Below are positions 1 through 64,000 of a DNA stretch of 64,000 nucleotides, piece after piece. Position 1 is the stretch's first letter, and the number at the start of each line of letters is the position of its first letter. This DNA is from an uncultured virus (IMG/VR IMGVR_UViG_3300035698_010745). Taxonomy: Duplodnaviria; Heunggongvirae; Uroviricota; Caudoviricetes. The stretch lies in the IMG/VR virus record IMGVR_UViG_3300035698_010745. One strand, written 5' to 3'. The notes under the pieces were generated by a model that searched no databases, was not told the origin of the DNA, and saw only the letters and a list, made by a program, of their open reading frames with translations. Made by a program: the position numbers and the translations under genes.

Positions 1-73
1 ATATCAAATGTACTTGTTGGCATAGTTTCTCCTTAGTCGATTGTAACGGGGTACGTCACGGCCTTCACCCCTC

Positions 74-835
74 CTAGTCGATTATGACAGGGTACGTCAC
101 AGCCTTCACCGTACGACGTTCGCCTTCCGGCAAGCCGCTGTCGCGGGGGTCATAAATGTCATCGTTCTCGGTCTTCCACTCTTTCTTGCGGGTCTCGGGG
201 TTCATCACCGCAACCTCGCCAGTCCAAGTAGTGGTGTACTCGGTGGTATCATCCCCCAAGTCCTGCTCAACCGTGACTAGCTTGGTCTTCTTGCCTTCTG
301 CATCGGCACCAAGATTCAACAGCTCGCCGACGATACCCGCTTCCCGCTTGACTACGAAGACAGCTTCCTTCGGAGCCAAGGCAGTTCTTAGAATACGGTT
401 CACCCGGATACGGGATGGCATGAAAACGATTTCCAAATCCATATCCTTGGCCACTTCTGGATACGTCACCTTGTTACCTTCGGCTACTGGCACGACATAC
501 GGAACATCCAACGTAAGCTCGATTGCTTTCCCATCCGGTGCAGTACCGTGGTAGCCAATCTTGTCGGGATGCAGGTCAACATCGTAACCGCACTTGTGAA
601 CGCCCCCGGCCACAACGGTCATGTCAATGTCTTCCAACACACCAGCATTGTCGTAATGGATTGCGCCTGCCGAAGCAACGAGGCGATGCGTACCCTCTCC
701 CGGCAGTTTGGATATGTCGAAGGTCTTACTGTTGAGCGTCCGTGCTGCTACAACTTCAACCTGCTTCTCTACGGGCTTCGGGTCTTCTTCAATTGGGTCT
801 AAATCTGGCATGGTCAGTCTCCTGTAGTTGTCCAA
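74..835 (-). CDS. hypothetical protein, probably virion-associated (start may be the later Met, MPDLDP)
   Basis: 253-aa ORF directly downstream of the large repeat protein in the same orientation; no family recognised. Confidence 0.7.
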   Translation of the reverse strand: MDNYRRLTMPDLDPIEEDPKPVEKQVEVVAARTLNSKTFDISKLPGEGTHRLVASAGAIHYDNAGVLEDIDMTVVAGGVHKCGYDVDLHPDKIGYHGTAPDGKAIELTLDVPYVVPVAEGNKVTYPEVAKDMDLEIVFMPSRIRVNRILRTALAPKEAVFVVKREAGIVGELLNLGADAEGKKTKLVTVEQDLGDDTTEYTTTWTGEVAVMNPETRKKEWKTENDDIYDPRDSGLPEGERRTVKAVTYPVIID

Positions 836-3800
836 GTGCCACGACCACTAAGGACGTGCCACCAGTTTGTGTGCACCAGCACCAGTCTTGCCGAAGTAAA
901 AGCCCAATCGTTTGTGAGGCTCTCACCGTAGCCAGAGTAATACTCGTATGAATTTGTCCCGCTCGAATCATCCACCGGGCAGTCGGCGTTAATCTTGAAG
1001 ATATTGGTCGTGTGGTTGACGAAGATGTAGTCCAGCCCTCTATCGACTGTGCCGTTGCCTATGGGCAATTCAAACAACACATCGCCCGCTCCGGTATAGA
1101 CAAACATGGACCCTGTCTGCGCCTTCGTCACCGTGTAGTCGTCGGTGGAGGTAACAAAGACCATATTCAATCCCGGATACTCCCATGCCGGATCGCTACT
1201 CGTTCCCGTGCTTGTCCACACCTTCCTGTCTGCACCGTGAGCGATTTCCGCCACATTCCCACTGCCGTCAACGATTAGAGACCTATCAGCCGTACCGTCC
1301 AGTGTGGTTGCTGCATCCCCTGGCTGTGTCGCACTAGTGGCAAGATCACCTTCCGCCCCTGTGGCGAAGTCCCCCGTTGCGTTGGTGCTGGCCGTTCCCA
1401 GTCCATGCACGTTCGTTCCCTCAAGGGCTTCATGTGCCGCAAGGTCAGCCTGCAACGCATAGTTGACATCAGGGACGGGCGAAACGTTAGTACCTGTAGT
1501 TGTCCAGTCACCTCGGGCGTACACAACATGCCACCAGTCGCTCTCAGCCAGCTTCAGGGTACAGGAACTCCACGGCCATGCGTTCACCCCACCCGAGCCA
1601 GAGTACAGCTCATAGGACACATCGTCGTCTGAATCGTCGATACTCTGGCCTGTAGTGGTGTTGAGCTTCAGCAAGTTCGTGGTCAGGTTGACAAACGAAT
1701 AATTGCCGCCCACCGTACCAACCGTACCAGTCGGCAAGTTGAAGAGGATATCCCCCGCGTAGTTATAGACGAAAGTGCTACCACGCATATCCGCTGTGAC
1801 GGTGTAGTCATCGTTTGTAGTAATCGTAACGACAGACGGCACAACATTCGACTCAGCAACAGAAGTGAGGTAGCCCATCCCGGCCATCGTCTGATAATTG
1901 ACGACTTCGATTCCAGAGGTGGCCGTATTGGTTACACTTGCCAGGGCAAATATCCAGTCGGTACCAGCCGCCATGGTCGGAGAATCGCTGGCTGTAAGGT
2001 AACCCAAAGCCGCAATTTCAGCCTTGGTGTATCTATTCGTCAACTCGGTATTCAAATCTGTCTGGGCGGAAAGTGTCCCGGTGATATCTCCCCAAGCCAC
2101 TCCAGTAATGTAACTCTGTGCAATCACCCAGTTCGTTGAGGCAAGTCCGTTCGTGATTGAGGCGGTAACGAAGAGGGCATCGTTGTTGTAATCACTCAAA
2201 TTGGTCCACGCACCAATTCCACCCGTCACCAGATAGCCTGCGTCGTTATTGAACGTCGAAACGGGCAAGGCATCAACTTCGGCCTTCGTGTATTTGTTCG
2301 TCAAAATCACGTACAAGTCCGTCTGGTTCGCCAAGGTCCCTGTAATATTTCCCCATATGGCATTCGTATCTGCCGTCAGGTAGCCCATCCCTACCATCGT
2401 CTGATAGTTGACGATTTCGATTCCAGAGCTGGCCGTGTTGGTTACACTTGCCAAGGCGAAAGCCCAATCCGTACCGACAGCCATAGTCGGGGAATCGTTG
2501 ACTGTGAGATACCCCAATGCAGCGATTTCGGCTTTGGTGTAACGATTGGTCAACTCGGTATTCAAGTCTGTCTGTGCAGACAAGGTTCCCGTGATATCTC
2601 CCCAAGCAATCCCTGTGATGTACCCCTGTGCAATCACCCAGTTTGTACTTGCCAAACCGTTGGTGATTGAGGCTGTCACAAAAAGAGCGTCGTTGTTGTA
2701 TTCACTTAGATTTGTCCATGCACCGATTCCACCCGTTATCAGATACCCCGAATCGTTATTGAACGTCGAAACAGGCAAGGCATCAACTTCGGCCTTCGTA
2801 TACTTGTTCGTCAGAATCACGTACAGGTCTGTCTGGTCGGCCAAAGTCCCCGTAATATTTCCCCAGACAGCATTGGTATCCGAAGCAACCGACGCAACGT
2901 AATTCGTCATCGTCTGATAGTTGACAATCATAATTCCGTTGGTAGCTGTGTTAGTCACATTCGCCAGCCCAAAGGTTTGCTCGGCTAACCATGTCTGGGC
3001 CAGGTCAATCAGAGCCAGGGTGCCATCCGCGTCTGGCACTGTCATCGTCCGGGTATTGTTGGGCGTCACACCGGACACATCAAATCCGAACTGCTTGGTA
3101 GAATCGACATCATTATAGACGCCAAATACACTATCTTGGAACGTAGAAGACTGTGCCGACGCACCGGAACCAGACGCCGAGCTGTTCAAGTCTGCACCGC
3201 GTCTATCCGTTACTGTAGTTGTCCATGTTCCATTATCAGCAGGGTCTCGGTTTAACGTGACTGTAGCCAACCGGATGGCCCCACCAAGATAGTCAGGGTT
3301 CAAGGCTGTTACAGAGAAGGCGTCCTTGTCACCCAAGGCATCTACCAGCTTTCCGTACTGTCCAGCCTTAGTAGGGTTTCTGTTGGCCGACAGGAGAAGC
3401 ATGATGTGATTCACGTCCTGTGTGGTACCGCTCGACTGGAAGGCAACAACCTCCACGTTAAACCATTTGTTGTCAGCAGTCAGGATGGGCTGTCCGTTTG
3501 CATCATGGTCAATCTGATTCAAGTCCGTGATGGCCGTAATACCGTTCGTGTCATTCATTATGAAATACTGATTCTGACTCGTTAGCCACTCCGACCAGTC
3601 CTGAAGATGCATCTGCCAGATGCTGCCAGCAGTAACGGATATTAGGACGTTGTCCTCCGCTCCGGCATTTACAGTAATGTCCGTATCAGCCTCGCAACCT
3701 ATCTCCCATGCCGCGCCAAGCTTCCTGACACGCTCGCCGATATGACTGATACGACTTCTATTGTCGGGGCCAAACGCCATTTCTGTGTATCGCTGACATG

Positions 3801-6051
3801 AGAAAGCATTGTTATCCCTGACACTGACCGCATCCATGCAGTTGATGACGGCCAAGATGGCCCTCTCGCCCGAAGGCCGAGATGTCAAAGAGGAGATGCC
3901 GGAAGGCGTCACATACACATAGTTGATTTGAGATGCGCTCGTTGTTCCCGCAGTGAGAGTGATGTTGGTGGGCATACTGTAGCTCACCGGGAGACTGTTC
4001 CAGTAGTAGATAAGCTCGCTTGCACCACCTGCCTCAGTAACAGCCACCGTGATATTTGTTCCATCGGAGTTCACATTGAAAGCCGGGCGGTTGTAAGACA
4101 GGGCGTTATAGAGTTCCCGCTGGGATGCGACTGGCTGGTGCGCGTACATGGAACCGTTCGTCGCCACCGTAATGACATGGCCCAACACCACCTGAAGGAA
4201 GTCGCTCGGGACATTCGTGATGCCACCCGGCGTGTCTGCAAGATACACGATATCATCACTGCCGAAAGTGCTCAAGTCGATATCGTTGATGACCCCGTAC
4301 ACCGTTACCCGGCCCCAGCCACCGTTCGTGATGGTCATGGTCGTCATGCCGAGAGCCGTGCCGCCAGCCATCGCGTCTGCGTCTGCCAGCATAATAGTGG
4401 GACGGTCATTCGTGCCTCCACTGATGGTAACAGCCTTCCCATTCGGAATATCCGACCCCGTATGATTCTCCACATTGACCCAGCCCTCGTGACCAACCTG
4501 CAACCGGGTATCTGTACTTGGCACCAGAACAAGGGTATCCGTGTCCGCGTCCCAGTACATGTCTCCCGTGTTGGAGGACGGCTCTGTTGCCTGTGGAACC
4601 ATATGGACGTAATTGACGTTCGGGATGAGATTGGTACTCAACGCCCAGTCCGTCATCGTCTGATAATTGACAATCTCGATTCCAGAGCTGGCCGTATTCG
4701 TTACACTGGCCAAAGCAAAGGCCCAGTCAGTGCCAATAGCCATAGTCGGGCTGGAATTGGTCGTAAGATACCCCAATGCAGCGATTTCGGCTTTAGTATA
4801 CCGATTGGTCAACTCGGTATTCAAGTCTGTCTGGGCCGACAGAGTTCCGGTGATATCCCCCCAAGCCACCCCAGTAATGTAGCCTTGCGCAACTACCCAA
4901 TTTGTTGAGGCAAGTCCGTTGGTGATTGAGGCTGTCACAAAGAGGGCATCATTGTTGTACTGCGAAAGGTTGGTCCATGCACCAATTCCACCCGTCACTA
5001 GATAGCCTGCATCGTTATTGAACGTCGAAACAGGTAAAGCATCAACTTCTGCCTTGGTGTATTTGTTGGTCAGAATCACGTACAGGTCTGTCTGGTCGGC
5101 CAAAGTCCCCGTAATATTTCCCCAGACAGCATTGGTATCAGAAGCAGCCCCCGCCACGTAGTTCGTCATCGTCTGGTAGTTGACAATTTCGATTCCGGTT
5201 GTGGCGTCATTCGTCACACTAGCCAGAGCAAAGGCCCAATCCGTTCCAGCCGCCATTGTGGGTGAGTCATTGGTCGTAAGATAGCCCAAGGCCGCAATTT
5301 CGGCCTTGGTGTAGCGGTTAGTCAACTCGGTATTCAAGTCCGTCTGGGCGGACAGGGTTCCGGTAATATCCCCCCAAGCCACTCCAGTCAGGTAGCCCTG
5401 TAAAACTACCCAGTTTGTTGAAGCAAGTCCGTTGGTGATTGAAGCCGTCACGAAGAGAGCATCATTGTTGTAGTCGCTCAAATTCGTCCATGAACCAATC
5501 CCGCCCGTCACTAGGTAGCCCGAATCGTTATTGAAGGTCGAAACAGGCAAAGCATCAACCTCAGCCTTGGTGTATTTGTTGGTCAGAATCACATACAGGT
5601 CGGTCTGGTCGGCCAAGGTTCCTGTAATATTTCCCCAGACTGCATTGGTATCCGCCGTCAGATAACCCATTCCGGTCATCGTCTGGTAGTTGACGACTTC
5701 GATTCCAGAGGTGGCCGTATTGGTTACGCTGGCCAAGGCGAAGGCCCATTCGGTCCCAGCCGCCATAGTGGGGCTGGAATTGGTCGTCAGTCCACTACCC
5801 GAGGGCGAATCCCAAGAGCCATCAGCCTTCAGGTACTTACCAACGTCACCCGCAACGCTGGTCACCAATCCCGTCGTCCCGGCCCCCGCGAAGACATTCG
5901 TGGAGATAGAGATATGGTTGGATGCGGCAAGAATGTCGAAGTCGATGATGATATAATTGCTATCCCGCATAACACTTTTTTGAAAGTCCTGGCCAAATGC
6001 CGGAACGATGATTGCCAACGAGAGTAGAAAACTACTGATTATTCTTTTCAT
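814..6051 (-). CDS. large repetitive tail-fibre/virion-surface-like protein with N-terminal signal peptide
   Basis: 1745 aa, T/N/G-rich; four near-identical ~170-aa repeats (WGNITGTLADQTDL...WGDITGTLSAQTDL); two C-terminal DDYTVT...FVY..AGD.LF.LP domains; N-terminus MKRIISSFLLSLAIIVPAFG; RBS TAGGAG. Confidence 0.7.
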   Translation of the reverse strand: MKRIISSFLLSLAIIVPAFGQDFQKSVMRDSNYIIIDFDILAASNHISISTNVFAGAGTTGLVTSVAGDVGKYLKADGSWDSPSGSGLTTNSSPTMAAGTEWAFALASVTNTATSGIEVVNYQTMTGMGYLTADTNAVWGNITGTLADQTDLYVILTNKYTKAEVDALPVSTFNNDSGYLVTGGIGSWTNLSDYNNDALFVTASITNGLASTNWVVLQGYLTGVAWGDITGTLSAQTDLNTELTNRYTKAEIAALGYLTTNDSPTMAAGTDWAFALASVTNDATTGIEIVNYQTMTNYVAGAASDTNAVWGNITGTLADQTDLYVILTNKYTKAEVDALPVSTFNNDAGYLVTGGIGAWTNLSQYNNDALFVTASITNGLASTNWVVAQGYITGVAWGDITGTLSAQTDLNTELTNRYTKAEIAALGYLTTNSSPTMAIGTDWAFALASVTNTASSGIEIVNYQTMTDWALSTNLIPNVNYVHMVPQATEPSSNTGDMYWDADTDTLVLVPSTDTRLQVGHEGWVNVENHTGSDIPNGKAVTISGGTNDRPTIMLADADAMAGGTALGMTTMTITNGGWGRVTVYGVINDIDLSTFGSDDIVYLADTPGGITNVPSDFLQVVLGHVITVATNGSMYAHQPVASQRELYNALSYNRPAFNVNSDGTNITVAVTEAGGASELIYYWNSLPVSYSMPTNITLTAGTTSASQINYVYVTPSGISSLTSRPSGERAILAVINCMDAVSVRDNNAFSCQRYTEMAFGPDNRSRISHIGERVRKLGAAWEIGCEADTDITVNAGAEDNVLISVTAGSIWQMHLQDWSEWLTSQNQYFIMNDTNGITAITDLNQIDHDANGQPILTADNKWFNVEVVAFQSSGTTQDVNHIMLLLSANRNPTKAGQYGKLVDALGDKDAFSVTALNPDYLGGAIRLATVTLNRDPADNGTWTTTVTDRRGADLNSSASGSGASAQSSTFQDSVFGVYNDVDSTKQFGFDVSGVTPNNTRTMTVPDADGTLALIDLAQTWLAEQTFGLANVTNTATNGIMIVNYQTMTNYVASVASDTNAVWGNITGTLADQTDLYVILTNKYTKAEVDALPVSTFNNDSGYLITGGIGAWTNLSEYNNDALFVTASITNGLASTNWVIAQGYITGIAWGDITGTLSAQTDLNTELTNRYTKAEIAALGYLTVNDSPTMAVGTDWAFALASVTNTASSGIEIVNYQTMVGMGYLTADTNAIWGNITGTLANQTDLYVILTNKYTKAEVDALPVSTFNNDAGYLVTGGIGAWTNLSDYNNDALFVTASITNGLASTNWVIAQSYITGVAWGDITGTLSAQTDLNTELTNRYTKAEIAALGYLTASDSPTMAAGTDWIFALASVTNTATSGIEVVNYQTMAGMGYLTSVAESNVVPSVVTITTNDDYTVTADMRGSTFVYNYAGDILFNLPTGTVGTVGGNYSFVNLTTNLLKLNTTTGQSIDDSDDDVSYELYSGSGGVNAWPWSSCTLKLAESDWWHVVYARGDWTTTGTNVSPVPDVNYALQADLAAHEALEGTNVHGLGTASTNATGDFATGAEGDLATSATQPGDAATTLDGTADRSLIVDGSGNVAEIAHGADRKVWTSTGTSSDPAWEYPGLNMVFVTSTDDYTVTKAQTGSMFVYTGAGDVLFELPIGNGTVDRGLDYIFVNHTTNIFKINADCPVDDSSGTNSYEYYSGYGESLTNDWAFTSARLVLVHTNWWHVLSGRGTWTTTGD

Positions 6052-6060
6052 GTTCGGCTC

Positions 6061-6507
6061 CTACAGGACTATCCCGGTTTGTGCAACTTCGATAGCCGCA
6101 CTCCCATCCGTTCCGCTCATTCGAATCTGATAAAACAGGCCATTTGTGACACTTTCGAGGTAGACCTTACCGTCTGATTCCACCTTTAATTCGCTATTAC
6201 TTGGCAATCCGCCGCCATTCGACGAGACATTTCCGTAAGCATCCTCATCTTTCGTAGCGATAACGGTAAATCTACCGACGACCGAGCCGAGAGGTGGTGG
6301 CTCCATGCCATAAAACCAAGTCACCTGTGCTGGGTTGGAATACTCAACTCCATCCACAATCACATTGAACGGGTCTTGGTCGCTTACGGGCGCATCATCC
6401 AGAATCAGCCGCACGGCGTTCTCGTATCTGGCTATATGCGCTCCCTCGGGGATGTACCTCCCCAGGGGAGTACAAAGGAATCTTTGTGAGCAACGATAAA
6501 CATACAT
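6061..6507 (-). CDS. hypothetical protein, first gene of the putative structural cassette
   Basis: 148-aa ORF with AGGAG RBS-like sequence upstream. Confidence 0.7.
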   Translation of the reverse strand: MYVYRCSQRFLCTPLGRYIPEGAHIARYENAVRLILDDAPVSDQDPFNVIVDGVEYSNPAQVTWFYGMEPPPLGSVVGRFTVIATKDEDAYGNVSSNGGGLPSNSELKVESDGKVYLESVTNGLFYQIRMSGTDGSAAIEVAQTGIVL

Positions 6508-6544
6508 GGGCCTACTTCTCCCTTATGTGGGTGAGCAAATCTCT

Positions 6545-6570
6545 CTACATAAGGAGTAAATATCAAAGAA
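6545..6570 (-). promoter_or_regulatory. putative class-2 phage promoter TTCTTTGATA-N12-GTAG
   Basis: Same motif precedes ORFs at 22924-22950 (-) and 15164-15189 (+). Confidence 0.5.
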
Positions 6571-6591
6571 AACGTAGACATTGAGAGAAGA

Positions 6592-6618
6592 AAGCGGCGG
6601 CTAAATTAGCCGCCGCTC
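6592..6618 (-). terminator. intrinsic terminator-like hairpin
   Basis: AGCGGCGGCTAA/TTAGCCGCCGCT inverted repeat followed by TTCTT on the minus strand, at the boundary between gene blocks. Confidence 0.6.
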
Positions 6619-6819
6619 AACACCAGGGAGCGCAAAAACGCTCAAGATTTTGAGATGAATCCGCCGGTCGGGGACTCGAATATTCTCGTGGGCCATCGAT
6701 AATGCCGGGTATGGTACCCAGTCTCCCATCCGGTCCGGCCCATGACCAAGATGCCAAATACCCATTCCTCGTAGCTGGGAGTCTTCCGATAGAGCAGGTA
6801 GTCCCGGCCCTCAACTACC

Positions 6820-7512
6820 TCAGCAAGAGGTATTTCGGGGAGTACGAGCTTCACTTTGCAGCCTTTCCGCTTCAAGGACAGCCTCACGCAATCGCCAAGG
6901 CCGGAAGCCCCGGACATCGACACCTACGTTCAGGAGAAGCTTGTCGTCCACCCATTTGTGCTTCCAAGCCTCGTGAACGTGTCCACATAACACAATATTA
7001 CAGAAATCCGGCAATTCCTCGACCCGGTACACCGGACGATGGACCAGGAAAAGAGAATGGCCCATGACCTCCAACACGGCGAATTTCAGGCCACGTATGC
7101 CATTACCCCGGTCGTGATTCCCGGTAATATGAACCACCTTGCCGTTAAGATTTTGTTCCCAATCCCACGCTCCCATGCCATCCCACCGGGACAGACAGAA
7201 GTCCCCGATGTGGTAGACGGTGCTATCCGGGCGAACCACTTCATTCCAGTTCTCAGTCAGGGCATCGCTCATCTCCCTGGCCCGCTCTGCCTTGATTTCC
7301 TTGGAAACCCAATGGCCACGCTTGCGCTGTCCGGGTTCCGAGGGATTCCAGATATAGTCGCCGGGCCGAAGCCAGGGCCGGTCACAGTAGGGCAAAATGT
7401 TAGCGTGGCCAAGGTGCATGTCGGAGGTCACAAAAATCCCATCCAGCTCGCTATGCTTCGGACGTGACATCTTTTTCCTCCCGAAAGGGGGTGTAATAGA
7501 CCACCTCTGCAC
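6820..7512 (-). CDS. calcineurin-like metallophosphoesterase
   Basis: SDMHLGH, HIGDF, TGNHD and CGHVH motifs; true start probably MSRPK. Confidence 0.85.
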   Translation of the reverse strand: MQRWSITPPFGRKKMSRPKHSELDGIFVTSDMHLGHANILPYCDRPWLRPGDYIWNPSEPGQRKRGHWVSKEIKAERAREMSDALTENWNEVVRPDSTVYHIGDFCLSRWDGMGAWDWEQNLNGKVVHITGNHDRGNGIRGLKFAVLEVMGHSLFLVHRPVYRVEELPDFCNIVLCGHVHEAWKHKWVDDKLLLNVGVDVRGFRPWRLREAVLEAERLQSEARTPRNTSC

Positions 7513-7683
7513 TCAGTTCCACGTCAAAATCAGCCTCTTCCTTGGCCTCAACGCAATCGCGGCACAGCAGCTTGTTGTCCCTGAAAACCCCACAGGTCTC
7601 GCACAAGGGCACATGGCACTTGCCACATGGCTCCATATCCTCAACCGGGACCATCTTCCCACAGGCACACTTTACCACGTCCA

Positions 7684-8181
7684 TCAGTCCAATCCCTTTT
7701 TCCAGGTCTTCATGCAATCCGGCACCAGCTCATCCAGCTTGGCCTCAAGCCACGCAACGTAAGGCTCCGTAGCGTCGGATGCAAGATATTCCGCCAAGGG
7801 CGTTTCGTCATCAGTAATCGCGTTGGACATGACGCTCGTGCTCTTGTTGGACTGGTCGGACTGCAAAATCTGCTGGACCAAGCCATCCCGGTAGCCCCGC
7901 AGATTCTCCAAAACCTCATCCACGGTGTTTCCTTCCTTCTCGAACATACGAATGACGCCTTTTTGGATGCCGCTCCATTCCCGGTACATCCCCTCGGCAT
8001 GGACAAAGGGCAACGCATCCCACTGAAGCCAGTGAATGACCGTGCCATCCTCCGTGGCCTCCTGGAGCTTTGCCTTCGCGGCGAGAAGGCGATGTGTGGC
8101 CACATCCGAGATGCGCCCGATTTCCTTCAAAATACCCTTGGCCGTCTTCTCAATCATTGGGTGTGTCCTCCTGTTACCCAT
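7684..8181 (-). CDS. hypothetical protein
   Basis: ORF directly downstream of a TCAGAAT-N14-GCAATG motif and an AGGAGG RBS. Confidence 0.65.
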   Translation of the reverse strand: MGNRRTHPMIEKTAKGILKEIGRISDVATHRLLAAKAKLQEATEDGTVIHWLQWDALPFVHAEGMYREWSGIQKGVIRMFEKEGNTVDEVLENLRGYRDGLVQQILQSDQSNKSTSVMSNAITDDETPLAEYLASDATEPYVAWLEAKLDELVPDCMKTWKKGLD

Positions 8182-8182
8182 T

Positions 8183-8209
8183 CATTGCAGCAAGAGCGTC
8201 CGATTCTGA
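8183..8209 (-). promoter_or_regulatory. class-1 phage promoter motif TCAGAAT-N14-GCAATG
   Basis: Exact bipartite match upstream of a gene start. Confidence 0.75.
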
Positions 8210-8569
8210 AACTTCTTCCTCAAAGATGATGGCAATTGCCCCGTCCGGGCTGTCAAGAGACCTTATCGGTTCCCAGGGACGACCACATCGTTCGCAAAAT
8301 GGCATCGAATTCTGGAACCGGGTATCAATCGAAGCCTTGTCATAGCCGCAATGGGCACACTTATGGTATTTCTGCCAACGCATCCGCCGGTACGGCAGAT
8401 TCCCGTAAACTGGATGTCTTTCCGGCATCAGACTCCTCTTTCCTAACAAAAATGGCTCCACCCATAGCTGCCTCTCCCCCGGCCTCACGCCTGCCACACC
8501 CCTCACAAGGCGTCCTGACATGGTGGGCACACCCACGGTGCAGACAAGGCTCGCCGTCCTTGTACGTCT

Positions 8570-9319
8570 TCATTTTTCCTTCTTCGTGTTGGAGAGAACG
8601 AAGCGGAACAGTTCGTTGCTATCGGCCTTCAGGGCTTCCAAATCCGTCGGGACGAGTTCCCGGTTCAGCCAATCTTCTGCCGTTTCATAGCCGTCCAGAT
8701 TGAACCAGTGGTCATAGTCCAGGTTCTCAACCACGTATGGGCTGTGAGTAATCACCATCGCACCCAGCGTCCCCTTGATGCGTTCGCGCAAGTTGGCGTT
8801 CAGCCAAGCCACAAGGCCCATGATAGATTCCTGGCCGCAACCAATTTCGATTTCGTCCAGCACGAGGAATCCCCCGTGGATGGAGTTAGACACGGTGTTG
8901 ATGAATCCGAGGGTTTCCACGGATGTCGGGTTTTCCTCCATATCCCGCATGAATACCCCCACCCCGCCCAGGTTCGAATGAAGGGCCGTCCGGCGCTGCA
9001 TCGAGGCATCGGCCACAATGGCGTCCGGCTTGATTTCACGGGCTCGGAAGACGAGCTGTTTCCGAACTAGAGACTTGCCGGAACCGTTCTTGCCGGTCAA
9101 AAGGGAGACGCTGCCGTCCAGAGGGATGTCGGTGTAGACATCCAAAATGCGGTCGAACTGTTCCTTCACTGCTTTGCTGAACTTCTTCTTAGCCATCTCT
9201 ACGATTCCATCCTGTAATTGCCCTTGGTGCGTAATCCTCGATATGGGGCCGCACCGGGCATTTCTTGTTCCCACACTGGATATGAATGTGCTTACGACCA
9301 CTTCCCGGCCACACATCAA
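8570..9319 (-). CDS. ABC/AAA-type P-loop ATPase
   Basis: Walker A GKNGSGKS, Walker B LVLDE, VITHS H-loop; start probably MAKKK. Confidence 0.8.
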   Translation of the reverse strand: MMCGREVVVSTFISSVGTRNARCGPISRITHQGQLQDGIVEMAKKKFSKAVKEQFDRILDVYTDIPLDGSVSLLTGKNGSGKSLVRKQLVFRAREIKPDAIVADASMQRRTALHSNLGGVGVFMRDMEENPTSVETLGFINTVSNSIHGGFLVLDEIEIGCGQESIMGLVAWLNANLRERIKGTLGAMVITHSPYVVENLDYDHWFNLDGYETAEDWLNRELVPTDLEALKADSNELFRFVLSNTKKEK

Positions 9320-9458
9320 TGTCAGAAGCGCAATAGGGACACGTCTTTAGGGGCTCCGTCAAGAGTTTGGCTATCGCCTCCCTGTCTCCCTCATCCCCCG
9401 TGATGTATGCTGTCGCTGCCATCAGTCCAGCACCAGCTCGGCCAGTTCCTGCACCCAA
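9189..9458 (-). CDS. Lar-like (restriction alleviation) zinc-ribbon protein
   Basis: LKTCPYC...IQC..KC...AITGWNRR pattern typical of the Lar family. Confidence 0.6.
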   Translation of the reverse strand: MGAGTGRAGAGLMAATAYITGDEGDREAIAKLLTEPLKTCPYCASDIDVWPGSGRKHIHIQCGNKKCPVRPHIEDYAPRAITGWNRRDG

Positions 9459-9571
9459 TAAACGACATTGTTCAAGCCACCACTGGGCTTGCGCGGTTTC
9501 TCAATCCTCTTGGGATATGGAGCCTGATTCTTATATCTCGAAATGTCCATATGTGTTCCTCCTTATCCCAT

Positions 9572-9598
9572 CATTGCGAAAGCGCCATCGGATTCTGG
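9572..9598 (-). promoter_or_regulatory. class-1 phage promoter motif (variant CCAGAAT-N14-GCAATG)
   Basis: One mismatch; followed by AGGAGG and ATG. Confidence 0.65.
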
Positions 9599-9756
9599 GA
9601 TTTTCTCTTCGTCCCACAAAAATACGGCTCTGCCAATCTTCCCGCCCGACTTCCCGTATCGACTCTTGATGATGACACCACCCGAGATGACGACATCTTC
9701 CCTCAACATCTGTCGAATTTTCAATTCTGCCGGAGCGATATGTAGAATCTTCAGGG

Positions 9757-10281
9757 TCATACGGGACACCCGCATTGCGGGCAATGGGGCTTTAGCAACA
9801 CATCCTCTTTCCGGGCGCGAGCCGCTTTCTTAACCCGGCACTCCAGCTTCAGGGCCTGGCTCTTTGTCAAACCACCCCTCCATGCCTTCAAGTGTACAGG
9901 AAGGCGTCCACGGGTATACCGGGCACCCTTACCCTTGCCGTGAACCCAAATGCGCTTCTGTAAGTCATTCGTGGCCCCACAATAAAGCGTACCGTCCGAA
10001 CACTTCAATAGGTAGACTTTCCAGTTTGTCTGCGAGCGCTCCAACTGCCGACGGAGTTCCTGTATCCTGGCCAACCGGTCCTGCAACGGCACACAATGAC
10101 CTCGCTCCCACCGGTTTACGGTTGCGAAGGATACTCCCACGCTCTCGGCAAAATCAACCTGCGTCATATGTAAGCCCTTACGCAGTGCTTTGATTTGTCT
10201 CGGTATCATCAGAACACCAAGTGCTCGTGCTCGTGTTCCTGGCAGTAGGTGCCCGTTGTATTCGTCGCGGGGGCACCACAC
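9757..10281 (-). CDS. XRE-type HTH fused to a GIY-YIG nuclease domain
   Basis: [32 protein letters not shown] (HTH), then [23 protein letters not shown] (GIY-YIG, YhbQ-like). Confidence 0.8.
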
Positions 10282-13200
10282 TCACTGCACTTACGGACTT
10301 CCTGCTCTCGCTCGTGTGCCTGCATGCCGAGGTAGCACTTCTCACAGACATTCTTTCCGGGCAGAGCCTCGGCGTGGCTGCAATCTGTACACCACCGAAG
10401 TTCTGAGCTGTCGCCATCCTGGAGGTACGAGAGGACGTAATCCGCCGCCCGGCCACTGGCCCGGCTCCCATCCTTGTCACTGAGTTCAAACGGGGACTCA
10501 CAATCCACCTGCCAGCCGTCATCCTCCAACAATTTCCTGTCATTCGCGTCCATGCGGCCTTTTCCTTGTCCCCAATGCTTTCAAGCGTGACTGGAAATAC
10601 TCCAGGTCGCTAACTTTCGGGTTGAACACTTCGGCAGACAATTGGGATTCGGTCTTCCCCGCGTCGGCACCCTTCTGAATCACTTTTTCTTTCATTTCAC
10701 CGCCTCCAGCTTGCGATATTCTGCGATAGTTGCCCCACCATAGCCGTTAAGGTGAGCAACAAGACCCTTCCACCCCCGCTTCTTCATCCTTGCATTTGCC
10801 GGTGAAATGCTCCGCAAGCCGTACTTCCGGCCATCAAACATCACCATGCAAGGTGGCTTCAGTCTCGTGTTCATGGTGCACCCTTCAAATATGCCAGTCC
10901 ACGGTAAACGCTCGATGGGGCCGTGCCAACAATGAATGCCTGCAACTCCCCGGTCCACGTTCCTCCCTCAATCTGGTACGCAAACAAGGGGTAGTATGTC
11001 AGGGCCAAAACCTCAACGGCTCCAAACGCCTTCATCCGGGCCTCAATATCCGAGCACACGGCTTTCACCGCATTCACGGCCTCATGGTCCGTCCCGAAGG
11101 GGTTGGACATGACCAAGGATGACGGCGGGATGTGCCACAATTGCTCCTGGTTCACGGGCTCCACCCCATCGTTGTACTGGCACAAAATGGCGTGATGCCG
11201 GTCAACCGGGTCGAGGGTGCTATGGACAAGATGGCCCTTGTCGATGAACAGGTGCTCTCCGTCGTTTAGCCTGATGACTCTCATGTCAATCCACTCTCAA
11301 TGCGCCCGGCGTGTAGATGTAAGGTCCATCCGGGCAACACGTCACCCTGAAATTGTGAAACTTGCGCTCCCCAAACAGGGCAAACAGCATATCCCCCAGC
11401 TCGTCGTCCGTAACAGCCCCGGTATCCAAGGCCGCTTTGAGAACGGCTACCGCGTCATCCCGCTCAATCTCCATTGTTGAATATATGCCCATAATTATAC
11501 TCCGCTCCGTTATCCCCGGTCCTGGACTCTTTTCCGAGGGAAGTCGTCATCCTCCATCTTTCGCGTCGGTAAACTAAAGACAGCGCCCACGGTCATGTCC
11601 CACACTTTGTTGACTTCTTCCGGCGTGATGTTAGAAGCCTTGCCGTACTGGCACACGAGGTCCGTCAACTGTCCATCCCAATCCGGCTCCAGCCTCTGGG
11701 CCGTGTCTGTGATACTAACAACGAATAGTGCGCGTTCTCGTGTCATGCCATGTGCCTCGTTATGATTTCAGCCATCTCGCCGATACTCGTTTCATCCAGC
11801 GGCAACCCTATACCCACGATTTCCTCAGCAGCCGCCCTTGCATTCTTGTCTTCCACATCCTCAAACCACTCGATGTAGCCGGGAAACTGACTCAAGTCAG
11901 CCTCGGCAATCGGCTTCATCCCAATAGCCTGGAGTTCGGCTTCACGCTCTTTGAGCACGACCTGGACCGCATAGGAGTCACCTATACCGCCACACGTGTA
12001 CGGCTTGCGCAAAGCATCGGCCTCCGGGTTTACGCCTTTCGGGAATTCCAAGGATACAACATGGCCATAGTTGATTTCGGTTCTCCAATAGAACTTGCCC
12101 GTAGCCCTTGCCGCCTTCGATGCCTCACCCGTGTCAATGGTATAAACTCTGATTATTTTCGTACCTTTATGTCGGAGGAGCGCCTTGTTTGCGGCAAGCA
12201 CGTTCAAGACGTGCTGCTTCTTCAGGCCGGAATAGGACACGATAGCAGGCAACGTGGCACCGTTACTCGCCTTGAACAGCTTACAAATGGTTTCGTATAC
12301 GGGACCCCTCATAGCTTCGCCTCTGGCGGTAACGCAAGTATCTGCGCCACAGTCATCTTCTTGATGGATTCAACATCCTCGTGCGTTACCTTCGCGGCTC
12401 GTCCGTAGTCGCACACAACATCCTCAAACGACTCGCCCTCAAACGACTCGCCCTCGCCCGCCACCCTGAAGGCGATATTCATCAGGTCCAGGATAAAGAA
12501 AGCCCTCTCTCGTGTCGGTGTCATGCCGAACGACTCTCTACAAATTCCTGGTAGACCTCGGGGATATTCCATCCGAATGTCTTATCGTTGTCCGACACCC
12601 ACCGAAGGAATGCTTCCACTTCCTTACACTCAGCAACCGTCAGCTTTTCCTCAATATGGAACATATTGTCTTCGGGGACGAATGAACCGGAAGACCGGAC
12701 TGCATCCCGAATCATCGACAGAACCGAATCATTCAATCTCGTTGCGGTCATTATCTTGTTTCCCTTCGGATTCTGAGATTCATAGGTCCTCCGGCTTGAT
12801 TGCTTCCCGGCCCGGTTTCGCAGGCTTGGCCTTGATTGTGTGCTCGTGCCCCTTAGCGCCCCACCAGTACGCCGCGCTATCAGGTAAGCCATCTGTGTTC
12901 AAATGGGCAGGTACGGCCTCCTGGGGCGCGACAGCGGCCAACAGTGGGGCAGGCAGGCCCTTGGCCAACCGCCGAGCATTGGTCCGCAATATCCTGGCTT
13001 TCTTTCTAGGAAAGCGTTTCCGCAGCTTAACGTACCAAACCAGCTCTTCAGCCGTAAGAGGCGTCGGCGGATTGAAGGTGTTAGGATGAGGATGTCTCAT
13101 TTCCCCTCCGTCAAGACAAATGCCTTGGCCATCACAGCCGGTTCAGGATTGAATTCAAAGAAGGTTCTGTCACGAACGGAAGGGGTCAAGTCCCTTATCC

Positions 13201-14212
13201 ACTTCACGTACTTGTCCCTCTTGATACCACCGAGCGTCAACACCGCATCACGCATGGCGTCGTCATTGCACCTCCACCGTGGCCATCGTAAGCTGCAATA
13301 CTTCGTCGTAGGACTGAGCCGCAAGACACTTCGTGCTGTACTCCTTGGCCAAATCATTGTGCCCGGCCCGTTTCAGGGCCTTGCTCGTCTGGCCAATAAC
13401 GCTGAACACATTGCCATCCTGGCCTGTCAATTGCACAACCACATCTGTTTTTGGCATCGTTATTCTTCTCCCGGCCCTCACATACACCCATACATTGCCC
13501 CACAAGACCGGGATTCTGAATATTTTCCCGATTTCATTGGGCCAGCCCTCCCCACCCCGCTTGCTTCAGCGCTGACGGGCATCCGGGCGCAGCCGCCCTC
13601 GGTTGATGCTTGATTCCGTGCCAGATGCGACGACCCTCGGCCATGGACACGAACATGCCATCCTTACACCCCTGCCGGGCGAAATCGTCACAGCCACCCG
13701 TTGCGGCCACCAACTTCTCAAATCTATCACGGGCTTTCATGCGTATTCCCATTTCAGACGCTTGCATTTTCTAACCTGGGCCTGAACCCAAATCTGGCCT
13801 GCCGGGTCAAGGATATCAAAGCCGATACCCTCATCATCATTACCCGTCACATTACACTCATCCTGCCGCAACTGCCGCGCCCGTGTTTTCGCCGCATCAC
13901 CAGAGGCACACTGAAAACGAAATTCCTCACACCCCATGTTCTTGAGAACGAGCGTCCAGGTCCAGGTCTTGGCTTTCTGAGAAGGAGTCCGGGTAATCAT
14001 TCAGTGCCCCTACCCGCATCCACCCAGCGTTTGCGAGAGGTCACGGCCACGGGCATCAGCACCTCAGTCGTAGTCTGTACCGTGCGGAGAAACTTCAACC
14101 ACTCCCCTGCATTCTTCGGTGTGATAGGGTGATGCTTCAATAGCACATTAACCATCCGGTCTACCCGTGCACCCTCATCGTACCCTACCAGCTTATCCTC
14201 TGACTCAGCCAT
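10209..14212 (-). other. block of ~14 tightly packed small hypothetical phage genes
   Basis: Abutting or overlapping minus-strand ORFs (e.g. 10209-10553, 10871-11284, 11510-11746, 11743-12312, 12780-13100, 13263-13505, 13737-14000, 13997-14212), many with ATGA-type stop/start overlaps. Confidence 0.65.
13493..13519 (-). promoter_or_regulatory. class-1 phage promoter motif TCAGAAT-N14-GCAATG
   Basis: Exact match. Confidence 0.75.
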
Positions 14213-14243
14213 AACTCCTACCTCCGTCTCATACTATACCTAC

Positions 14244-14270
14244 CATTGCAACGCCGTGCTAAGATTCTGA
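14244..14270 (-). promoter_or_regulatory. class-1 phage promoter motif TCAGAAT-N14-GCAATG
   Basis: Exact match upstream of the ORF starting at 14212. Confidence 0.75.
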
Positions 14271-14367
14271 AAATAATCACAAGAAATACGTCAAGAAAGC
14301 AGCCCTGGAACAGGGTACAGAGAAGACCCTATATAGATATACGGGATTTCCGGGGGCGTGGATGTCA

Positions 14368-14389
14368 CAAAAGCCCTATAGATAAGGGC
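14368..14389 (-). terminator. putative terminator of the tRNA/ncRNA operon
   Basis: GCCCT-TATCTAT-AGGGC followed by TTTT, downstream of the last RNA gene. Confidence 0.4.
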
Positions 14390-14470
14390 AAAAGAGGAGG
14401 GGCCGAAATCTGGACGTAGTTGCAAATCCTATGTTTCGTATCTGCAAATCCCACGAAATGTGGGAAAAAT

Positions 14471-14741
14471 TGGCGGACGAGACGAGATTCGAACTCGCAA
14501 AACAGTGGCCATCGGCGTTTGGGAAACGGGTGACATGCGCTTATTACATTCACCTGGTGTAATCACTCTTCGCTTTCCACCAGGTCGCCACAGGCACTCT
14601 TTACAACCCTGCCAAATGAGCCTCTCGGGGACCGCAACAACGCTGCTATAATTACCCTGAGTACCCAGCCACCGTCCCGATTAGGGGAACCAGTGCATTC
14701 AACGTTTTTACTGGCGCATTTTTCCTCTCTGCCACTCGCCC
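14471..14741 (-). ncRNA. 271-nt tRNA-like RNA with giant variable-arm insertion and non-canonical anticodon loop
   Basis: Acceptor GGGCGAG/CTCGTCC+G-CCA; Ser-like D arm; stem CCAGT/ACTGG with a 15-nt loop; T arm GCGAG-TTCGAAT-CTCGT; ~190 nt between anticodon and T arms. Confidence 0.7.
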
Positions 14742-14825
14742 TGGTGCCGGGAGCGAGATTCGAACTCGCACGCCCGAAGGCCCCGAATTTTAAGTCCAGG
14801 TTGTCTGCCATTCCATCATCCCGGC
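14742..14825 (-). tRNA. tRNA-Leu(TAA)
   Basis: Cloverleaf with CTGGA-CT TAA AA-TTCGG, long variable arm, encoded CCA. Confidence 0.92.
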
Positions 14826-14847
14826 ATATTTTTAACTGAATACGACT

Positions 14848-14938
14848 TGGCGGAAGGAATGGGGGTCGAACCCATACGCCCTTTCGGGCAGCCAGATTTC
14901 AAATCTAGTGCCGCCGCCATCTATCGGCTGGTCCTTCC
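14848..14938 (-). tRNA. tRNA-Ser(TGA), atypical D-arm junction
   Basis: GGAAGGA/TCCTTCC acceptor, CTAGA-TT TGA AA-TCTGG, long variable arm, G73, CCA. Confidence 0.85.
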
Positions 14939-14946
14939 AAATATAC

Positions 14947-15033
14947 GACGAGTGCCTTAAACCACTCAGCCAACCGGCCCGAAGGCCAGTGTGGGATTCG
15001 GACCCACGAGGACACCGAAGTGCCCTACTCGTC
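14947..15033 (-). ncRNA. circularly permuted tRNA-Ser-like domain with UUCG-capped acceptor stem
   Basis: Order is GACGAG, variable arm, T arm, ACTGGCC-TTCG-GGCCGGT, D arm, CTCGTC. Confidence 0.75.
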
Positions 15034-15035
15034 TC

Positions 15036-15125
15036 TGGCGGAGAAGACAGGATTTGAACCTGCGGATGTTTTATCACCTCTCGCTTTCCAGGCGAGTGCC
15101 TTAAACCTGACTCAGCCACCTCTCC
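15036..15125 (-). tRNA. tRNA-Ser(GGA)
   Basis: CTCGC-CT GGA AA-GCGAG, long variable arm, G73, CCA. Confidence 0.92.
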
Positions 15126-15132
15126 AATTCGC

Positions 15133-15155
15133 TGGCGGAAGATATGGGACTTGAA
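15133..15155 (-). repeat. degenerate duplicate of the tRNA-Ser(CGA) 3' end
   Basis: TTCAAGTCCCATATCTTCCGCCA versus TTCAAATCCCTCCTCTTCCGCCA of the tRNA at 15933. Confidence 0.6.
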
Positions 15156-15163
15156 AATCATAA

Positions 15164-15189
15164 TTCTTTGATATTCAGTCTAAGGGTAG
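15164..15189 (+). promoter_or_regulatory. putative class-2 phage promoter TTCTTTGATA-N12-GTAG
   Basis: Immediately upstream of the AGGAGG RBS of the plus-strand endonuclease gene. Confidence 0.5.
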
Positions 15190-15198
15190 GAGGATGAT

Positions 15199-15876
15199 AT
15201 GCACCCGCTCTACACAGAAACCGAATTCAAAGCTGCCAAATCACGAAACAAACTACCACTTAAATGTTTTACTTGTGAGCAACCATTTTTGCTTAGCAAA
15301 AACAGAATACAATGCTCTCTTTCTCCCCACTCCAACGACAACGGAATGTTTTGCAGTAAGAAATGTACCGGCCTATATTTTATGCCAAATGTCGTATGCC
15401 TCCAGTGCTCAACCACCTTCCGAAAGAAGAGAACCCAAATCTCCAAATCTAAATCTGGCAATCATTTCTGTTCTCGTTCATGTGCTGCCATCTACAACAA
15501 TGCCCACAAGAAGCACGGGACCCGACGGTCAAAACTCGAAGCATGGCTTGAGGAACAACTCACCGCCATTTATCCCGACCTTGAATTTCATTTCAACCGC
15601 AAAGATGAGATTCTGTCAGAACTCGACATCTATATCCCTTCGCTCCGGTTGGCCTTCGAACTCAATGGCATTTATCACTACGAACCCATCTACGGTCAGG
15701 ACAAGCTCGATGCCATTCAATCTAACGACCATCGCAAGTTTGCTGCTTGCCATGAAGCGGGGATTAGCCTCTGCTCCATTGACACATCTCATCAAAAATA
15801 CTTCAAAGAGCAATCATCACGAAAATTCCTGAAGATTATCCAAAACATCATCGACTCTCGCTTGTCAGACTCTTAG
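15199..15876 (+). CDS. putative homing endonuclease (Zn-finger repeats plus a PD-(D/E)XK/Vsr-like domain)
   Basis: C..C...FCS..C repeats; ELDIYIPSLRLAFELNGIYHY motif; AT-richer than flanks; antisense within the tRNA array. Confidence 0.75.
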   Translation: MHPLYTETEFKAAKSRNKLPLKCFTCEQPFLLSKNRIQCSLSPHSNDNGMFCSKKCTGLYFMPNVVCLQCSTTFRKKRTQISKSKSGNHFCSRSCAAIYNNAHKKHGTRRSKLEAWLEEQLTAIYPDLEFHFNRKDEILSELDIYIPSLRLAFELNGIYHYEPIYGQDKLDAIQSNDHRKFAACHEAGISLCSIDTSHQKYFKEQSSRKFLKIIQNIIDSRLSDS

Positions 15877-15933
15877 CCAGTCTTTCGACTGTTTCTAGCC
15901 GGAACCACGTAGAGGTGGCCTGATACTCCGGCT
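15865..15933 (-). ncRNA. HDV-like (theta-type) self-cleaving ribozyme at the tRNA-Ser(CGA) 3' end
   Basis: P1 AGCCGGA/TCCGGCT, P2 TCAGGC/GTCTGA, P3 CAC-CTCTAC-GTG, P1.1 CT/AG, P4 CAGTC-GAAA-GACTG, J4/2 GCTAAGA. Confidence 0.8.
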
Positions 15934-16021
15934 GGCGGAAGAGGAGGGATTTGAACCCCCGTGCGCTTTCACGCGCCTCCGATTTCGAATCGGGCCGATT
16001 GCCAGGCTCTCGCACTCTTCC
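15933..16021 (-). tRNA. tRNA-Ser(CGA)
   Basis: CCGA-TT CGA AA-TCGG, long variable arm, G73, CCA. Confidence 0.88.
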
Positions 16022-16090
16022 ATAAGGAACACAGGGACTTTGGAACGCAGTCTTGCCCATATTCCTCGGCTCGCAAGCTAGGTACTCCTT

Positions 16091-16179
16091 TGGCGGAAGG
16101 GACAGGATTTGAACCTGCGTACGCTTTCACGCGCCTGGGATTAGCAATCCCGCCGATTACCCGGCTCTCGCACCCTTCC
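16091..16179 (-). tRNA. tRNA-Ser(GCT)
   Basis: GGGA-TT GCT AA-TCCC, long variable arm, G73, CCA. Confidence 0.88.
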
Positions 16180-16183
16180 AAGT

Positions 16184-16342
16184 TCGTCTCCACACCAATA
16201 GTCACAACGGGCTTTATCTGGTCCGGCGTGTCTGCCATTTCACCACCTCGGCCATAGGCCAAGGACAGGTTTCGAAACCTGCACGTCCTTTCGGACACCG
16301 GTTTTGGTAGAAGTATCCCACTGTTGAAGCGTGTTTCGACGA
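16184..16342 (-). ncRNA. yrlA: YrlA-like Y RNA with a permuted Leu-type tRNA domain
   Basis: Terminal TCGTC/GACGA stem with GTCGAA motif; internal order variable arm, T arm, looped acceptor stem CCTTGGCC-TAT-GGCCGAGG, D arm; scaffold shared with 18924-19056. Confidence 0.72.
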
Positions 16343-16427
16343 TGGCTGCTGGGACAGGTCTCGAACCTGCAAGCCCGAAGGCGGCACATTAACAGTGTGC
16401 TACGGCTACCAATTTCGTCACCCAGCA
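16343..16427 (-). tRNA. tRNA with Asn (GTT) anticodon and class-II long variable arm
   Basis: TGCTGGG/CCCAGCA acceptor, GCACA-CT GTT AA-TGTGC, GCC-TTCG-GGC variable hairpin, G73, CCA. Confidence 0.8.
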
Positions 16428-16431
16428 ATAA

Positions 16432-16606
16432 ATCATGGCAACCGATTCGGGCTTTTACCGCCCGGCGAGGCTTGACTCGGTAAACATCAAGCAAGGTTTC
16501 CATCCGGCTTTGGAAGCTACAAATGCCTTGTGGGCACCGGGCAAGGGCGAACCATTACCTGAACTCCACACAAGGTTCATCCGTCAGGGCTCCACCCCTC
16601 GGACAT
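16432..16606 (-). ncRNA. candidate structured ncRNA (multiple hairpins, possible loop-loop pseudoknots)
   Basis: Fills the spacer between the two Asn tRNAs; hairpins GCTTGAT/GTCAAGC, CGGGC/GCCCG and TTCCA/TGGAA; loop TTTACCG complementary to CGGTAAA. Confidence 0.45.
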
Positions 16607-16682
<76 letters not shown>

Positions 16683-16687
16683 ATCAA

Positions 16688-16761
16688 TGGAGGCGGGTAT
16701 CAGATTCGAACTGATGTGGATTGCTTTGCAGGCAATTACCTGGCCACTCGGACAACCCGCC
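16688..16761 (-). tRNA. tRNA-Cys(GCA)
   Basis: ATTGC-CT GCA AA-GCAAT, U73, CCA. Confidence 0.92.
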
Positions 16762-16781
16762 GTCTATTCAACTTTTCAAAT

Positions 16782-16864
16782 TGGTGGGCCGGGGAGGAAT
16801 TCGCACCTCCACAGAATAACGGGTGTTTTACAGACACTTGGGCTCACTCTTGCCCAGCCGACCC
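16782..16864 (-). tRNA. tRNA-Tyr(GTA), atypical T loop
   Basis: GTGT-CT GTA AA-ACAC; T loop TGCGAAT instead of TTCGAAT; CCA. Confidence 0.8.
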
Positions 16865-17005
16865 CTTTTCGTTCATATAACCATCTTCGCTCATAGCGTC
16901 CTCCTTGCGGCATGTCCGGCATGTCCGCTTTGCTCTGTGACGTTTCCACCACTTGTGCCAGCTCGTGCTGGCCTTCTGTTTCAACCTGCCTTTTCTGAAC
17001 CTCAT

Positions 17006-17094
17006 TGGTGCCGACGAGAAGACTCGAACTTCCACGGGATTTAACTCCCACTAGGCCCTCAACCTAGCGTGTCTACCAGTTCCACCACATCGGC
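17006..17094 (-). tRNA. tRNA-Leu(GAG)
   Basis: CTAGG-TT GAG GG-CCTAG, long variable arm, A73, CCA. Confidence 0.92.
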
Positions 17095-17100
17095 ATAATC

Positions 17101-17300
17101 AACGATTGAGCTGCGGGACACCACCATGTCCCACTATTTGGTGCTCTTTACAAAGACCAACCCGAAGGTCAGCGCGGCCAATCCACAGAAGGGCTATGCC
17201 CCGAACCCGTTACTTGCGACATGACTCGGTTTCCCGTTTACCATGCCACTCCCTCGGGGCCTGCCGGTCCCTGGTTTCGCGGTGGTGCCGCTCAATCGTC
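17101..17300 (-). ncRNA. candidate 200-nt multibranched structured ncRNA
   Basis: 11-bp terminal stem GACGATTGAGC/GCTCAATCGTT; nested stems GGCACCACC/GGTGGTGTC, GCCCCGA/TCGGGGC and GTGGCATG/CATGTCGC; GAAA, TTCG and GTAA tetraloops. Confidence 0.6.
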
Positions 17301-17321
17301 AAATCTCTTTCGTTCCTGCCT

Positions 17322-17410
17322 TGGTGCTGCGAGAGAGATTCGAACTCTCATGGGACTTTCGTCCTCTGGTTTTTGAGACCAGCGCCTCCGGCCAATTGGG
17401 CTACCGCAGC
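17322..17410 (-). tRNA. tRNA-Leu(CAA)
   Basis: CTGGT-CT CAA AA-ACCAG, long variable arm, A73, CCA. Confidence 0.9.
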
Positions 17411-18097
17411 CTTTCTCCATCTGGCTATAGTCGGGGGACTAACACCATGCTTCCTCGCCGAACCACGAACTCCAAGCTCTTTAACGTCATCTAGTATGAA
17501 ATCATCTGGAATCTTTCTCCTCTTTCTCCCAATGGACCCACAACATTTTATACACCTACCCGTCGACCTTTTTTCCCTCAGAGGCTTCCCACAACCTTCA
17601 CAAAAATAACTACCACCACGAAAAGCCTTTCTATTTCTTCCCGCAAACGTATCTTGTTGACTGTTACAGTTCGGACACAACATCCTCAAGTTTTCCACCC
17701 GATGGTCATTATTTACACCGTTAACGTGGTCAAGAACCATCACCAAGGTCTTTCCTCTCCACTGGGGTTCTTGCCCACACTCAAAACACCTATTCTCAAC
17801 TAGCCCCTCTTTCATAAGTCGCTTTTTGAGTGCAGATGTCCCCCGGTACTTACTATCTTTGACAAGTATTTCGCACAGAGGCTTCTTCTTTACCCATGTA
17901 CATCGTTTTCCTGAAAGATGCCCTTGCCCAGTCCAGTGCGTTGTGAGAAGTCCCAATCTCGCCACCGCCCAATGCACTGTCTTGTAGTTCGCACCAGTTG
18001 GACTCATCCCTAATTGCCTCAAGACGCCAGCAATTGAATGATTACCCACAACCGCAACGGTCATCCCATCGTCGCTCCAAGTTCTCTTGCTCGACAT
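17348..18097 (-). CDS. HNH homing endonuclease
   Basis: C..CG...W.G..LVMVLDHVNGVNNDHRVENLRMLCPNCNS motif; C-terminal HTH-like segment; reading frame runs into tRNA-Leu(CAA). Confidence 0.88.
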   Translation of the reverse strand: MSSKRTWSDDGMTVAVVGNHSIAGVLRQLGMSPTGANYKTVHWAVARLGLLTTHWTGQGHLSGKRCTWVKKKPLCEILVKDSKYRGTSALKKRLMKEGLVENRCFECGQEPQWRGKTLVMVLDHVNGVNNDHRVENLRMLCPNCNSQQDTFAGRNRKAFRGGSYFCEGCGKPLREKRSTGRCIKCCGSIGRKRRKIPDDFILDDVKELGVRGSARKHGVSPPTIARWRKAAVAQLAGGAGLKNQRTKVP

Positions 18098-18117
18098 GGT
18101 TTCTCCTTTTGTCGAGC

Positions 18118-18146
18118 ATTATGGCAGACTTGTACACCCATGTCAA
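18118..18146 (-). promoter_or_regulatory. sigma70-like promoter of the HNH gene
   Basis: TTGACA-N17-CATAAT upstream of AGGAG RBS. Confidence 0.65.
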
Positions 18147-18550
18147 CCATGTCTGCCAGTTCCATCACATCGGCAAAATCAATTCTCTATCGGAGTAGGG
18201 GGATTGTCATTCACACGTGGAACCACAACCCATATGTCCGGCTCACCCACAAACGTACTCGTCCAAAGCTGAACCAGTTTCGTATTCACAGGTGTAGCCC
18301 ACCACCCTATCCTATCAGTCGGTACGTATCCATTCCCCTTCGGAACAGAGCCAACCGCACGAACCTTGTCACTCATTTCCACCATTCCTTGTTCTCGGGC
18401 TTCCTGCCGCACTCCGCATGGATGGCCCTGGTCATCTTACATCCCTTGTACCGGGCGTACCAGGTCGCCGGGATATCCTCGCGTTTCAGGACAACGTCCT
18501 TACCACACGCACAACACTTCATTGTCTTTTCCGCATTCATCACACTCCTT

Positions 18551-18577
18551 CATTGCATACAAAGCCCAGCATTCTGA
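18551..18577 (-). promoter_or_regulatory. class-1 phage promoter motif inside the tRNA array
   Basis: Exact TCAGAAT-N14-GCAATG, followed by two small ORFs (~18373-18540 and 18179-18376). Confidence 0.75.
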
Positions 18578-18584
18578 CATCAAT

Positions 18585-18605
18585 TGGTGGTCGAGGCGAG
18601 ATTCG
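18585..18605 (-). repeat. duplicate of the tRNA-Leu(TAG) 3' end, carrying the CCA
   Basis: 18-bp exact direct repeat (18588-18605 = 18749-18766) plus CCA. Confidence 0.8.
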
Positions 18606-18685
18606 TGTCTCACCAGAAATACTTCAAGCCTAAAACATCGTGGAAGTTCCTGGACATCATTACCGGTATCATCTCAAACCGTTTA

Positions 18686-18748
18686 TCAGACTCTTAGCCG
18701 ATTATCGTTACCAGCCCGAACCACGTGGAGGTGGTCTGAACTCGGGCT
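18686..18748 (-). ncRNA. HDV-like (theta-type) self-cleaving ribozyme at the tRNA-Leu(TAG) 3' end
   Basis: P1 AGCCCGA/TCGGGCT, P2 TCAGAC/GTCTGA, P3 CAC-CTCCAC-GTG, P1.1 CC/GG, J4/2 GCTAAGA; P1 starts right after discriminator A73. Confidence 0.82.
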
Positions 18749-18829
18749 TGGTCGAGGCGAGATTCGAACTCGCACGCCCGAAGGCACCAGGTCCTAAACC
18801 TGACGTGGCTGCCGTTACACCACTCGACC
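18749..18829 (-). tRNA. tRNA-Leu(TAG), no encoded CCA
   Basis: TCAGG-TT TAG GA-CCTGG, long variable arm, A73 followed directly by the ribozyme. Confidence 0.9.
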
Positions 18830-18831
18830 AT

Positions 18832-18918
18832 TGGTGCTATCGGTGAGAGTCGAACTCACACGCCCTTGCGAGCACGGGCTTCTGAGGCCCGCGTGTCTAC
18901 CAATTTCACCACGATAGC
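18832..18918 (-). tRNA. tRNA-Leu(CAG)
   Basis: CGGGC-CT CAG AA-GCCCG, long variable arm, CCA. Confidence 0.92.
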
Positions 18919-18923
18919 ATAAT

Positions 18924-19056
18924 ATCGTCTCGCACCAATAGCCGCTGAGCGGTATGCCCAACCAACGCGGGCGTATTTCCCAGCTTTTTGTGGATGGCGG
19001 GAAATACTGGAATTGAACCAGTGAAGTATCGCTCTGCTGAAGCGTGCTTCGACGAT
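18924..19056 (-). ncRNA. yrlA: YrlA-like Y RNA with CCA inside the acceptor loop
   Basis: ATCGTC/GACGAT terminal stem with GTCGAAG; T arm ACTGG-TTCAATT-CCAGT; acceptor ATTTCCC-GCCATCCACAAAAAGCT-GGGAAAT; D arm GCCC/GGGC. Confidence 0.75.
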
Positions 19057-19132
19057 TGGTGGTGAGGGAGGAAATCGAATCCCCGACACCCTGGTCTTCG
19101 GCCAAGTGCTCTACCTACTGAGCTACCTCACC
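19057..19132 (-). tRNA. tRNA-Phe(GAA), atypical (C33, G37)
   Basis: CTTGG-CC GAA GA-CCAGG, A73, CCA. Confidence 0.82.
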
Positions 19133-19166
19133 ATAATGGGATGGCCCTGTGGTCTGGGCCATCCCC

Positions 19167-19190
19167 GTCGTATTCAGTTGTCAATGAACT
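19167..19190 (-). promoter_or_regulatory. rrn boxA-like sequence, also one arm of a long-range inverted repeat
   Basis: AGTTCATTGACAACTGAATACGAC resembles rRNA-operon boxA spacers; its last 13 nt are complementary to 14834-14846. Confidence 0.45.
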
Positions 19191-19193
19191 ATA

Positions 19194-19269
19194 TGGTGGC
19201 AACTACTGGAATTGAACCAGTGACGCGTAGATTTTCAGTCTACCGCTCTACCAACTGAGCTAAGCCGCC
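19194..19269 (-). tRNA. tRNA-Phe(GAA)
   Basis: Canonical 76 nt, GTAGA-CT GAA AA-TCTAC, CCA. Confidence 0.93.
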
Positions 19270-19416
19270 TTTTTCTCTTCACTCACTATCACACATCCCG
19301 AATGTTTCGCTCTTATCATCCTCCTCATGGACTCCGGGGCAATCGGCATCACCATCATTTCCGCGAGCTTCTTCCTTCCCTCTGGTGTGTCTAATATGTC
19401 CTTCATTCCATAAACC

Positions 19417-19452
19417 AAAAAACCCCTCACCGGCTTTCGCCGAGGAGGGGCT
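19417..19452 (-). terminator. attenuator terminator of the tRNA-operon leader
   Basis: AGCCCCTC-CTCGGC-GAAA-GCCGGT-GAGGGG followed by TTTTTT; its 5' strand can alternatively pair with GGAGGGGT in the leader ORF. Confidence 0.8.
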
Positions 19453-19474
19453 TCGTGTGTTCTGTTCGTTTAGG

Positions 19475-19552
19475 TCAGAACGCACCCCTCCGGCTGCGGC
19501 TATTAAGATAGCCACACAGCTTAAAGGACGAACTTGACAAACGTAATTTCAT
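19475..19552 (-). CDS. attenuator leader peptide MKLRLSSSSFKLCGYLNSRSRRGAF
   Basis: GGAG RBS 8 nt upstream of ATG; 25 codons, 24 distinct; last codons overlap the antiterminator strand. Confidence 0.72.
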   Translation of the reverse strand: MKLRLSSSSFKLCGYLNSRSRRGAF

Positions 19553-19639
19553 TTCAATCACTCCAAAGCCGCTAAAGTTCATTGGGCGTCTTGACAATAA
19601 TGGCCTTTGTACCCAGGGGACTCTCCCCATCGCAACAAC

Positions 19640-19669
19640 ACTATACACCTGGACCAGAAGTCCGTGCAA
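19640..19669 (-). promoter_or_regulatory. sigma70-like promoter of the tRNA/ncRNA operon
   Basis: TTGCAC-N18-TATAGT with upstream A-tracts (UP-element-like). Confidence 0.65.
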
Positions 19670-19677
19670 CCTTTTTT

Positions 19678-22175
19678 TCAACTTTTTTTCAGTGGCCCAA
19701 TGATGGCCTCAATCTCATCCGAAATCTCATTCATCCGGCGTATCCGAATGTCCCGGTTCTCATGGTCTTTGCCGTCCATAAGGGCCTGGAGGTCTCCATT
19801 CTGTTCACAAGATTCCGTAACCCTCATTAGTACGGCATCAACGGCTGGCCGCTTGTCCCCCTTGCGGCCCTCCAGAACCAGGGCCGACATTCTTGCCCCA
19901 GCTTGATGATACGACCACTCCCACAACTGTGCATACTCATCGGAACCAATACCCCGGTACGATGAAATTTCTCCCGCCTCATCCCAGTTCCACATCGTGA
20001 AGTAGTAACTCGGGTACTTGGGATTCCCCTGATAGTGCTTATTGAACTCTACCGTGGCCCACTCTTCATGGAAACCCGTACTCTGTATCCGCCTTGCAAC
20101 TTGCTTACGCACCGCTGGCCACATCGGAGAGTCGGGTGCCAGAACCAATGGTTGTCCCTTTAGGTGGTGCTCGGACATGCTTACCAGATTGGCGAACCCC
20201 TTGTCATGGGTAAGCGCGAACTCTCCCGTCGACATGTCGAAAACAACCTTCGGGTGACCATCAATCTCCCCCAGAAGATTGTACAACCGGAAAGATACCT
20301 TGAACGGGTTCAACGATGTAATCTCAATATTCATATTGTCCTAGCGTATTGCGTACTTCTCCGGGTTGTCGTGTCTCCGGCAATGATGATACCGAATGCC
20401 GTTACGGCGTGGGGTTCCAAAGTCCAATGGCTCTGTGATGCCCAACTCACTCCGCACGTAGTCCATCTCATCCGGCGTCAATGCTTCGTCGATGTTGAAA
20501 TCCGAGGTACACTCATCTATCCCCAATGCTTGCCTCCACGCCTGCCCCAAGCCCCACCTGAACTGACTCCAGCAACTCAGCGGCCCCCACGTTCCGGGCC
20601 ACTTCCTGGCAATTGCCAAGGCGTTCTCTATAAGGGCTGGACGCCCAATCCGCGCTACCGCTGCGTCGAATGACGCCAAGCCCCTAAGACGCCCCTTAAT
20701 GACGTCCTGTCGTGTTACACTTGGTCTTGCCCATCTCGTTGCCATAATTTTCCTCTCTACTCAAATTCCTGCACTTCCTCGTGCCCTGCATCCCGGTGCT
20801 GCTGAATCGTCCGGCGCACCCTGCGAGTTTCGAGTTCAAGAAACCCTAAAACGTTCGTACTGGTCTGCGTATTCCCATAATCGTGCCACCACGCCTTTAC
20901 ATCGTCCGACTGGACCAGGGCCTCCACGGCATCCACCCGCTTCTCCCAATCCTCTAGCCGTTCCCCCTGCTCTCCATAGATGTTGCAGGCTTTGTCAATC
21001 TGTCCTATCAACTTCCACTTCAAGGCTTCGGCCTCGGCGGTCAACGTCACGAGCCGAACCATGTCTTCAGATTGCTGTATGGCTTTTAATCCCATCCTTG
21101 ATTTCCTTTGCGTATCCCGCTTTCACACTGTCGGGGACGCCCTCTGCCCACTCCCCGTCAACGAGATGTCCAGCCGCGATGGCCTTCCTCGTCACACGCT
21201 GAGCAACACGGTCCACCTTTCGGCTATCTCCCCGCTCATCCGCAACTATAATTCTGGCCCACATGCCGGATGTAGTCTTATCCAGTTTGATACTCATGCC
21301 CTTACATTGCACCGCCTGCCTGGGATTCTGAAAGAAAGTGCCCGGTCCATCCAGAAGATAAGCCGGGCACCTACTCTTACGCCAGTCTGAGATGGCCGAA
21401 CAACCTCCTTCCGGCATCCCGCGTCATGGGGTAGAAGGCGATTGCCGTCCAACCGAAGTCCGGCGGGAAATCGTCATCTATGAAGTACGCGCTTGTCCCG
21501 GCCTGGAGTTCCAACTCGTGCATCTGCTCCTCAGTTGCCTGAAGAGTGATGATGGTACGGTGATTCTTCCGCCAGTCCTGGATTTCGGGGTCCTAACCGA
21601 ATTCCCCCATGAGTTCGGCAAGAGCATGACACGCCTGCGGTATCCGCTGGCCCTTGGTGAGTTCCTTTCGACATAGGATGTAGAGTGCCTTATCCATTAA
21701 GTAGGCCCTCCAATTCCTCGGCCAAGTCGCCCAGGTACATGTTGAGGTTGCCACGAGCCCAAGCCGTGTATCCGGTACCACCCGCATGCGGGGGCCGGTT
21801 ACGAAGCCGGTTGTGGAGGATGTGGGTGCCAGTGATGGCATCCTTGTCTGCCCAAGTACCCTGGCCCTCCTTGAAACCGGCAGCGAAGTCCGCCGTCAGT
21901 TCCTTGGTGGTGTGGTACTTGTGGCCCCGAGCATCGGCGTATCCGCAAAGGATGCCTTTGAGGTAAGCACACGCCTTACGATGGGCGATTTGTGCTGGTG
22001 TGAACGTCTTTTCGAGTATGGCTGTGGTCATTGTATTCTCCTTTGTTAGACCGTTAATGCCAATCAGTATGATACCAATCAGTACAACAGCCCTCACGGA
22101 GGGCCACGCGCCATCTATGTAAATCCGAAAATCTAACGTTTCTTCATCGTCTGCTCCAAAAAAAAGTTCTTTCAA
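19678..22175 (-). other. block of small hypothetical phage genes
   Basis: Minus-strand ORFs 19678-20334, 20341-20745, 20757-21095, 21067-~21297 and 21690-~22031. Confidence 0.6.
21305..21331 (-). promoter_or_regulatory. class-1 phage promoter motif TCAGAAT-N14-GCAATG
   Basis: Exact match; ATG only 7 nt downstream (leaderless-like). Confidence 0.75.
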
Positions 22176-22200
22176 ACTGCACTAATACTATACACCCCAC

Positions 22201-22227
22201 CATTGCACTGGAGTCAAACTATTCTGA
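22201..22227 (-). promoter_or_regulatory. class-1 phage promoter motif TCAGAAT-N14-GCAATG
   Basis: Exact match. Confidence 0.7.
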
Positions 22228-22235
22228 GATTATTT

Positions 22236-22898
22236 TCAGAACCGCTTGAAAAAGCCACCCCTGGGCGGTCTTTGGGCCTGCTGCGAAGGAGAGTCCAACT
22301 TGTCGTGAGACGTGGGAACTTTCGTTTTCATTAAGTATCTGTACCAGACGCCCCGGTCATCCTTGAGGAAAATTTCATTAGACTTCAACCACCGAATTCC
22401 CCATACGGTCTTACCAACACCCTTGAACAGCTCCTGGTCGGCCTTAGTCTTCGTACCGTAATCCACCTGAGAGAAATCAATCTGATTCAGGATGGGTGTC
22501 GAAGGTGGCTTCAGGGACACGGAATTTGTGTCTGCATATGCCGTCGACACGAGCGACAAGTCGGACCAGGACAAGTCCACGTCAGTCTGGGACAACGCTT
22601 CTTCCCCCATGGAGAGACCGTGATTTGTTCCCCAAGCTGTCGAGAAGATGATAGCTGCCGTCACCGGCCACAAACAGAATCGCTGCCAATTGGGGTATGG
22701 TGTTTTCACCACCGGGAAGACAGCCAGGAGGATACTGAGCACCAGCATGATAACCGGATAGCCCCAAGCCGGGGGATTGGCCATAGACACGCACAAGGCC
22801 GAATACAGCGTTGCTGTAATGATAGCCAGTGTCGGGCCGACGGCTCCCATGCCCATGATAGATGGGAGCTTCAGGTCGATGTATGATTCCTTTGCCAT
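22236..22898 (-). CDS. membrane protein with ~3 TM segments
   Basis: Part of ORF 22236-23114; likely start MAKESY after AGGAGG; hydrophobic N-terminal helices. Confidence 0.6.
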   Translation of the reverse strand: MAKESYIDLKLPSIMGMGAVGPTLAIITATLYSALCVSMANPPAWGYPVIMLVLSILLAVFPVVKTPYPNWQRFCLWPVTAAIIFSTAWGTNHGLSMGEEALSQTDVDLSWSDLSLVSTAYADTNSVSLKPPSTPILNQIDFSQVDYGTKTKADQELFKGVGKTVWGIRWLKSNEIFLKDDRGVWYRYLMKTKVPTSHDKLDSPSQQAQRPPRGGFFKRF

Positions 22899-22923
22899 AG
22901 CAACCTCCTGGGGTTTACGTCCT

Positions 22924-22950
22924 CTACCAAAAGGTGTGATTATCAAAGAA
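22924..22950 (-). promoter_or_regulatory. putative class-2 phage promoter TTCTTTGATA-N13-GTAG
   Basis: Motif shared with 6545-6570 and 15164-15189. Confidence 0.45.
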
Positions 22951-22954
22951 AAAA

Positions 22955-23233
22955 TCAACCTTGCTGCGCGAGAATGTGCGCACCCATCCGGCACGGGGTA
23001 TCCGGGCTTTGCTCTATCTGGCCATGCGAGAAGCACGGAGTATCCTTGTACCAGGACTTGTCGTGGAGGATGCAGGAGTATTCTCCGGGCTTGTCTCCAC
23101 GAAGGTGTGGGCACCGTTCCGAGCCATGTAATCCGATGCCCTTCAAGTTGTCTTGCGCCAATCCCTTGTCCGGGTCAACGACAATGACCACGAAAGAGGT
23201 CAAGCAACAGTAGCCGCATCGTAAGCACTTCAT
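22955..23233 (-). CDS. YkgJ-like CxxCxxCC metal-binding protein
   Basis: MKCLRCGYCC...CPHL...CILH...C. Confidence 0.65.
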   Translation of the reverse strand: MKCLRCGYCCLTSFVVIVVDPDKGLAQDNLKGIGLHGSERCPHLRGDKPGEYSCILHDKSWYKDTPCFSHGQIEQSPDTPCRMGAHILAQQG

Positions 23234-23415
23234 TTCACGAGGTCCACGCCCTCGCCACGTTCAATGGCTTCGAGAACATCCCTCCATCCCCGAACCATCG
23301 AGGATTCGAATTTCGGATTCCTCGTCTCCTGACGTTCCCGCTTCATCTGTTCGCGGACAGCAACGGAAAGGGCCACCTTTAGGTTTTCTTTTCGCATTCT
23401 CATGTCATTTCTCCT

Positions 23416-23457
23416 TGGAGGGTGTGACCGGGTTCGAACCGGCGACACTCGGGTTTT
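23416..23457 (-). pseudogene. 3' half of a split tRNA
   Basis: CCCGA-GTGTC-GCCGG-TTCGAAC-CCGGT-CACACCC-T-CCA; acceptor strand complementary to GGGTGTG at 24578-24584. Confidence 0.65.
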
Positions 23458-23737
23458 ACGAATTGGTATATGCGGTCCATTTCTTTTTTCGGCACACCCT
23501 CGTCACGAATTCATAGACGAACTCAGCAGTCATCCATTCCTTTTCACACAGATGGACAACCCACCCAAGCAAGTCAGATTTGCTTTTGATTCTGGACAAC
23601 TGAATATGGTAGGGATAGGCTATTTTTAGGGTCAATACATTGAGAGTCTTGTCATACTCGAATGCCTTATCCATTTCCCGTTGATGTTCTTCGCCGCTCT
23701 TTATCATATCTGCGACATCCATAAATTTCATCTTCAT
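23456..23737 (-). CDS. hypothetical protein
   Basis: 93-aa ORF with AAGGAG RBS; stop codon lies at the anticodon loop of the tRNA 3' half. Confidence 0.65.
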   Translation of the reverse strand: MKMKFMDVADMIKSGEEHQREMDKAFEYDKTLNVLTLKIAYPYHIQLSRIKSKSDLLGWVVHLCEKEWMTAEFVYEFVTRVCRKKKWTAYTNS

Positions 23738-23752
23738 CTTTTTTCTCCTTAT

Positions 23753-23795
23753 TGGAGGGTCATACGGGGGGTCGAACCCGTCTGGACGGATTTTA
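23753..23795 (-). pseudogene. orphan tRNA 3' half
   Basis: ACGGG-TTCGAC...CCCGT-ATGACCC-T-CCA; no matching 5' half seen. Confidence 0.55.
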
Positions 23796-24401
23796 GTTTA
23801 CATATGACACTGTGAACTTCCGTTTTCCTTTTCCTTTGTTCTTGCCACAAAATGTTGGAAGCTGTCCGTCACAGTTTCGACACACGAACCTCACATTATC
23901 AGGCTTAGTCCTGGAAGCATCTCCGTCTATGTGGTCATGGACAAGGGGCACGGATTTCCCCATCCACTCGGATGTTTCACAAATAGAACATTTCAATCCC
24001 TGAGTTTTTTCAAGCCACTTGCGAACATGTTTAGATGTCCCCTGATACTTTCCTCTATAAGTTCCATTTTCGGTTCCTTTAATCCATGCATCCACCCAGT
24101 CTCTATGGTTCTTGTCTTTTTGACACTTCGTATTGCAATACTTCCTTTTATTTCCGGTCAGCTTCGAACCACACCCTAAACAAAACCCAGGGCATTCACC
24201 ATGCCGACGAACCCCTCTGTTATTAAAAGATGCCGCACAAGAATGGTTGCAGAATCTCAGTCTCTTTTTCTCATAAGGCAACTCTAATCCGCATTGTTCA
24301 CATAACTTTGGGTTATTTTCATATTCAGACCTAATCTTTTTCCATTTCGCCTTTGTTGCCTCAGCCCCCTTTAAACTGCCTTCATGCATAAGCCTATTCA
24401 T
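23793..24401 (-). CDS. HNH homing endonuclease with Zn-finger repeats
   Basis: C..C...FCNHSC, YCNTKC and CSICETSEWMGKSVPLVHDHIDG...NVRFVCRNC motifs. Confidence 0.85.
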   Translation of the reverse strand: MNRLMHEGSLKGAEATKAKWKKIRSEYENNPKLCEQCGLELPYEKKRLRFCNHSCAASFNNRGVRRHGECPGFCLGCGSKLTGNKRKYCNTKCQKDKNHRDWVDAWIKGTENGTYRGKYQGTSKHVRKWLEKTQGLKCSICETSEWMGKSVPLVHDHIDGDASRTKPDNVRFVCRNCDGQLPTFCGKNKGKGKRKFTVSYVN

Positions 24402-24427
24402 ACTCGAACCCCCATCAGGTGTCTCAC

Positions 24428-24456
24428 AGAGTACACACCCACAGCTCGAATGTCAA
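24428..24456 (-). promoter_or_regulatory. sigma70-like promoter of the HNH gene
   Basis: TTGACA-N17-TACTCT. Confidence 0.55.
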
Positions 24457-24463
24457 AGAATTA

Positions 24464-24539
24464 TGGTGCCCACAGCGAGAATTGAACTCGCAACATCCGA
24501 ATTTAGAGTTCGGCACTCTACCAATTGAGCTATGCGGGC
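24464..24539 (-). tRNA. amber suppressor tRNA (anticodon CTA)
   Basis: Canonical 76-nt cloverleaf, GCCCGCA/TGTGGGC acceptor, CCGAA-CT CTA AA-TTCGG, A73, CCA. Confidence 0.88.
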
Positions 24540-24546
24540 ATTTGCT

Positions 24547-24584
24547 ATATCAGACCGATGTTCTGCCAACTGAACTACACACCC
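24547..24584 (-). pseudogene. 5' half of a split tRNA (GAT anticodon)
   Basis: GGGTGTG-TA-GTTC AGTTGGCA GAAC-A-TCGGT-CT GAT A; the structure stops there. Confidence 0.65.
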
Positions 24585-24819
24585 GTATTTATTCCCTTAA
24601 TATCAAGATAGCGGAACTGTTGCCCACACAAGAGACATGTATCAAGTTCCAACAACTCGAATGTGACTGGGTGCCTTCGCACGGCAAGTACGCCTTCGCC
24701 GCATACCGGGCAAGCCGACTTGTAGGCACTGTCTCCAACTCGCTGTAGCTCCGCATGCCTTACTTCTATAACTGGCTTGTCGAAATTCGTGCCTGCTTCC
24801 GTCTTCACGTGGTCACCTC

Positions 24820-25716
24820 CTAAAATACTATTGCCGCATCGTGTTCCCAGTCATACCGGACATGGCCGTCCGGGCAAAGGATAAGTTGCCGGATGGTGTT
24901 ACCCTCGGGGTTCCTCGTCAGGCAATCGCTCAGGCACACGTTCTGTTCGTTGCCTTCTCTTAACCGCCCTCGGGCGGCGTCCAGTACCTCGATGCCCGTG
25001 TAGTAGGCATAGACGTTGCCATGAACCAGGCTTTCCAGCCGGGTCGCCCGTCCGTCCTCGATGAACTTCTGGATTTCAGTCATGTCCACGGCATGTTCTG
25101 CTGTCGTCCACTTGTGGACTTCAGGAGCACGCCATGTAGCGCTGCCAACCTTGATTGACCGAAACGTAAGCTGTTCCACGCCCATGCCGTTTGCCACGTG
25201 AACGAACCGGTCCACCTTCTCGGGGTCATCAACCCACCCCTTGACACACATGCAAGTCAGCCGGACGGCCATCTCCTTCAGGTGGATGGCATTCACAGTG
25301 TCTCCCAAGGAATAGCGACCACCGTAGCATTCCGCGTTGATTCGGTCGTCCCAGTGGACACAGGACACCGCAATGGTTGTCACCCCGGCCAAATACAGAT
25401 TAATCGTAAGGTAGTCACTGAGCCTCATTCCATTGGTCTGGACTTCCACCAACGGAAAATACCCGCTAAGGATTTTGGCAGCCTGGATAAGGTGGTCAGG
25501 CCACAAAGCAGGTTCTCCTTTGCCAGTGATGAGGGCTGTCGTCGCGCCGTAATCCCGCGCCAACTGGGCACCCTTGCGAAGATTGCGCTCATTAAGAACG
25601 AACTGCGTATTCCGACTCCCAAGAGAGGCTGTCATCTTAGCCACGCAGAACGGGCACTTGGCGTTACAAGTGGCATTGCCAATGCACACAGAGTAAGTCT
25701 TGACGTATGGTCTCAT
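24820..25716 (-). CDS. radical SAM protein
   Basis: CNAKCPFC (CxxxCxxC), TGKGEP and VQTNG motifs. Confidence 0.85.
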   Translation of the reverse strand: MRPYVKTYSVCIGNATCNAKCPFCVAKMTASLGSRNTQFVLNERNLRKGAQLARDYGATTALITGKGEPALWPDHLIQAAKILSGYFPLVEVQTNGMRLSDYLTINLYLAGVTTIAVSCVHWDDRINAECYGGRYSLGDTVNAIHLKEMAVRLTCMCVKGWVDDPEKVDRFVHVANGMGVEQLTFRSIKVGSATWRAPEVHKWTTAEHAVDMTEIQKFIEDGRATRLESLVHGNVYAYYTGIEVLDAARGRLREGNEQNVCLSDCLTRNPEGNTIRQLILCPDGHVRYDWEHDAAIVF

Positions 25717-26531
25717 GCGTCATCCTTCCATTTGAATTCCTCGCCGAAATGCAACTCGGCATGGTTCGCCTCAAGGAACTTGATAATTCCACTGAACGAT
25801 TCGTCCGATTTTGCCGTTACCTTCAGGAGTTCCGTGACCTTCGCAGGCCGGGACTCAACCGGGCATCCACGCTCACCGTCCCCGAACTTGGCAAGAACAT
25901 CGTCGCCATGCGTATAATGCTCCCAGCACCCACCGAAGGTAACAACCCTGCGGCCCTTGCCATTACCCTTGTCGGCGAGATAAACATCGGCCCATGCACC
26001 GGGCTGTGAAAAATTTCCCGCAAAGTCCTCAATGCATTCCTCGTGCCGGTAAACGGGTCCATCCTCCGGGGGCTTGATGTGAGGGATAGCTGCAAGTCGA
26101 GCCTCCTCTTTGGCCTCCTCTTCGGCCCGGAAACGGTCGGCCTCATCCAGGAGGGGTTGCATATCGGGACGGGCAAGGATGGTCTTTAGGTACACCGACA
26201 GGCATCTTTGGTCGAGCGACATATTGATAGTTTGATACCAGTTCTGAAGCTCTTCCAATTCCGTGCGGATAAATCCGTGAGCCAGGAACGCCTTGATGGC
26301 CTCGATAGTCGGCTCATACGAAACGATGTTGCCATACCACCCCAATTTCTTGAAGCAGTAACAGCCCTTATCTGTCAGCCCAGCCTTCTCATGTGCCTCA
26401 TGCAGAAGCTCGCCGAAGATACATTCCCGACCGAACATGGTATCGGGACCACCCATCGAGTCAAGCCGATGAAGGGTATCGAGGGTCTTTCGCATTTCCC
26501 CCAAGACACACGATGTGTTTTTATCGCTCAT
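25713..26531 (-). CDS. hypothetical protein
   Basis: 272-aa ORF starting 7 nt after a class-1 promoter motif. Confidence 0.7.
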   Translation of the reverse strand: MSDKNTSCVLGEMRKTLDTLHRLDSMGGPDTMFGRECIFGELLHEAHEKAGLTDKGCYCFKKLGWYGNIVSYEPTIEAIKAFLAHGFIRTELEELQNWYQTINMSLDQRCLSVYLKTILARPDMQPLLDEADRFRAEEEAKEEARLAAIPHIKPPEDGPVYRHEECIEDFAGNFSQPGAWADVYLADKGNGKGRRVVTFGGCWEHYTHGDDVLAKFGDGERGCPVESRPAKVTELLKVTAKSDESFSGIIKFLEANHAELHFGEEFKWKDDA

Positions 26532-26538
26532 GTCCCTA

Positions 26539-26565
26539 CATTGCGCCAGGCCACCCGGATTCTGA
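26539..26565 (-). promoter_or_regulatory. class-1 phage promoter motif TCAGAAT-N14-GCAATG
   Basis: Exact match; leaderless-like spacing to ATG. Confidence 0.75.
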
Positions 26566-26570
26566 AGATA

Positions 26571-29396
26571 TTACAGGTGGATACCGAGTATCTGGTCAAC
26601 TTTGACATACTTCCGGCCCATGCCAAGCCTCTCCAGGGTTACTCCGTCCGACAGGTAGCCCACATCCGTGTCCCAGCCGACTTCCCGCATGACCTCTGTT
26701 CTCACCATGACCTGGAGCGGGTCGATGTGGTACAGCTTCACCGGCTCCCCCTTTAAGACGATAGGCGGAGGTCCGACTTCGGACTCGTTGAGTGGCCCGA
26801 AGTGCATAATGTCGCACACGGCGAAATCACAGTCTGGAGCATTCTCCAGCCTTGTTGCCATCTCTCCCAAGAAGTTGGGGAGGTAGATGTTGTCATCATC
26901 GCAGAACACAACGAATTCACCTGAAGCAATGTTCAGCATTGCCGCACGCGCAGAGTTTCCGAAGTCCTGATTGTCTTGAAGTTTGCCCAAGTCCGCATAA
27001 CGAATCCTGGCATCATCAAAACTGCGAACCAGATTCTCCACCTCCGGTTCGCTCGGGCCATTGGAGCAAACGAGTTGCTCCCATCCCCCAACCGTCTGGA
27101 GCCGAATCGAATCAATACACCTCTTGATAACACGGGGGTCCCTTTGCCATGTCGGCGTGATGACCGTCACCCGGATTTTGCCCTGCTCAACCACCGACAA
27201 GTATTCTGGGTCTGGGGTTAGGGCCGGATTCGGATTGGCGCTCTCTGGGATTTCGAGCACCAGGGGCTCTGGCTCCTCTTCCCACTGATACGACTCAATC
27301 TCCTTCCTCAATGCCGAGTCGTTCTGTATCCGGGAAAGCCATTCTTTCGCCCAAGCCAAGACCTGGTAGACATAGCCATTCTTTGTATGCTCAATGCCCT
27401 CGCCGAAGTCCTGGTGGACAACGCAAGGTATTCCGGCCCTCATCAATTTGAGCAAATCACCTTTCGTTGTGACCCCGACCTTGGGAAACAGCGCAACATC
27501 TGCTTCCGCCAAGAACAAGGACAGACTCTCATCGTAAGGAATCAACTCAATATCCTTGTGCGGCGGAATTTCGGCAATACCCTTGGTCATTACGACCTTA
27601 CGGGCATCGTGGAACTCGTCAGTGATACGGACAAAATCCGGGTAGCCCCACCCGTTGTCCACCATCACTATCGTAAACTTCTTGCCGTGTTCTGTCTCTG
27701 TCTCACTCATCGCGTTCCCCTCCATGAGGTTTTGCTCGTACCTGTCATCATACTGAAATGCTGTGTTTCGGAAATCCGGTCCGTACATCTCCCCAAAAAC
27801 CCTTTCCATCTGTGCCTGAAATTCTGCATCATCATATCCTCTTCCTTGTGGATGATGAACCGCTACCTGGTCTATGACATTTGGAAGATTCATTTCGCGA
27901 GACTTAAGGCACAACCACAAGTCTTGTCCGTATCCATCACTTCCCGCTGGAAGCTCCTTAATTTCCCGCATGAGTTCGCCGGACAAGGCAAGGGCCATAC
28001 CTTCAATGTTTCTCACCCGTCGCGACTCTCCATGCTCATAATGTTCGGCCTGCATAAATGGTTTTGCCCTGCCACGGACACAAGGGCTCCAACACCCAAA
28101 CGGTAATGCCTCTTCTATCGCGGCCCGATAGTGTTCTGGAGGGGATAGTAATTTTATATCGCATCCAAGCATCCATACGGCGTCATACTCCGAACACGTT
28201 TTAAGGATTTCGTTCCAGCCGCCCGTCCAGTATACATTCGGGAGCACACGCCCCACGTTAATCGGTATCTTGTCCGGGTCCGAGCCGCTATCGAAGATTT
28301 CAACATCCTCGAAAGCTGAGGAAAGCTGGGCATAGAGTTTGTCACAATTCTCGGGCAAATTGTGATTCAGGATGACGACCTTGATTCTTTTCTTTATGAC
28401 CTCTGTCGACTCCTCTACCTCTGTCAACTCTATGACCTCTGGCAATCTTCTCATATTCTGTCCGGCAATAGCACTCCACGCATCCATGATGGATTTTTCT
28501 TCGTTTTCGGAAGAGTAGGTGCCACGAATATACTCCGAAGCCATCTGCCCCGTCTCTACCAACTGGTCAAACGGCAAAGACAGGACTTCCTTCAAGGTGT
28601 TTGCACACCGCAAGACATCTCCCTCTGGAATAGGATAGCTTATCCCCGGCAGCATGAATTCCTGCCCAGCATTCCCCGTCCAACCCACCACGACACACCC
28701 ACAAGCCATTGCTTCGGCGGGCGGCATTCCAAATCCTTCCCGGAAACTTCCTGAGATAAAAATCATCGACCTCTGCATAAGTGAAGCAACTTCGGCCTCT
28801 GTCTTCCCTGCAATGGGTTCTACTCGCCATCCATTAAGTGTCCCGACTTGTCCCGCAATCATTAACGTCTCTTCGATGTCCGACTTCCGTCGACGAGACA
28901 TGTAAATGATTCGCTTTTCCTTTTGCGTGGTGGGAGGGCCGAACGGAAGCCGGTCAAAAGAGTACTGTATTCGATAAAGGACATTGTCCGGGAGGAGAGG
29001 CGTGAGCTGGTCCAGAGAGTGTTGGGACACGCACATCACCCCTTGGACACGTTCCTTGTAGAACTTCCCGAAAGCACCGATGCCCCCATAGCCGTGCGGA
29101 ACATTGAAAGGGTTTTGAGCATATACGATAATTTTTGCCTTGTCCGCTCCTCTAATTTCCGGTGGCACAAACGGAAGAGCCTCAGAGGAAACCACGAAGT
29201 CCTCTTTCCCGACTTCTTCATTCGGCCCGACAACGCACGTCTCATTCTCGAACCATGAGCACCGGAAGCCTTCCTTGGGAACTACAATTGCAGCATCCAA
29301 GCCATTCTTTCTCAGAACGTCCACCATCCGGTATGCCTGCTTGACTCCACCAGTAGGAGTGTTCTTATCCCTGGTTAGAACAAATCGTATCTTCAT
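26571..29396 (-). CDS. multidomain glycosyltransferase (GT4-like N-terminus, GT2-like C-terminus)
   Basis: EGFGMPPAEAMACG (GT-B/GT4); VTVITPTW...GEFVVFCDDD (GT-A/GT2); additional GT-like central domains. Confidence 0.85.
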   Translation of the reverse strand: MKIRFVLTRDKNTPTGGVKQAYRMVDVLRKNGLDAAIVVPKEGFRCSWFENETCVVGPNEEVGKEDFVVSSEALPFVPPEIRGADKAKIIVYAQNPFNVPHGYGGIGAFGKFYKERVQGVMCVSQHSLDQLTPLLPDNVLYRIQYSFDRLPFGPPTTQKEKRIIYMSRRRKSDIEETLMIAGQVGTLNGWRVEPIAGKTEAEVASLMQRSMIFISGSFREGFGMPPAEAMACGCVVVGWTGNAGQEFMLPGISYPIPEGDVLRCANTLKEVLSLPFDQLVETGQMASEYIRGTYSSENEEKSIMDAWSAIAGQNMRRLPEVIELTEVEESTEVIKKRIKVVILNHNLPENCDKLYAQLSSAFEDVEIFDSGSDPDKIPINVGRVLPNVYWTGGWNEILKTCSEYDAVWMLGCDIKLLSPPEHYRAAIEEALPFGCWSPCVRGRAKPFMQAEHYEHGESRRVRNIEGMALALSGELMREIKELPAGSDGYGQDLWLCLKSREMNLPNVIDQVAVHHPQGRGYDDAEFQAQMERVFGEMYGPDFRNTAFQYDDRYEQNLMEGNAMSETETEHGKKFTIVMVDNGWGYPDFVRITDEFHDARKVVMTKGIAEIPPHKDIELIPYDESLSLFLAEADVALFPKVGVTTKGDLLKLMRAGIPCVVHQDFGEGIEHTKNGYVYQVLAWAKEWLSRIQNDSALRKEIESYQWEEEPEPLVLEIPESANPNPALTPDPEYLSVVEQGKIRVTVITPTWQRDPRVIKRCIDSIRLQTVGGWEQLVCSNGPSEPEVENLVRSFDDARIRYADLGKLQDNQDFGNSARAAMLNIASGEFVVFCDDDNIYLPNFLGEMATRLENAPDCDFAVCDIMHFGPLNESEVGPPPIVLKGEPVKLYHIDPLQVMVRTEVMREVGWDTDVGYLSDGVTLERLGMGRKYVKVDQILGIHL

Positions 29397-30250
29397 CCTC
29401 CTCCTAACCTCTCGAAATGCACAGCCATATCTGTAAAGCTGCTAGTCGTATCACAACACCGGCAAAACATGTCCTGGGCGGGTCCCTTGTTGAAAAACCC
29501 ATACTTGCATCCACCAGGGACAGGGCAACTCACCCCTTTGATAAGCTCTTCGTCCGGCGGAGCGTCATGTGCAAAAAAGCCCCACTTGTGAATCCATGCG
29601 TTCGGGGGCCTCTTGGTCTTCAACTCTGGTTGGCTCCATCCCGGCGTCCCCTTCTGCCCGTCCAATGCCTCGTCCAGTGGCAAGCACCCCTCGTCGTAAA
29701 CTGCCGCATTCAAGCGCACATGGGGGTTGTTACTCCACCAGAACGTCGGGCACTCCATGTAGTTCCCTTCAATCCTGCCTATCTTATCAAACCACTGTGC
29801 CCACCAATGCGCGGCAATATCCCAAGAGTGTACCATCCGTCGCAAATAAAGATACTGGCAAGTCCCCGCCTCCATAAAATCCAACACCTGGTGAAGCCAT
29901 TTTCCGTCAATTCCTGTCAACTCCTGGGGAAGATGCCGGAAATCAGACTCCAAGTGAAGAACATATTTGCAATCCTGCACCATATCCGACACCCGGTTTG
30001 TTCCCGCCGCGCACCCCAAGTCCGTATCGGAGCTGTCCATTCGCCACTCTATCGCATAGCCGGGCTTATCCTGGCGCTCCTTGAACCACTCAGCCGTGCC
30101 ATCCGTTGAGCCGTTATCGAATATGGCAATAACAAGGGGCCGGTAATGGCAATTCTCCAGAAGGGATGTGATGCATGTCTGAAGCTTCTCAAGACGTTCG
30201 CCGTTCGTGAGGATAGTAATACCGATTTTGTGCATAGCAACTCCGGTCAA
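29393..30250 (-). CDS. GT2-family glycosyltransferase
   Basis: IFDNGSTDGT and YVLHLESD motifs. Confidence 0.75.
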   Translation of the reverse strand: MTGVAMHKIGITILTNGERLEKLQTCITSLLENCHYRPLVIAIFDNGSTDGTAEWFKERQDKPGYAIEWRMDSSDTDLGCAAGTNRVSDMVQDCKYVLHLESDFRHLPQELTGIDGKWLHQVLDFMEAGTCQYLYLRRMVHSWDIAAHWWAQWFDKIGRIEGNYMECPTFWWSNNPHVRLNAAVYDEGCLPLDEALDGQKGTPGWSQPELKTKRPPNAWIHKWGFFAHDAPPDEELIKGVSCPVPGGCKYGFFNKGPAQDMFCRCCDTTSSFTDMAVHFERLGGG

Positions 30251-30296
30251 TTATACACCCAGATTAGATGGCTCGCGCCGGAAATTCTTCAACAGG

Positions 30297-31262
30297 TCAT
30301 TCTCGGCTATCCCACTCGCAGATGTATCGCCTAGTATCGGAATCGTTGGTGTCGTGGAGGCCCTCCCGGTTCATCGAGCCCACGTTCTCCCCACGACCCC
30401 CGTTCGGCTCACCTGTGCGCCATCTCACGAAATCAGATTTTTCATGATTGACCATCACCCACTTGCCCTCTTTCCTTGAATCCGAATGGCCGACATAAAC
30501 GTAGTCGTTGCCAGCAAGCTGCTGAACAAATTCGTACTCATCGGCAGAGGTTATCGTGGCCAGATGGCCCCCAACGGATTCACAGGCATTCTTGGCCTTC
30601 TTCCAGTTTAGAAATGTTTCCGATAGGTGGTAGTAGTGCTCTCCAAACCGGGATACTTCACCGGGCATCGTCACTTTCCTTCTAGTGCTTCCCAAGAGAA
30701 CCGGAGGTCGCGGTGATACCTCACCGTCGGGCGTCTTCTCCGGGGCTTGGGTTTGCGGAGCTTCTCTTTCCACCACCGTCAAAACAAAGTTAACTCTGTC
30801 CTTCTCTGCTTTCGCGAGTTGTGCCTCCTCCATCCTATCGGCCAGCATTAGGTAACGGATGAGGGCGTCCAGCCGACGGACATATTGACCGATGAGGAAT
30901 TTCGTCCGCTTGCACTTGTCAATAAGCGCCTTATCTACGAATTGGTCGTACCGAGCTGCGACGACACGAGCGGCGGAAGAGTTCGTTCGGGCGTCTGAGG
31001 GTGGGACAGACTTCTCGGCCTCGAATCTCGCTTTCTCCTTCTCCAAGGCGAGATAAGCATCAAGCTGGCCACTCTCCTTCAAGTGTGTAAGAAAGGTGTC
31101 GAGGGCTTTGCCGTAAGATGCCAGGGCCTCGGCTTGCTCTTTGGAGAAGTCTGCATCGATGACGGACTGGGCCTGCTCGTACTTGGCTTTCAGGCCATCC
31201 AGTTCTGCACCACAAGTTCCGGCGATTAGCAAAACTATCATTATCTGTACCATTGTCTTCAT
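30297..31262 (-). CDS. secreted coiled-coil protein with C-terminal C-type lectin domain
   Basis: Signal peptide; WKKAKNACESVGGHLATITS...WRTGEPN...YICEW. Confidence 0.8.
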   Translation of the reverse strand: MKTMVQIMIVLLIAGTCGAELDGLKAKYEQAQSVIDADFSKEQAEALASYGKALDTFLTHLKESGQLDAYLALEKEKARFEAEKSVPPSDARTNSSAARVVAARYDQFVDKALIDKCKRTKFLIGQYVRRLDALIRYLMLADRMEEAQLAKAEKDRVNFVLTVVEREAPQTQAPEKTPDGEVSPRPPVLLGSTRRKVTMPGEVSRFGEHYYHLSETFLNWKKAKNACESVGGHLATITSADEYEFVQQLAGNDYVYVGHSDSRKEGKWVMVNHEKSDFVRWRTGEPNGGRGENVGSMNREGLHDTNDSDTRRYICEWDSRE

Positions 31263-31633
31263 CTCTTCTCCTTTTGTTATTATGCCCCAAGCACTACGAA
31301 CTTGAAAATCTTTCCCTTTGTGGCATTCAACGTCCGGTACCGATGATTGCGCTCCAGCTCAACCCAGAGCCTGATGCACAAGCTACCATTTTCCGCCTTC
31401 CAAACCCTACTGACACGACCCGTATACCGGTCCGGGGGCAACCCCAACTCATCGGCCCGTGCCGCTTCCTGCTCAGCCGTACCCGTACGTGGGGCAAATG
31501 CCGAGTAGTGAACGTGGACCCGTGTCCCATTCTCCACTTTGCCGGGCCGCGATGCCTGTCGCACTTGGGCAAGCATCGTGGCAATATCCACCATGCTTAG
31601 TGGCTCATTCGTCAATGTTCGTTGTGTCGGCAT

Positions 31634-32335
31634 CTAATCCTTCTGCATCCCACCAGGGCCGTACATCCTTTCAACGTGACATACCTCTTTGGAATTGTGT
31701 AAACGCCATACCACCCGGACGTTGCACTTTGCAAGTGTCTGGATAACATTCTCGCAATGGAGCTGACGCGCCATCCTCCGTACGTCCTCGTCCCCCTCTT
31801 TAAGTTCAAAGCTCCATCTCATCCCACCCTTGAGCCGTTGTAGCACGTCCTCAACGACTTTCCCCACTTCCCCCTCCGTCATGATTTCGTAGACGTTCCG
31901 AGGTGCCCTTAGCTCCCTGGTCAAAGTCGCCGAACCATCCTGCCGGAGGCTTGCGAAGATGTCGTTCTTCTTCAGCTCTTGCCGGAATTCCGGCATGCGT
32001 AACCACCTCAAGGCTTCCTTGTCTTTCGTCGTGAACTCCGCTTTGCCTTTTAGCATCCGCACGACGTCCCCAATGGCATTTCCAAAATCAGTCGGGGCCG
32101 CTGGGTTGTCATCTGGACCACCCGCACTGGCCATGAATGGGCCAGTCAGCGTCTTGAGGCTATCCAGGGCCGGGGCTTCCTCGCCCTCCTGTGCTTCCAG
32201 TAACACGACTTGCCGCTCCAACAACCCATTCTGCTTCTCGATGGCCTCGCATAGCCGCTCGATACTACGAGCAATCTTGGGGACAGTGCCCTCGTAGAAC
32301 TGCCGCCCCATCCCTGTTTGAAAAAAATCCGGCAT
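31634..32335 (-). CDS. hypothetical protein
   Basis: 233-aa ORF with GGAGG RBS. Confidence 0.65.
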   Translation of the reverse strand: MPDFFQTGMGRQFYEGTVPKIARSIERLCEAIEKQNGLLERQVVLLEAQEGEEAPALDSLKTLTGPFMASAGGPDDNPAAPTDFGNAIGDVVRMLKGKAEFTTKDKEALRWLRMPEFRQELKKNDIFASLRQDGSATLTRELRAPRNVYEIMTEGEVGKVVEDVLQRLKGGMRWSFELKEGDEDVRRMARQLHCENVIQTLAKCNVRVVWRLHNSKEVCHVERMYGPGGMQKD

Positions 32336-32338
32336 GAC

Positions 32339-33037
32339 TTACCTCCTCGTTAAAGACACCACGTCCTCGACATACTCATTGGTGGATAACCTCTTCCACC
32401 CATTCGGTCCACCGTTATGCAGGGCCGCATAGACTCGCACGTCCGGCCTCTTGCCCGTTACCCTGTAGTAACGGTTGCCGTAATGTTCGAGGTACTTTTC
32501 CGCAACCCACCACGCTCTGTCCGGGTCTTTCATATCGGCCAACGTCAAAAGCCTGCCCCACACCCTCACAACCCCGTCACTACATATACCGTTCACATCA
32601 TCAAGATACGGCTTGCGGATTTGCAAAGCCCCATAGGCTTTATTCGTGAGGTGCAAATCCCCCACCGCATTCGGGTCCCCACCCGACTCCACTATCACCA
32701 TTGCATGTAGAGCCTTAACCAACTCCTCATCTATATCCGGGGGAGAATCGGAAAAGCCCGGATGGTCCTCGGGGCCGAACTGGTATGTCTCGGACATCGT
32801 AGGTTCAGCCGTGTAGAGATACGTCACGGGGTTCGTGTCGATGTTCGCCACGGCTTCCCGGAACGTCTTGTGGCTCACCAGTTGCCCTGCAACACGCGGC
32901 CACTTCCCGTACACATGCGCGACTGTGCCAAGAATTACACCAATCGCCACAATACACAATAGGTCTCTCTTCTTCATATTCACCCCATCGGTGCGAGTTT
33001 TCCAAAGCTCAGGCGGAAGTAATCTCCACAGTCGCAC
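32339..33037 (-). CDS. lysozyme/lytic transglycosylase-like protein with N-terminal membrane anchor
   Basis: VESGG.P.AVGD...AYGALQI...AALHNGGPNG motifs (SLT/i-type lysozyme-like); start probably MKKRDLL. Confidence 0.75.
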   Translation of the reverse strand: MRLWRLLPPELWKTRTDGVNMKKRDLLCIVAIGVILGTVAHVYGKWPRVAGQLVSHKTFREAVANIDTNPVTYLYTAEPTMSETYQFGPEDHPGFSDSPPDIDEELVKALHAMVIVESGGDPNAVGDLHLTNKAYGALQIRKPYLDDVNGICSDGVVRVWGRLLTLADMKDPDRAWWVAEKYLEHYGNRYYRVTGKRPDVRVYAALHNGGPNGWKRLSTNEYVEDVVSLTRR

Positions 33038-33446
33038 ACCGTGGGATGGAAGCCGTGAGCCTTCAAATCCTTGGGCATGATAAGCCGCCCAAGGGAGAGT
33101 GTTCCCTTCCGAGTACGCTCGATGATATTCCAGTTACCATCGCGCACGAAGTCCAAACCCTCTTTGACTGGTTTGCGTCCGTTCATTACGCCACTTTCGC
33201 TATCGGGTCCGGGATAATGCCGTCAACGATGCGCAGGGCATCGCACGAGCTGATTCCCGCGTAGGGGTCGGTGTCGTCGGCAATCTCCGTGCCATCCGGG
33301 TAAACCGAAGTTTCCTCGGCCTCTAGCTCGGCCAATTGCGCCAGCAAGCGCTCCTCCTCTATCCACCGGTCGGCTTCCACTTCAATGTCTGGGGTTTCGT
33401 AATTTGTGCTCATCCTCATCCTCCTTGTTGTTGCTCTCTACACCTA

Positions 33447-33473
33447 CATTGCACAAAGAGCTTGGGATTCTGA
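33447..33473 (-). promoter_or_regulatory. class-1 phage promoter motif TCAGAAT-N14-GCAATG
   Basis: Exact match. Confidence 0.75.
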
Positions 33474-34372
33474 GAAATTATAGAGAATATTTCAATTCGT
33501 CGTCGTACTTGAATCCGTGCGGCTCTATCTCCCTGGCAATGTACTTCTCATCGCTCTGGAGCCGTGACAGTTTCGCCGTGCTGCTTCCGCCCTCTCTGAT
33601 ACGCCAGCCCTTGTGCCGGAACTGCACATTACCCGCAGATACCGCCGGAACTTCGGGCCGGGAATCAACAAGCCCCTTGTGCGTTTCCCCATAGTCACAA
33701 GCGTCACAAAACAAGACCACGCCATCCGCGAAGCGAACGTACTTGTAAAGCCATGTTGTCTTCAACTTTGCTGGTGGTATCGCTGCCATATTTGCCCCTT
33801 CAAAGGCGTGGGTCCGTAGCCCTACACAACCACAAGGCCCACTCCGTCTATGCTGTTTCCGGCCTATTGCGTGGCGGCGTCGGGCACTTTGCGTATGATG
33901 GCCGATGCAGCGCCTTTCCACTGCTTCCCGTTAAGTTCGTACCCCACCGGGTATTTCGGGCGATTCGCACTGTAGCCGGTATAAATGGCAACGCGGCGAG
34001 TCCCGTGTCCGTGCCGGATTTCAATGGTGTCGCCGGGCTTGATACCCATCTCTTTGAGCCGCTCGGGCATGGCCCAGGTGTCATCCTGGCTACTACGCTG
34101 AGGTCGAAGCGCTGCTGCGGGGGCTTTCAGTCCCATCAGCTTGTCCACGTCCACGGTCCCTATTGTGGCCAGAATCTGGTTAACACCTAGCTTGTACAAG
34201 CCACGCGATTTCAAAGTCTGCCCGTTGAGCATTTTGGCGACAAGCGGATACTTGGGGCGGCTCAGCTTGTGCTCCGTGACCACCGCAACCCCGCCACCAT
34301 GCTCCGGCCTGATTACCACCACGGTTCCTCGTGGCATGTCTTCAATCGTCAAGTCCATCGTCCTACCTCCGG

Positions 34373-34960
34373 TTATCCGTCATACCGATGCTTCACCCAA
34401 GAGACCGTTTCCTTACCGGCATTCCTGAGCTGAAATGGGTACACCGACTGTGACCGTTTCGTCACAACACCCTCGAAAAACCCACTGTGGCATCGCAACT
34501 CTTCATACAACTCATCGCCAGCATACGGCGAAACGTACACCGTGTCATTCTCGATTAGGGCCGGGTCTAGCGGGGCCTCGGGGAAGTGTGCCGCTGCCAT
34601 CTCCTTGCGCTCCTCGTACGGAACGTTGCGGACAATAACATCAAGGATAATCAGCGTCCCACGGCCAATATTGTGCCGCCGTTCCATAGCCTCAACATCC
34701 GCCCACTCCAGGCCACACCCTTTCAACATCGACAGTGCCTTCGTGAAGCAGTGTGTAATGGATAGCGGGTTTCCGTGCCGGTTCCACATACGTCCGGTCT
34801 GAGTGTGCACTTCCGACCGCCACCCATTCCATTTGGGCTCTGACCGCCAAATCCCGCGCTTAACGGGGGCAAGTTCTAGCTTGCCCCCGTTTACCGGCCT
34901 CGCCGGGTATGTCGGTATCTCAATCACTTGCGTTCCCGGATTGCGACCACCGAGGGGCAA
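34373..34960 (-). CDS. ATP-dependent ligase/nucleotidyltransferase-like protein (adenylation domain only)
   Basis: EPKWNGWR (motif I KxN/DG), IILD, EGVVTKR and WVK motifs. Confidence 0.7.
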   Translation of the reverse strand: MPLGGRNPGTQVIEIPTYPARPVNGGKLELAPVKRGIWRSEPKWNGWRSEVHTQTGRMWNRHGNPLSITHCFTKALSMLKGCGLEWADVEAMERRHNIGRGTLIILDVIVRNVPYEERKEMAAAHFPEAPLDPALIENDTVYVSPYAGDELYEELRCHSGFFEGVVTKRSQSVYPFQLRNAGKETVSWVKHRYDG

Positions 34961-35571
34961 ACCTCGTCAACTTGGAGGTTCTGCTCGGCACTCAGAACTG
35001 TGTGGCGAGCCTCGTGAAACTCCGGCTTCGGGGTTACATCCGACTTGGCCGACAGGGCATCCGCGCACCCGTACTTCTCAAACAGTTCCGACATTTCGTC
35101 GAGGAGGCCCTGGGCCTTATCCTCGGGCACCTTGTCCCCGTCCACCTTGACCACGAAATGCTGGTGGAAAAACTGGTCAACATTCACCTCGCCGATAATG
35201 TCGGCCAGCGCCACTTCGTCCGCCCCGCCGTACCGGTTCTGCATGATACACAGAACCGACCCGTCATCCCCCTGGGCTTCAACCGACGAGGGGATGTCCG
35301 ACGTGCCGTTCACCTTCTCGATGAAAAACTTACGGGCCACCGGAACCAGCTCGCCCTTGGCAACCTTCAGTGCGCCGTCAATGGCCTTCTTCTTGGCATT
35401 GAGGTTGATGATTGTATCGGCCAAGGCCGCTACATCGCCGTTTGTGTCGGGAACAACCGGATAAACCGTTTTTCCCTTTTTCTTCGCACCATTCGCGCCC
35501 ACTGCATTGAGATTCAGCTTGTTCATCCTTCTCCTCCGTTTTGGGTTTCGTTTGCTCTCACACCCATACAT
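34924..35571 (-). CDS. hypothetical protein
   Basis: ORF after a class-1 promoter; likely start MNKLNL. Confidence 0.65.
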   Translation of the reverse strand: MYGCESKRNPKRRRRMNKLNLNAVGANGAKKKGKTVYPVVPDTNGDVAALADTIINLNAKKKAIDGALKVAKGELVPVARKFFIEKVNGTSDIPSSVEAQGDDGSVLCIMQNRYGGADEVALADIIGEVNVDQFFHQHFVVKVDGDKVPEDKAQGLLDEMSELFEKYGCADALSAKSDVTPKPEFHEARHTVLSAEQNLQVDEVCPSVVAIRERK

Positions 35572-35595
35572 TGCGCAACCTAGAGGGGATTCTGA
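35569..35595 (-). promoter_or_regulatory. class-1 phage promoter motif TCAGAAT-N14-GCAATG
   Basis: Exact match, preceded by a terminator-like GGCC hairpin and T-run. Confidence 0.75.
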
Positions 35596-35658
35596 AAGAA
35601 AAAGGCCCGACCCCGAAAAGGGCCGGACGGACGTAATGAAGTCAAAGTTGGGCCAGGT

Positions 35659-36924
35659 CTACACTACGTCAAGAATCAGGTTGGTCAGCACGTTGTTATG
35701 AAGAATCCACTGTGATGCCGCCCCATTGGGCACACGGGCAATCCGCAGGCAGATGTTGTGCCGCATATCCTCGGGCACTTCCTTCATGGTAAGGAATGCC
35801 TGGAAGTTCTTCACGGCCTTTGGTGTGGCCTCCGTGTCGGGCTGCACAATGTAAGCGAACAACCTGTCGCAGATGACCCCAAGCACGTCCACGCGCTTTT
35901 CCTTCCCCTCCATCAGCTTGCCAATATGCTTCGAGATGAAGGCTTCGCCGTCCAGAATCTGCTGCGGCTCGATAACCAGCTCCACATCCCGCTGCATGAA
36001 CACGGTCATACTGGATACGGTCTCCTCGTCAAGCACGGCAGCCGCTTGCATCTGGAAACGCCGGATGGCCTCCTTTGTCGTCAAGTCCTTGATGTGACGG
36101 CACGAGCGACCGGCCTCGGCCAATGTGCGAGGGTTGGTGCGCTCGTTGCCAATCATCATCTCCGGGTACTGGAGGACAAAGCTGATAACCCTCGGGTCAA
36201 TCTTCTCGCGCTGTGCCCACACACTCCATTCCTTCGCGTCATGTTTGAGCGTGACACTCTTGATACGGGTCAGGATGGCCGGGTCCAGGCTAGTCACAAG
36301 GTAATCCTGCTCATCCGGGTTTGCCGTCAGTACAATGTTGCATCCCGGAGGAAGCTTCCAGCTCACCATCCCGTAATTCTGGAGCAACTGCATCACACCC
36401 TTGACAATGCGCTGGCTTGCCCTGTTCCAGTCATCCAGCAGAAGAATGGTCGGGCCGGGTTCTACCGGGACCCAGTCGGGAGGGGCATACATGGTACGCA
36501 CACCGGCATGGTGCTTCATCTTCCATCCGTCCTGGAAATACCCTTGAACGACTTCCTCGGGAATCCACCGTTCCATGGGGCCTTCCCCGTTCTCCTTCGA
36601 GAGCAAGACATGTCTGCTCGGCATACCATGCAAGTCACCCATCTCCTCGAACTGGGCCAAGGGTACGTCGACAACGTTATAGCCAGGGAACATCTCTCCC
36701 ATCCACTCCACGGGCTCCTTGCAATGCTGTTTGACGATGGCCGTTTTGCCTATGCCCGAGTGTCCCCAGATGCATGTTGCAAAGCGCTCGTCGGACCCTG
36801 ATGCTTCGGCTTCCCTATTCCCGGCAAAAGCGTCTTGCAGGAACATCATCAGGTCAGAGTACATGACTTTCTCGCCATAGCACCCCTCGAAGGTCTGGTC
36901 TTGTTTTTCATTCACTGGCGACAT
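35659..36924 (-). CDS. MoxR-like AAA+ ATPase
   Basis: WGHSGIGKT, LLLDDWNRA, LTANP and LDPAILTR motifs. Confidence 0.8.
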   Translation of the reverse strand: MSPVNEKQDQTFEGCYGEKVMYSDLMMFLQDAFAGNREAEASGSDERFATCIWGHSGIGKTAIVKQHCKEPVEWMGEMFPGYNVVDVPLAQFEEMGDLHGMPSRHVLLSKENGEGPMERWIPEEVVQGYFQDGWKMKHHAGVRTMYAPPDWVPVEPGPTILLLDDWNRASQRIVKGVMQLLQNYGMVSWKLPPGCNIVLTANPDEQDYLVTSLDPAILTRIKSVTLKHDAKEWSVWAQREKIDPRVISFVLQYPEMMIGNERTNPRTLAEAGRSCRHIKDLTTKEAIRRFQMQAAAVLDEETVSSMTVFMQRDVELVIEPQQILDGEAFISKHIGKLMEGKEKRVDVLGVICDRLFAYIVQPDTEATPKAVKNFQAFLTMKEVPEDMRHNICLRIARVPNGAASQWILHNNVLTNLILDVV

Positions 36925-36930
36925 ATCTTC

Positions 36931-37470
36931 TCACCCCTTGTTTGTGTATTTCACCCGATAAGACACATCGCTCTCCCCCAGGCAGGCTTCCAAGGCAAAC
37001 CTTGCCTCGGTCTCCTCGGCGCTGGAAACTTCCGACGCCCTCATGGCACGAACATCGTCCGGCTTCACCGAAAGGCTCTCAACCACATTCGCAGTGATGC
37101 CATTCTCCTGGAGTAACTCGACGGCACGCGAAATGTCGTCCGGGGGTATCACGAGGTCCTTCTTCACCTTCACCACGTCACCCAGGAACCCATTGCGGAC
37201 GGCGGTCCGAAGTGCCGGGAACTGCTCGGCACTGGCCTGCACGGTCATCTTCTCCGTTTGGCTCACCGTGGCAACGGAGTTGTTACCATCCATTCGGATG
37301 CTGGCCTCGCCCTCGGCAAGCTGCCCTTTCGCAAACTCGGCAACCTTGACCTTGAGGCCCTTGTCCTCGTAAGTGAGGTTATCGAGTTTGGTTTTGACGT
37401 CCGCGCCCCGGTCAATGATGGCCGCTTGGTCTTCGGATGCCGTCACTATCCTGATTTCTTTCTTTGCCAT
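36931..37470 (-). CDS. hypothetical protein
   Basis: 179-aa ORF in the same gene run. Confidence 0.65.
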   Translation of the reverse strand: MAKKEIRIVTASEDQAAIIDRGADVKTKLDNLTYEDKGLKVKVAEFAKGQLAEGEASIRMDGNNSVATVSQTEKMTVQASAEQFPALRTAVRNGFLGDVVKVKKDLVIPPDDISRAVELLQENGITANVVESLSVKPDDVRAMRASEVSSAEETEARFALEACLGESDVSYRVKYTNKG

Positions 37471-37517
37471 TTCAGCTCTCCCTTTGTCCGATTATACTCC
37501 CCGAAGCCCTCTCAGAC

Positions 37518-38144
37518 TCAGAAAATCTCAACTTCTGCCTTCCCGTCCGTTTCTGTTACCTCGCACACCCGGTCGGCAAAACCTCTCATAATAGGATGAT
37601 GCGTCAAGAAAACGACCTGGATGTCCAGCCTATCCGAAAGCATACGGACAAACTTGGCCACCAACTCCACCCGGTCCGGGTCCATGTGTTTCCAGCACTC
37701 ATCAAGGATACACACCTTGTCCGTTTGCTTGGCTCCCATCAACACCATGAGCCGCAAGGGCACCGACATGGTATCCGCCATGCCACCGCCAAATCCGCTC
37801 ATATCCCGCCGGACTTCTCCCTTGGACGTATCCCGGACCATCTCGATAGCCAGATGGCTCCGGTTATTCTTGACGGTGTAAGTCAGCTCGGCGCTATACG
37901 AATCGTCGTAAATGAGCCGCAATGCCTCGGTAATGATAGATTCGATACGGCCCTTCATGGAGCCACGTCGGGCATTGGCTAAATCCTCAAGGAAGGAAAG
38001 GCCCTCCTGGCAGATGTCCAGTTGCCCCGTCAGCTCGATGATACGTTCTTCGAGTTCGTCAAGTTGCCGATGGAGCAGAGCGTTTTCATTCTGCTTCCGG
38101 GTCAGCTCGGCCTTGCGGTCTTCAAGTACCTGTTGTGCGTTCAC
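37518..38144 (-). CDS. SMC/Rad50/SbcC-like ATPase C-terminal subunit
   Basis: Coiled coil followed by GFGGG signature, ILDE Walker B and FLTH. Confidence 0.7.
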   Translation of the reverse strand: MNAQQVLEDRKAELTRKQNENALLHRQLDELEERIIELTGQLDICQEGLSFLEDLANARRGSMKGRIESIITEALRLIYDDSYSAELTYTVKNNRSHLAIEMVRDTSKGEVRRDMSGFGGGMADTMSVPLRLMVLMGAKQTDKVCILDECWKHMDPDRVELVAKFVRMLSDRLDIQVVFLTHHPIMRGFADRVCEVTETDGKAEVEIF

Positions 38145-38980
38145 ACGTCACTCCCCAAAATTATGGCAAGGTGTCCATCATCGTCACAGTTTCCCACAAC
38201 GCCTTCCTTCTCGACGCAAACCTTTAGTGTGTCGAGGCCGTCATTGAACAATGTTCTCACAAATTCAGGACGGAAATGATTTTCCCTCCATTCCGAAAAT
38301 GAGTATAGAAGGCAACCATCACACGTACCCTCATACTCCTTGCCCTCTTTTTGCCAACCAAGCAGTTCGCCCTTGATACGGGCTCTTGCATCAAACCTCT
38401 TGTCATCTTTTTGGCACTTCTTGCATTGCTCCCTCTTCCAATCGTTACACTTCACGCAGAGTAACTGATAGTTTGAAGTATCCGCCGGATTGTAAGATAT
38501 GTTCACCCTTCCTCTGGTTTTGCCTGGCTGGTCATACGTGCCACAGCAATGGTCAATTTGGTGCTGACTCACGCTCTTGCCCAAGAGACCACAGCAAGCA
38601 CATGGGTCTTTCTTCCTGGGTGAGCGGAAATATTCTTTGACATCCTTCGGGATGTTCCGATTTATACGTCTCTTCTGTATGACGTATCCTGTCAACTGAA
38701 CGGACTCAATCTTCCCATTGGGCTTGTCCCTATGTATCGTCACCCACTTACCCAAACCCACCCCGTCCCTCAGAAATCCAGACCCGTTGCCGAAAGTGAT
38801 TCCAACCAGGGCCAACTCCTTTGCCGTAACCGGTTTTGATGTCCCATCCTTCGGATTGAACTCAAGTTCCGGCATCATAAGAAAGGCAACGGTTCTATCT
38901 GACCTGGAGAAAAGCGTCCGAGCGAATTCTTCAACACTCATCTTCTTCAGGTTTCGCAATGATGGCTGTGATTTCTTCAT
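38141..38980 (-). CDS. HNH restriction endonuclease, NlaIII/IceA-like
   Basis: FGNGS motif, C..C...QIDH...YQLLC.KCN.WKREQCKKC...RFDAR...C.GC; adjacent to an adenine MTase. Confidence 0.6.
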   Translation of the reverse strand: MKKSQPSLRNLKKMSVEEFARTLFSRSDRTVAFLMMPELEFNPKDGTSKPVTAKELALVGITFGNGSGFLRDGVGLGKWVTIHRDKPNGKIESVQLTGYVIQKRRINRNIPKDVKEYFRSPRKKDPCACCGLLGKSVSQHQIDHCCGTYDQPGKTRGRVNISYNPADTSNYQLLCVKCNDWKREQCKKCQKDDKRFDARARIKGELLGWQKEGKEYEGTCDGCLLYSFSEWRENHFRPEFVRTLFNDGLDTLKVCVEKEGVVGNCDDDGHLAIILGSDV

Positions 38981-39014
38981 CGTCGTTCTCCTCGTTTGGT
39001 TTCGTCGTTCTTGT

Positions 39015-40010
39015 CTAACGCGGAATCTCGAACAGGAACTCTTTCAACACAGATTCGTTGTACTGCCTGTTGCTAGAGACATCAGCCTTGTACCGACGTT
39101 GCGGCCTTGTGTGGACGGACATCCTGGGAAATGCCTGAACAACATCATCCAATGACATCAACCCATCACTACTATAACTGACATACACCCTCCTGGCAGT
39201 CGTCAGTTCCACAATCGACTGGAGGAAATGGAGACATCTCTTCGGGCTACAGAACACGCTGGAACACTCATCCTTCCACGGGCGAAGTCCTGTCTTTCCA
39301 GCAGGAATTGGGTTATCATTGCGGACGAAGGTTTCATAGAGATGGTAATTTGGGCCATACTGTCTATGGTTGTACGGAGGGTCAATGTACAAGATGTCTT
39401 CCCTCCACGCAGCTCGAAACTTTGGGTCTCCCAGTAAGGATAATATATCTCTGTTGAATACCGAGACTTCCCCCTGCTCTACTTGCCTTGGCCGCAAGCA
39501 AAACTTTTCGAGGGCTCGTTTTTTGAATTGCTTTAGAAATGCCGCTTGGACTCCCGTTGTATTGTGCAATCGACCTATCTCTTCTATTCCACAATACAAC
39601 AGATAGTTCCGAACCTTCCTATCGGTTATCTTGTCAATTTCTAATCTCAACCGGTCTATCATCGCTGCATTTTCTGCCGTAAAATATAGACGTGGCGGTT
39701 CAGAAGTGTCACAAAAATGAAGGACGAAATAGCCAGTCGTGCCGTCTAGCTTGTTTATCCTTTCGATGGCCACATTACCCTCTGCAATCTGGTTCTGTGT
39801 CAATCCGATACTGCCGTCAGACACTGCGGAAGGGAAAAGCATTATGTCATTAGAAACAACCCGGAAGCCAGTCGACGCGGCTCTCCGGCTAATAACACCC
39901 GACCCACTACATGCGTCAAGAAACACCGGCTTCTCCCCCTTGGATTCGGGGGAGGGAAAAATGTCAAACAGCCAGTCAACCAATTTCAATTTTGAGCCAA
40001 TGAAGTCCAT
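39015..40010 (-). CDS. DNA adenine methyltransferase (D12 class, M.NlaIII-like)
   Basis: FIGSKLKL, DACSGSG, LYIDPPYNHRQYG.NYH and VSYSSDG motifs. Confidence 0.85.
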   Translation of the reverse strand: MDFIGSKLKLVDWLFDIFPSPESKGEKPVFLDACSGSGVISRRAASTGFRVVSNDIMLFPSAVSDGSIGLTQNQIAEGNVAIERINKLDGTTGYFVLHFCDTSEPPRLYFTAENAAMIDRLRLEIDKITDRKVRNYLLYCGIEEIGRLHNTTGVQAAFLKQFKKRALEKFCLRPRQVEQGEVSVFNRDILSLLGDPKFRAAWREDILYIDPPYNHRQYGPNYHLYETFVRNDNPIPAGKTGLRPWKDECSSVFCSPKRCLHFLQSIVELTTARRVYVSYSSDGLMSLDDVVQAFPRMSVHTRPQRRYKADVSSNRQYNESVLKEFLFEIPR

Positions 40011-40020
40011 GTGCCGTGCC

Positions 40021-40965
40021 TCAGACTATCTGTTTGATGGTTTCCGCAACAACAGGGACAACCATAGAATTCGCGAACATCCCATATCGACGAGTCACAG
40101 GAACAACCGGGGGGAATCCGAATCCCTCTGGAAACCCAAATAACCTGCGACATTCATCCACAGTAGGCTTCCTCGCTTCACCAATCGCATGATTCACCGC
40201 TGCCACATAGGATATGTATTCTGACGAACTGCCATTCCGAGATATCGTATGCGTAATACAGTTGATGGAGTCTTTTCTGTAAGACTCCATCCTCTTTATT
40301 ACTTTTGGCTTGGACAGAAAATCCGCCGTTGCGTAGACATTGTCTCGGACACGACGGTCAAGAACAGTTGCCAGCGAAGGATGTGACCCCTGGCCAACAG
40401 GGATATCAATGTTCCTGTCTGCTCCGACAATCCACACCCTGCTCCTGTTCTGTGGCACTCCGAATTCTATAGAATTTGAACATCCATAACTAACCTTGTA
40501 CCCCATTTTCCCCATCCTCTTCAGGAGTTTCTTGAAGGTATTTCCACCGTCACGTGTTATCAATCCCTCAACATTTTCAGCCACAAACATTGCAGGACGA
40601 GACTTTTGAATCAACTTCAACGCTTGTAAGACCAATCTTCCTCGTAAGTCTGCCATCCCCTTGCCTTCTCCTGCTAAGGAGAATGGCTGACAAGGGAAAC
40701 CAAAGAAGAGGATGTCCACGAACGGCAACTGTCTAATCGTTGAGATATCATCAAAAAAGACCCGACATGAATGATTCCCCAAATATGTTTGCTTCACATA
40801 GGGGTCATTATCGCATGCGAATTCAACGGTGTGGGGTATCCCCAACGACTTCATCGCATATTCGGGGGCTCCAATCCCCGAAAACAATGTACCAACTTTC
40901 ATAGTCATCACAACACTATACACTCCTGGTCCGTATCCGTGCTTTAGAAATAGTCCTTGAGGCAC
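40021..40965 (-). CDS. C5 cytosine DNA methyltransferase
   Basis: LFSGIG, GFPCQPFS, ENV, PQNRSR and GFP...ANS motifs; start probably MTMKV. Confidence 0.9.
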   Translation of the reverse strand: MPQGLFLKHGYGPGVYSVVMTMKVGTLFSGIGAPEYAMKSLGIPHTVEFACDNDPYVKQTYLGNHSCRVFFDDISTIRQLPFVDILFFGFPCQPFSLAGEGKGMADLRGRLVLQALKLIQKSRPAMFVAENVEGLITRDGGNTFKKLLKRMGKMGYKVSYGCSNSIEFGVPQNRSRVWIVGADRNIDIPVGQGSHPSLATVLDRRVRDNVYATADFLSKPKVIKRMESYRKDSINCITHTISRNGSSSEYISYVAAVNHAIGEARKPTVDECRRLFGFPEGFGFPPVVPVTRRYGMFANSMVVPVVAETIKQIV

Positions 40966-42463
40966 GGCACGACACTGAATCCCCGCTGAACCAGCATGGC
41001 GTTCAACTTGCCATAAGCCATGAAGGTATCCGGCAGCTTGACGCCCATCGTACCGCCCCGGCTGTCTTTGCCAGCAGACAGTTCCACCATCTGGACATCC
41101 ACGTCGCTGCGGCTCACACTGGCTTCGAAATACCCTTCGTCGTTGAACCCGCAGACAAACAGTTGGTCCCCGTTCGAAAGGGTGACCATGAGATTGTCCG
41201 TGTCCACGTCACCCCCGGCCCCAGTGTTCTTCACTTCGGCATTGGGAAGTTCGGCCTGGATGGCCTCGATAACGTCGTCCGTGTTCCAATGTGCTTTCGT
41301 CATCATCCTCCTCCTGGGTGGATTCCCTTTTGGGCCTCGTTTAGTTCGCGGTTAAGCCTGGCAATCTCGTCAGCGTTTTCCTTCATAATCCGTTCATTCG
41401 ATTCCCAAATAGACCGGTTCTCATCCCTGGCCATCTGAAGGTCCGCAACCTGCTGCCGATAGGCATCCTCTATCGTATCAAGATACCGCCGGAGAAACAC
41501 CGGGCTATCTATAACCGACAAGTCAATAGACGCCCGAAGCCACCGGAGGACCTCTCCTACCTGTTCCGAGGAAAGATTCCCCTGAACATTCGGCAACTGC
41601 TGGTTCTTCTTCCAGAAGATATGAACCTCGCACGGCAACTCCGTAGAGGCGCTACCAAGAAAGATATGGCCCGCATCTGTGTATTCCCTGTCCGTTTCTG
41701 CGTTTATCGAAATTATCAGGTTCATGCTTCCTCCTTTATCACTATCACCGCCCGATACCGGCGCAAGCCCCTTTTCGGAACGGACAACCCGGCTCCCCAC
41801 TGGTCCACGAACATATCCATACCCTCACACACCTCCACGATAATGCTTGGGTCTGTGGATTGCTTAAACCGGCTACCCATGGGCATATACTTCCAATCAT
41901 CCCCCACCCCCTTACCAGAAGGCATGCGGTCGTATTCCTCTTGAGTCAACTCAAGCGGGTGGCTGTCAATGTTTTTCTGGTCGCTCACGCTGTGCCTTCC
42001 GTTTTTCCTTCTGCTCGCTTCTGCGGAATTCCAATATCTTCCAAAGCTGCTGGAACCGGTCATGGGCAATGCCCACGTTCATTTCTGCCGTATGCATGAT
42101 GGCCAGGAGTTCGTCTTCGGTCTCGGCCTTGTGCTCGTACCGCAGGGGCCAGTAATGCATCGGCTCGAACCGGGTTCTATCTACCAGCCGGAAGTCTACC
42201 GGCAGGTCGCTGTCGCCGTCCTCTCCGAAGCGAAGCTCAATCATGTCCTGGACCAGCTCGTTGAGTTGCTTCATGTCTTCCAGGGTGACCACAGGCCAAC
42301 CACTGTCAAGGGAGACCGACTTCCCTTCCAGAAACACACGCATCTTGTCAAACAGGGCATTCATGTCTGCCGGGTTGTTCTGTATCACCTCCTGCTCGCT
42401 GTCATCATGTCTTGGCATCACTGGCCTCCTTGGCTTTCTTGTATTTGTATTTGGGGAGTATCT

Positions 42464-42865
42464 TCATGCCCACACGTATTCTCTTAGTGCGGTTCCCCAC
42501 TTCGCGGGACAAACCCAAGTGCCTATCATGTACCAAAACACCGGGCAATCCGGCCCCACCTTCGGGACTCTCAACAACCCATCCGTAAAAATGAGTATAA
42601 TGGCCGGTCCAAGCATCATGGCTTCCATCAGGGCTTCCTTGATACACGTGCCTCCATCAGGATTTTTCAATTCCAGATTCCCCGAGAACTGGTAGTTGGC
42701 CTTGACCTGGATATCATGTTCCAACACCCGCACGTCAAAAGTCCGCATGTAGTTCCGAAGCTGTCCCTCTATAGCCTGTATCATCACAGCCCGGAAACTG
42801 CCGGACGTGTCCACAATTGCTACCGCCAATGGTTTCATGCTACTCCTCGCCACACCTTCGACCAC
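42464..42865 (-). CDS. small VWA-like (MIDAS) protein
   Basis: IVDTSGS, GGT and IFTDG motifs. Confidence 0.65.
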   Translation of the reverse strand: MVEGVARSSMKPLAVAIVDTSGSFRAVMIQAIEGQLRNYMRTFDVRVLEHDIQVKANYQFSGNLELKNPDGGTCIKEALMEAMMLGPAIILIFTDGLLRVPKVGPDCPVFWYMIGTWVCPAKWGTALREYVWA

Positions 42866-44104
42866 CGCTCACAGGCTTCAACTGGCCACGTCCAAATGTT
42901 CTGGCCGTACTTACGCACGATGGCGTCCAACTTTTGTTTCCTGGTCTTCATTGTTCCTCCGATATGTAAACCACTGCCTTGCAATCCGGGGAGGGGCACT
43001 TCCACATTGCGATGCCGAAGTCATACCCCTCGGTGGAATGCTCCATGTCTTCCATCACTGCCAGATGCCCACCGTTCGGCCCATTCCCCGGCCCCTTGTC
43101 CGTCTGCTGAATCATCGCGGTCAAGCACTTCGGGCAAGCCCGTTCCGGTTCTTCCGCATTGAACTTGGCAAACGCGACGGACTTGGAGTATTCGCACTTG
43201 GCCCACCGCTCAAACTTCTCATGCATTTCCCGAGTAATGTCGAGACCAAACACCTCACGGAAATCATCCTCAAATGCCCTTAGCAAGCCAGCATGGTCTC
43301 CGTAAATGTTACGGACAGCCATCTCCATCATGCTCTGGTAATTCGGGTACCACGGCTCATCCTGAATCCGTTCCTTGGTGACCGGCTCACCATTGGGGTA
43401 GGAGGTGTTGGGCTCGGTCATGCGAACACATCTCCTGTAACTTCATCCAGCCGCTTACGCAAACGTCGGTTCTCCTGGGCGACCCCAGCCTTCTTGCCTT
43501 CAGCATAGGCGTCCTCCGCGATGCCGATAACCCAGGTCGGCAGGCCCATCTCTCCCCCAAAGTTTTCCGTCTGTTCCTTCAGGACCCGTTTGAGCGTCTT
43601 GGGCTTACTCGCTTTCATAAGTGCTCCACCCATCTATGCAGCAATCCGCTCTCCACGAGCCGCCATGCTCGCCAACCAGTTCCGACAACACGCCCGCTGG
43701 GGATGGGGTATCGTTGTCCGCCGCTATCTCTGAGAAATACTGATTGCCATCCGGGAACCACTTGCGCCAGTCGCTATAGGTGGTCTCGAACGAAATAGGT
43801 ACCGCCCCACCCGCAATCAAGAAGACACCCGGCCCATCATCCTCGTCCGTATTGACGCCGACCAGGACGTGCTCCACGCCACACTCCCGCAAGAAGTCAA
43901 TCACCTTACCCCGGAAGCAATTATTCTTCCCGTTCCCACACACGGTGCCGTTATCCCTCAACTCGTCCAGAGTCAAGAGACACAGGGCTTCATCCCCGGC
44001 ACCCATCATCAATGCGTCATCCTTCAGCTTCTCGCCGTGCGGGTGGCTCGCGATGAAGTCCTTGGCCGCTTGTGTGAGTCTAGGTATGTCTTGCTTCGTT
44101 ATTT

Positions 44105-46045
44105 TCACGCCATCATCCCCTCAAGCTGGTCTTCGCTGATGCACTCGGTGCCAAGCTTCCGGGCCTTCATGGCCTTGCTGCTCGTGCTCGCCGGGTCGGC
44201 TATCACAAGATGGGTCAACCCTTTGCCCACGCTGGACTTTACTTCGCCACCCGCAGCCTCGATACGCACGGCCATGTCGGCTCGCTTCGTACCGGAGGGC
44301 AACGCCCCCGTCAGGCAGAAACTCTTACCCACCAGCGGCCCGTTGTTGTCTTCCACCTCAAGGATGTCGATGCACTCAATCACGCGGTCAATCGTTTCCT
44401 TCATCTGGTTTAGCCCGTCGATGATGTTCTGTGCCACGGTGCCACCCACCCCGTCAATCGTGGACAACTTCGACATAGCATCCGGGGACTCAACCACCTT
44501 GCGCAAAGTTTCAAACCTGTTGAACTTCTTGGCAACCAGCTTCGAGGTCGTGCGGCCCAGGTTGTGGATGCCGAGGGCTGAGAGGAACTGCCACAATGGT
44601 ATTTCGTTCTTCTCAAGTATCAGCTCCACAATGCGTCCCGGCATTGTATTCCCGGAAACAACCGTCGCCACCTTGCCGGGGGTCAGGTAGTACAGGTCGG
44701 CAATGTCCTTCACTATGCCGCTTGAGCACAGGGCCGTCACGGCTGCCGGGCCAATGCCCAGGATGTCCAACCGGTTTATCCAGTGTTCGATTCTCGCTTC
44801 GAGCTTGGCCGGGCAAGCCGGGTTGTCGCACCACAAGCTAACCTGCTTGTCATCCAGTCGGAGAACCGAGTCACAAGATGGGCAATTCGTGGTGTGCTGC
44901 CAGCAATCATCGCTGTTGTGTTTCGTTACCCGTATCACCTGCGGGATGATGTCCCCGGCCTTTTCAATGAGGACCTCGTCGCCCACGTTAATACCCAGCT
45001 CCATGACCCGCCCGTAATTGTGAAGGGTGAGGTTGCTGATGGTGCTGCCTGCGAGGTAGGTCGGCTCAATCCGGCACATCGGGGTTGCCCGTCCGGTCCG
45101 GCCCATCTGGACGTCAATGCCGAGGTTCACGGCAAGCGCCTGCTCGGGCTTGAACTTGAACGCCATCTTGCCACGGGGGCACTTGCCACTCCATCCGGCA
45201 TCCTGCTGGTCCTCAATTGACACAAGAGCCGCCACAAGTCCGTCAATCTCGTAATCCAGTTCGGAGCGCTTGGCTTCCCACTCAAGGGCCACTGCGGCGA
45301 AGCGGTCAACCGTAATGGTCTGCATCTCCACGGGATTCAGGCCCGGTAGATTCACGCGACCCCACAAACGCTTTTCACGCTCGGTTTCAAATTCCTCTTC
45401 CCTGCTCGCATCGTACCACGTGAAGTCCAGTTTGCGGCTGCCCGTGACCTTGGGGTCTTGGCATGTCAAGGAACCGGATGCCGCGTTACGTGGGTTGGCG
45501 AAGGTCTTTTCCCCTGCCGCCCGGAGCCGGTCATTCACGGCATCAAACGCGGAGCGGGGCATGAACACCTCGCCACGCACTTCGCCCGTAAAGTCGTTCG
45601 ACAGGTTGTTCGGGATGGCCTGCATGGCCCGGATGTTGTCAATGATGTTCTGGCCAACCTCACCGTTACCACGTGTGGCCGCTTCTGCAAGCCTGCCCTT
45701 AACGTAGTTCAGGCGCACGGCCAAGCCATCCATCTTCGGGGATACGGCAACCGTTGGGGTCGTGCTCGTATCCGTAGTGTAAGTCCTGGCCCATGCCTCA
45801 ATCTCGGAAGATTCCTTCGTCTTGTCAAGGGAGCCCATGAGGCTTACGTGTTTGACCTTCTGCCCGTAAGAGGGCACCGAGCCCACATCTCCGAGCACGG
45901 CGCTATCCGGGGCAAGTGACCGCAACTCGTCAACGAGTGCGTCAAACTCGGCATCGGTAATTTCCGGCTGCGCCTTGTTGAAGTACAGGTCCGAATGGTA
46001 TCGTATCTGGTCTTCCAGGTCTCTGATTTTCTCTTGTATATCCAT
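44105..46045 (-). CDS. ligA: NAD-dependent DNA ligase
   Basis: KMDG adenylation motif, ATRGNG, EVRGEV, NPRNAASG, IDGLV, Zn finger, HhH repeats and C-terminal BRCT. Confidence 0.95.
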   Translation of the reverse strand: MDIQEKIRDLEDQIRYHSDLYFNKAQPEITDAEFDALVDELRSLAPDSAVLGDVGSVPSYGQKVKHVSLMGSLDKTKESSEIEAWARTYTTDTSTTPTVAVSPKMDGLAVRLNYVKGRLAEAATRGNGEVGQNIIDNIRAMQAIPNNLSNDFTGEVRGEVFMPRSAFDAVNDRLRAAGEKTFANPRNAASGSLTCQDPKVTGSRKLDFTWYDASREEEFETEREKRLWGRVNLPGLNPVEMQTITVDRFAAVALEWEAKRSELDYEIDGLVAALVSIEDQQDAGWSGKCPRGKMAFKFKPEQALAVNLGIDVQMGRTGRATPMCRIEPTYLAGSTISNLTLHNYGRVMELGINVGDEVLIEKAGDIIPQVIRVTKHNSDDCWQHTTNCPSCDSVLRLDDKQVSLWCDNPACPAKLEARIEHWINRLDILGIGPAAVTALCSSGIVKDIADLYYLTPGKVATVVSGNTMPGRIVELILEKNEIPLWQFLSALGIHNLGRTTSKLVAKKFNRFETLRKVVESPDAMSKLSTIDGVGGTVAQNIIDGLNQMKETIDRVIECIDILEVEDNNGPLVGKSFCLTGALPSGTKRADMAVRIEAAGGEVKSSVGKGLTHLVIADPASTSSKAMKARKLGTECISEDQLEGMMA

Positions 46046-46063
46046 GTATTCCTCCTATCCCTA

Positions 46064-46090
46064 CATTGCGCGGCACCGTCGATATTCTGA
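46064..46090 (-). promoter_or_regulatory. class-1 phage promoter motif TCAGAAT-N14-GCAATG
   Basis: Exact match upstream of ligA. Confidence 0.75.
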
Positions 46091-46149
46091 ACAAATCGAG
46101 GCCCCGGCCAAGGTTTCTCTCCTTGGCGGGGGCCTTTAAGATTCTCCCT

Positions 46150-47268
46150 TTACGCGGTTACTTCGGCCTCGGCCTTCACCTTGTACAGTCCCCGGCCTAC
46201 CTTCTCAATGCGGGAGCCTTCCTGCGCTGACTTGCGCTGGAGCATCCCCCGCACGGAGGCTACCGACTCGGCGCATTCGGTGTATTCCCCTGCGGCAACC
46301 ATCGCGGCCACGATGTCCCGGTAGTTCATCACCTCACCCGCCTTGACCAACACGTCAACCGCCGCGTCGTACATCGTCGGGCCACGGGGTGTCTTGGCCT
46401 TGCCACTGACGCGCTTAATCTTGCCTGCCGACCCGGCCTGAAGCTCGGTCAACTTGTGGGCTACCGTCTTCACCGCTTCGGCGATGCGCTCGGAGATGGA
46501 CTCGTGCTCGGCTTCCTGTCCGAGCAGGTCAGTGTAAATATCCATCATGTTCTGGAGGCCCATGATGGTCGCCTGCTGGCCCTTGATGGCCTTGGTGCCG
46601 CGCTCGATACTCTCTACCCTGGTCAATGCCTTGTCCAGCTCGGCCCCGATTTCGGCTTCAACCGCCGTCCACACGTTCTGGCGCTCGCGGGGTCCGTCAA
46701 CCACTCCCTCTCTATAGAGGTGGGCACCACACTTCATCTCGGTGAGCACGGCCTGGGCCTTTTCGATAAGGCCCGTAAACCGCGCAGGGATAAAGTAAAT
46801 CCCGCCGGAGGGGCGCTTCGCCACACCCTTGCAATCGCGGATAATCTGGCGGAGGAAGATGCGCACGTCTTCGTCTGTGACCTTGCCCGTGTAATGCTCA
46901 ACGGCTGTCTCGGCGGCTTCGGCCAAGGCACCTTCCGCTCTCACCGCCCCCGTCTCCTTGGTAAGGCGCACGGTCGTCTGCTGCTTAAACTCGACCGTCT
47001 CGGCGTCCACGTGGCCCTCTTGCAAAATGCCGTAGGTCACAATCTCGCCGTTATCACCCGTGGGACGGGCAATCGTCTGCTGGTCCTTCACCCGGCGGTC
47101 CTGCAACGACCGACATCCCCGGACCATCTCTTTCCTACGGGTCGGGGTCTTCATTCGGTCAGCGGTAAAACCGTTGGATTCCAGGGCCGCATGGGCGACT
47201 TGCACGTCCACGGCTGTTTCCGGTACGTGCCACCACACATTAACTCCAAATTTGCCACCACCACTCAT
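46150..47268 (-). CDS. hypothetical protein with C-terminal winged-helix (HARE-HTH-like) domain
   Basis: RPSGGIYFIP motif; TMYDAAVDVL...MNYRDI...EKVGRGLYK. Confidence 0.6.
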   Translation of the reverse strand: MSGGGKFGVNVWWHVPETAVDVQVAHAALESNGFTADRMKTPTRRKEMVRGCRSLQDRRVKDQQTIARPTGDNGEIVTYGILQEGHVDAETVEFKQQTTVRLTKETGAVRAEGALAEAAETAVEHYTGKVTDEDVRIFLRQIIRDCKGVAKRPSGGIYFIPARFTGLIEKAQAVLTEMKCGAHLYREGVVDGPRERQNVWTAVEAEIGAELDKALTRVESIERGTKAIKGQQATIMGLQNMMDIYTDLLGQEAEHESISERIAEAVKTVAHKLTELQAGSAGKIKRVSGKAKTPRGPTMYDAAVDVLVKAGEVMNYRDIVAAMVAAGEYTECAESVASVRGMLQRKSAQEGSRIEKVGRGLYKVKAEAEVTA

Positions 47269-47310
47269 GTTCTGCCTCCTTCGTTGTTTGATACTTGCTG
47301 CATATCCCTA

Positions 47311-47337
47311 CATTGCGAAAGCGCATCAGGATTCTGA
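47311..47337 (-). promoter_or_regulatory. class-1 phage promoter motif TCAGAAT-N14-GCAATG
   Basis: Exact match. Confidence 0.75.
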
Positions 47338-47675
47338 ATGTTTCTTCTCGGCAAAAGCTTCCATTGCATCATAGATGGATGATGGGCCATCCCACTTCCA
47401 TTCAAAAAAGGGCATAAATCCCCGGTTCGTAGCAAATTCCTTCCGAATCCCGTCGTAGCTTCCAATGGTATATTCGCTGATTTTAATCGCACCGAACGCT
47501 GGCTTGCTAAATGCGTCGGCCAGAGCCTCCACTCGGCTCACGGCCCAGTCCACCCCGTTACGCATGGCCTGGGTGTCGTCGTCGGCCAGGAATATCTGCT
47601 GGAGGCTCATGCCCACACGACGGCCATTGCCGTCAATATAGGTCATCTCGAAATCCACCTCGTATGCGGATAAGG

Positions 47676-48146
47676 TCATCCGGCCTCCCCCTCAATATTC
47701 CCGCGAATTACCGTGGCCCTGGAGTCACGCTCGAACCGCATGACCTGGGAGGCAATCACGTTGGCCGGGACATCGTGCTGGTTGCGACTAGCGCATACCT
47801 TCATCTCGGCCACGGAGTGCGGGACAATCTCGATGACTTCCACTTTGTACCCGGCGAGCTTAGCGGCCAGCTCGTAATTCCGGTACTCCCACCTGCGGGT
47901 GTGGGTGTTGTCCACCACAATGCACTCGTGCTCCAGCATCAGGGCGCTCAGGACCTGATACATGCATTCTGAATGAGCTTGGGGCAACTTGCCCACATCA
48001 AAGACATATTCGCCCTCCTGCATGAAATAATCATCAGCACTACAGACCACGGCCTGCGAGAAAGACGAGTTCTTTACGATGTGGTTCTGGATGTAGTGGC
48101 CTTTCCCAGCCCCGGACGGCCCTCTAATAATAAACAGTGTTTTCAT
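47676..48146 (-). CDS. P-loop kinase (AAA_33/N4BP2-like, polynucleotide-kinase-like)
   Basis: RGPSGAGK, CSADDYF, AHSEC, VVDNT and RNQHDVP motifs. Confidence 0.8.
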   Translation of the reverse strand: MKTLFIIRGPSGAGKGHYIQNHIVKNSSFSQAVVCSADDYFMQEGEYVFDVGKLPQAHSECMYQVLSALMLEHECIVVDNTHTRRWEYRNYELAAKLAGYKVEVIEIVPHSVAEMKVCASRNQHDVPANVIASQVMRFERDSRATVIRGNIEGEAG

Positions 48147-48223
48147 AGCCCTCTCTTTATATTACTCCTACGCTCCATATCCGGGACCCCTAAAAAATGC
48201 TTCCGGGGTATCCTCAAGCCATT

Positions 48224-48250
48224 CATTGCGGGAGGAGGGGTGGATTCTGA
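48224..48250 (-). promoter_or_regulatory. class-1 phage promoter motif TCAGAAT-N14-GCAATG
   Basis: Exact match. Confidence 0.7.
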
Positions 48251-48272
48251 AAGGAATACGGGAGAAGGAAAT

Positions 48273-48761
48273 TCAGGCTTTAGCCTTGGCCTTAGCCTTA
48301 CCCTTGGCCCTGGAGGGCTTATCCGTGTCTTTCATGCGCCATGTTCTTCGGCGTGGGATTTCTTTTCCAAGGAGGAACTCTATGGTGCGAAAGGTCTTAG
48401 GCCGGGTGCGGGACAAAACGTCGTCAACCGTTTCTCCGTAAAAATCCGTACAATCCCGCATTTGACCGAATAGCTCTTCGTCGCTCAGCTCCGGCCCCAG
48501 GTCACCATAAACAAAGACCACGCTCCCGAAGATGCTACCATTGACCTTGACAATGGCTACGGGCTCATCGAAACAAAAAAGCTGACCCTTAATGGTCAGC
48601 ACGACTTTATTCTTGAAGATATCCCGCAATACTTGCTCGACGACCCCGGCATGTTCCTTGCCGGTACGGGAACGCGAGAATTTCACCTCGCGGTTAAGAA
48701 GGTGGTATATAAGATAGCGATTATGCTCAGAAACATCAATTGCGTGAGCCGGTGCAATCAT
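48273..48761 (-). CDS. hypothetical protein
   Basis: 162-aa ORF with AAGGAG RBS. Confidence 0.65.
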   Translation of the reverse strand: MIAPAHAIDVSEHNRYLIYHLLNREVKFSRSRTGKEHAGVVEQVLRDIFKNKVVLTIKGQLFCFDEPVAIVKVNGSIFGSVVFVYGDLGPELSDEELFGQMRDCTDFYGETVDDVLSRTRPKTFRTIEFLLGKEIPRRRTWRMKDTDKPSRAKGKAKAKAKA

Positions 48762-48828
48762 AGATTCTCCTTATCTCGACGCCACGATATCAGAAGAGCG
48801 AAAAAATACGCAAGGGAAAATATACAGA

Positions 48829-48868
48829 AAAAATAGGAGGGCGGCTCCGTCTTTGGAACCGCCCTCCT
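48829..48868 (-). terminator. intrinsic terminator
   Basis: AGGAGGGCGG/CCGCCCTCCT hairpin followed by ATTTTT on the minus strand. Confidence 0.65.
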
Positions 48869-48895
48869 CCTCGTCGAGAGCAACCGACTGAGGAA

Positions 48896-50095
48896 TTACA
48901 TATAATCTTGGTCTGAGTCCACAAACTGCGAGAGCATTTCGTTGCCGAACACGGCCATCGCCGTCTCGTTGTACACAGCCCGCTCCTCGGGGAGAAGCTG
49001 CTCTACCACCGCATAATAAATGGCTTTCAGCATGTCACCGAAAATTCGGTACATATCCGCAATAGTAACGATGTGCCGGGTCGTGAACGGGGTCACAAGC
49101 TTCCCTGCCTTGATGTGGCCGCGCACCGCATCCCGGAATTTCAGGATGAGTTGGGCAACCTTGTCATCCCCGATTTTCTCGGCCAGGATGTGCTTCTCTA
49201 CGGGCTTGTTGTAGCCCATACGGAAGGTCACCGCCACGCGGCTCAAGAGGCTCAGGTCAAGCGCATCGAGCTGCGCCGTGTAGGCCGTCTGCTCCATGCT
49301 CGTTGCCCCACGGCCAGCCGTATTCCCCGCCACAACAATCCGCAGCCCACTGTGCGAGCGCACCACTCGGCCTCCGTCAATATCCAACACGAGCGTCCGC
49401 CGGGGGTTGTCCGATTCGAACACCTTGTTCAAAACATGCCCCACGTGTGCCGGGCAAGCCGGAAGTTCGTCAACAAACAGGATGGCGGGGTCGCCCACTT
49501 CCTGCCCGTCCTCGTCGAGCCCCTCGGTAAAGGCTTGCTCGACCAGACCGGCCTGATACACGATTTTGTTCTGGCCCGACGCTTCATCGACCGCAACCGT
49601 CTTCTCTCCGATAAACGCTTCGGAGCCCATATCGCCACGGCAGTTGATTTGGAACATCCTGCGCCCAAGCTGCTCGCTAAGGTACTGGACCAGCGTAGTC
49701 TTGCCGCAACCCGTCGGGCCAACAAGCTGGACAATGTGAGAGGCATCATCCGTCAAGATGTCGATAACATCCTGGGCCATCGCCGGAGCAACGTAAGAGT
49801 GCTGGTGGCGTTTCGGTTTCGGGCGAGGTGCCGGGGCCTTGGCTTTCCGCTCCGGGGTACTGGCAGTGGCCGAATCGGGCGTCCTCGCGCCAATGCGGGA
49901 GATGGTCATAATGCCGGACCCTGCGGTCGGGAAGTCGACACACAAGCCGCTCTTGGTCATCGCCAGCCGGGACTTGGCTTTCCTTATCTCGCCAACCATA
50001 TCTTCCACGGCAATGTCGCCCATGTCAATCTCGACACGCTCGTTGCCGTTCAACAGGGCTTCCACCCGCTTCACTAATGCTGTCACGTCGTTCAT
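48896..50095 (-). CDS. CobS/MoxR-like AAA+ ATPase
   Basis: GPTGCGKT, LFVDE, VAGNT.G.G and LDLSLLSR motifs. Confidence 0.85.
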   Translation of the reverse strand: MNDVTALVKRVEALLNGNERVEIDMGDIAVEDMVGEIRKAKSRLAMTKSGLCVDFPTAGSGIMTISRIGARTPDSATASTPERKAKAPAPRPKPKRHQHSYVAPAMAQDVIDILTDDASHIVQLVGPTGCGKTTLVQYLSEQLGRRMFQINCRGDMGSEAFIGEKTVAVDEASGQNKIVYQAGLVEQAFTEGLDEDGQEVGDPAILFVDELPACPAHVGHVLNKVFESDNPRRTLVLDIDGGRVVRSHSGLRIVVAGNTAGRGATSMEQTAYTAQLDALDLSLLSRVAVTFRMGYNKPVEKHILAEKIGDDKVAQLILKFRDAVRGHIKAGKLVTPFTTRHIVTIADMYRIFGDMLKAIYYAVVEQLLPEERAVYNETAMAVFGNEMLSQFVDSDQDYM

Positions 50096-50132
50096 GTATT
50101 CCTCCTCAATCTTGTTGCTCTCTACATTCCAT

Positions 50133-50159
50133 CATTGCACTAGCAACCGAGGATTCTGA
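50133..50159 (-). promoter_or_regulatory. class-1 phage promoter motif TCAGAAT-N14-GCAATG
   Basis: Exact match. Confidence 0.75.
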
Positions 50160-50171
50160 ATAAATCCATCA

Positions 50172-50831
50172 TTATCCCGTAATAAATCGCTCCGCCATAA
50201 AATCGCGAAGCTGTCCCGAATTGTCACACAAAGTCACCGTATCCTGGTCTCGGGTCCAAAGTAATCGATAGAATTTCCCCTCCGTCAGTTCCGGCTCCCC
50301 GTCATCCATGACACACCGCACAACCGGCTCCGTTAGGATGTCGTCCCCGGACACCGCAAAATGGAACTCCTCGGGCGACCGGTAAATATCCCCACCATCC
50401 ATCATCACCCACAGGCACTCATCCACCCGCGACACCGATTTCCATTGGCCCGTTGAGGAATCCATAATCACAAGGCCGGGGAAAATATTCGTGCGGTCAA
50501 GCAAGATGAAATTATCGGGTAGGTATAACCCTTCACCCTTGACACTCAAAAGGCCATCTGGGGAAGCCCCGTCTACGACAACCACCTCACCAGGGACTAC
50601 CCCGCAAACCTCCTGGTTGAGAACCACGGCATACACCTCTTCCAGGAACTCGAAAAGCGCATCCTCCGGCTTGAACCGAACCGAGACACCGTCATCTGTT
50701 TCAACCTCGAACCAGTCAAGGCCAACGGTTTCAGCTCCATCCATCTCGGGCTTAGCCAAGTAGACCTTGCCCGTAGTAAACCCGGCCCCGGACTTGTGCA
50801 CCCATCCTCCGGTATGTCTAACGAATATCAT
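50172..50831 (-). CDS. hypothetical protein
   Basis: 219 aa; T.GK.Y repeats and a terminal F.A.RF motif. Confidence 0.65.
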   Translation of the reverse strand: MIFVRHTGGWVHKSGAGFTTGKVYLAKPEMDGAETVGLDWFEVETDDGVSVRFKPEDALFEFLEEVYAVVLNQEVCGVVPGEVVVVDGASPDGLLSVKGEGLYLPDNFILLDRTNIFPGLVIMDSSTGQWKSVSRVDECLWVMMDGGDIYRSPEEFHFAVSGDDILTEPVVRCVMDDGEPELTEGKFYRLLWTRDQDTVTLCDNSGQLRDFMAERFITG

Positions 50832-50837
50832 ATTTCC

Positions 50838-51620
50838 TCATACGGTATCTGGCCCGTAGTGGTCTGGATTGCCCGTCCGCGCAACGCTAAGCCTCCGGCG
50901 GAGCCGCTGGTGAAGCCCGTCAACATCCGAAAGCGCGTCCAAACAGTCTTGCTCACTCACCCGCAGCTCGTCGTCTGTGGGCTTGTCGGGCACGCTGCCG
51001 AAATCACGGAGGGAAAAGTTGACCTTGTTTTTGTTTTCTGGCTCCGGGGCATTATTACAAACTGGGCAGCTTGGAATGTCCCCAGGCGACGCATCACTCG
51101 GCTTGTAGTAGGGCAAACCGTCCTTGTCCATCTTCACCTTGTGAGTGTGGTATATGACACCCGTTTCCGTAGATATCACCTTGAACCTGTCTGCGAAACA
51201 TTCCCGCTTCTCTCCACACTTATCGAACACTGTAATCATTTCGCCCGGCTTCCCCTCAAAGATGTATTCCACGCCCTGGTCGAACTGGTCTTCCATCCCC
51301 GCGTTGTTCACGCACTCCACAATGTTGTCTGGCTGTACGATGCGGACCGTTATATCCTCCCCAGGCTTCTTCTGCCAGAAAGGGTACTTGTTATTCCCCG
51401 CAACGAGGTCCCCATCCTCATCCGTGTACATCTCGGGGTCACAGCCTTCGGCCCACTGTACATCATCGGAGACCGCATCTCTCTGTAGCTCGCAATTAGA
51501 ACATCTCTGGTTCTCTATCGTATCGCCCATATGGTCGGCATAAATCGTCCGGGTGCCATTGCCATTACACTTTTCACATTTCGTCACTCGGGCACCTCCT
51601 TGAACCGGTCGGCAAAGCAT
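50838..51620 (-). CDS. hypothetical protein sharing a ~45-aa domain with the upstream WGR protein
   Basis: IVECVNNAGMED.FD.G.EY...VFDK.G...ECFADRFK. Confidence 0.65.
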   Translation of the reverse strand: MLCRPVQGGARVTKCEKCNGNGTRTIYADHMGDTIENQRCSNCELQRDAVSDDVQWAEGCDPEMYTDEDGDLVAGNNKYPFWQKKPGEDITVRIVQPDNIVECVNNAGMEDQFDQGVEYIFEGKPGEMITVFDKCGEKRECFADRFKVISTETGVIYHTHKVKMDKDGLPYYKPSDASPGDIPSCPVCNNAPEPENKNKVNFSLRDFGSVPDKPTDDELRVSEQDCLDALSDVDGLHQRLRRRLSVARTGNPDHYGPDTV

Positions 51621-52138
51621 TCCTGCTTCACGCCGAACTTGTCATAAACCATAAGCAAGGTAACGTCCGAGTGGCGCTCTCCCACGTACTCAATCCCCGC
51701 ATCGTACTTGTCTTCCATTCCGGCATTGTTGACACACTCGACGATGACCTCCTCTCCAGCATTCGCGACCGGAGGTGGGGGCTTGGGCTGCCGAGGCTTC
51801 TTAGGCTTCCGGGGCTTTGTCGGTTCCGAGGAATTCCCACCACCTTCAAGGTTTGGGCGAACCTCCTGCGAGGACATGGTCAATGGCCCACTGTAGGCCG
51901 GAGACTCGATATCAATGTAGCCCGTCTTCAACTTGGCTTCGAACAGCCTGCGTTGCTCTGCCACGGCAGCCGATTCGTTTCCGGTTTGCAACTTGACTTG
52001 CTGTTGCAGGTTGCTCCGACCACACCGTCCCCACTTCCCAATAGTCGTATACTGCCCAGCGGCCACCCGGACGCAAGCAAGATAAATCTTATCCGCCGAG
52101 CCCTTGCTGTTGTGTGCCACTAAATTCTGCTTTATCAT
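51584..52138 (-). CDS. WGR-domain protein
   Basis: ADKIY...GKWGRCG...AKLKTGY. Confidence 0.7.
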   Translation of the reverse strand: MIKQNLVAHNSKGSADKIYLACVRVAAGQYTTIGKWGRCGRSNLQQQVKLQTGNESAAVAEQRRLFEAKLKTGYIDIESPAYSGPLTMSSQEVRPNLEGGGNSSEPTKPRKPKKPRQPKPPPPVANAGEEVIVECVNNAGMEDKYDAGIEYVGERHSDVTLLMVYDKFGVKQECFADRFKEVPE

Positions 52139-52148
52139 TTCAGTCTCT

Positions 52149-52175
52149 CATTGCACGGAGGTGCCTGGATTCTCA
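52149..52175 (-). promoter_or_regulatory. class-1 phage promoter motif (variant TGAGAAT-N14-GCAATG)
   Basis: One mismatch; upstream of the WGR gene. Confidence 0.65.
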
Positions 52176-54350
52176 TATTTTCACTTGCCCACCCGTCACC
52201 ACCTCGGCCAGCTTGCGGAGAAACTCCTGGCTCATCGTGGTCGGGTCATCAAGATACACAAAGTTATTCTTGCCGTAGAACTGCTCCGGGTCCTCCGTCT
52301 GCACACCGAACCCGTACACCTCAACACCCTGTTTACGTGCACGTTCGCACACCCGCTTGATGTTGTGGCCAAGGGCCGAGTCGCGCCCCTGTCCACCGCA
52401 GGGCGAACCATCACTCAAGCTAAACACTACCTTACGGCGCTCGGGGCGTCCAAGCAACCGGAACACGCAATACTCCACGGCCTCGCCGTCAATGTTGTGC
52501 ATATGGGCACCGGTATGCACCAACCGCTGCCGCACAGCTTCCCATGCCTCGCCGAACTGGACATAGTGATTATAGATAATCGGGACTGTCCGTGTCATGC
52601 CGTCAAGTTGGGGGCAACTGCGGTCACCCATACCATACTTGGTCGTCGTGCCCATAATCTCAAACGGTACGCCGATTGAGTTGAGGGCTTCGCCGATGGC
52701 GATGGCAAGCAACCGTACGGCCATATAGTTACTCATCGAGCCGGACTCATCGATAACGATTTCAACGGCAACCTCCAGGTGCTGGCCATCACGAGTCTTG
52801 AAAAACACCTCTTTGCTCAAGCCCTTAGCAATCGCAACCAGCCGCCTTTTGTCAATACGTCCTTGCTGCAAGTAACCGTGACGGCGGCAACGGGACAAGG
52901 ACCGCAGGGCCTGCTCCAATGCGCGGGTCATGGAGGCCACCATCACGGCCACCATCTCACGTTCCGTCTTGAACTTTATTCGGTCATTATCGCGGCTCTT
53001 AGGAACCTTGTGCTGGTCGAGGTCGCGCCGGGACATGTACTCGGCATCCCTCGGGTCCATCTCTGTAAAGTAATCCTCGATGGCCTCATTCATGGCCTCT
53101 TCGCGGGACCGCCCATCCGTCTCGTCATCAAGGTCCGTATCTTTCCACTCGTCGGGCTCTTCTTTTTCTTCTTCATCCAGGGTGTAATCGTCTTCGCCGT
53201 CACGGCTTGAGTCGTTCGGCTTGTAAGGGGTGTCGGCATCCGGGCCATCTTCTTTCTTGCCGTCCTCTGCCTGCTCGTCTCCATCATCGCCAACATCATC
53301 TCCACCCGTACCACCCTCGGAATCTCCCTCTTCCCCGATATCGTCCCCATCCCCCTCGTCCCCACCACTAGCGGAATCCCCATCGTCGTCCTTGTCCTCA
53401 TTCCCGGCCTTGCCATCCTTTTCGTCCCCGCCATCCTTTTCGTCGCCGTCTTTCGGCTCATCCTTCTTGCCACCCTTGCTATCTTCATCGTCTTCTTTGT
53501 CGTCACCCTTGTCTCCGTTGCCCTTGGGCTTGGAATCTTCGCCCTCCTCTCCATCCTCGTCCGGCTTACCCTTGCCACCCTTCTGCTCATCCTCTTCCTC
53601 GTCCAAGTCGCCCTGCCCACCGGCCTGGGGCTCGTTCGATTCCTGTGGCTCGCCGTTGCCCTTCTGCTTCTCTCCGTCACCCTTCTGAGGCTTGCCTTGC
53701 TCGGGCTTCGGGTTCTCTTTCTTGTACTGCTCGTTGGCGTCCTTCAACAGGGCCAGGATTTTCTTGGCCAGCTTGACACACTCGGAGGCATTCTTGCACA
53801 AACGGACCTTGGCAAACTCGCTATAGGCAGCCTCAACATATGCCTTGGCCTTGGTGGAAAGTTCCCAAGCTGGTTGGATTCCATCGGACATGAGCCCCAT
53901 ACCACACAGGGCTTCCCACAACGGCGCATTGATTTCTCCATCCATCGCAGCCTTGGCAATGTCCTTGTTGTACCAGTTGTTGCCCCACCGGAACACAACC
54001 TCGCAGCCCTTGTGCAATCCGGCCTCAACTGCTTCCATGCGACGGTCCTCAAGCGCGTTTACGATTTCTCCCAAGGCCCCGGCAGGCTTGTCCACGTCCG
54101 TCTCGTCGATGTGGCCAGCCTCGTGGTAGACCCGGTGACGGAGAAGCATCAAAGCGTCGTTGGTCACGCCCGAGGCGCAAGCCATCCTGGGAATGCGAAT
54201 GATGCCCTTGCGGATGTCAGCGTCCACCGCCGACCCGTTATGGTACTGGACCTGGACTTTTCGGTTCCGGCCAATCCACCCGGCAACGACGGACATGGCG
54301 TCCTCGGCCTGGGTTTCCGTGTAATAACTTGCTTGTCCTCTTGCCACCAT
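52173..54350 (-). CDS. CobT-like VWA protein with N-terminal HExxH domain and long acidic linker
   Basis: YHEAGH, NALEDRRME, D/E/G/K-rich linker, IDESGSM MIDAS, LSDGSP. Confidence 0.85.
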   Translation of the reverse strand: MVARGQASYYTETQAEDAMSVVAGWIGRNRKVQVQYHNGSAVDADIRKGIIRIPRMACASGVTNDALMLLRHRVYHEAGHIDETDVDKPAGALGEIVNALEDRRMEAVEAGLHKGCEVVFRWGNNWYNKDIAKAAMDGEINAPLWEALCGMGLMSDGIQPAWELSTKAKAYVEAAYSEFAKVRLCKNASECVKLAKKILALLKDANEQYKKENPKPEQGKPQKGDGEKQKGNGEPQESNEPQAGGQGDLDEEEDEQKGGKGKPDEDGEEGEDSKPKGNGDKGDDKEDDEDSKGGKKDEPKDGDEKDGGDEKDGKAGNEDKDDDGDSASGGDEGDGDDIGEEGDSEGGTGGDDVGDDGDEQAEDGKKEDGPDADTPYKPNDSSRDGEDDYTLDEEEKEEPDEWKDTDLDDETDGRSREEAMNEAIEDYFTEMDPRDAEYMSRRDLDQHKVPKSRDNDRIKFKTEREMVAVMVASMTRALEQALRSLSRCRRHGYLQQGRIDKRRLVAIAKGLSKEVFFKTRDGQHLEVAVEIVIDESGSMSNYMAVRLLAIAIGEALNSIGVPFEIMGTTTKYGMGDRSCPQLDGMTRTVPIIYNHYVQFGEAWEAVRQRLVHTGAHMHNIDGEAVEYCVFRLLGRPERRKVVFSLSDGSPCGGQGRDSALGHNIKRVCERARKQGVEVYGFGVQTEDPEQFYGKNNFVYLDDPTTMSQEFLRKLAEVVTGGQVKI

Positions 54351-54378
54351 CTCAAATCCTCCGGTTGCTCTACCCGTT

Positions 54379-54405
54379 CATTGCATTGGGGCCGGAGTAT
54401 TCTGA
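54379..54405 (-). promoter_or_regulatory. class-1 phage promoter motif TCAGAAT-N14-GCAATG
   Basis: Exact match upstream of the CobT-like gene. Confidence 0.75.
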
Positions 54406-56206
54406 AAGAAAAGAGCTTAAGTCGGAGATTCTTCGTTGATTCGGGATTCCTGGCGCTCCTCCCGTTGCCGGGCAAGCCGTTCATCCCGTTTATCCCTGGG
54501 CGTCTTGTGGCAATCCGGTATCTCGATATCATAAGAGCCGTCGGAATTCTTACACCGCTTCCATGTTCGCCGGGCACCCTTCCGATTCAGGTTGTAGAGG
54601 AACTGGGTGGAACATCCACACTGGCGGCACCACCTCTGGTCAAAAACCACGGGGTCGTCTGCCGAGGAGGTCGTCGCCAGCAAGGCTTTCCATCTGTGCC
54701 GCTTGCCATCCAGGCACGTTGTCGCAGTCACCTTCATTCAATCATCCCCTTCCACCTTAGAACCGTTCTTAACGCCTGTCCCAGGTTCCCCTGATATTTC
54801 GTCTTAAGTTCCGCAGGGAGAAACTGGCTCGGTGCCGTATCCCGCAACCGGACCATCGCCTTATTGATTTCGTCGCAGGCGTTTTCTAGGTGGTGGTATT
54901 CCATGGGCTGCCCCGACGACAACACACTTACAGCCCTGATACCCTCTCCCCGTTCCTTGGGTTCCCGGCCAAGCCGGTCCTCATAGAAAAACGAAGCGGC
55001 CATATTGCAGTTGTCCACGACCTCTTTCAAGTCGGCAACGTCGCCATGCTCGTTCTTGTCAAGTCGGAGTGTCTTGATTATTTTCGGCATACTACTCTCC
55101 TACCCGGCTCCTGGCCCGGTTCTCAATGTGTTCATAGTCAACCCTAAAGTCGGCCATGTATGGGCATTCGTTCTGGAAGATGTTCGCCATCTCCACTTCC
55201 AACGGGTACGCCTCGGCCAGCTTGCGCCGGTTATCTCCATCCGCTTTCAGGATGATTCGGAACAATAGGCATGAAAAGTTATCCGTCCCCGGAGATTCAA
55301 TCGCATTTCTCAAGTCGATATGTTTCATTTTTCCGATTCCTTCCCGAAAAACTCAAACCGCCCTTTGGACAAGACTCCATACATTTCCTTGTTGACTTCC
55401 TCACTGTAATATCTAATGAAATCTTGGATTACCCGTTCTGGATTTGCTGCAAACTCTTTCCCGGCACGACCCGGTATGCTTTCGCCGGGGCCTAAGTGTA
55501 ATGTGCCTTCGTCATACTCCTGCTCAAGAATCATGCCCTTCCAGTCAATGACTTCTTCGTTGCTGATGTGTTTCATTCTGCTGATTTCTTCCGGGCCTCG
55601 ATTTCCACCATAATGCCCTTCTCGACCTGCACAACCTGGTCCACGAGTTTACGGGCATAATCCAAGGACTCCAAATCTTGCAAAACATTAAGACACAGCT
55701 TAGCATTCAGTTCGGCGTCGCGCTGCCAAATGGTCCACGGATAGCTTATACTCATCCACTCAATCACCTGCCGGTACCGGGAGACGCCCCGCATATACAT
55801 CACACAGTGAATTGCCAGCCGGACGGAGTGGTCACGCGGTTTGTCTTTGACGCCCATCCTGAGATACAACTCGGACAAATACCACGACTCTCGCGGAGTC
55901 GCCTCTACGTGTACTTCGTGGCATTGTAACTCGTGTACCTGGACCAAGTGCAGCAACGGCCCAACCAGCCCAATCGACCAGTTCCATTCCTGGGTATTCC
56001 CGCTAGGGATGCGGGCGTCATGCAGCCACTTGCGATAAAGTTTGGCCAGATACAAAGCGGACTGCGCCTGCCGAAGAAGGTAAGACTCACGGTTAAAGGT
56101 CTCCACAAACCGCTCTTCGCGATACAATACCGGCAACGGTATCGAGAGAGCCGTCATCGGTGAATCGTAGGGGAGCTGGTACTTCCCCTTTCGTATTGGT
56201 ATTAAC

Positions 56207-56674
56207 TCAGGATGCACGTTGCCCCTCCTCCATCTTTGCTATCGCCCGGAAACATGTCAGCCGGTTACAGAACTCAGCCTGGGTCAAAATCGTTTGTTTC
56301 GGGTCCGTCCTCCCTATTGTATGCTTCAGCGTCGCATCGCCGCTTGCCAAAAGAGCCCTTCTGAACGATTTATTCTTCGCAAGGGCCGCATACGCCCGGT
56401 CCAGGAGCATCTGATATTCCTTGGATTCCCGTTTGTAAGGCACACCTTTCCACCACAATGTCTGTGTCCTTTGCCAATTTTTCTTGCTGCCCCGGCGCTT
56501 GGCCGTAAGGCCGACGAGGGTGCAGACGTGCTGTTGCATGGGCTCAGCCTTGAATTTGAGACTTTGTAGCCAGCCCTCAGCACTTGCACATTCCACGCCG
56601 TCAAAGAGGAACGGGTGAGGCGCAAAATTGCTCAATGCGCTGCTTGGGTATCCGCTCTTACTTCCTATGTTCAT
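56207..56674 (-). CDS. NADAR-family protein (T4 gp30.3-like)
   Basis: LSNFAPHPF..DGVEC.S.EG.LQSLK...QTLWW.G...FRRALLASG...L.HTIG. Confidence 0.75.
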   Translation of the reverse strand: MNIGSKSGYPSSALSNFAPHPFLFDGVECASAEGWLQSLKFKAEPMQQHVCTLVGLTAKRRGSKKNWQRTQTLWWKGVPYKRESKEYQMLLDRAYAALAKNKSFRRALLASGDATLKHTIGRTDPKQTILTQAEFCNRLTCFRAIAKMEEGQRAS

Positions 56675-59487
56675 ATCGAGAAGCCTCCACCTTCTTCAAA
56701 ATAGTCCACCACTCCTTACCGTCGATAACCGCTTCCCGGACGTACCAATCATCTCCGACAGCGTTCTTCGTCCATCTCTCCCTCGGGGAAGACATCGCGA
56801 CCCGAAAAGAAGTATAGGGACTACGCCACCAACGGGGACTGTACCACGGCGTCATGTAGATGCCTCGCTGGACGCGATGGAATGTAACCGCATCCTCAAC
56901 ACATACAAATCCGGCAACTAGAAGAAAAATGGCCAAGGTTATCCATCGTATTTTCATGCCACCCTCAATTCACTGTGCGTGTAGCGACACCATTCGGTGC
57001 CCATCCCCACACGATTTCAGCTCCCGGCTTCGCCTTGCCATGGCAAACAGGACAATCCGATGTGATGCCAGCATAGCCCTTGTTCACTTCGCACTGCCTC
57101 CACAGATACCCACACGAAGAGCACGCTAAGTCGGCATATGTAACATCTGTGTCCATAACATCTGTGTCCATTCACTTTCCCCTCAAGAGGTCCCACTTCT
57201 TTTCTATTTCCGCTCGCTCTTGGTCCAGTTTGTCCCTGTGCCGCTGCACAATCTTCTGCTTTTCCTCGTCCGTCAAAGGCCGGATGTGTTCATCCACATA
57301 GGATGCATCATAGATGGGAAGGTGTGCGCCGGTCGACAAAGCCCCTATACAGAAGCATTGATTGAAATGCACGGTTACACCACCGTCAACGATTTCCCTG
57401 ATGTCAGTGGACCCCCTATCTTCCATCTTAACCTTCACAAAGGCCCCTTTGGGAATTCGTTCGGCGTCTTCTGTCCATTCCCCGCCACACAGTACGAACC
57501 GTTCCTTGGTGATGAACAATTCGTGCCTGGACAGCCAGTCAACCAGTTCACTTGGTTCGTAGTCCATCATCAACACCCCCTCCCCAAGAGCATAATCAAA
57601 TCACCAGTAAGACCGCGCCGGAGCGTTCCAGCCGTGTCTTAATTATTGCCTTCACATCATGGACTTTCAACTCTGCCGGGAAGCCCAGAGAATGGGAGTT
57701 CTCCGCATCCTGTACTGACAACGCGGCGTATCCAGTCATCACCGAAGGGAAGTCCGCGAACAGCTCTTTCAGCTTGGGGTCCACACCTCCATCATAAGTA
57801 TCGTGGAGATATCCCCTTTTCGTTTCGGGACCACAGCAGAATCCCGTTTCGTGCTCTTCATCCTCGTATGATTCATCTTCCTCACTCGGCCCCCAGACAA
57901 TACGGCCAGAAAAGCCTGCAAGGTGCTTGGGGAGCTGCACGGCCATCTCGTCCTCATCATATCCAGACTCCTCCATCTGTCTCTTGATGGTGCTTGTGTC
58001 TGCCTTCGACAAGTCAACGGTAATGGGGTTTGCTTGTAGCCCGCTCCAACAAACTCAGGGGAGTGGAAGGAGCAAGGGCGGTTTCTCCCTCTGGCTTTGT
58101 GGCCGTAACTCCCGACTCGTCCTGAGAGCCGATTATCTGGCCGTCCTTCTCTATCACTGCAATTGACCGGCCCAGGACGGCATTATCGAAGACACGCACA
58201 ATGGTGTCGTTTTCCCCCTTGCGCTTGCTCCGCCGTTTCCAGTCGGAAAGTTTCGTGAACGGGTAATCGTTCTTCACGATAGTAGATTTGCACTCTGCAC
58301 TCGTCACAGCACGGATTGGGGAATCGTGTGTATTCATCGCCAGCCCGCAAAATCTGACCATCCGATTGTCATGGCAGGAGGGTCAGGAGGGTTTGGATTC
58401 TGAATTTCTTTTGCCAACGCAGGACGCAAGTCGGGTTGGAAGCTGGACCTGGGTTGCATCCCCAGGGCATCATCGCATGCCTGCTCGAATTCTCCCTGCT
58501 TCTCCTGCATCTTCAAAGCCGCTTCAATTAGCCGGGACACAATCTGTTGCGGACCTTCGTAATCGAACTTTGCCACCCCGTAACCAGAGGGCTTGTAGTC
58601 CCTCACCTCGACGTGTTCGGAAACGCCAGTACACACGTCGTTATCCCGCGTGGACTGTATCGCGTACACTTGGTCTCCAATACTCGGAAAGAACACGGTC
58701 ACATCGCAAAAGTTACCTCGGCAGCCTTCGCCGCTCCGGCCCGACTCTACCCGGCACAGAGGAAACCGCTTGCGCAGGAGTTCGACAATCACGGGCAAAT
58801 CCTTTTCCATCGGAATCATCTTTCCCACCACCGAATCAGCTTTTGTAGCCACAACGGCACCTTGAGGAGCATCCAGCCCTCTCCTTGCGCCTTCCAGCTT
58901 GGCCAGAAGACACCCGTATCGGCGTTGAGCACGGCAGGTCTATCCCCGTATACCGCACACGGCATATTGTGGTCAGAGACCAGACCATGACATTCAATCT
59001 TCGGTTCTAGGAGTTCCATTTTTGCCCGTCCCTTCTATTTCCGCCATTACCTCGTCCCGGCGGTCCTTGTAGTCGTTGTAGCGTTCGAGAAGCCGCTGGC
59101 GCAGTTCCATGTCATCCTCTTGAAGTAGGGCAAGGCAGAACAGCTTTTCAACCGTCTCCCAATCAAGAGGCCGCTCCTGGCCCGCTGCCGGAGGCCGAAC
59201 CCCAGGCTTGCACCCCGCACGGCGCATCATCGATACAATGCAGTTGTCGTGGTAGTTGGCGTGTTCCTTCTGAGTCAGGCCCTTTTTCTGGAGGGGGTGC
59301 CGCTGCTCGTCAGGGTATGGACCCTCCGAGGGCCAACACGGCTGCGCCAACGAGTTGATTGCATCCGACAAGCTGAGAACACCGTTCTCGGGGCAAATGC
59401 GAACTTGGTCTAAGGTAAATTTGTTGACCTCCACAAACCGCACCAAGATGTCGTATGCGGCCTCGTCCAGAATCTCAATGTATGCTC

Positions 59488-61161
59488 TCATTCCTTCTCC
59501 TCGGATTTGCGTGATTGTTTGAACCGGGACACAAATTGCAAGTTGCTCAACAAATCTCCATCCCGCTTGCGGCCCACAACAATAGCCAGTTTGAGCATGT
59601 TCTTGATATCGCGACCTGACAACCCCGGCAGCATCTTGACAATCTCTTCACGCTCTCCCGATGAAAGCGCGACCCCGTTCTGAGCCGCCAAGATGCGCCA
59701 CAGTTCCTTCTGCTCCGGCTCGCCGGGCATCTCATAAGTCAGCCGGGCGGTAAGCCTTGACACAATAGCGTCATCAACGATAGTGCCACGGTTGGTCGTC
59801 ATAAAGAGGACGCCCCGGTAGTACTCCAGCACCCGCAGGAACACGCCTACAATCGCGTTCTGGACGATGTCGCCGCCGCGCTCGTAGATGTACACGTCGG
59901 CCTCATCAATCAACAGGATGGCACCCCACCGGGCCGCACGTTCCAACACCTTGCCCAGTTGCTCTTCAAGGTCCTTGGGTCTTGTACCGAGCTGTGAACT
60001 CTGGACCTTGTACAACGGGCGCTGCATCACCTCCGAGTACACCTCGGCAGTCAGCGTCTTACCAATTCCCGGAGGCCCCTCAATAAGAACGATGGTCCCA
60101 CCACTCTTGCCCTGGATGATATCCTCAAACGTTTCGCCGGAGTGCTCCACGAGCGTCTCAATAAAATCCTTCACCTCGGACGGCAGCACCAGCTTGTCAC
60201 CCACCTTGAGGTCATAGACATAGGGCGTCATCGCATTGATGTGCGTCTTGTAATGCTCGTGCTCCGCAAGGTCAAACATGCGGATAACCGGGTGTACGGG
60301 CAGCTCCCACAAGGGGCTGTCGGTTTCGTCCAAGTCGTTGGACGGGGGGTTCCACAGCTCGCACTCAATAGCTCCCGAGTCGGACTCTCCGTCGCTGGGG
60401 TCCACAACCATCTTGGCAGGCATCCCATCCTGGCCAACGGGGCGGTATCCGGTATCGTACCATCCACCAATGAGGCAAGCCTTACCCGACACGGACATCT
60501 GGAAACCGTCAATGCTCGCGTACTTGCTCCACTTAGCGATTTCGCTCTCGTAAGATTCCATACGGGCTTCCGTTTCTAGATAGAAGCTTTGCGCCACCAG
60601 AATCTCGCTCATGGTCTTGCCACGAAAGTCTTCGGACTGAATTTTGAAGCTCTTTTTCTCTCCATCGCCCCCGTGCTGAGAGCGGGACGAACCACGACAA
60701 GAATAGCAACGCATCCCGACACGGACACAGGCAGGAACCCCGGCACGGGGATTCGCGGGTGTGTACCCAATGGACGTAACCATCCAAGGAACCATGTTGC
60801 CATCGGCACACTGCTCAAACACGTAACGATGCGGGGCTGTTCCGATGTATTCCCTCAGCGCAGCTTCCACGGCCTCCAGCTTAGTGACCACGCTACCGCC
60901 GGGGTTTGCCCTTAGCTCCATCCACTGCTTGACTTGCCCACGGGAGTTTGCCGCTCGGCGTTCCCCTCCCTTGGCTTTTTCGTCAAGGAAGTCGTGCAAA
61001 GCCTGTAGGGAGGTCTCAGAAAACGTGGACACCTCGACACGGAGCTTGCCCTTGACAGTCCTTCGGTATCCGCCATACTGGCTATTCATGCTATCGGCGT
61101 CTGCCTTGTCGATAACTTCGAGAACGGCATCAAGCCATTCCTCTGATACTAAGATTTTCAT
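59488..61161 (-). CDS. AAA+ ATPase
   Basis: GPPGIGKTLTAE, LLIDEAD, VFLRVLEYYRG and FMTTNR motifs. Confidence 0.88.
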   Translation of the reverse strand: MKILVSEEWLDAVLEVIDKADADSMNSQYGGYRRTVKGKLRVEVSTFSETSLQALHDFLDEKAKGGERRAANSRGQVKQWMELRANPGGSVVTKLEAVEAALREYIGTAPHRYVFEQCADGNMVPWMVTSIGYTPANPRAGVPACVRVGMRCYSCRGSSRSQHGGDGEKKSFKIQSEDFRGKTMSEILVAQSFYLETEARMESYESEIAKWSKYASIDGFQMSVSGKACLIGGWYDTGYRPVGQDGMPAKMVVDPSDGESDSGAIECELWNPPSNDLDETDSPLWELPVHPVIRMFDLAEHEHYKTHINAMTPYVYDLKVGDKLVLPSEVKDFIETLVEHSGETFEDIIQGKSGGTIVLIEGPPGIGKTLTAEVYSEVMQRPLYKVQSSQLGTRPKDLEEQLGKVLERAARWGAILLIDEADVYIYERGGDIVQNAIVGVFLRVLEYYRGVLFMTTNRGTIVDDAIVSRLTARLTYEMPGEPEQKELWRILAAQNGVALSSGEREEIVKMLPGLSGRDIKNMLKLAIVVGRKRDGDLLSNLQFVSRFKQSRKSEEKE

Positions 61162-61186
61162 GTAGCCCCTTTCACTTGCAATCTAT

Positions 61187-61213
61187 CATTGCGCAAGTGC
61201 TCCCGGATTCTGA
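61187..61213 (-). promoter_or_regulatory. class-1 phage promoter motif TCAGAAT-N14-GCAATG
   Basis: Exact match. Confidence 0.75.
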
Positions 61214-61215
61214 GA

Positions 61216-62031
61216 TTATATCAACCGTCTCGCTACTCCCTTGGCAATCTCGATACCGTCCAGGTATGGCTCCGGGTCACCCTCCCTCTTGACGAAAATG
61301 GGCCTTCCTTTCCAGATAGCCATCAGCCCCTTCTTTATGAGAGACCTGCGCCGGGACAACAATTCCTCACGCCGCCACGAGCCCTTCCACGCAGCCCTAC
61401 GCCCGAACCGGCGATGCAGAGTTGCCATCCCGTCAAGGTTGTCCTCACAAATATTGTTCCAAATATCGAACCATGCCACATCCCACTTACGGCCCTTGGG
61501 CGGCTTCCACTCAAAGATGTCGGACTCCACAATGTCCAGCCGGTCTCCATAGATGCCCTTCAAGTGGTCACCGACAAGGTGTATCACCTCCGGGGACATC
61601 TCAACGACGGTTACGCGGGTCACGTCCGGCTTGTTAAGGCAAGCCGCCGTCACCATGCCTATGCCCAGGCCCACGACAAGCACCTCACCTCTCGCCTTGA
61701 AAATCGGGTCCATGTGGTCGCGTATCTCGGAAGGCGTATCACTCATCACCGTAACACCGCCATGCGTGAGCATCGTATAGGTGCCCGGTTCGATATTCAT
61801 GCCCCTGCAAGAAAATGAAAACGAGGCTCGCATGTTCTGGAAAGAGGCATCGGCCTCGGAGACGGCAAACCGCTTAACAGTCCAGTCGCCCTCGGCACCC
61901 TCGGGTATATCCACTTTGTACTCTTCCCAATATTCTCTCATTACACTCATTACGTTGTCCTCACCCTGGCACATGCATTTTGCAAATAAGCACAGCTCGG
62001 TCACACCGAACACACTGCGCGTAGAGTTCAT
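61216..62031 (-). CDS. spermidine-synthase-like SAM-dependent methyltransferase fold protein
   Basis: VMSDTPSE, VLVVGLGIG, VTVVE and WFDIW motifs. Confidence 0.7.
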   Translation of the reverse strand: MNSTRSVFGVTELCLFAKCMCQGEDNVMSVMREYWEEYKVDIPEGAEGDWTVKRFAVSEADASFQNMRASFSFSCRGMNIEPGTYTMLTHGGVTVMSDTPSEIRDHMDPIFKARGEVLVVGLGIGMVTAACLNKPDVTRVTVVEMSPEVIHLVGDHLKGIYGDRLDIVESDIFEWKPPKGRKWDVAWFDIWNNICEDNLDGMATLHRRFGRRAAWKGSWRREELLSRRRSLIKKGLMAIWKGRPIFVKREGDPEPYLDGIEIAKGVARRLI

Positions 62032-62417
62032 CGTGTCTGGTACCCATGCCGTCTGTTGCGCCTCGCTCTATGTTGACATACGGCACTGCACCACGATGCC
62101 CGACAAAAGAGTGCCGACAGCCCGTCTCTGGGTCTCTCGCCACTCTCCGCAGCGTCCTGTTTGGGTGGTGGTTGGTGTTCTGCATTAGCTTGCCACCTGT
62201 TGGTCCGTGAGTTCCCGCACTGCATCCACATAGTCAGGATGTGGAGCACGGACGCGCAGCCTGTATGCCTTGTCTACTGCTCGCAGGAGTTGTCCCAGAA
62301 TCGTGGGATGAAAGCTTCGTAACGCTTCCGCAACCTTATCAACCTGATTGATATTCAATGCGCTTTGCAACTCAATCACCGTCGTGTTCCCGTCCATCAT
62401 ACGTCCTCCTACACATT

Positions 62418-62444
62418 CATTGCGCCATACGGTCAGGATTCTGA
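62418..62444 (-). promoter_or_regulatory. class-1 phage promoter motif TCAGAAT-N14-GCAATG
   Basis: Exact match. Confidence 0.75.
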
Positions 62445-63386
62445 ATCTTTCTCAACCTGGGCAGCCATCGCCTGCGGCCCAAGCAACTCGTCAATGCCCG
62501 GTATCTCTATCTCACACTCGCCATAAAACTCTTCCTGCCGGTATCCACGGAGCAACATGGATTCTCCGGGGTTCACAATCTTGCGGGCATCCTTCAAGGC
62601 TACAAAGTCTCCCTCCCACTCCTCATCAAACGAGCCCCGCAACCCCGACGCCTGTATCGACTTGCCAATCATGGAGTAAACCTCCCACTGTTGCCGGTCC
62701 TCGCCGCGCAACTCCTTGGTGATGTGGGCATTGATAGCCCGGCGTACCAGCGTTGCCTCGGACACCTTCCGGGGCTTGTGTTCCTTTGGTACGGACGGGT
62801 TAGCCTCAAGATGGGCCACGCGCTTCTCGTAGTACCGCGCTTTCTTCTGCCACTTCTTGAGCCGGTTTGTGGCCAGCCGTATCTGCCGCTCCATCTCGGC
62901 AACCTTAGCCTGGGCATGCTTGAGCCCAACCTCGGCCTTATCCATTGGGGTATCCTTGGGCTTGGGTTCGGTGGTCTTGTACGACAAGGACAACTTCTCG
63001 GCCTCGCTCCAGAACCGCTCACAATTCTTGAAGCCGTACCTGCCGGAGCCGCGCATCCACCGCTCCGTCTTCCACTTGGTGTGCTCCTTATTTGTCAGGT
63101 GCCGCAACTCATGCGCCACGAGGGATGCAAACTTGACCTTCTTGAGCCGGTCCGGTTTGGGAATGAGAATCTCTATGTGATACAAGCCACTCCACGCCGT
63201 ACCCGTATGCCACTTCTGGCTCGGTACGACCTCAACCGAAAGGCGCTTGCGCATGGCGGGCGTCCAGTCCTCCTGATTGGACACCCATGTGATAAACGCC
63301 CGCAGTTCCCGGCCATCATACTTCGTCTTGTTCACAAACTTCATTTGCCACCTCTTGGGGGGTTGTCCTCCATACGCCACGCCCAC
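62433..63386 (-). CDS. hypothetical protein with HExxH motif and coiled coil
   Basis: VAHELRH motif; basic coiled-coil region. Confidence 0.55.
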   Translation of the reverse strand: MGVAYGGQPPKRWQMKFVNKTKYDGRELRAFITWVSNQEDWTPAMRKRLSVEVVPSQKWHTGTAWSGLYHIEILIPKPDRLKKVKFASLVAHELRHLTNKEHTKWKTERWMRGSGRYGFKNCERFWSEAEKLSLSYKTTEPKPKDTPMDKAEVGLKHAQAKVAEMERQIRLATNRLKKWQKKARYYEKRVAHLEANPSVPKEHKPRKVSEATLVRRAINAHITKELRGEDRQQWEVYSMIGKSIQASGLRGSFDEEWEGDFVALKDARKIVNPGESMLLRGYRQEEFYGECEIEIPGIDELLGPQAMAAQVEKDSES

Positions 63387-63519
63387 TCACCATCTACGCG
63401 CCGGTACTTCTCTCCGCAATGCTGGCACGTCATCTTGTCGGCCACGGCTGCCGACCGGGACCGCTTGTTGCAGGCCGAGCAAATGAACACCACGATTTCA
63501 ATCTTGTCTGGTATCTTGC

Positions 63520-63816
63520 TCACAATCTCCCTCTCTTTACTCGCACCACCCTGCGCCGGGGATTGGCCTTGGCTTTCTCGCGAGCCTGCCTCTCGGCTTC
63601 CTTCTTGATGGCCTGTATGAAGGCCCACCCAATAGGTATGGAGTATGTCTTGTGCGTCCCCTTCTCCCGGAAGGTGATAACGTCACCTGGCTCCAGCCCC
63701 ACGATAATTTTCCGGCCACGATGGTCAAGGGACTTCACAGTCTGTCTATAGACCGTGCCACCCTTCCACTTACCATCCTTGCCGCGCCGGGCTCTCAATT
63801 CAGTGTACTTTGGCAT
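63520..63816 (-). CDS. small basic hypothetical protein
   Basis: ORF after a class-1 promoter and AAGGAG. Confidence 0.65.
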   Translation of the reverse strand: MPKYTELRARRGKDGKWKGGTVYRQTVKSLDHRGRKIIVGLEPGDVITFREKGTHKTYSIPIGWAFIQAIKKEAERQAREKAKANPRRRVVRVKRGRL

Positions 63817-63842
63817 CAGTTTACAATCTCCTTACACCCATT

Positions 63843-63869
63843 CATTGCACAAGAGGGCCTGGATTCTGA
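63843..63869 (-). promoter_or_regulatory. class-1 phage promoter motif TCAGAAT-N14-GCAATG
   Basis: Exact match, preceded by terminator AGGCCCGC/GCGGGCCT and a T-run. Confidence 0.75.
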
Positions 63870-64000
63870 AAAAAAAAGAAAGGCCCGCATTCATTAGCGG
63901 GCCTCTCATGGCTACTCAACCACCATCGGATTTCACCGAATATCTTAAAAATCCAATCAAAGTCTAAAAAGGGGCCGCGCCTATCAAGGTGGTTTCATGG

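Follow-up and report, generated by a model that had tools for sequence, protein, structure and literature searches.

The tRNA operon of bacteriophage T4 yields, besides tRNAs, two stable non-tRNA RNAs of unknown function that are released by tRNA processing. As a phage tRNA operon also yielding non-tRNA stable RNAs, it resembles the reading of the island proposed here. A statistically supported association of homing endonucleases with tRNAs has been published (PMC13096335), and in T4 and T6 free-standing endonuclease genes such as that for SegB lie among the phage tRNAs, reshuffling or amplifying them (PMC2330249; PMC13096335). PMC13096335 also reports that phage tRNAs rescue infection from tRNA-cleaving systems, including Septu and retron-Eco7, which cleave the variable loop of class-II tRNA-Tyr.

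Two classes of structured RNA are also relevant. Theta ribozymes are tRNA-associated minimal ribozymes of Caudoviricetes with the common HDV-like fold; they start, with G1, where a phage tRNA ends at its 3' side, and formation of that end is their proposed role (Kienbeck et al. 2024, PMC10879173). YrlA RNAs have paired 5' and 3' ends that form a long bulged stem, a GNCGAA-type motif close to the 5' end, and a circularly permuted tRNA head that runs from V and T through an acceptor-like stem to D (PMC4201824; 10.1101/312249; RF02553). In Mycobacterium smegmatis YrlA, the 7-bp-acceptor/G-CCA form can be acted on by RNase P, which opens it, and by the CCA enzyme (10.1101/312249). The island is a new combination of such individually known parts.

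Results

A tRNA row conserved in a related phage

We analyzed a 64-kb stretch of DNA from an uncultured salt-lake phage (the window), in which a row of 15 tRNAs with tRNA look-alike RNAs interleaved occupies the minus strand from 19269 to 14471. ARAGORN places 15 minus-strand tRNAs between 14742 and 19269, in exact agreement with the anticodon set listed in the initial annotation, and 13 of the 15 attain the Rfam tRNA gathering score in a sensitive run. The tRNA-Tyr scores 18.6 bits against the cut-off of 29, and the class-II Asn(GUU) tRNA had no match in the Rfam search. The tRNAs, all on the minus strand and called by ARAGORN, are as follows.

19194-19269: tRNA-Phe(GAA), the island's first gene (Rfam 68 bits)
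19057-19132: variant tRNA-Phe(GAA) whose anticodon loop, CCGAAGA, has C33 (Rfam)
18832-18918: tRNA-Leu(CAG) (Rfam)
18748-18830: tRNA-Leu(UAG), the only one without encoded CCA, ending ...ACC-A-A before a ribozyme
17322-17410: tRNA-Leu(CAA) (Rfam)
17006-17094: tRNA-Leu(GAG) (Rfam)
16782-16864: tRNA-Tyr(GUA) (Rfam score above)
16688-16761: tRNA-Cys(GCA) (Rfam)
16607-16682: tRNA-Asn(GUU), ordinary class I (Rfam)
16343-16427: class II tRNA (long variable arm), anticodon GUU, discriminator G, CCA; kept in the relative
16091-16179: tRNA-Ser(GCU) (Rfam)
15933-16021: tRNA-Ser(CGA), encoded CCA adjoining ribozyme G1 (Rfam)
15036-15125: tRNA-Ser(GGA) (Rfam)
14848-14938: tRNA-Ser(UGA) (Rfam 30.2 bits)
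14742-14825: tRNA-Leu(UAA) (Rfam)

All five Leu and all four Ser types are thus present, together with Tyr, Cys, two Phe, Asn and the long-variable-arm tRNA with an Asn anticodon. Every tRNA type that carries a long variable arm (Leu, Ser, Tyr) is encoded, and such an arm is found in 11 of the 15 tRNAs; CCA is encoded in 14 and the anticodon loop is normal in 14. The island RNAs are closely packed on one strand, and tRNA fragments left by insertions lie among them. This DNA is contained in nine sequencing runs, none of which is on record as RNA.

A metagenome scan returned nine loci, five of them chance matches in coding DNA. L053 and L054 overlap each other on a single contig of 102,890 bp, to which L061 is similar, and L056 reproduces a part of the window without differences; the comparative support comes from two phage lineages only. 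Gene order, read in L053, shows a syntenic island that keeps the tRNA set, both Y-like RNAs and the 271-nt RNA described below, and has an extra, third Y-like RNA; compensatory base changes are seen in all of these non-tRNA RNAs. Retention of the same tRNAs and three extra RNAs in a diverged relative indicates a maintained module rather than chance. The module proposed in the initial annotation included the ribozymes, but these fall outside the conserved part: they are absent from the relative and arrive with mobile endonuclease cassettes.

Y-like RNAs with a permuted tRNA body

Three RNAs in the island contain a circularly permuted tRNA.

18919-19056, minus: Y-like RNA 1, YrlA-shaped (fold z -3.3 vs shuffles; 82% to L053 9734-9553, blastn)
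16180-16342, minus: Y-like RNA 2, YrlA-shaped (fold z -3.5 vs shuffles; 73% to L053 6052-5825, blastn)
14939-15035, minus: stem-less circularly permuted tRNA (fold z -2.9; descriptor match)

The first two had been described as YrlA-like, which their shape, folding and conservation bear out; the Rfam YrlA model, by contrast, gave no match, even when the search was restricted to 161 nt. The third had been called a bare permuted tRNA, and its fold agrees. In Y-like RNA 1 a conserved bulged closing stem (GUCGAAG in its 5' strand) leads into a T arm, after which come an acceptor hairpin of 7 bp, with G-CCA encoded and a linker of 13 nt, and finally a D arm; the acceptor resembles the M. smegmatis form (10.1101/312249), and the T arm is identical to that of the first tRNA-Phe at 20 of 20 positions. 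Y-like RNA 2 has the same conserved stem, followed by a V hairpin, an atypical T arm and a closed 8-bp acceptor hairpin, with a D arm of Leu type last. In the stem-less RNA a 6-bp closing stem replaces the anticodon stem and is followed by a V hairpin, a T arm, an acceptor of 7 bp capped by a UUCG tetraloop, and a Ser-type D arm, the D region being identical to that of tRNA-Ser(GGA) (15/15). This RNA has no counterpart in L053, the one relative compared.

The Y-like closing stem is made of three helices, in which all pairs are canonical in all five RNAs (two in the window, three in L053). Compensatory changes at both positions of a pair are seen, as in GCAC/GUGC, ACAC/GUGU and GUAC/GUAC, or UCGUC/GACGA versus GUUGC/GCAAC, and the unpaired segments GAA, GCUUCA, GRCUAUYG and AUACUUC are fixed. 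The acceptor hairpins of orthologues differ wholly in sequence yet keep their pairing. Only the Y1 orthologues, one in each phage, have an exact GNCGAA(N0-1)G motif; the three remaining RNAs deviate from it by one base. The CCA that immediately precedes each Y-like RNA belongs to a tRNA or a tRNA 3' fragment, and those of the window and L053 Y1 end a few bases ahead of the next tRNA.

The Y-like RNAs are a lineage-specific family: each has a conserved bulged stem on which a circularly permuted tRNA is mounted, its body taken from a tRNA of Phe, Leu or Ser type. They differ from YrlA in more than the Rfam result: their internal-loop motifs are lineage-specific, they lie inside a tRNA row rather than adjoining rsr, each phage has two to three paralogues, each on a different tRNA type, and there is no Ro60 gene within the 64 kb, 76 scanned ORF translations of the window containing no TROVE/Ro60 or RtcB domain. 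Pattern searches for the Y-like and 271-nt RNAs gave zero matches in IMG/VR or species genomes.

A 271-nt tRNA-like RNA

The island ends with a further conserved RNA.

14471-14741, minus: 271-nt tRNA-like RNA (76% over 370 nt to L053, blastn)

It has an acceptor stem with an Ala-type G3.U70 kept in both phages, a 3-bp D stem, a T arm and G-CCA. Its "anticodon" stem is 5 bp with an unconserved loop of 13-15 nt, and a domain of about 160 nt is inserted at the position of the variable arm. The fold z in isolation is -0.03; the consensus has 72 predicted pairs, 11 of them compensatory, and together with its conservation this upholds the earlier description of a giant tRNA-like RNA. The G3.U70 acceptor, T arm and large internal domain recall tmRNA. 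In contrast to tmRNA, the RNA retains a D stem and an anticodon-like arm, and its candidate reading frame is broken because the two phages differ there by 1 nt in length. Neither Rfam (tmRNA or any other family) nor ARAGORN made a call.

Ribozymes as parts of endonuclease cassettes

Two HDV-like ribozymes had been proposed in the initial annotation, and for both we find a sub-threshold match abutting a tRNA (the HDV-F-prausnitzii gathering score is 44). The ribozymes and the endonuclease-related features are listed here.

15865-15932, minus: HDV-like (theta-type) ribozyme 1 (Rfam RF02682, HDV-F-prausnitzii, 39.2 bits, E 1e-4)
15199-15876, plus: gene for a 225-aa homing endonuclease, convergent to the island (PHROG homing/HNH families)
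15133-15155, minus: leftover tRNA-Ser 3' end behind the cassette, with T-loop, acceptor 3' strand, G, CCA (sequence inspection)
18686-18747, minus: HDV-like (theta-type) ribozyme 2 (RF02682 match at 18685-18747, 30.3 bits, E 0.012; P1/P2 pairing, core motif)
18606-18685, minus: decayed cassette tail that aligns, in antisense, with the 3' end of the gene for the 225-aa endonuclease
18585-18605, minus: leftover tRNA-Leu(UAG) 3' end, with T-loop, acceptor 3' strand, CCA (alignment)
17348-18097, minus: HNH homing endonuclease gene, 249 aa (PHROG 10822, E 3.8e-42; weak Pfam HNH)
18148-18175, minus: 5' fragment of tRNA-Leu(CAA) (28/28 identity to the relative's intact gene)

Ribozyme 1 begins immediately 3' of the encoded CCA of tRNA-Ser(CGA), and ribozyme 2 two bases past the acceptor stem of tRNA-Leu(UAG), after discriminator A and one extra A. 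The core, with C at the first J4/2 position, is conserved in both window copies and in loci L004, L005, L010 and L029. Six different P1 helix sequences all pair, with 7/7 bp in five and 6/7 in L029. A custom HDV descriptor run genome-wide gave 67 matches against 95 in reversed sequence, which is noise level, so only tRNA-abutting matches with the conserved core were counted.

The 225-aa endonuclease is a Zn-finger protein without a Pfam match. In the window, L004, L005 and L010 its gene stops at a TAG that is antisense to CUA in J4/2 of the ribozyme, the catalytic-C triplet; in L029, L003 and L006 the ORF extends further into the ribozyme. Relatives of this endonuclease were found at 33 IMG/VR loci, all with tRNAs, and at 25 of the 33 no more than 70 nt separate the end of the endonuclease match from the 3' end of an antisense tRNA. 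Beside ribozyme 2 about 80 nt of the endonuclease tail is left. These data indicate that both ribozymes are parts of antisense homing-endonuclease cassettes, overlapping the endonuclease gene tail-to-tail, and that a second copy of the tRNA 3' end stands behind each cassette. Neither ribozyme nor the 225-aa endonuclease was found in L053. The HNH gene overlaps tRNA-Leu(CAA) at its 3' end. A promoter-like site for this gene overlaps the tRNA-Leu(CAA) 5' fragment.

This arrangement, a ribozyme that shares sequence with the tail of an antisense homing-endonuclease gene and has the tRNA 3' duplicate behind it, distinguishes the island from the theta ribozymes, the main text of PMC10879173 making no mention of homing or HNH endonucleases. 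In addition, the island phage comes from salt-lake metagenomes and theta ribozymes from gut samples, and CCA is encoded right before the cut in one of two tRNAs here versus 4.5% there. The enzymes differ from SegB, which is GIY-YIG and for which the excerpts of PMC13096335 describe no ribozyme partner; those of the island are the Zn-finger PHROG homing/HNH protein and the HNH enzyme.

Remaining spacers

The earlier inventory of tRNAs, Y-like RNAs, ribozymes and a tRNA-like RNA is mostly right, but its placement of structured RNA in nearly every spacer is not: the two largest spacers hold the 225-aa and 249-aa endonuclease genes and a small conserved ORF. The other spacer features, all on the minus strand, are these.

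19133-19193: spacer with a 10-bp hairpin (fold z -5.4)
18373-18543: 56-aa Cys-rich ORF
17095-17321: 227-nt spacer with a long closing stem (fold z -3.0)
16865-17005: small-protein gene remnant and conserved SD+ATG mini-ORF (MSEDGY...) (72% to L053 8569-8464)
16428-16606: 179-nt spacer with a weak fold (z -1.0)
16022-16090: 69-nt spacer (z -1.5)

Three of these had been considered possible unknown RNAs. One, 17005-16865, is a gene remnant and does not encode a structured RNA, the gene being an intact ORF in L053; the other two, 17321-17095 and 16606-16428, have no counterpart in L053 by blastn. At the first spacer the relative also has a conserved sequence block and a hairpin of altered sequence. 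The Cys-rich ORF is partly conserved in the relative's island (18528-18494 versus L053 9172-9138), and the 3' half of the 69-nt spacer (16059-16024) is 87% identical to another spacer site there (L053 4062-4025).

Discussion

We consider it rather probable that the locus is a conserved polycistronic tRNA island, invaded repeatedly by homing endonucleases, that carries a Y-like RNA family, a 271-nt RNA and ribozyme cassettes. The island would be transcribed as a single unit, from which the normal steps of tRNA maturation, RNase P cutting at the 5' side and trimming at the 3' side, could free the mimics as discrete RNAs. Self-cutting of the ribozyme at G1 would free the 3' end of the upstream tRNA from an antisense-endonuclease trailer of several hundred bases, and the tRNA gene would thereby survive the selfish insertion. 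The Y-like RNAs may be protein-binding tRNA mimics, the conserved stem and GNCGAA-like motif docking a Ro60-type or other protein and the tRNA-shaped head engaging a tRNA-recognizing factor.

An alternative, put forward in the initial annotation, is that the island is an anti-defense module that sustains translation under host tRNA destruction, with the mimics as nuclease-soaking decoys. More specifically, the attack could be directed at class-II tRNAs through their long variable arm or their elbow, which would explain together the Leu/Ser/Tyr bias, the class-II-shaped Asn tRNA and the variable-arm-bearing mimics. The prevalence of long variable arms (11/15), the identical tRNA set in the relative, the variable-arm hairpins or domains on Y2, L053 Y3, the permuted tRNA and the 271-nt RNA, and the aid that tRNA-adjoining homing endonucleases give to phage adaptation (PMC13096335) are consistent with this. 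However, the window contains no link from the island to any defense system, 14 of the 15 tRNAs have unremarkable anticodon loops, and the bias could simply reflect a larger set split over several arrays, only 64 kb of the genome being seen. Nor can the mimics be decoys for anticodon-loop nucleases, since they have no anticodon loops. On balance we think an anti-defense role unlikely.

Less likely still is that the mimics are functionless, passively transcribed junctions of tRNA halves produced by endonuclease-driven rearrangement. Plain tRNA fragments do occur in the island (18148-18175, 18585-18605, 15133-15155), Y1 and L053 Y3 resemble a tRNA 3' half with G-CCA joined by a linker to a tRNA 5' half, parts of the mimics are identical to adjoining tRNAs, and the stem-less permuted tRNA lacks a counterpart in the relative. 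Recombination debris would not be expected, however, to give five Y-like RNAs with a common closing stem, fixed unpaired motifs and compensatory changes on differing tRNA-like cores, with every helix kept in orthologues of 73-82% identity; the 11 compensatory pairs in the 271-nt RNA, and the sealing of the permuted tRNA acceptor by a UUCG tetraloop rather than a gene junction, also argue against it. That the Y-like RNAs are permuted pre-tRNAs, from which cutting and re-joining would make functional tRNAs as it does in Cyanidioschyzon, a red alga, is a possibility raised in the YrlA structure preprint (10.1101/312249) and favored by the 7-bp acceptor followed by G-CCA in Y1 and L053 Y3, but it is very improbable, because neither an anticodon triplet nor a 7-nt loop can form from the RNA ends, inspection of the folds shows no bulge-helix-bulge motif in the closing stem, the Y2 acceptor is closed and has no CCA, and normal tRNAs of the same types are already in the island.

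For a conserved, repeatedly invaded tRNA island of the kind that we favor, the candidate pay-offs to the phage are tRNA supply alone, or translation that may be protected against tRNA-directed host attack.

Results

Content of the tRNA island

The window is phage DNA, encoding a 1745-aa protein with tail-protein PHROG matches along with other phage genes (CobT/CobS-like proteins, an NAD-dependent ligase, methyltransferases and a T4 gp30.3-like protein). At 38141-40965 (minus strand) an IceA-like nuclease homologue adjoins two methyltransferases, one N6-adenine-specific (Dam-type) and one C5-cytosine-specific, an arrangement suggestive of a restriction-modification-like cluster carried by the phage. 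In annotations of phage tRNA rows, the spacers between the tRNAs are usually left empty. The features of the row analyzed here are as follows:

19269-14471, minus strand: tRNA island
19056-18919, minus strand: Y1, a Y-like RNA (permuted tRNA body on a bulged stem)
18686-18747, minus strand: ribozyme 2, at tRNA-Leu(UAG)
17348-18097: HNH gene
16342-16180, minus strand: Y2, a second Y-like RNA
15865-15932, minus strand: ribozyme 1, at tRNA-Ser(CGA)
15199-15876, plus strand: ORF of a 225-aa endonuclease
15035-14939, minus strand: stem-less permuted tRNA
14741-14471, minus strand: 271-nt tRNA-like RNA

ARAGORN called 15 minus-strand tRNAs from 19269 to 14471, each with a cloverleaf and an anticodon; the tRNA set of the initial annotation was correct. 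These are Phe(GAA) (two copies), Leu(CAG), Leu(UAG), Leu(CAA), Leu(GAG), Tyr, Cys, Asn, a second GUU tRNA with a long variable arm, Ser(GCU), Ser(CGA), Ser(GGA), Ser(UGA) and Leu(UAA). Class-II tRNAs account for 11 of the 15. The gathering cut-off of Rfam RF00005 (29 bits) was reached by 13/15; tRNA-Tyr scored 18.6 bits, and the class-II tRNA(GUU) gave no match to this model. CCA is encoded in 14/15, and the anticodon loop is likewise ordinary in 14/15, the exception being the second tRNA-Phe (19057-19132, minus strand), which has C32-C33 (loop CCGAAGA) where U33 is universal.

Identification of a relative with a syntenic island

Searches of the phage collection with the island gave no match by megablast and matches to tRNAs only by sensitive blastn, and no close relative of the window was found among 50,697 phage records. 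Scanning IMG/VR with the exact ribozyme pattern yielded 0 loci; an 18-letter Y-like 5' pattern (17 specified bases) yielded 3, dismissed as chance matches in coding DNA with no tRNAs. A degenerate Y-like pattern and a pattern for the 271-nt RNA had 0 matches in IMG/VR and in species genomes. The neighboring 218-aa protein has no relatives in IMG/VR. A radical-SAM protein encoded 5 kb upstream of the island has relatives at 16 IMG/VR loci (identity ≤41%); in the 9 that were scanned, no tRNA island follows the match on its downstream side, and two have one or two isolated tRNAs. Window DNA is present in 9 sequencing runs, all of them salt-lake metagenomes and none listed as RNA. Contigs from 4 of these runs matched the window as identical short pieces at a depth of 2-6; contig joints with sides of only 20-30 nt were read as cross-matches between tRNAs and carry no information on the presence or absence of cassettes.

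Searching metagenomes for the Y-like 5' motif yielded 9 loci, of which 5 were chance matches in coding DNA. Of the others, L056 is identical to part of the window, L053 and L054 come from a single 102,890-bp contig, on which they overlap, and L061 resembles that contig. The phage represented by the 102,890-bp contig, here called the relative, has an island syntenic with that of the window. Its order is Phe, Y1, four Leu, Tyr, two Cys, a 151-nt tRNA-like RNA, an HNH gene, the class-II tRNA(GUU), Y2, another HNH gene, Ser(GCU), a third Y-like RNA (Y3), three more Ser, Leu(UAA) and a large tRNA-like RNA.

The class-II tRNA(GUU), in which an Asn anticodon sits on a class-II body with discriminator G and CCA, is conserved in both phages (window 16343-16427; L053 6376-6466; both minus strand). 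It is the sole intact GUU tRNA of the relative because an HNH insertion cuts the ordinary one there. Also conserved is an amber-suppressor tRNA(CUA), detected by ARAGORN and Rfam 5 kb upstream of the window's island (24464-24539, minus strand) and upstream of the relative's (L054 11117-11190, minus strand). Reassignment of TAG was rejected for the window, since TAG ends 18/71 ORFs and read-through adds little coding length.

Conservation in the relative divides the spacers that the initial annotation had regarded as structured RNAs. Y1 (82% identity), Y2 (73%) and the 271-nt RNA (76% over 370 nt together with Leu(UAA)) are kept, and there is no counterpart of the stem-less permuted tRNA, of a 227-nt spacer (z -3.0) or of a 179-nt spacer (z -1.0). 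The 141-nt spacer before tRNA-Tyr, proposed to be a further RNA, proved to be the tail end of a gene for a small protein, intact in the relative, and holds in addition a conserved ribosome-binding site and mini-ORF. The latter has a strong Shine-Dalgarno sequence, starts MSEDGY (window 16865-16905; L053 about 8440-8480; both minus strand) and in the window runs into the 5' end of tRNA-Tyr.

Y-like RNAs and the stem-less permuted tRNA

The 5' strands of Y1 and Y2 (~38 nt) are nearly identical, and their 3' strands are conserved. These end strands pair to form three short helices with fixed unpaired motifs between them, and enclose a body that folds as a tRNA in permuted order: an optional variable hairpin, T arm, acceptor hairpin and D arm. 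Both fold better than shuffled sequences (z -3.3 for Y1, -3.5 for Y2). The acceptor of Y1 has 7 bp followed by G-CCA and a 13-nt linker, and that of Y2 is a closed hairpin of 8 bp. The stem-less permuted tRNA has a head of this kind and lacks the long stem; UUCG seals its acceptor. The head of each of these three RNAs matches a neighboring tRNA type: the T arm of Y1 is identical to that of the first tRNA-Phe (20/20), the D region of the permuted RNA to that of tRNA-Ser(GGA) (15/15), and the D loop of Y2 is Leu-type.

In the five Y-like RNAs of the window and L053, all pairs of the three closing helices are canonical, with several positions changed on both sides, and the unpaired motifs of the stem are fixed. 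The acceptor hairpins of orthologues differ in sequence and keep their pairing. Compensatory changes and kept helices, found here and in the 271-nt RNA, indicate selection for structure. One of the two conditions under which the initial annotation would have been refuted, lack of conservation in related phages, is thereby answered for these RNAs. Pair tables were made by script, since MAFFT gave wrong alignments for the cores of all five Y-like RNAs and for the P1 strands of the ribozymes. Descriptors for permuted tRNAs and HDV ribozymes were noisy, the latter giving fewer matches in real than in reversed sequence; for this reason only matches backed by context were used.

YrlA RNAs, known from bacteria and 22 phages where they adjoin Ro60, were described by Chen et al. 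(PMC4201824), whose definition of the domain order (V, T, acceptor-like stem, D, the RNA ends pairing to close) we adopted and which includes a GNCGAA-type motif near the 5' end. The folds of the Y-like RNAs show this order. The motif GNCGAA(N0-1)G is present near the 5' end exactly in Y1 of the window and of L053 (GUCGAAG), and with one base off in Y2 of both (GUCGAAAC) and in Y3 of L053 (UGCGAAG). Such RNAs have been termed circularly permuted tRNAs, and the one from M. smegmatis, whose acceptor is 7 bp long, is cut open by RNase P and acquires CCA (10.1101/312249). The acceptor of Y1 has just this length and is followed by G-CCA. The Y-like RNAs differ in that the YrlA covariance model (Rfam RF02553) found no match in 7 kb or in 161 nt at E up to 10, and in that no Ro60 (TROVE) gene was found among 76 ORF translations of the 64-kb window. 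The two YrlA-like RNAs of the initial annotation stand as to permuted-tRNA architecture and fold. What is new is a Y-like family that has a conserved handle of its own and is invisible to Rfam's YrlA model, the presence of two to three paralogues per phage with a different tRNA type under each, and their occurrence without Ro60 within the 64 kb.

A permuted tRNA gene of the Cyanidioschyzon type is very unlikely: by inspection the closing stem has no bulge-helix-bulge, its 4-bp helix being flanked by internal loops of 3 nt/2-3 nt and 6 nt/8 nt, and an anticodon loop cannot form. In the tRNA array of an unrelated phage (L024 5524-5680, minus strand) we observed a permuted tRNA-like RNA (fold z -4.1) consisting of a T arm, a 7-bp acceptor hairpin, a D arm and closing stems; the same RNA occurs in L026, L032 and L033.

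The 271-nt tRNA-like RNA

In the 271-nt RNA, which matches no Rfam family, tRNA ends flank a large insert. Taken alone it folds no better than shuffles. RNAalifold comparison of the two phages predicts 72 pairs, 11 of them with compensatory changes, which include the acceptor stem and T arm; G3.U70 is kept in both phages. It is a new tRNA-like RNA of the Ala type. A tmRNA reading was rejected, as there is neither an RF00023 nor an ARAGORN tmRNA call and the tag frame of one phage is offset by 1 nt from that of the other. The 151-nt RNA of L053 (7113-7263, minus strand) also has a G3.U70 acceptor and a T arm and is without counterpart in the window; its classification by ARAGORN as a tmRNA with a 23-aa tag looks spurious. 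A full-length phage tmRNA (Rfam 105.7 bits) was seen at L001 5756-6129 (plus strand), downstream of a tRNA array that also holds a relative of the 225-aa endonuclease. The conserved tRNA-shaped RNAs together occupy about 1 kb of island spacers and are unrecognized by current family models.

HDV-like ribozymes in mobile endonuclease cassettes

Both ribozymes match the F. prausnitzii HDV ribozyme model (Rfam RF02682) at 39.2 and 30.3 bits, below its 44-bit gathering score. Ribozyme 1 begins directly after the CCA of tRNA-Ser(CGA) (CCA|G), and ribozyme 2 begins 2 bases past the acceptor stem of tRNA-Leu(UAG), after discriminator A and one extra A. The two differ by a compensatory pair change in P1 and in their P4 hairpins. 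tRNA-adjacent HDV-like phage ribozymes have been published as theta ribozymes (PMC10879173).

The 225-aa ORF has no Pfam family match, and matches PHROG homing/HNH endonuclease families 559, 3339 and 9084 (E 4e-12 to 7e-8). Its relatives were found at 33 IMG/VR loci, some of them duplicates, with tRNAs in 33/33; in 25/33 an antisense tRNA 3' end lies ≤70 nt from the end of the endonuclease match. An HDV-like ribozyme fills this gap in L004, L005, L010 and L029, with the same core and a different P1 and P2. L003 and L006 look alike by eye, but have a P1 mismatch. Among 10 of the 33 loci run against Rfam, L010 and L004 were reported by RF02682 (40.0 and 35.3 bits). The six ribozymes (two from the window and one from each of the four loci) share nested P1-P4 with six P1 and at least three P2 sequences, all of which pair; P1 pairs 7/7 in five and 6/7 in L029. 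All six have C at the first J4/2 position, within GGCUAAGA or AACUAAGA. From G1 to the tRNA 3' end (ARAGORN ends) is 0-1 nt in both window ribozymes, L005, L010 and L029, the theta criterion being ≤5 nt. By fold, J4/2 C and tRNA-end position, the two HDV-like ribozymes initially annotated are theta-type, with predicted self-cleavage and with Rfam scores below the cut-off.

The ribozyme physically overlaps the endonuclease gene. In the window, L004, L005 and L010, the TAG stop of the endonuclease is the reverse complement of the ribozyme J4/2 CUA, the triplet containing the catalytic cytosine; in L029, L003 and L006 the ORF extends into loop L3. This overlap of stop codon and catalytic C is new. 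Each cassette is followed by a residual copy of the last 21-23 bases of the tRNA (15133-15155 and 18585-18605). Ribozyme 2 is followed by ~80 nt alignable to the antisense of the endonuclease 3' end and then by the tRNA remnant, and so represents a decayed cassette. The relative has neither ribozyme nor the 225-aa endonuclease. Both ribozymes belong to mobile endonuclease cassettes. The HNH gene, whose product matches PHROG 10822 (E 4e-42), follows a similar logic: upstream of it lie 28 nt from the 5' part of the ancestral tRNA-Leu(CAA), matching the gene of the relative at every base, and a complete replacement tRNA runs over its 3' end. Outside the island, at 9757-10281 (minus strand), there is another free-standing endonuclease gene (HTH and GIY-YIG).

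Homing endonucleases among phage tRNAs have been published (PMC13096335), and both the family match and the residence among tRNAs in many phages fit such free-standing enzymes. We found no paper linking them with HDV-like ribozymes; the main text of PMC10879173 does not mention them.

Discussion

The anatomy of the island, its conservation and the overlap of ribozyme with endonuclease gene are direct observations, upon which a working can be proposed. The island would be transcribed as one long RNA, from which RNase P and 3' trimming may free tRNAs together with the mimics (the Y-like RNAs, the stem-less permuted tRNA and the 271-nt RNA). Every Y-like RNA starts right after a CCA, and Y1 and Y2 of the window and Y1 of L053 end 3-6 nt before the next tRNA. 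The ribozyme is predicted to cut at G1, so that the tRNA would not be left attached to ~740 nt of antisense-endonuclease RNA. HDV ribozyme cleavage leaves a 2',3'-cyclic phosphate, which the cut tRNA would thus carry and which would need removal; a calcineurin-like phosphoesterase encoded at 6820-7512 (minus strand) could matter for this step. The Y-like stem may be a protein-binding handle, binding of Ro60/Rsr being putative.

The initial annotation saw the island as directed against tRNA-targeting defenses. We consider it unlikely that anti-defense is the main purpose. In its favor, class-II tRNAs make up 11 of the 15, there are systems known to cleave the variable loop of a class-II tRNA, and supplying tRNAs to counter tRNA-cleaving defenses has been published (PMC13096335); however, no defense link is visible in the window, the mimics have no anticodon loop, and the genome is seen over 64 kb only. 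Also unlikely is a further reading in which the island counters host factors that recognize the class-II variable arm or elbow. A full Leu/Ser/Tyr replacement set would be supplied, the Asn anticodon would be re-housed on a class-II body, and the cell would be flooded with anticodon-less, variable-arm-bearing mimics. Through their shared stem the mimics would attract a protein, Ro60-like or phage-encoded, and serve as decoys or as adaptors redirecting an RNA decay or repair machinery, and the 271-nt RNA, bearing an Ala-type acceptor, would represent a novel class of chargeable mimic.

With cleavage as predicted, the locus shows how, by means of a self-cleaving ribozyme, a selfish endonuclease can occupy a tRNA gene without destroying it. 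The ribozyme-endonuclease overlap predicts how public theta ribozymes divide into parts of mobile elements and stand-alone signals for tRNA processing. If the Y-like stem binds protein, the island would offer a compact system for asking what role tRNA mimics play in infection, a question that has stood for bacterial Y RNAs since their 2014 description.

What the first reader, a model, noticed from the sequence alone, without database searches (positions are those of the whole stretch)
14471..14741. 271-nt giant tRNA-like RNA with G3·U70, a 15-nt anticodon loop and ~190-nt structured variable region
Seen: intact acceptor (with G3·U70, G73, CCA), D arm and T arm. The variable region is closed by CGGTGGCT/GGCCACTG and contains ACCTGGTG/CACCAGGT and other stems. 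The enlarged anticodon loop (AACGTTG) could pseudoknot with CAGCGTT in the insert. Established: G3·U70 is the AlaRS determinant used by tmRNA, but tmRNAs lack a D stem and have A73, and I see no convincing tag ORF. Inference: an undescribed chargeable tRNA-scaffolded ncRNA.
Basis: partly seen in the sequence, partly recalled or inferred. Interest (0 to 1): 0.75.

Follow-up and report, generated by a model that had tools for sequence, protein, structure and literature searches.

The report
Oversized non-decoding tRNA-like gene in phage
The last gene of a salt-lake phage's tRNA cluster is a real tRNA-shaped gene that cannot read codons, because its anticodon loop is twice the normal size and 172 extra bases sit before its T arm; it resembles the unexplained tRNA-like RNAs of phages T4 and T5.

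Summary
On the minus strand, 14741 to 14471, lies a 271-nt tRNA frame: a 7-bp acceptor stem with G3·U70, G73-CCA, a 3-bp D stem, a 5-bp stem with a 15-nt loop, a short variable hairpin, 172 extra bases, and a canonical T arm. A descriptor scan finds such frames only at known tRNAs and here, against 0.06 per shuffled window.

The claim of a "structured" insert does not hold. Folding energy equals that of shuffles (z -0.03 for the whole RNA, -0.3 to -0.7 for the insert). The named 8-bp helices and the proposed pseudoknot are at chance level.

No Rfam family matches at E≤10, including tRNA, tmRNA and group I intron. No hairpin in the RNA has a canonical anticodon loop, so this is neither a working tRNA nor a simple intron. 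No homologue was found in any collection, so conservation could not be tested.

The frame is closest to the array's tRNA-Leu(UAG). The gene abuts tRNA-Leu(UAA) with no spacer and precedes terminator-like hairpins.

Best reading: a diverged type-II tRNA paralogue made as a tRNA-like end-of-operon RNA, like T4 RNA C/D and T5 RNA1/RNA2. A dead pseudogene is nearly as likely. Interest is modest.

The parts
14735..14741 (-). Acceptor stem, 5' strand GGGCGAG (positions 1-7). G3 pairs with U70.
   Evidence: It pairs 7 of 7 with 14475-14481. The frame was found by the descriptor scan.
14716..14732 (-). D arm: 3-bp stem GCA/UGC with the 11-nt loop GAGAGGAAAAA, which contains GG. This is the type-II (Leu/Ser/Tyr-like) architecture.
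   Evidence: tRNA-Leu(UAG) at 18749-18829 has the same layout. The arm is part of the MFE, with pair probability 0.22-0.23.
14690..14714 (-). Anticodon-like arm: CCAGU/ACUGG closing a 15-nt loop (14695-14709) instead of 7 nt. No U33/R37 anticodon loop is present.
   Evidence: Pair probability 0.92-0.97. In the list of hairpins with 7-nt loops, only the T arm has the U33/R37 pattern.
14675..14688 (-). Short hairpin UCCC-CUAAUC-GGGA, at the place and of the size of a type-II variable arm.
   Evidence: Pair probability 0.5-0.7.
14503..14674 (-). The 172-nt insert between the variable hairpin and the T stem. Its ends can pair (CGGUGGCU 14667-14674 with GGCCACUG 14503-14510). It holds one robust hairpin, ACCUGGUG/CACCAGGU (14552-14585).
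   Evidence: Sequence. Fold z -0.3 to -0.7. Closing helix probability 0.3-0.4; hairpin probability 0.78-1.0. No copy elsewhere in the window. No Rfam match. No homologue.
14482..14498 (-). T arm GCGAG-UUCGAAU-CUCGU. It matches the T arm of tRNA-Leu(UAG) and tRNA-Leu(UAA) at 16 of 17 bases.
14471..14481 (-). Acceptor 3' strand CUCGUCC, discriminator G73 (14474) and encoded CCA (14471-14473).
14742..14825 (-). tRNA-Leu(UAA). Its CCA end touches base 1 of the element with zero spacer.
   Evidence: ARAGORN; Rfam 41.5 bits; spacer table.
14303..14389 (-). Two terminator-like hairpins downstream of the element (14373-14389 and 14303-14315), then a promoter-like site (14233-14262). The element is therefore the last unit of the tRNA transcription unit.
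   Evidence: Consensus scan. The count of such sites is not above shuffles, so this is a weak pointer only.

Best explanation
The element is a diverged paralogue of the array's long-variable-arm (type II, Leu-family) tRNAs that no longer decodes.

It keeps the parts that tRNA-processing enzymes read: the acceptor stem, the T arm, the D/T elbow and G73-CCA. Its anticodon loop has swollen to 15 nt, and 172 unrelated bases lie between the variable hairpin and the T stem.

It is transcribed as the last unit of the phage tRNA operon. RNase P cuts it out at 14741/14742, and that same cut creates the mature CCA end of the adjoining tRNA-Leu(UAA).

The product is a tRNA-like RNA of the kind that T4 (RNA C/D) and T5 (RNA1/RNA2) make from their tRNA clusters. 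The acceptor/T half is what selection keeps. The insert is tolerated cargo and is neither a folded domain nor an intron.

Shown: the anatomy, the zero spacer, the position at the end of the array, and the lack of any decoding loop.

Inferred: transcription, RNase P processing, stability, and any charging by AlaRS through G3·U70.
For: 1. The tRNA frame is real and far beyond chance, and it is the minimum-energy fold.

2. All 24 pairs of the five frame helices are Watson-Crick or G·U.

3. Comparison with the nearest paralogue, tRNA-Leu(UAG) at 18749-18829:
- The T arm is identical at 16 of 17 bases.
- The acceptor is identical in 6 of 7 pairs.
- Pair 3:70, two of three D-stem pairs and one of five anticodon-stem pairs differ on both sides.
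- Two further pairs, the first anticodon-stem pair and the first T-stem pair, each differ on one side between G-C and G·U.
- No pair is broken.

4. No hairpin in the RNA has a 7-nt loop with the U33/R37 pattern except the T arm. ARAGORN at its default threshold and Rfam tRNA at E≤10 do not call it.

5. There is zero spacer to tRNA-Leu(UAA).

6. In the same array, two other tRNAs are followed by an HDV-like ribozyme match: at once after the CCA of tRNA-Ser(CGA), and 1 nt after the discriminator of tRNA-Leu(UAG), which has no encoded CCA. So 3'-end formation by whatever lies next to a tRNA is a theme of this array.

7. Terminator-like hairpins follow the element.

8. Precedents, as annotated in the records:
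- T4 rnaD and rnaC follow the last tRNA of its cluster with spacers of 1 and 6 nt.
- T5 RNA1 and RNA2 are annotated as 'tRNA-like stable RNA with unknown functions'.
- By my reading of the sequences, T5 RNA1 is a Leu-like type-II frame with its anticodon arm replaced by a long hairpin, and T4 rnaC carries a CCGGG-UUCGAAU-CCCGG T arm.
- Both of those clusters, like this one, hold homing-endonuclease genes.
Against: - No expression data exist. Of 8 runs that hold the stretch, none is on record as RNA.
- No homologue was found, so constraint acting after the insertion cannot be shown. The compensatory changes may all predate it.
- The insert folds no better than shuffles, whereas T4 rnaC (z -4.6), T5 RNA2H (-2.9), RNAIII (-2.9) and RNAIV (-2.3) do fold better. 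However, T4 rnaD (-0.8) and T5 RNAI (-0.8) do not either.
- An insertion next to the T stem could disturb the tRNA core, for example the 15-48 pair, and so impair RNase P recognition.
- The array holds other debris: a tRNA 3' half at 18997-19056. This raises the prior for plain decay.
- There is no sequence similarity to the T4 or T5 RNAs.
Confidence: 0.45

Rival explanations
1. It is a dead tRNA gene. A duplicated Leu-family tRNA was hit recently by an insertion and by loop expansion, has no function of its own, and has simply not yet decayed.
For: - The insert has no excess structure, no family match and no copy elsewhere.
- The anticodon loop is unusable.
- The array is a zone of turnover. 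It holds or adjoins four homing-endonuclease genes: 9757-10281, 15199-15876(+), 17348-18097 and 23793-24401.
- It holds a tRNA 3'-half remnant.
- Two ARAGORN-called tRNAs are weak or absent in Rfam: Tyr scores 18.6 bits, and the 85-nt 'Asn' has no hit at E≤5.
- Earlier notes of this scan describe disabled tRNA-like genes with oversized loops elsewhere (unchecked leads).
Against: - All 24 frame pairs are intact, and CCA and the T-loop consensus are kept.
- The zero-spacer junction means its acceptor/T half is needed, or at least used, to free the 3' end of tRNA-Leu(UAA).
- Both points fit a very recent event as well.
Confidence: 0.3
2. It is an intron-containing tRNA. The extra bases are removed, by self-splicing or by a protein, to give a working tRNA, as proposed for the 'enigmatic introns' of Lak megaphage tRNAs.
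For: - Oversized tRNAs read as intron-bearing are published for huge phages (passages read).
- At a lowered threshold (-ps80), ARAGORN proposes a 191-nt intron.
- Homing endonuclease genes are nearby.
- The ends of the insert can pair.
Against: - No group I, group II or other ribozyme family matches at E≤10 on 281 nt.
- The insert lies between the variable hairpin and the T stem, not in the anticodon loop, where the known bacterial tRNA group I introns sit (recalled knowledge).
- ARAGORN's model needs a G·A pair, has A at position 33, and has an AAA anticodon.
- Checked by index, neither the 4-nt nor the 5-nt variable-loop model gives five pairs with CCAGU. The best is 4 pairs plus a mismatch, with two bases after the D stem.
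- Removing positions 68-239 still leaves the 15-nt loop.
- No insert-less allele or joint appears in four runs. Those are DNA contigs only, so this is weak evidence.
Confidence: 0.1
3. The RNA is a new chargeable, tRNA-scaffolded non-coding RNA. AlaRS (through G3·U70) or SerRS (through G73 and a long extra arm) loads it, and the 172-nt domain does something new: a tmRNA-like rescue function, or a decoy or sponge for tRNA-targeting defence nucleases or synthetases.
For: - G3·U70, G73 and CCA sit in an intact acceptor/T minihelix.
- By established knowledge (recalled: Hou and Schimmel 1988; McClain and Foss 1988), G3·U70 suffices for AlaRS on minihelices and on tmRNA.
- Relative to tRNA-Leu(UAG), the changes in the acceptor end fall on 3, 70 and 73, which are the identity positions.
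- Phage tRNA clusters are linked to escape from tRNA-cleaving defences (abstract of PMC13096335 in the listing).
Against: - No tmRNA call at the default threshold. The -ps80 call borrows the neighbouring tRNA's T arm and reports 'Tag not identified'.
- No tmRNA family matches.
- By my reading of the three frames, no reading frame ends like a degradation tag.
- No SmpB or synthetase gene was seen among the window's ORFs tested with Pfam and PHROGs. The window is only 64 kb.
- The insert has no excess structure.
- G3·U70 is one transition away from the A3-U70 of the four Ser tRNAs.
- Nothing about charging was tested.
Confidence: 0.1
4. It is an assembly chimera that joins the 5' part of one tRNA gene to the 3' part of another.
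For: The descriptor scan shows that such cross-matches can arise between similar neighbours: Ser(CGA)/Ser(GCU), 15936-16179.
Against: - An independent 517-nt Logan contig of X1 spans the whole element with 0 differences.
- X2 and X3 contigs cover the 5' junction.
- The acceptor sequence GGGCGAG/CUCGUCC occurs in no other tRNA of the array.
Confidence: 0.03

Closest known systems
Phage T5 RNA1 and RNA2 (annotated 'tRNA-like stable RNA with unknown functions', AY543070)
   Same: - Encoded inside a phage tRNA cluster that also holds HNH homing-endonuclease genes.
- They abut neighbouring RNAs with 0-4 nt spacers.
- They keep an acceptor stem and a T arm.
- By my reading of the sequence, RNA1 is a Leu-like type-II frame (D region GCCGGAAUUGGUAGAC) whose anticodon arm is replaced by a long hairpin.
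- Function unknown.
   Different: - 144 and 125 nt, against 271 nt here.
- Their extra RNA sits in the anticodon arm and forms a hairpin (z -1.7 and -1.3). Here the anticodon-like arm is short with a 15-nt loop, the extra 172 nt lie before the T stem, and they show no excess fold.
- No sequence similarity: blastn against the phage collection, which holds T5, gave no hit in the element.
Phage T4 RNA C and RNA D (species 1 and 2 RNAs, rnaC/rnaD)
   Same: - They sit at the downstream end of the T4 tRNA cluster, just after the last tRNA, with spacers of 1 and 6 nt. The segB homing endonuclease lies in that cluster.
- rnaC has a CCGGG-UUCGAAU-CCCGG T arm.
- A review states that their roles are unknown (passage of PMC3014915).
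   Different: - 139 and 119 nt.
- rnaC is strongly structured (z -4.6).
- I saw no cloverleaf D and anticodon arms in them.
- No sequence similarity.
Oversized tRNAs with 'enigmatic introns' in Lak megaphages (Devoto et al. 2019, PMC6784885)
   Same: Putative tRNAs in a large uncultivated phage that are much longer than expected and are unclassified by Rfam (passages read).
   Different: - There, removal of the insert is reported to give a typed tRNA with an anticodon, and insert-less alleles exist. Here no excision gives a decoding tRNA, and no insert-less allele was seen.
- I did not see their supplementary table of intron sequences, so the positions of their inserts are unknown to me.
tmRNA
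   Same: G3·U70 in a 7-bp acceptor stem, a T arm, an encoded CCA, and a large non-tRNA body between the two halves of the tRNA-like domain.
   Different: - It has a D stem and a local anticodon-like hairpin.
- It has G73 instead of A73.
- There is no tag frame.
- ARAGORN does not detect it at its default threshold, and no Rfam tmRNA family matches at E≤10.
Bacterial tRNA genes with group I introns (tRNA-Leu(UAA), tRNA-fMet, tRNA-Ile, tRNA-Arg)
   Same: A tRNA gene interrupted by about 200 nt. The size is close to the Azoarcus tRNA-Ile intron (recalled as about 205 nt).
   Different: The insert is not in the anticodon loop. RF00028 does not match at E≤10. No U·G P1 context is evident. Excision does not restore a canonical tRNA.

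Membership tests
Canonical tRNA (Rfam RF00005) | Scores at or above the family threshold (29 bits), or is called by ARAGORN at its default threshold | tested here: not met
   No tRNA match over 14471-14741 at gathering score or at E≤10. ARAGORN default gives nothing there.
Canonical tRNA (Rfam RF00005) | A 7-nt anticodon loop with U33 and a purine at 37 on a 5-bp stem | tested here: not met
   The loop is 15 nt. Among hairpins with a 7-nt loop in the 271 nt, only the T arm has the U33/R37 pattern.
Canonical tRNA (Rfam RF00005) | Acceptor stem, D arm, T arm with a T-loop consensus, discriminator and CCA | tested here: met
tmRNA | tRNA-like domain with G3·U70 and a T arm | tested here: met
tmRNA | Tag reading frame with a resume codon; detection by ARAGORN -m or by the Rfam tmRNA models | tested here: not met
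   ARAGORN -m finds nothing. At -ps80 it makes a call that uses the neighbouring tRNA as the 5' domain and reports 'Tag not identified'. No tmRNA family matches at E≤10.
tmRNA | No D stem, with the anticodon arm replaced by the long P2 helix; A73 | tested here: not met
   A D stem and a local 5-bp hairpin are present, and the discriminator is G.
Group I intron in a tRNA gene | Conserved catalytic core (P3-P8, P7 G-binding site), detectable with RF00028 | tested here: not met
   No match at E≤10 on 281 nt, searched with the laxest filters.
Group I intron in a tRNA gene | Insertion in the anticodon loop; joined exons form a canonical tRNA | tested here: not met
   The insert lies after the variable hairpin. 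The ARAGORN intron model is sub-threshold, with a G·A pair and A33. No canonical anticodon arm can be formed.
Group I intron in a tRNA gene | Self-splicing with guanosine and Mg2+ | not testable with these tools
   Needs an in-vitro assay or RNA reads. No RNA run is listed among the holders.
Phage tRNA-cluster 'tRNA-like stable RNAs' (T4 RNA C/D, T5 RNA1/RNA2) | Encoded within or at the end of a phage tRNA cluster, abutting a tRNA | tested here: met
   It is the last gene of a 16-tRNA minus-strand array, with zero spacer to tRNA-Leu(UAA).
Phage tRNA-cluster 'tRNA-like stable RNAs' (T4 RNA C/D, T5 RNA1/RNA2) | tRNA-like acceptor/T half with a non-tRNA body | tested here: met
Phage tRNA-cluster 'tRNA-like stable RNAs' (T4 RNA C/D, T5 RNA1/RNA2) | Accumulates as a discrete stable RNA in infected cells | not testable with these tools
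   No RNA run holds the stretch.
Phage tRNA-cluster 'tRNA-like stable RNAs' (T4 RNA C/D, T5 RNA1/RNA2) | Sequence homology to the T4 or T5 RNAs | tested here: not met
   blastn (word 11) against 50,697 phage records matched 4 records, all within the neighbouring tRNA-Leu and none in the element. This is a class by analogy, not one homologous family.
Lak-type intron-bearing phage tRNAs | Removal of the insert gives a typed tRNA; insert-less alleles exist; the insert is conserved across genomes | tested here: not met
   No excision restores a decoding tRNA. No insert-less form appears in 4 runs (DNA contigs at low depth). Conservation is untestable because there is no homologue.

The most novel reading that the evidence does not exclude
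The RNA is a working, aminoacylatable tRNA mimic. Changes at exactly the identity positions (3:70 to G·U, 73 to G) re-aimed a Leu-family tRNA at AlaRS or SerRS. The non-decoding body, with its 15-nt loop and 172-nt domain, makes it a decoy or sponge for a host tRNA-targeting defence nuclease or a synthetase, or a carrier of an activated amino acid for a non-ribosomal use. That would be a new class of phage tRNA-scaffolded effector RNA.
Probability: 0.1. Interest if true: 0.8.

Novelty: new variant of a known kind. Interest (0 to 1): 0.35.

Why it matters
Phage tRNA clusters are now seen as counter-defence and translation-tuning modules. The tRNA-like RNAs inside them (T4 RNA C/D, T5 RNA1/RNA2) have had no known function for decades.

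This element is an unusually large example from an unrelated, uncultivated salt-lake phage. It keeps exactly the half of a tRNA that processing enzymes, AlaRS and EF-Tu read, and loses the half that the ribosome reads.

If it proves to be stable and conserved, it would support the idea that phages keep tRNA 'top halves' as processing handles or decoys. It would also offer a natural example of how much foreign RNA a tRNA scaffold tolerates.

If it is only a decaying gene, it is a snapshot of turnover in a tRNA array rich in homing endonucleases. On present evidence it is a curiosity and not a discovery.

Tried and rejected
**Homologue searches, all empty for the element**
- blastn against 50,697 phage records: 4 records matched, all on the neighbouring tRNA-Leu.
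- Exact IMG/VR patterns. The 18-mer gave 1 locus, L001, which alignment showed to be a chance match. The 26-mer, the 45-mer and a gapped frame pattern gave 0.
- Neighbouring or marker proteins in IMG/VR: 19678-20334 and 52173-54350 have no relatives.
- gp30.3 gave 104 relatives at 54-65% identity, of which 80 were kept. BLAST of the element against 50 of those 80 records matched 24 of 50 at E≤1. All matches were 14-40 nt. The best were T-arm 16-20-mers, and none covered the insert.
- Metagenome scan with protein 11743-12312: 1 locus, identical, a 1.5-kb contig that does not reach the element.
- Genome scan with the phosphoesterase: 2 loci at 30-34% identity, not relatives.
- tblastn of the 725-aa protein against phages: 47 records, all under 60% identity, and 25-31% in the 25 listed.
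- A search for a spuriously called ORF across the element in the protein collection: no candidate.
- Earlier findings by place and by sequence: nothing.

**Expression**
- No RNA holder is listed among 8 runs, so splicing and abundance could not be examined.
- Laying 4 DNA runs gave no joints and no variants within 14471-14741.

**Coding**
- The three ORFs that overlap the element hit 0 PHROG families at E≤1.
- tblastn of 693 window ORF translations against the region gave only short chance matches.

**Other ideas dropped**
- A second copy of the insert in the window: none.
- A second tRNA nested in the insert. MAFFT placed Leu 5' halves on positions 151-166. This rests on one shared 8-mer, UGGUGGAA. 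About 3 such matches are expected by chance (my estimate), and no matching T arm or acceptor partner exists.
- A target-site-duplication reading of AUGCACUGGUU / AUGGCCACUGUU at the two ends of the extra RNA: possible, but not beyond chance.
- An archaeal bulge-helix-bulge intron. The 83-nt tRNA-Tyr has a long variable arm, which by recalled knowledge marks a bacterial-type set.
- tmRNA: see the rival explanations.
Full report
**Context**

The window is part of a large tailed-phage genome. It holds a tail protein, an NAD-dependent DNA ligase, DNA methyltransferases, a T4 gp30.3-like protein, AAA ATPases and several homing endonucleases. Eight public runs labelled salt lake metagenome hold it, and none is on record as RNA. 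No whole genome is held.

Nearly all genes lie on the minus strand; minus-strand ORFs under code 11 cover 92% of the window. ARAGORN finds 16 tRNA genes, all on the minus strand, between 14742 and 24539. Rfam confirms 13 of them at gathering score.

The set is rich in long-variable-arm tRNAs: five Leu, four Ser and one Tyr. The 83-nt tRNA-Tyr points to a bacterial-type set (recalled knowledge). The finding is the next thing downstream of the last tRNA.

Yes. Read on the minus strand from 14741 to 14471, the sequence is as follows:
- GGGCGAG, then UG.
- GCA, an 11-nt loop with GG, UGC.
- G, then CCAGU, a 15-nt loop, ACUGG.
- U, then the hairpin UCCC-CUAAUC-GGGA.
- 172 nt, then UUUU.
- GCGAG-UUCGAAU-CUCGU.
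- CUCGUCC, then G, then CCA.

The two acceptor strands pair 7 of 7, with G3·U70.

I ran a descriptor over both strands of the 64 kb. It asks for a T arm with a TTCRANY loop, followed by 7 nt complementary to a 7-mer-plus-T that lies 66-420 nt upstream. It returned 15 frames: 13 known tRNAs, one cross-match between two similar Ser tRNAs, and this element. Fifty shuffles gave a mean of 0.06 frames. The cloverleaf frame is also the unconstrained minimum-energy structure.

A 517-nt contig from run X1 spans 14280-14796 without a difference. Contigs of X2 and X3 cover the 5' part and the 5' junction of the insert. X1 may be the sample the window came from, and the 3' junction is covered only there.

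**What does not hold**

The 'structured variable region' is not supported.
- The whole RNA folds at -88.8 kcal/mol against -88.65±5.02 for dinucleotide shuffles (z -0.03; 92 of 200 shuffles fold as well).
- The insert alone gives z -0.69, -0.55 and -0.30 for three cuts.
- Helices of at least 8 bp in positions 53-243: 8 observed against 5.6±2.5 in shuffles.
- The best duplex between the 15-nt loop and the insert is 8 bp against a mean of 7.2 (fractions 0.22 and 0.33).

One local hairpin, ACCUGGUG/CACCAGGU, is robust, with pair probability 0.78-1.0. The closing helix has probability 0.3-0.4.

For comparison, bona fide phage stable RNAs range from z -4.6 (T4 rnaC) to -0.8 (T4 rnaD, T5 RNAI). A z near 0 is therefore weak evidence against function, not a refutation.

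**What it is not**

No Rfam family matches at gathering score. At E≤10, the only overlap in a 281-nt query is a 13.6-bit chance hit to a vertebrate lncRNA model. tRNA, tmRNA, group I and II introns, RNase P and small ribozymes all fail to match.

At its default threshold, ARAGORN calls neither a tRNA (with introns of up to 400 nt allowed) nor a tmRNA. At 80% threshold it offers two models:
- A 'tRNA-Phe(AAA)' with a 191-nt intron. This needs a G·A pair and has A at position 33.
- A 'tmRNA' that borrows the neighbour's T arm and has no identified tag.

Among hairpins with a 7-nt loop in the 271 nt, the only one with the U33/R37 pattern is the T arm. Removing the 172 nt still leaves the 15-nt loop. 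Using the distal ACUG as the 3' anticodon strand gives only four pairs plus a mismatch. So no simple excision yields a decoding tRNA.

The overlapping ORFs hit no PHROG family. The insert has no second copy in the window.

**Where it came from**

The frame is a type-II tRNA frame: a 3-bp D stem, a 10-11-nt D loop and a short variable hairpin. It is closest to the array's tRNA-Leu(UAG) at 18749-18829.

| Feature | Comparison with tRNA-Leu(UAG) |
|---|---|
| T arm | 16 of 17 bases identical; the one change turns G-C into G·U |
| Acceptor stem | 6 of 7 pairs identical |
| Pair 3:70 | U-A there, G·U here |
| Discriminator | A there, G here |
| D stem | 2 of 3 pairs differ on both sides |
| Anticodon stem | 1 of 5 pairs differs on both sides; the first pair differs on one side (U·G there, C-G here) |
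| Broken pairs | none |

This shows that the gene evolved under selection for the cloverleaf for much of its history. It cannot show that selection continued after the insertion.

G3·U70 is also one transition away from the A3-U70 of all four Ser tRNAs of the array. It is not by itself proof of selection for alanine identity.

**Position and likely working**

Base 1 of the element touches the CCA of tRNA-Leu(UAA), with zero spacer. An RNase P cut at the element's 5' end would therefore also make the mature 3' end of that tRNA.

Downstream lie two terminator-like hairpins and then a promoter-like site. These are consensus matches whose counts are not above shuffles.

Elsewhere in the same array, two tRNAs are followed by sub-threshold but well-aligned HDV-like ribozyme matches (RF02682; gathering score 44).
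- The first (39.2 bits, E 8.5e-5) starts at once after the CCA of tRNA-Ser(CGA).
- The second (30.3 bits, E 0.0098) starts 1 nt after the discriminator of tRNA-Leu(UAG), which has no encoded CCA.

These resemble the 'theta ribozymes' published next to phage tRNAs (PMC10879173; I saw only the listing and the start of the abstract). This phage thus appears to rely on what lies just 3' of a tRNA to define that tRNA's end.

A tRNA-like unit whose acceptor/T half stays intact while its decoding half is free to swell is what one would expect of a processing handle. This is inference; nothing about transcription or cleavage was observed.

**Comparison with what is known**

- T4 places rnaD (119 nt) and rnaC (139 nt) right after the last tRNA of its cluster, which also holds the segB homing endonuclease. 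rnaC has a tRNA T arm.
- A review states that the roles of RNA C and RNA D are unknown (passage of PMC3014915).
- T5 annotates RNA1 (144 nt) and RNA2 (125 nt) as 'tRNA-like stable RNA with unknown functions', among HNH endonuclease genes and abutting other RNAs. I checked the annotation and the sequence, but not its conservation.
- By my reading, T5 RNA1 is a Leu-like type-II frame with a long hairpin in place of the anticodon arm.
- Lak megaphages have oversized tRNAs with 'enigmatic introns' (passages of the preprint and of PMC6784885; I did not see their supplementary table).

The present element shares the setting and the logic of these RNAs but not their sequence. It is about twice their size. 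Its extra RNA sits before the T stem instead of in the anticodon arm, and that RNA is not detectably structured.

**Conservation**

Conservation could not be tested. Every route to a homologue failed. The phage has no relative closer than about 30% protein identity for the marker tested in the phage collection. The only metagenome hit is the same phage. The four runs laid show no variant in the element.

**Verdict**

- Best explanation: a real, tRNA-derived, non-decoding tRNA-like gene, made as the last unit of the tRNA operon, whose intact top half serves processing and possibly more (0.45).
- Close rival: a recently disabled tRNA gene with no function (0.30).
- Intron-bearing tRNA: 0.10.
- Assembly artefact: 0.03.

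I rate it a new variant of a known, still unexplained kind, of modest interest until RNA or comparative data exist.

Noticed in passing
window 15865-15932 (-) and 18685-18747 (-): HDV-like self-cleaving ribozyme matches (RF02682; gathering score 44). The first (39.2 bits, E 8.5e-5) starts at once after the CCA of tRNA-Ser(CGA). The second (30.3 bits, E 0.0098) starts 1 nt after the discriminator of tRNA-Leu(UAG), which has no encoded CCA. They look like 'theta ribozymes' that shape tRNA 3' ends, here in a salt-lake phage rather than a gut phage.
   Followed up: partly
window 16343-16427 (-): An 85-nt, well-paired tRNA with a long variable arm (type II), a canonical CUGUUAA loop (anticodon GUU, Asn) and G73. 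ARAGORN calls it, but Rfam tRNA does not see it at E≤5. A Ser/Leu-type body with an Asn anticodon could be charged by either AsnRS or SerRS.
   Followed up: no
window 18997-19056 (-): A tRNA 3' half (T arm plus acceptor strand plus CCA) with no matching 5' half. Its T arm equals that of tRNA-Phe at 19194-19269. This is a remnant of tRNA gene turnover.
   Followed up: no
window 15199-15876 (+), 17348-18097 (-), 23793-24401 (-), 9757-10281 (-): Four homing-endonuclease-type genes in or beside the tRNA array: PHROG homing/HNH endonuclease families, and GIY-YIG with an HTH domain. One is on the opposite strand, inside an 807-nt gap of the array. Its first ~120 nt (15145-15267) match many diverged contigs in the salt-lake runs, so this endonuclease family seems widespread there.
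   Followed up: partly
window 24464-24539 (-): An amber-suppressor-type tRNA (anticodon CUA; ARAGORN labels it Pyl; Rfam 71.3 bits). Genes in this window nevertheless read well in the standard code, with minus-strand ORFs covering 92% of it. Late-gene recoding elsewhere in the genome is possible.
   Followed up: no
window 14320-14390: Two similar short hairpins built on CCCTATA(T)AGATA-like words lie between the element and the next genes. One scores as a terminator-like site.
   Followed up: no
window 14688-14698 and 14501-14513 (-): The near-repeat AUGCACUGGUU / AUGGCCACUGUU sits at the two ends of the extra RNA. It could be a trace of how the insertion arose, but it is not beyond chance.
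   Followed up: no

Follow-up and report, generated by a model that had tools for sequence, protein, structure and literature searches.

A ribosome-mediated, trp-type transcription attenuator most likely gates the tRNA array of an uncultured member of Caudoviricetes and would sense the supply of the very isoacceptors that this array encodes; the phage tRNAs would then probably be made only when ribosomes read the codons of a short leader slowly. The DNA analyzed here, hereafter called the window, is a stretch of 64,000 nucleotides (IMG/VR record IMGVR_UViG_3300035698_010745), and the phage concerned is a salt-lake phage. Translation of the leader sORF, termination, the response to slow decoding, and the feedback loop are what we infer from sequence elements and predicted pairings, as described below.

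All of the leader elements named in a preliminary description of this DNA, namely a promoter-like site, a GGAG motif, a 25-codon sORF, and a terminator, were located on the minus strand where it had placed them (Table 1). As to its claim of a sigma70-like promoter, the site does exist but is weaker than claimed, with a −35 element that agrees with TTGACA at just three of the six positions; a consensus scan of the window did not include this site (19640..19669) among those it listed. The block GTTGNAC-N18-TATAGT is conserved exactly in a near-identical contig (L002) and in two further contigs (L006 and L008) and occurs without mismatch only once in the window. The terminator hairpin folds with −25.9 kcal/mol and, because it is bulged, was not detected at 19451-19423 by a simple terminator scan of the window. 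The terminator lies 147 nt from the first tRNA, and this interval may include a small ORF. In the Rfam search of the whole window, only tRNA families reached the gathering score, and neither a Trp/His/Leu/Thr leader nor a T-box was found; also, a search restricted to 19250-19750 with E-values up to 10 gave no match to a leader family or T-box and nothing meaningful.

The array itself comprises 13 distinct anticodons among 15 tRNAs according to ARAGORN, and Rfam confirmed 13 of these tRNAs in its default search, to which a narrower search added one more. The “tRNA mimics” mentioned previously were not seen in the tRNA calls of either program. A caveat raised at the same time, that internal promoters could drive part of the array, stands, given a strong promoter-like site at 18146-18118 that could feed the distal tRNAs independently.

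Table 1. Features of the leader and the tRNA array (window positions unless the relative L008 is named).
Feature	Position	Strand	Remarks
Promoter-like site	TTGCAC 19669-19664, 18-nt spacer, TATAGT 19645-19640	−	A-rich tract upstream
5′ UTR, ~81 nt	19553..19633	−	Assumes transcription start ~7 nt past the −10 element
UTR segment GUCAAGACGCCC	~19592-19581	−	Complementary to region 2
GGAG ribosome-binding site	19564-19561	−	8 nt upstream of ATG
Leader sORF MKLRLSSSSFKLCGYLNSRSRRGAF	19475..19552	−	25 sense codons + TGA
Sampling zone, codons 3-17 (TTA...AAT)	19502..19546	−	12 array-cognate codons plus CGT, AAG, GGC
Region 1:2 hairpin inside the sORF	19487..19527	−	CCUUU..GCUG..GGCUAU-CUUA-AUAGCC..CAGC..GGAGG
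Region 2 (last sORF codons + stop; antiterminator 5′ arm)	19476..19500	−	Dot-bracket fold
Region 3 (CAGAAC...GCCCCUCCUCGGC)	19439..19464	−	Antiterminator 3′ arm + terminator 5′ arm
Intrinsic terminator	19417..19451	−	Bulged G+C-rich hairpin 19451-19423, GAAA loop, then T6 19422-19417
Controlled tRNA array, 15 genes	14742..19269	−	ARAGORN; transcription order, genes 1-8: Phe(GAA) x2, Leu(CAG), Leu(UAG), Leu(CAA), Leu(GAG), Tyr, Cys; genes 9-15: Asn x2, Ser(GCU), Ser(CGA), Ser(GGA), Ser(UGA), Leu(UAA)
HNH endonuclease genes interspersed in the array	17348-18097, 15199-15876		PHROG matches
Leader sORF of L008	3623-3706		27 sense codons; GGAG 5 nt before ATG

The codons of the sORF read almost as an inventory of the array. 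Twenty-four of the 25 codons are distinct, as had been claimed and as the codon table confirms (AGC, used twice, is the sole repeat), and the array has cognate tRNAs for 15 of the 24 codons that follow ATG. Codons 3-17 alone cover 12 of the 13 array anticodons with one codon each; when the codon table was set against all 13 anticodons, Leu(UAG) was indeed the only one without its exact codon (CTA). Among 84,729 stop-free 15-codon windows in the six frames, the sORF window ranks first, and none of 4,000,000 random 15-codon draws reached its score of 12 in any of three codon models. It remains true, as the preliminary description had cautioned, that the leader also contains codons for Arg, Lys, Gly, and Ala although the window lacks matching tRNAs; CGT and AAG stand in the sampling zone with no Arg or Lys tRNA, and GGC and GGT are present with no tRNA-Gly.

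A sORF that happens to lie beside the ordinary terminator of an upstream operon is an extremely improbable and already disfavored source of this match. Such an accident might be suspected from the fact that the 25-codon frame is part of a longer, 68-codon ORF (19681-19475), which starts at TTG and overlaps the stop of the upstream gene, and also from one unrelated window elsewhere (39040, plus strand), the next in rank, that scores 11/13. The observed scores were, however, absent from the random draws, and the relative L008, described next, has a homologous module that follows another upstream gene, carries a conserved promoter block of its own, and keeps its helices via compensatory changes.

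The preliminary description had proposed that sORF-plus-terminator units with codons tracking the array be looked for in related arrays, and this search was positive in one independent relative, L008 (L006 is identical to it in the leader). The homologous module of L008 lies 12 nt upstream of the first tRNA of a 16-tRNA array, in a different phage whose neighboring protein is 67-69% identical and whose matched tRNAs are 62-89% identical to those of the window. Its 5′ UTR is just ~16 nt long, and its terminator is a homologous hairpin with the GAAA loop (−29.1 kcal/mol) followed by T6. Fourteen consecutive codons in L008 match 14 distinct anticodons out of 16 (15 when a late CTG is counted); unrelated windows of that locus score at most 10, and a score of 14 was again reached by none of 4,000,000 random draws. 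Of the 12 sampling codons in the window, 11 recur identically in L008, and the remaining one changes from TGT to TGC, which is read by the same tRNA; their order nonetheless differs between the two leaders, with TTG, TCG, and AGT having moved, and the peptides align poorly. Furthermore, extra GTG, GTA, and GGT codons in L008 accompany extra genes for tRNA-Val(CAC), tRNA-Val(UAC), and tRNA-Gly(GCC). This covariation rests on three codons, because L002 equals the window and L006 equals L008 in the leader, and the independent lineages of this leader that we found are two. Codon content, rather than the peptide, thus appears to be under selection.

The helices are likewise preserved with changes: the inner helix is GUUCUG:CAGAAC in the window and GCUCUG:CAGAGC in L008, where a U-A pair is replaced with C-G, and the outer helix is GGAGGGG:CCCCUCC in the window and GGAAGGGG:CCCCUUCC in L008, where one A-U pair is added. 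MAFFT alignments of the two leaders put regions 3 and 4 out of register, and the compensatory changes were therefore read from two separate folds. The upstream genes are different, a 218-aa family protein in the window versus an unrelated 76-aa ORF in L008, and from these two loci the module is seen to travel with the array rather than with the upstream gene.

A functional micropeptide, or a terminated leader of ~215 nt acting as a small RNA, with a terminator that merely ends a small gene, could in principle produce a similar layout, and we consider it very improbable. Conservation of the sORF, ribosome-binding site, and terminator in L008 would fit with it, as would the folding of the window leader, which is better than that of shuffled sequence (whole-leader z-score, −3.17); in the analogous units of Caulobacter and Brevundimonas phages described below, it is the peptide itself (MSKTYRQFVRQIQ...) that is conserved, and the attenuator by-products rnTrpL/peTrpL are reported to have trans functions. 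Between the window and L008, however, the codon set persists although conservation of the peptide is poor; moreover, the need to pair in the antiterminator fixes the last six codons, the unit always adjoins a tRNA array, and no Rfam family matches it.

The geometry of an attenuator, which the preliminary description had suggested by analogy with the trp, his, and pheST leaders, was borne out by folding. The end of the sORF doubles as the antiterminator arm: GGAGGGGUG/GUUCUG (19491-19476) is predicted to pair with CAGAAC...GCCCCUCC (19464-19444) at −26.4 kcal/mol, which excludes the terminator. The 1:2, 2:3, and 3:4 pairings are all possible in both leaders, with 2:3 hairpins of −26.4 (window) and −28.3 kcal/mol (L008), in each of which region 2 corresponds to the last six codons plus the stop. 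The region 1:2 hairpin may act as a pause site or as an anti-antiterminator. Until region 3 has been made, region 2 is predicted to be sequestered; in the nascent RNA of the window this is done by the UTR segment GUCAAGACGCCC together with region 1, at a cost of 11.5 kcal/mol for freeing, whereas the equivalent region 1:2 hairpin of L008 is stronger and needs 23.6 kcal/mol to open.

When the leader was folded with the ribosome footprint masked, another proposal of the preliminary description, the predicted switch point fell precisely where the sampling codons end. In nascent RNA of the window, the probability of the 2:3 pairing is at least 0.95 while the ribosome occupies codons 1-17, drops to 0.17 at codon 18, and is 0 for codon 19 onward. 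In L008, this probability is 0.02-0.04 for codons 1-2, rises to 0.89-1.0 for codons 3-17, and does not exceed 0.1 for codon 19 onward, and the only CTG of this leader is codon 26, inside the non-permissive zone; CTA for Leu(UAG) is absent from both leaders. Other ribosome footprints shift the boundary by just 1-2 codons. With no ribosome, the window leader is predicted to be “on” (probability, 0.96) and that of L008 is not (0.05). A 1:2 pairing that would bring about termination of an untranslated leader is clear in L008 and weaker in the window, where 2:3 still prevails at equilibrium. In equilibrium folding with the whole terminator present, the terminator is always favored (probability, 0.79-0.97); the switch must therefore be kinetic, and folding of nascent RNA was used for these tests in place of folding with the whole terminator.

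These masking results also bear on a reading in which the attenuator reports the general status of translation, that is, amino-acid starvation, ribosome shortage, or lost coupling after host shut-off, with the identity of the codons being secondary. Any slowing of the ribosome leads to read-through in the masking model, and the window leader is predicted to be on without a ribosome, both of which would suit this reading. It would nonetheless leave unexplained the single sampling of 12/13 (window) and 14/16 (L008) array anticodons, the retention of the same codons in spite of changed order and peptide, and the joint appearance of Val codons and Val tRNAs, and we regard it as improbable.

As judged from sequence and folding models, the leader is probably a ribosome-mediated attenuator, in that a sORF with a ribosome-binding site, regulatory codons, a terminator, and an antiterminator were all found. 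In the mechanism that we favor, namely trp-type attenuation that senses array-encoded isoacceptors, transcription would begin at the conserved promoter-like site, and a ribosome would load at the GGAG/ATG of a leader of ~25 codons, the central 12-14 of which represent nearly every tRNA of the array once. With fast decoding, the ribosome would cover region 2 (the last six codons and the stop) while the polymerase makes region 3; region 3 would then pair with region 4, and transcription would stop before the first tRNA. If one of the sampled tRNAs were scarce, or if all were slightly scarce so that the delays summed up, the ribosome would lag in the sampling zone, the 2:3 pairing (−26 to −28 kcal/mol) would form and block the terminator, and the array would be transcribed. 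The new phage tRNAs would speed up the decoding of the leader and hence turn the array off again, a product feedback like that in amino-acid operons.

The same device might, alternatively, serve in counter-defense, as the preliminary description had proposed, firing when tRNA-cleaving immunity of the host depletes tRNAs, which the phage copies would then replace; this purpose is possible but unlikely in our estimation. The enzymes in question would be host anticodon nucleases or other tRNA-cleaving factors (PrrC, PARIS AriB, retron PtuAB, or Schlafen-type proteins), and such nucleases might then be the trigger instead of codon-usage mismatch or product feedback. Sampling by isoacceptor is easier to reconcile with the loss of individual tRNA species than with amino-acid starvation, and the array has the full set of Leu and Ser isoacceptors together with Tyr, all of them tRNAs with a long variable arm. 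Furthermore, tRNA cleavage is a recurrent means of antiviral defense, which phage tRNAs reportedly evade (PMC10264068, PMC11555353, PMC13056530, and PMC13462974). No host, nuclease, or cleavage-resistant tRNA feature was, however, identified in the window or the related loci. Also, within the accessible text of PMC13056530 and PMC13462974, only human SLFN11 is said to prefer long-arm (type II) tRNAs, and the bacterial enzymes described there cleave broadly or at other tRNAs. Mismatch between codons and tRNA supply, combined with product feedback, accounts for the identical anatomy.

In the metagenome scan, seven loci were obtained, and the module was present only in L002, which equals the window, and in L006 and L008; L001, L003-L005, and L007 had no leader-like window, with a best score of 10. 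Protein alignment against IMG/VR gave one distant phage, L001, at 46% identity, the complete 194.6-kb record of which contains no tRNA, and the upstream protein had no relevant hit in IMG/VR. DNA patterns searched in IMG/VR (a 27-mer of the sORF, the promoter block, a shared 24-mer of tRNA-Phe, and a degenerate sORF core) revealed no homologue; the 36 loci matched by the degenerate core are chance matches, because a tRNA was present in none of the 36. GenBank phages showed no DNA match to the leader and matched the arrays only at single tRNA genes, and both scans of GTDB genomes found nothing. The sequencing runs listed for the sequence are eight salt-lake DNA runs and no RNA run, and contigs from four DNA runs (80% likeness) had no variant letters in the leader.

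Non-homologous units of a sORF and a terminator nonetheless precede tRNA blocks in five cultured phages of Dolichocephalovirinae, namely phiCbK, BL57, and CcrSC and the Brevundimonas phages Bajun and Bambus. The five units cover 7/7, 7/7, 7/7, 7/8, and 5/5 of the anticodons in their blocks (binomial p for codons 2-20, 4e-5 to 4e-4). Like the window, they have a promoter-proximal sORF rich in codons of the downstream block and a terminator directly before the tRNAs. Unlike the window, they share no homology with its leader, their peptide (MSKTYRQFVRQIQ...) is conserved from unit to unit, and their codons are repeated per amino acid instead of being used once per isoacceptor. In BL57, the antiterminator arm lies in the middle of the sORF, and simple masking therefore predicts the terminator only for codons 18-26. 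A six-frame survey of whole arrays in six unrelated cultured phages gave no outlier, but this survey is low in power because 9-27 anticodons were pooled across the blocks of each locus; the BL57 unit was the sole find of a block-wise version of the cultured-phage survey. Some phiCbK-type records already annotate the terminator, and in the accessible part of the phiCbK genome paper (PMC3556154), the stem “attenuat” occurs 0 times and Rfam is stated to have found only tRNAs as RNA elements.

Taken with the window and L008, these units raise the tentative idea, to which we give somewhat less than even weight, that phages carry a yet undescribed class of multiplex tRNA-supply sensors, in which the codons of an attenuator list the tRNAs of the gated array by isoacceptor. 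The leader in the window would be the sharpest form of this class, with one codon per anticodon and mostly U-ending codons read by wobble, and the class would reach cultured phages such as phiCbK.

Leader-peptide attenuators are well known in enterobacteria (trpL, hisL, leuL, thrL, pheL, and the pheST leader) and have reportedly been analyzed by Elf and Ehrenberg (PMC1183508). Like them, the window has a short and presumably translated leader ORF that carries regulatory codons, four RNA regions predicted to form the alternative pairings 1:2, 2:3, and 3:4 to the exclusion of one another, and an intrinsic terminator directly before the controlled genes, where a stalled ribosome would permit read-through. 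It differs in controlling phage tRNA genes instead of genes for amino-acid biosynthesis or synthetases, and also in that the leaders of the window and L008 have one codon each for 12-14 isoacceptors, whereas the classical leaders use a run of codons for one amino acid. Each tRNA is tested by one codon here, and one slow codon may signal only weakly. Multivalent attenuators such as the ilvGMEDA leader (Leu/Val/Ile codons) and the thr leader (Thr/Ile codons) similarly integrate several aminoacyl-tRNA supplies in a single leader, but they monitor two or three amino acids by repeated codons in contrast to up to 14 anticodons for six to eight amino acids, once each, and the window leader further separates synonymous isoacceptors (four Leu and four Ser codon families). 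T-box riboswitches are also cis leaders that sense tRNA status and switch between terminator and antiterminator; unlike the window, they bind one uncharged tRNA via a specifier codon with no translation and control synthetase or amino-acid genes. In the literature that we found, the regulation of phage tRNA genes is essentially unaddressed, and no description of such a leader before phage tRNA genes was found; the reason that phages carry tRNA genes is debated, and the roles proposed for these tRNAs are to compensate for codon usage, to replace host tRNAs that have been degraded, and to escape tRNA-cleaving immunity (PMC10264068, PMC11555353, PMC13056530, and PMC13462974).

If the attenuator operates as proposed, the phage would measure the decoding of the codons of its own array and make tRNAs on demand, so that the spare tRNA set is on only when the infected cell cannot decode the sampled codons; tRNA cleavage by host immunity would be one such trigger case. 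The purpose of phage tRNAs would then become testable by asking which tRNA shortage opens the attenuator, for which the analogous phiCbK-like units offer a cultured system. Classical attenuation would thereby be extended from the supply of amino acids to that of isoacceptors, and the leader would offer a small, naturally evolved blueprint for a multi-input tRNA sensor.

The window comes from a large uncultured phage, DNA near-identical to which is contained in salt-lake metagenome runs; nearly all of its genes lie on the minus strand, and other products encoded in the window include a 1745-aa tail-like protein, an NAD-dependent ligase, CobT/AAA proteins, methyltransferases and HNH endonucleases. 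As reported in the preliminary description, a promoter-like site, a GGAG motif, a short ORF (sORF) and a terminator were all found on the minus strand before the tRNA array. The promoter-like site is nonetheless weaker than was implied there, with a -35 element matching at 3/6 positions, and neither this site nor the bulged terminator was listed by a simple promoter/terminator scan. The protein encoded upstream (218 aa) represents a small family (13 proteins) without any Pfam or PHROG match; most members are about 140-150 aa long, and a C-terminal extension of ~70 aa occurs in the copy of the window, in the cluster near-identical to it and in a single further member.

Coordinates of features in the window and in the loci compared with it
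Feature	Position	Strand	Remark
Upstream gene, 218 aa	20334-19678	minus	stop precedes leader
A-rich tract	between 218-aa gene stop and promoter-like site	minus	
Promoter-like site	19669-19640	minus	TTGCAC-18 nt-TATAGT
Leader 5' of sORF, about 81 nt		minus	GGAG at 19564-19561
sORF, 25 codons	ATG at 19552, TGA ends at 19475	minus	
Terminator hairpin	19451-19423	minus	bulged, G+C-rich, GAAA loop
T6 tract	19422-19417	minus	after hairpin
Spacer	19270-19416	minus	ORF, ATG about 19406
tRNA array, 15 genes	19269 to 14742	minus	starts 147 nt past T6
HNH gene	17348-18097	minus	
HNH gene	15199-15876	plus	
HNH gene	23793-24401	minus	
Promoter-like site before first HNH gene	18146-18118		TTGACA-17-CATAAT
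RF02682 match	15865-15932	minus	39.2 bits, E 7.7e-5
RF02682 match	18685-18747	minus	30.3 bits, E 0.0089
85-nt tRNA, Asn anticodon	16343-16427	minus	
76-nt tRNA-Asn	16607-16682		
Amber-suppressor tRNA	24464-24539	minus	
ORF ending in TAG	6507-6061	minus	runs on into 1745-aa tail-like gene
ORF ending in TAG	20745-20341	minus	runs on into 218-aa gene
ORF ending in TAG	36924-35659	minus	
ORF ending in TAG	32335-31634	minus	
L008 sORF, 27 codons	3623-3706		
sORF+terminator unit, L009 (BL57)	13004-13180		
Tyr-like tRNA, L009 (BL57)	about 13215-13320		
sORF+terminator units, L015	53-282 and 1854-2015		
sORF+terminator unit, L016	2507-2670		
sORF+terminator unit, L017	2492-2655		
sORF+terminator unit, L018	2480-2645		

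The array of the window has 13 distinct anticodons, by which 20 codons are read when standard wobble is assumed. Codons 3-17 of the sORF are TTA, CGT, TTG, TCA, AGT, TCG, TCC, TTT, AAG, CTG, TGT, GGC, TAT, CTT and AAT; 12 of these 15 are cognate to the array and cover 12 different anticodons once each, Leu-UAG being, as was correctly noted before, the sole array anticodon without a codon of its own. When all stop-free 15-codon windows in six frames (n=84,729) were scored by the number of distinct array anticodons engaged, codons 3-17 were the single top scorer with 12, and the best unrelated window (39040, plus strand) scored 11. A score of 12 was obtained in 0/4,000,000 random draws with each of three codon models (uniform, six-frame usage and usage of long phage genes), while a score of 11 appeared at a frequency of 7.5e-7 to 6e-6. 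The match is imperfect: CGT and AAG lie inside the sampling zone, and GGC and GGT are kept though tRNA-Gly was not found in the array even by a permissive Rfam search of it. Remodelling of the array by HNH elements may account for these Gly codons. Three HNH homing-endonuclease genes were located in or near the array, one of which is preceded by a strong promoter-like site.

Relatives of the leader were not hit in GenBank phages, IMG/VR or GTDB genomes. A single metagenome scan gave seven loci, one of which (L002) shares 511 identical bases with the window. Two others, L006 and L008, have leaders identical to each other and represent a different phage, with the family protein 67-69% and the matched tRNAs 62-89% identical to those of the window. 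In these loci, the family gene is 3.2 kb from the array, which is preceded instead by an unrelated 76-aa ORF, and the module starts directly after this ORF; in L008 it runs from an A-rich tract through TTGAAC-18 nt-TATAGT, GGAG, the sORF and the antiterminator to a terminator with a GAAA loop, with tRNA-Phe 12 nt further on. Within the window there is exactly one copy of the promoter block GTTGNAC-N18-TATAGT; of the loci examined, only L002, L006 and L008 have it. Because the module and this block precede the array even behind an unrelated ORF, the module belongs to the array and not to the upstream gene.

The array of L008, which is complete within the locus given that a methyltransferase gene comes after it, has 16 distinct anticodons, namely the 13 of the window with Gly-GCC, Val-UAC and Val-CAC added. 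In its sORF, codons 6-19 (TTA, GTG, TCA, GTA, TCC, TTT, TTG, TCG, AGT, TGC, TAT, CTT, AAT and GGT) are 14 consecutive codons for 14 different array anticodons, a score reached in 0/4,000,000 random draws and by no unrelated window of the locus (best, 10); CTG comes late, at codon 26, and CTA is absent from both leaders. A chance sORF is thus ruled out by the random-draw statistics and the homologous module in L008. The check proposed in the preliminary description, namely whether related arrays carry sORF+terminator units with codon content tracking the array, was positive in L008, where Val and Gly codons come with Val and Gly tRNAs.

An identical codon is kept in L008 for 11/12 sampling codons of the window, and the remaining TGT is TGC there, which is read by the same tRNA. 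The order of these codons differs, with TTG, TCG and AGT at other positions, and the peptides MKLRLSSSSFKLCGYLNSRSRRGAF and MKMMKLVSVSFLSSCYLNGSDHGRGLL have little in common except S-F and C..YLN. GTG, GTA and GGT are found only in the zone of L008, and the matching tRNAs only in its array; also, where the tRNA has G at its wobble position, the codon chosen in both leaders is mostly the one that ends in U and is read by wobble (TTT, TAT, AAT, CTT, AGT). The kept codon set, changed order, dissimilar peptides and extra codons tracking extra tRNAs fit selection acting on the choice of tRNAs sampled rather than on the peptide. The sORF might alternatively be a micropeptide gene, but this is disfavoured by a peptide so poorly conserved beside a conserved codon set. 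A general sensor of translation status would leave the isoacceptor-by-isoacceptor listing of codons unexplained.

The whole leader is predicted to fold more stably than shuffled sequence (z -3.17). With the full terminator included, equilibrium folding always gave the terminator (P 0.79-0.97 regardless of masking), and any switch must hence be co-transcriptional. In folds of the nascent RNA extended only as far as the terminator loop, region 2 (the final sORF codons and stop) pairs with region 3, which doubles as the 5' arm of the terminator; this 2:3 antiterminator hairpin has a predicted energy of -26.4 kcal/mol for the window and -28.3 for L008. Its helices are maintained through changes, the inner one being GUUCUG:CAGAAC in the window versus GCUCUG:CAGAGC in L008 and the outer one GGAGGGG:CCCCUCC versus GGAAGGGG:CCCCUUCC. 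Before region 3 exists, region 2 is predicted to be sequestered by upstream sequence in both leaders, by region 1 inside the sORF in L008 (release, 23.6 kcal/mol) and by region 1 plus a 5'-UTR segment in the window (11.5 kcal/mol).

When a ribosome footprint running from -15 to +12 relative to the A site was masked at each codon, as had been suggested earlier, the antiterminator was predicted for stalls in the sampling zone and the terminator for a ribosome at the sORF end. In L008, the 2:3 pairing had a probability of 0.05 ribosome-free and of 0.02-0.04 with the footprint on codons 1-2; it rose to 0.89-1.0 over codons 3-17, fell to 0.6 on codon 18 and did not exceed 0.1 between codon 19 and the stop. 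In the window, the value was at least 0.95 over the first 17 codons, dropped to 0.17 on codon 18 and was 0 thereafter. Alternative footprints shift this boundary by 1-2 codons. The stretch in which a stalled ribosome leaves the antiterminator free to form is thus occupied by the sampling codons, after which come three spacer codons and then region 2. For L008, the complete trp scheme of four regions is predicted, with termination when translation is absent; unlike L008, the window leader is predicted to be 'on' without a ribosome.

Taken together, the leader is most likely a ribosome-mediated transcription attenuator of the tRNA array, and the architecture and logic originally proposed are supported by the codon match, the alternative 2:3/3:4 pairings, the masking and the homologous module in L008. 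A leader ribosome slowed on codons that need exactly the array tRNAs would let RNA polymerase enter the array, while fast reading of these codons would have it stopped before the array; since the test codons are decoded by the very tRNAs produced, the circuit would be expected to limit itself. With 12-14 different single codons, it would react either to one species being very scarce or to many being slightly scarce, their effects adding up. Candidate causes of such scarcity are a poorly serving host pool, host tRNA degradation in infection and tRNA-cleaving immunity; a nuclease trigger, proposed as a possibility in the preliminary description, agrees with published work on phage tRNAs and on defence systems that target tRNAs. 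The leader would work like trp/his-type attenuators, whose sequence-level hallmarks were found, the region 1:2 element clearly in L008 and more weakly in the window, but differs in what it controls, a tRNA array, and in how it samples codons. The terminated leader RNA might also act in trans, which would not conflict with attenuation. Among the main weaknesses of the attenuation reading is that it draws on only two independent lineages of this leader.

The window has several further features. Two HDV-like ribozyme matches (RF02682), neither of which reaches the gathering score of 44, are found immediately 3' of tRNA-Ser(CGA) and tRNA-Leu(UAG), and an HNH endonuclease insertion follows right after each match; the matches resemble the 'theta' ribozymes described as adjoining phage tRNAs (PMC10879173), and may serve to trim tRNA 3' ends at the interruptions of the array. 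One tRNA of 85 nt, with the Asn anticodon GUU but a long variable arm, was called by ARAGORN, went unreported by the Rfam tRNA model and stands beside a normal tRNA-Asn. Within the 147-nt spacer that separates the terminator from the first tRNA-Phe is an ORF that reads protein-like (MKDILDTPEGRKKLAEMM...) and ends at a TAG inside the tRNA; the spacer is absent from L008, to whose tRNA-Phe the first and second tRNA-Phe of the window are 67% and 89% identical, and the spacer plus first tRNA-Phe may be an insertion. An amber-suppressor tRNA (CUA) is conserved in the phage group (also in L004, L005, L006 and L008). TAG stops end 8/58 long minus-strand ORFs of the window, and four of the eight run on in frame into the ORF that follows, which could be programmed read-through or chance.

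Full-text literature searches gave no report of tRNA genes, whether of phages or not, being attenuated through a leader peptide. When cultured phages were examined block by block, sORF+terminator units were found before tRNA blocks in phiCbK, BL57, CcrSC, Bajun and Bambus, with the sORF covering 7/7, 7/7, 7/7, 7/8 and 5/5 of the anticodons that ARAGORN assigns to the block (codons 2-20, binomial p 4e-5 to 4e-4). In Caulobacter phage BL57, a TTGACA-17-TAGGGT site, an sORF (MSKTYRQFVRQIQVVRNIRAGRSR...) and a strong terminator precede tRNA-Phe, Val, Ile, Ile, Val, Gln and Gln, and this unit has blastn matches in 45 GenBank records of Caulobacter and Brevundimonas phages. Between this terminator and tRNA-Phe lies an unannotated sequence that resembles a tRNA, having 3' CCA and an anticodon loop with GUA (Tyr), and that ARAGORN did not call; the BL57 leader has one TAT codon. 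In phiCbK, a second unit, gp083 (MFALSHNSLSTKAASPASLSL...) followed by an annotated terminator, precedes a Pro/Lys/Leu/Ser block with 10/10 anticodons covered; in the searched passages of the phiCbK genome paper (PMC3556154), the word stem of attenuation occurs 0 times and Rfam is stated to have given no RNA element besides tRNAs. These units are not homologous to the window leader and differ from it in geometry, but the logic is alike. The Caulobacter and Brevundimonas phages thus indicate that this logic is not a one-off, and offer a cultured system for testing it.
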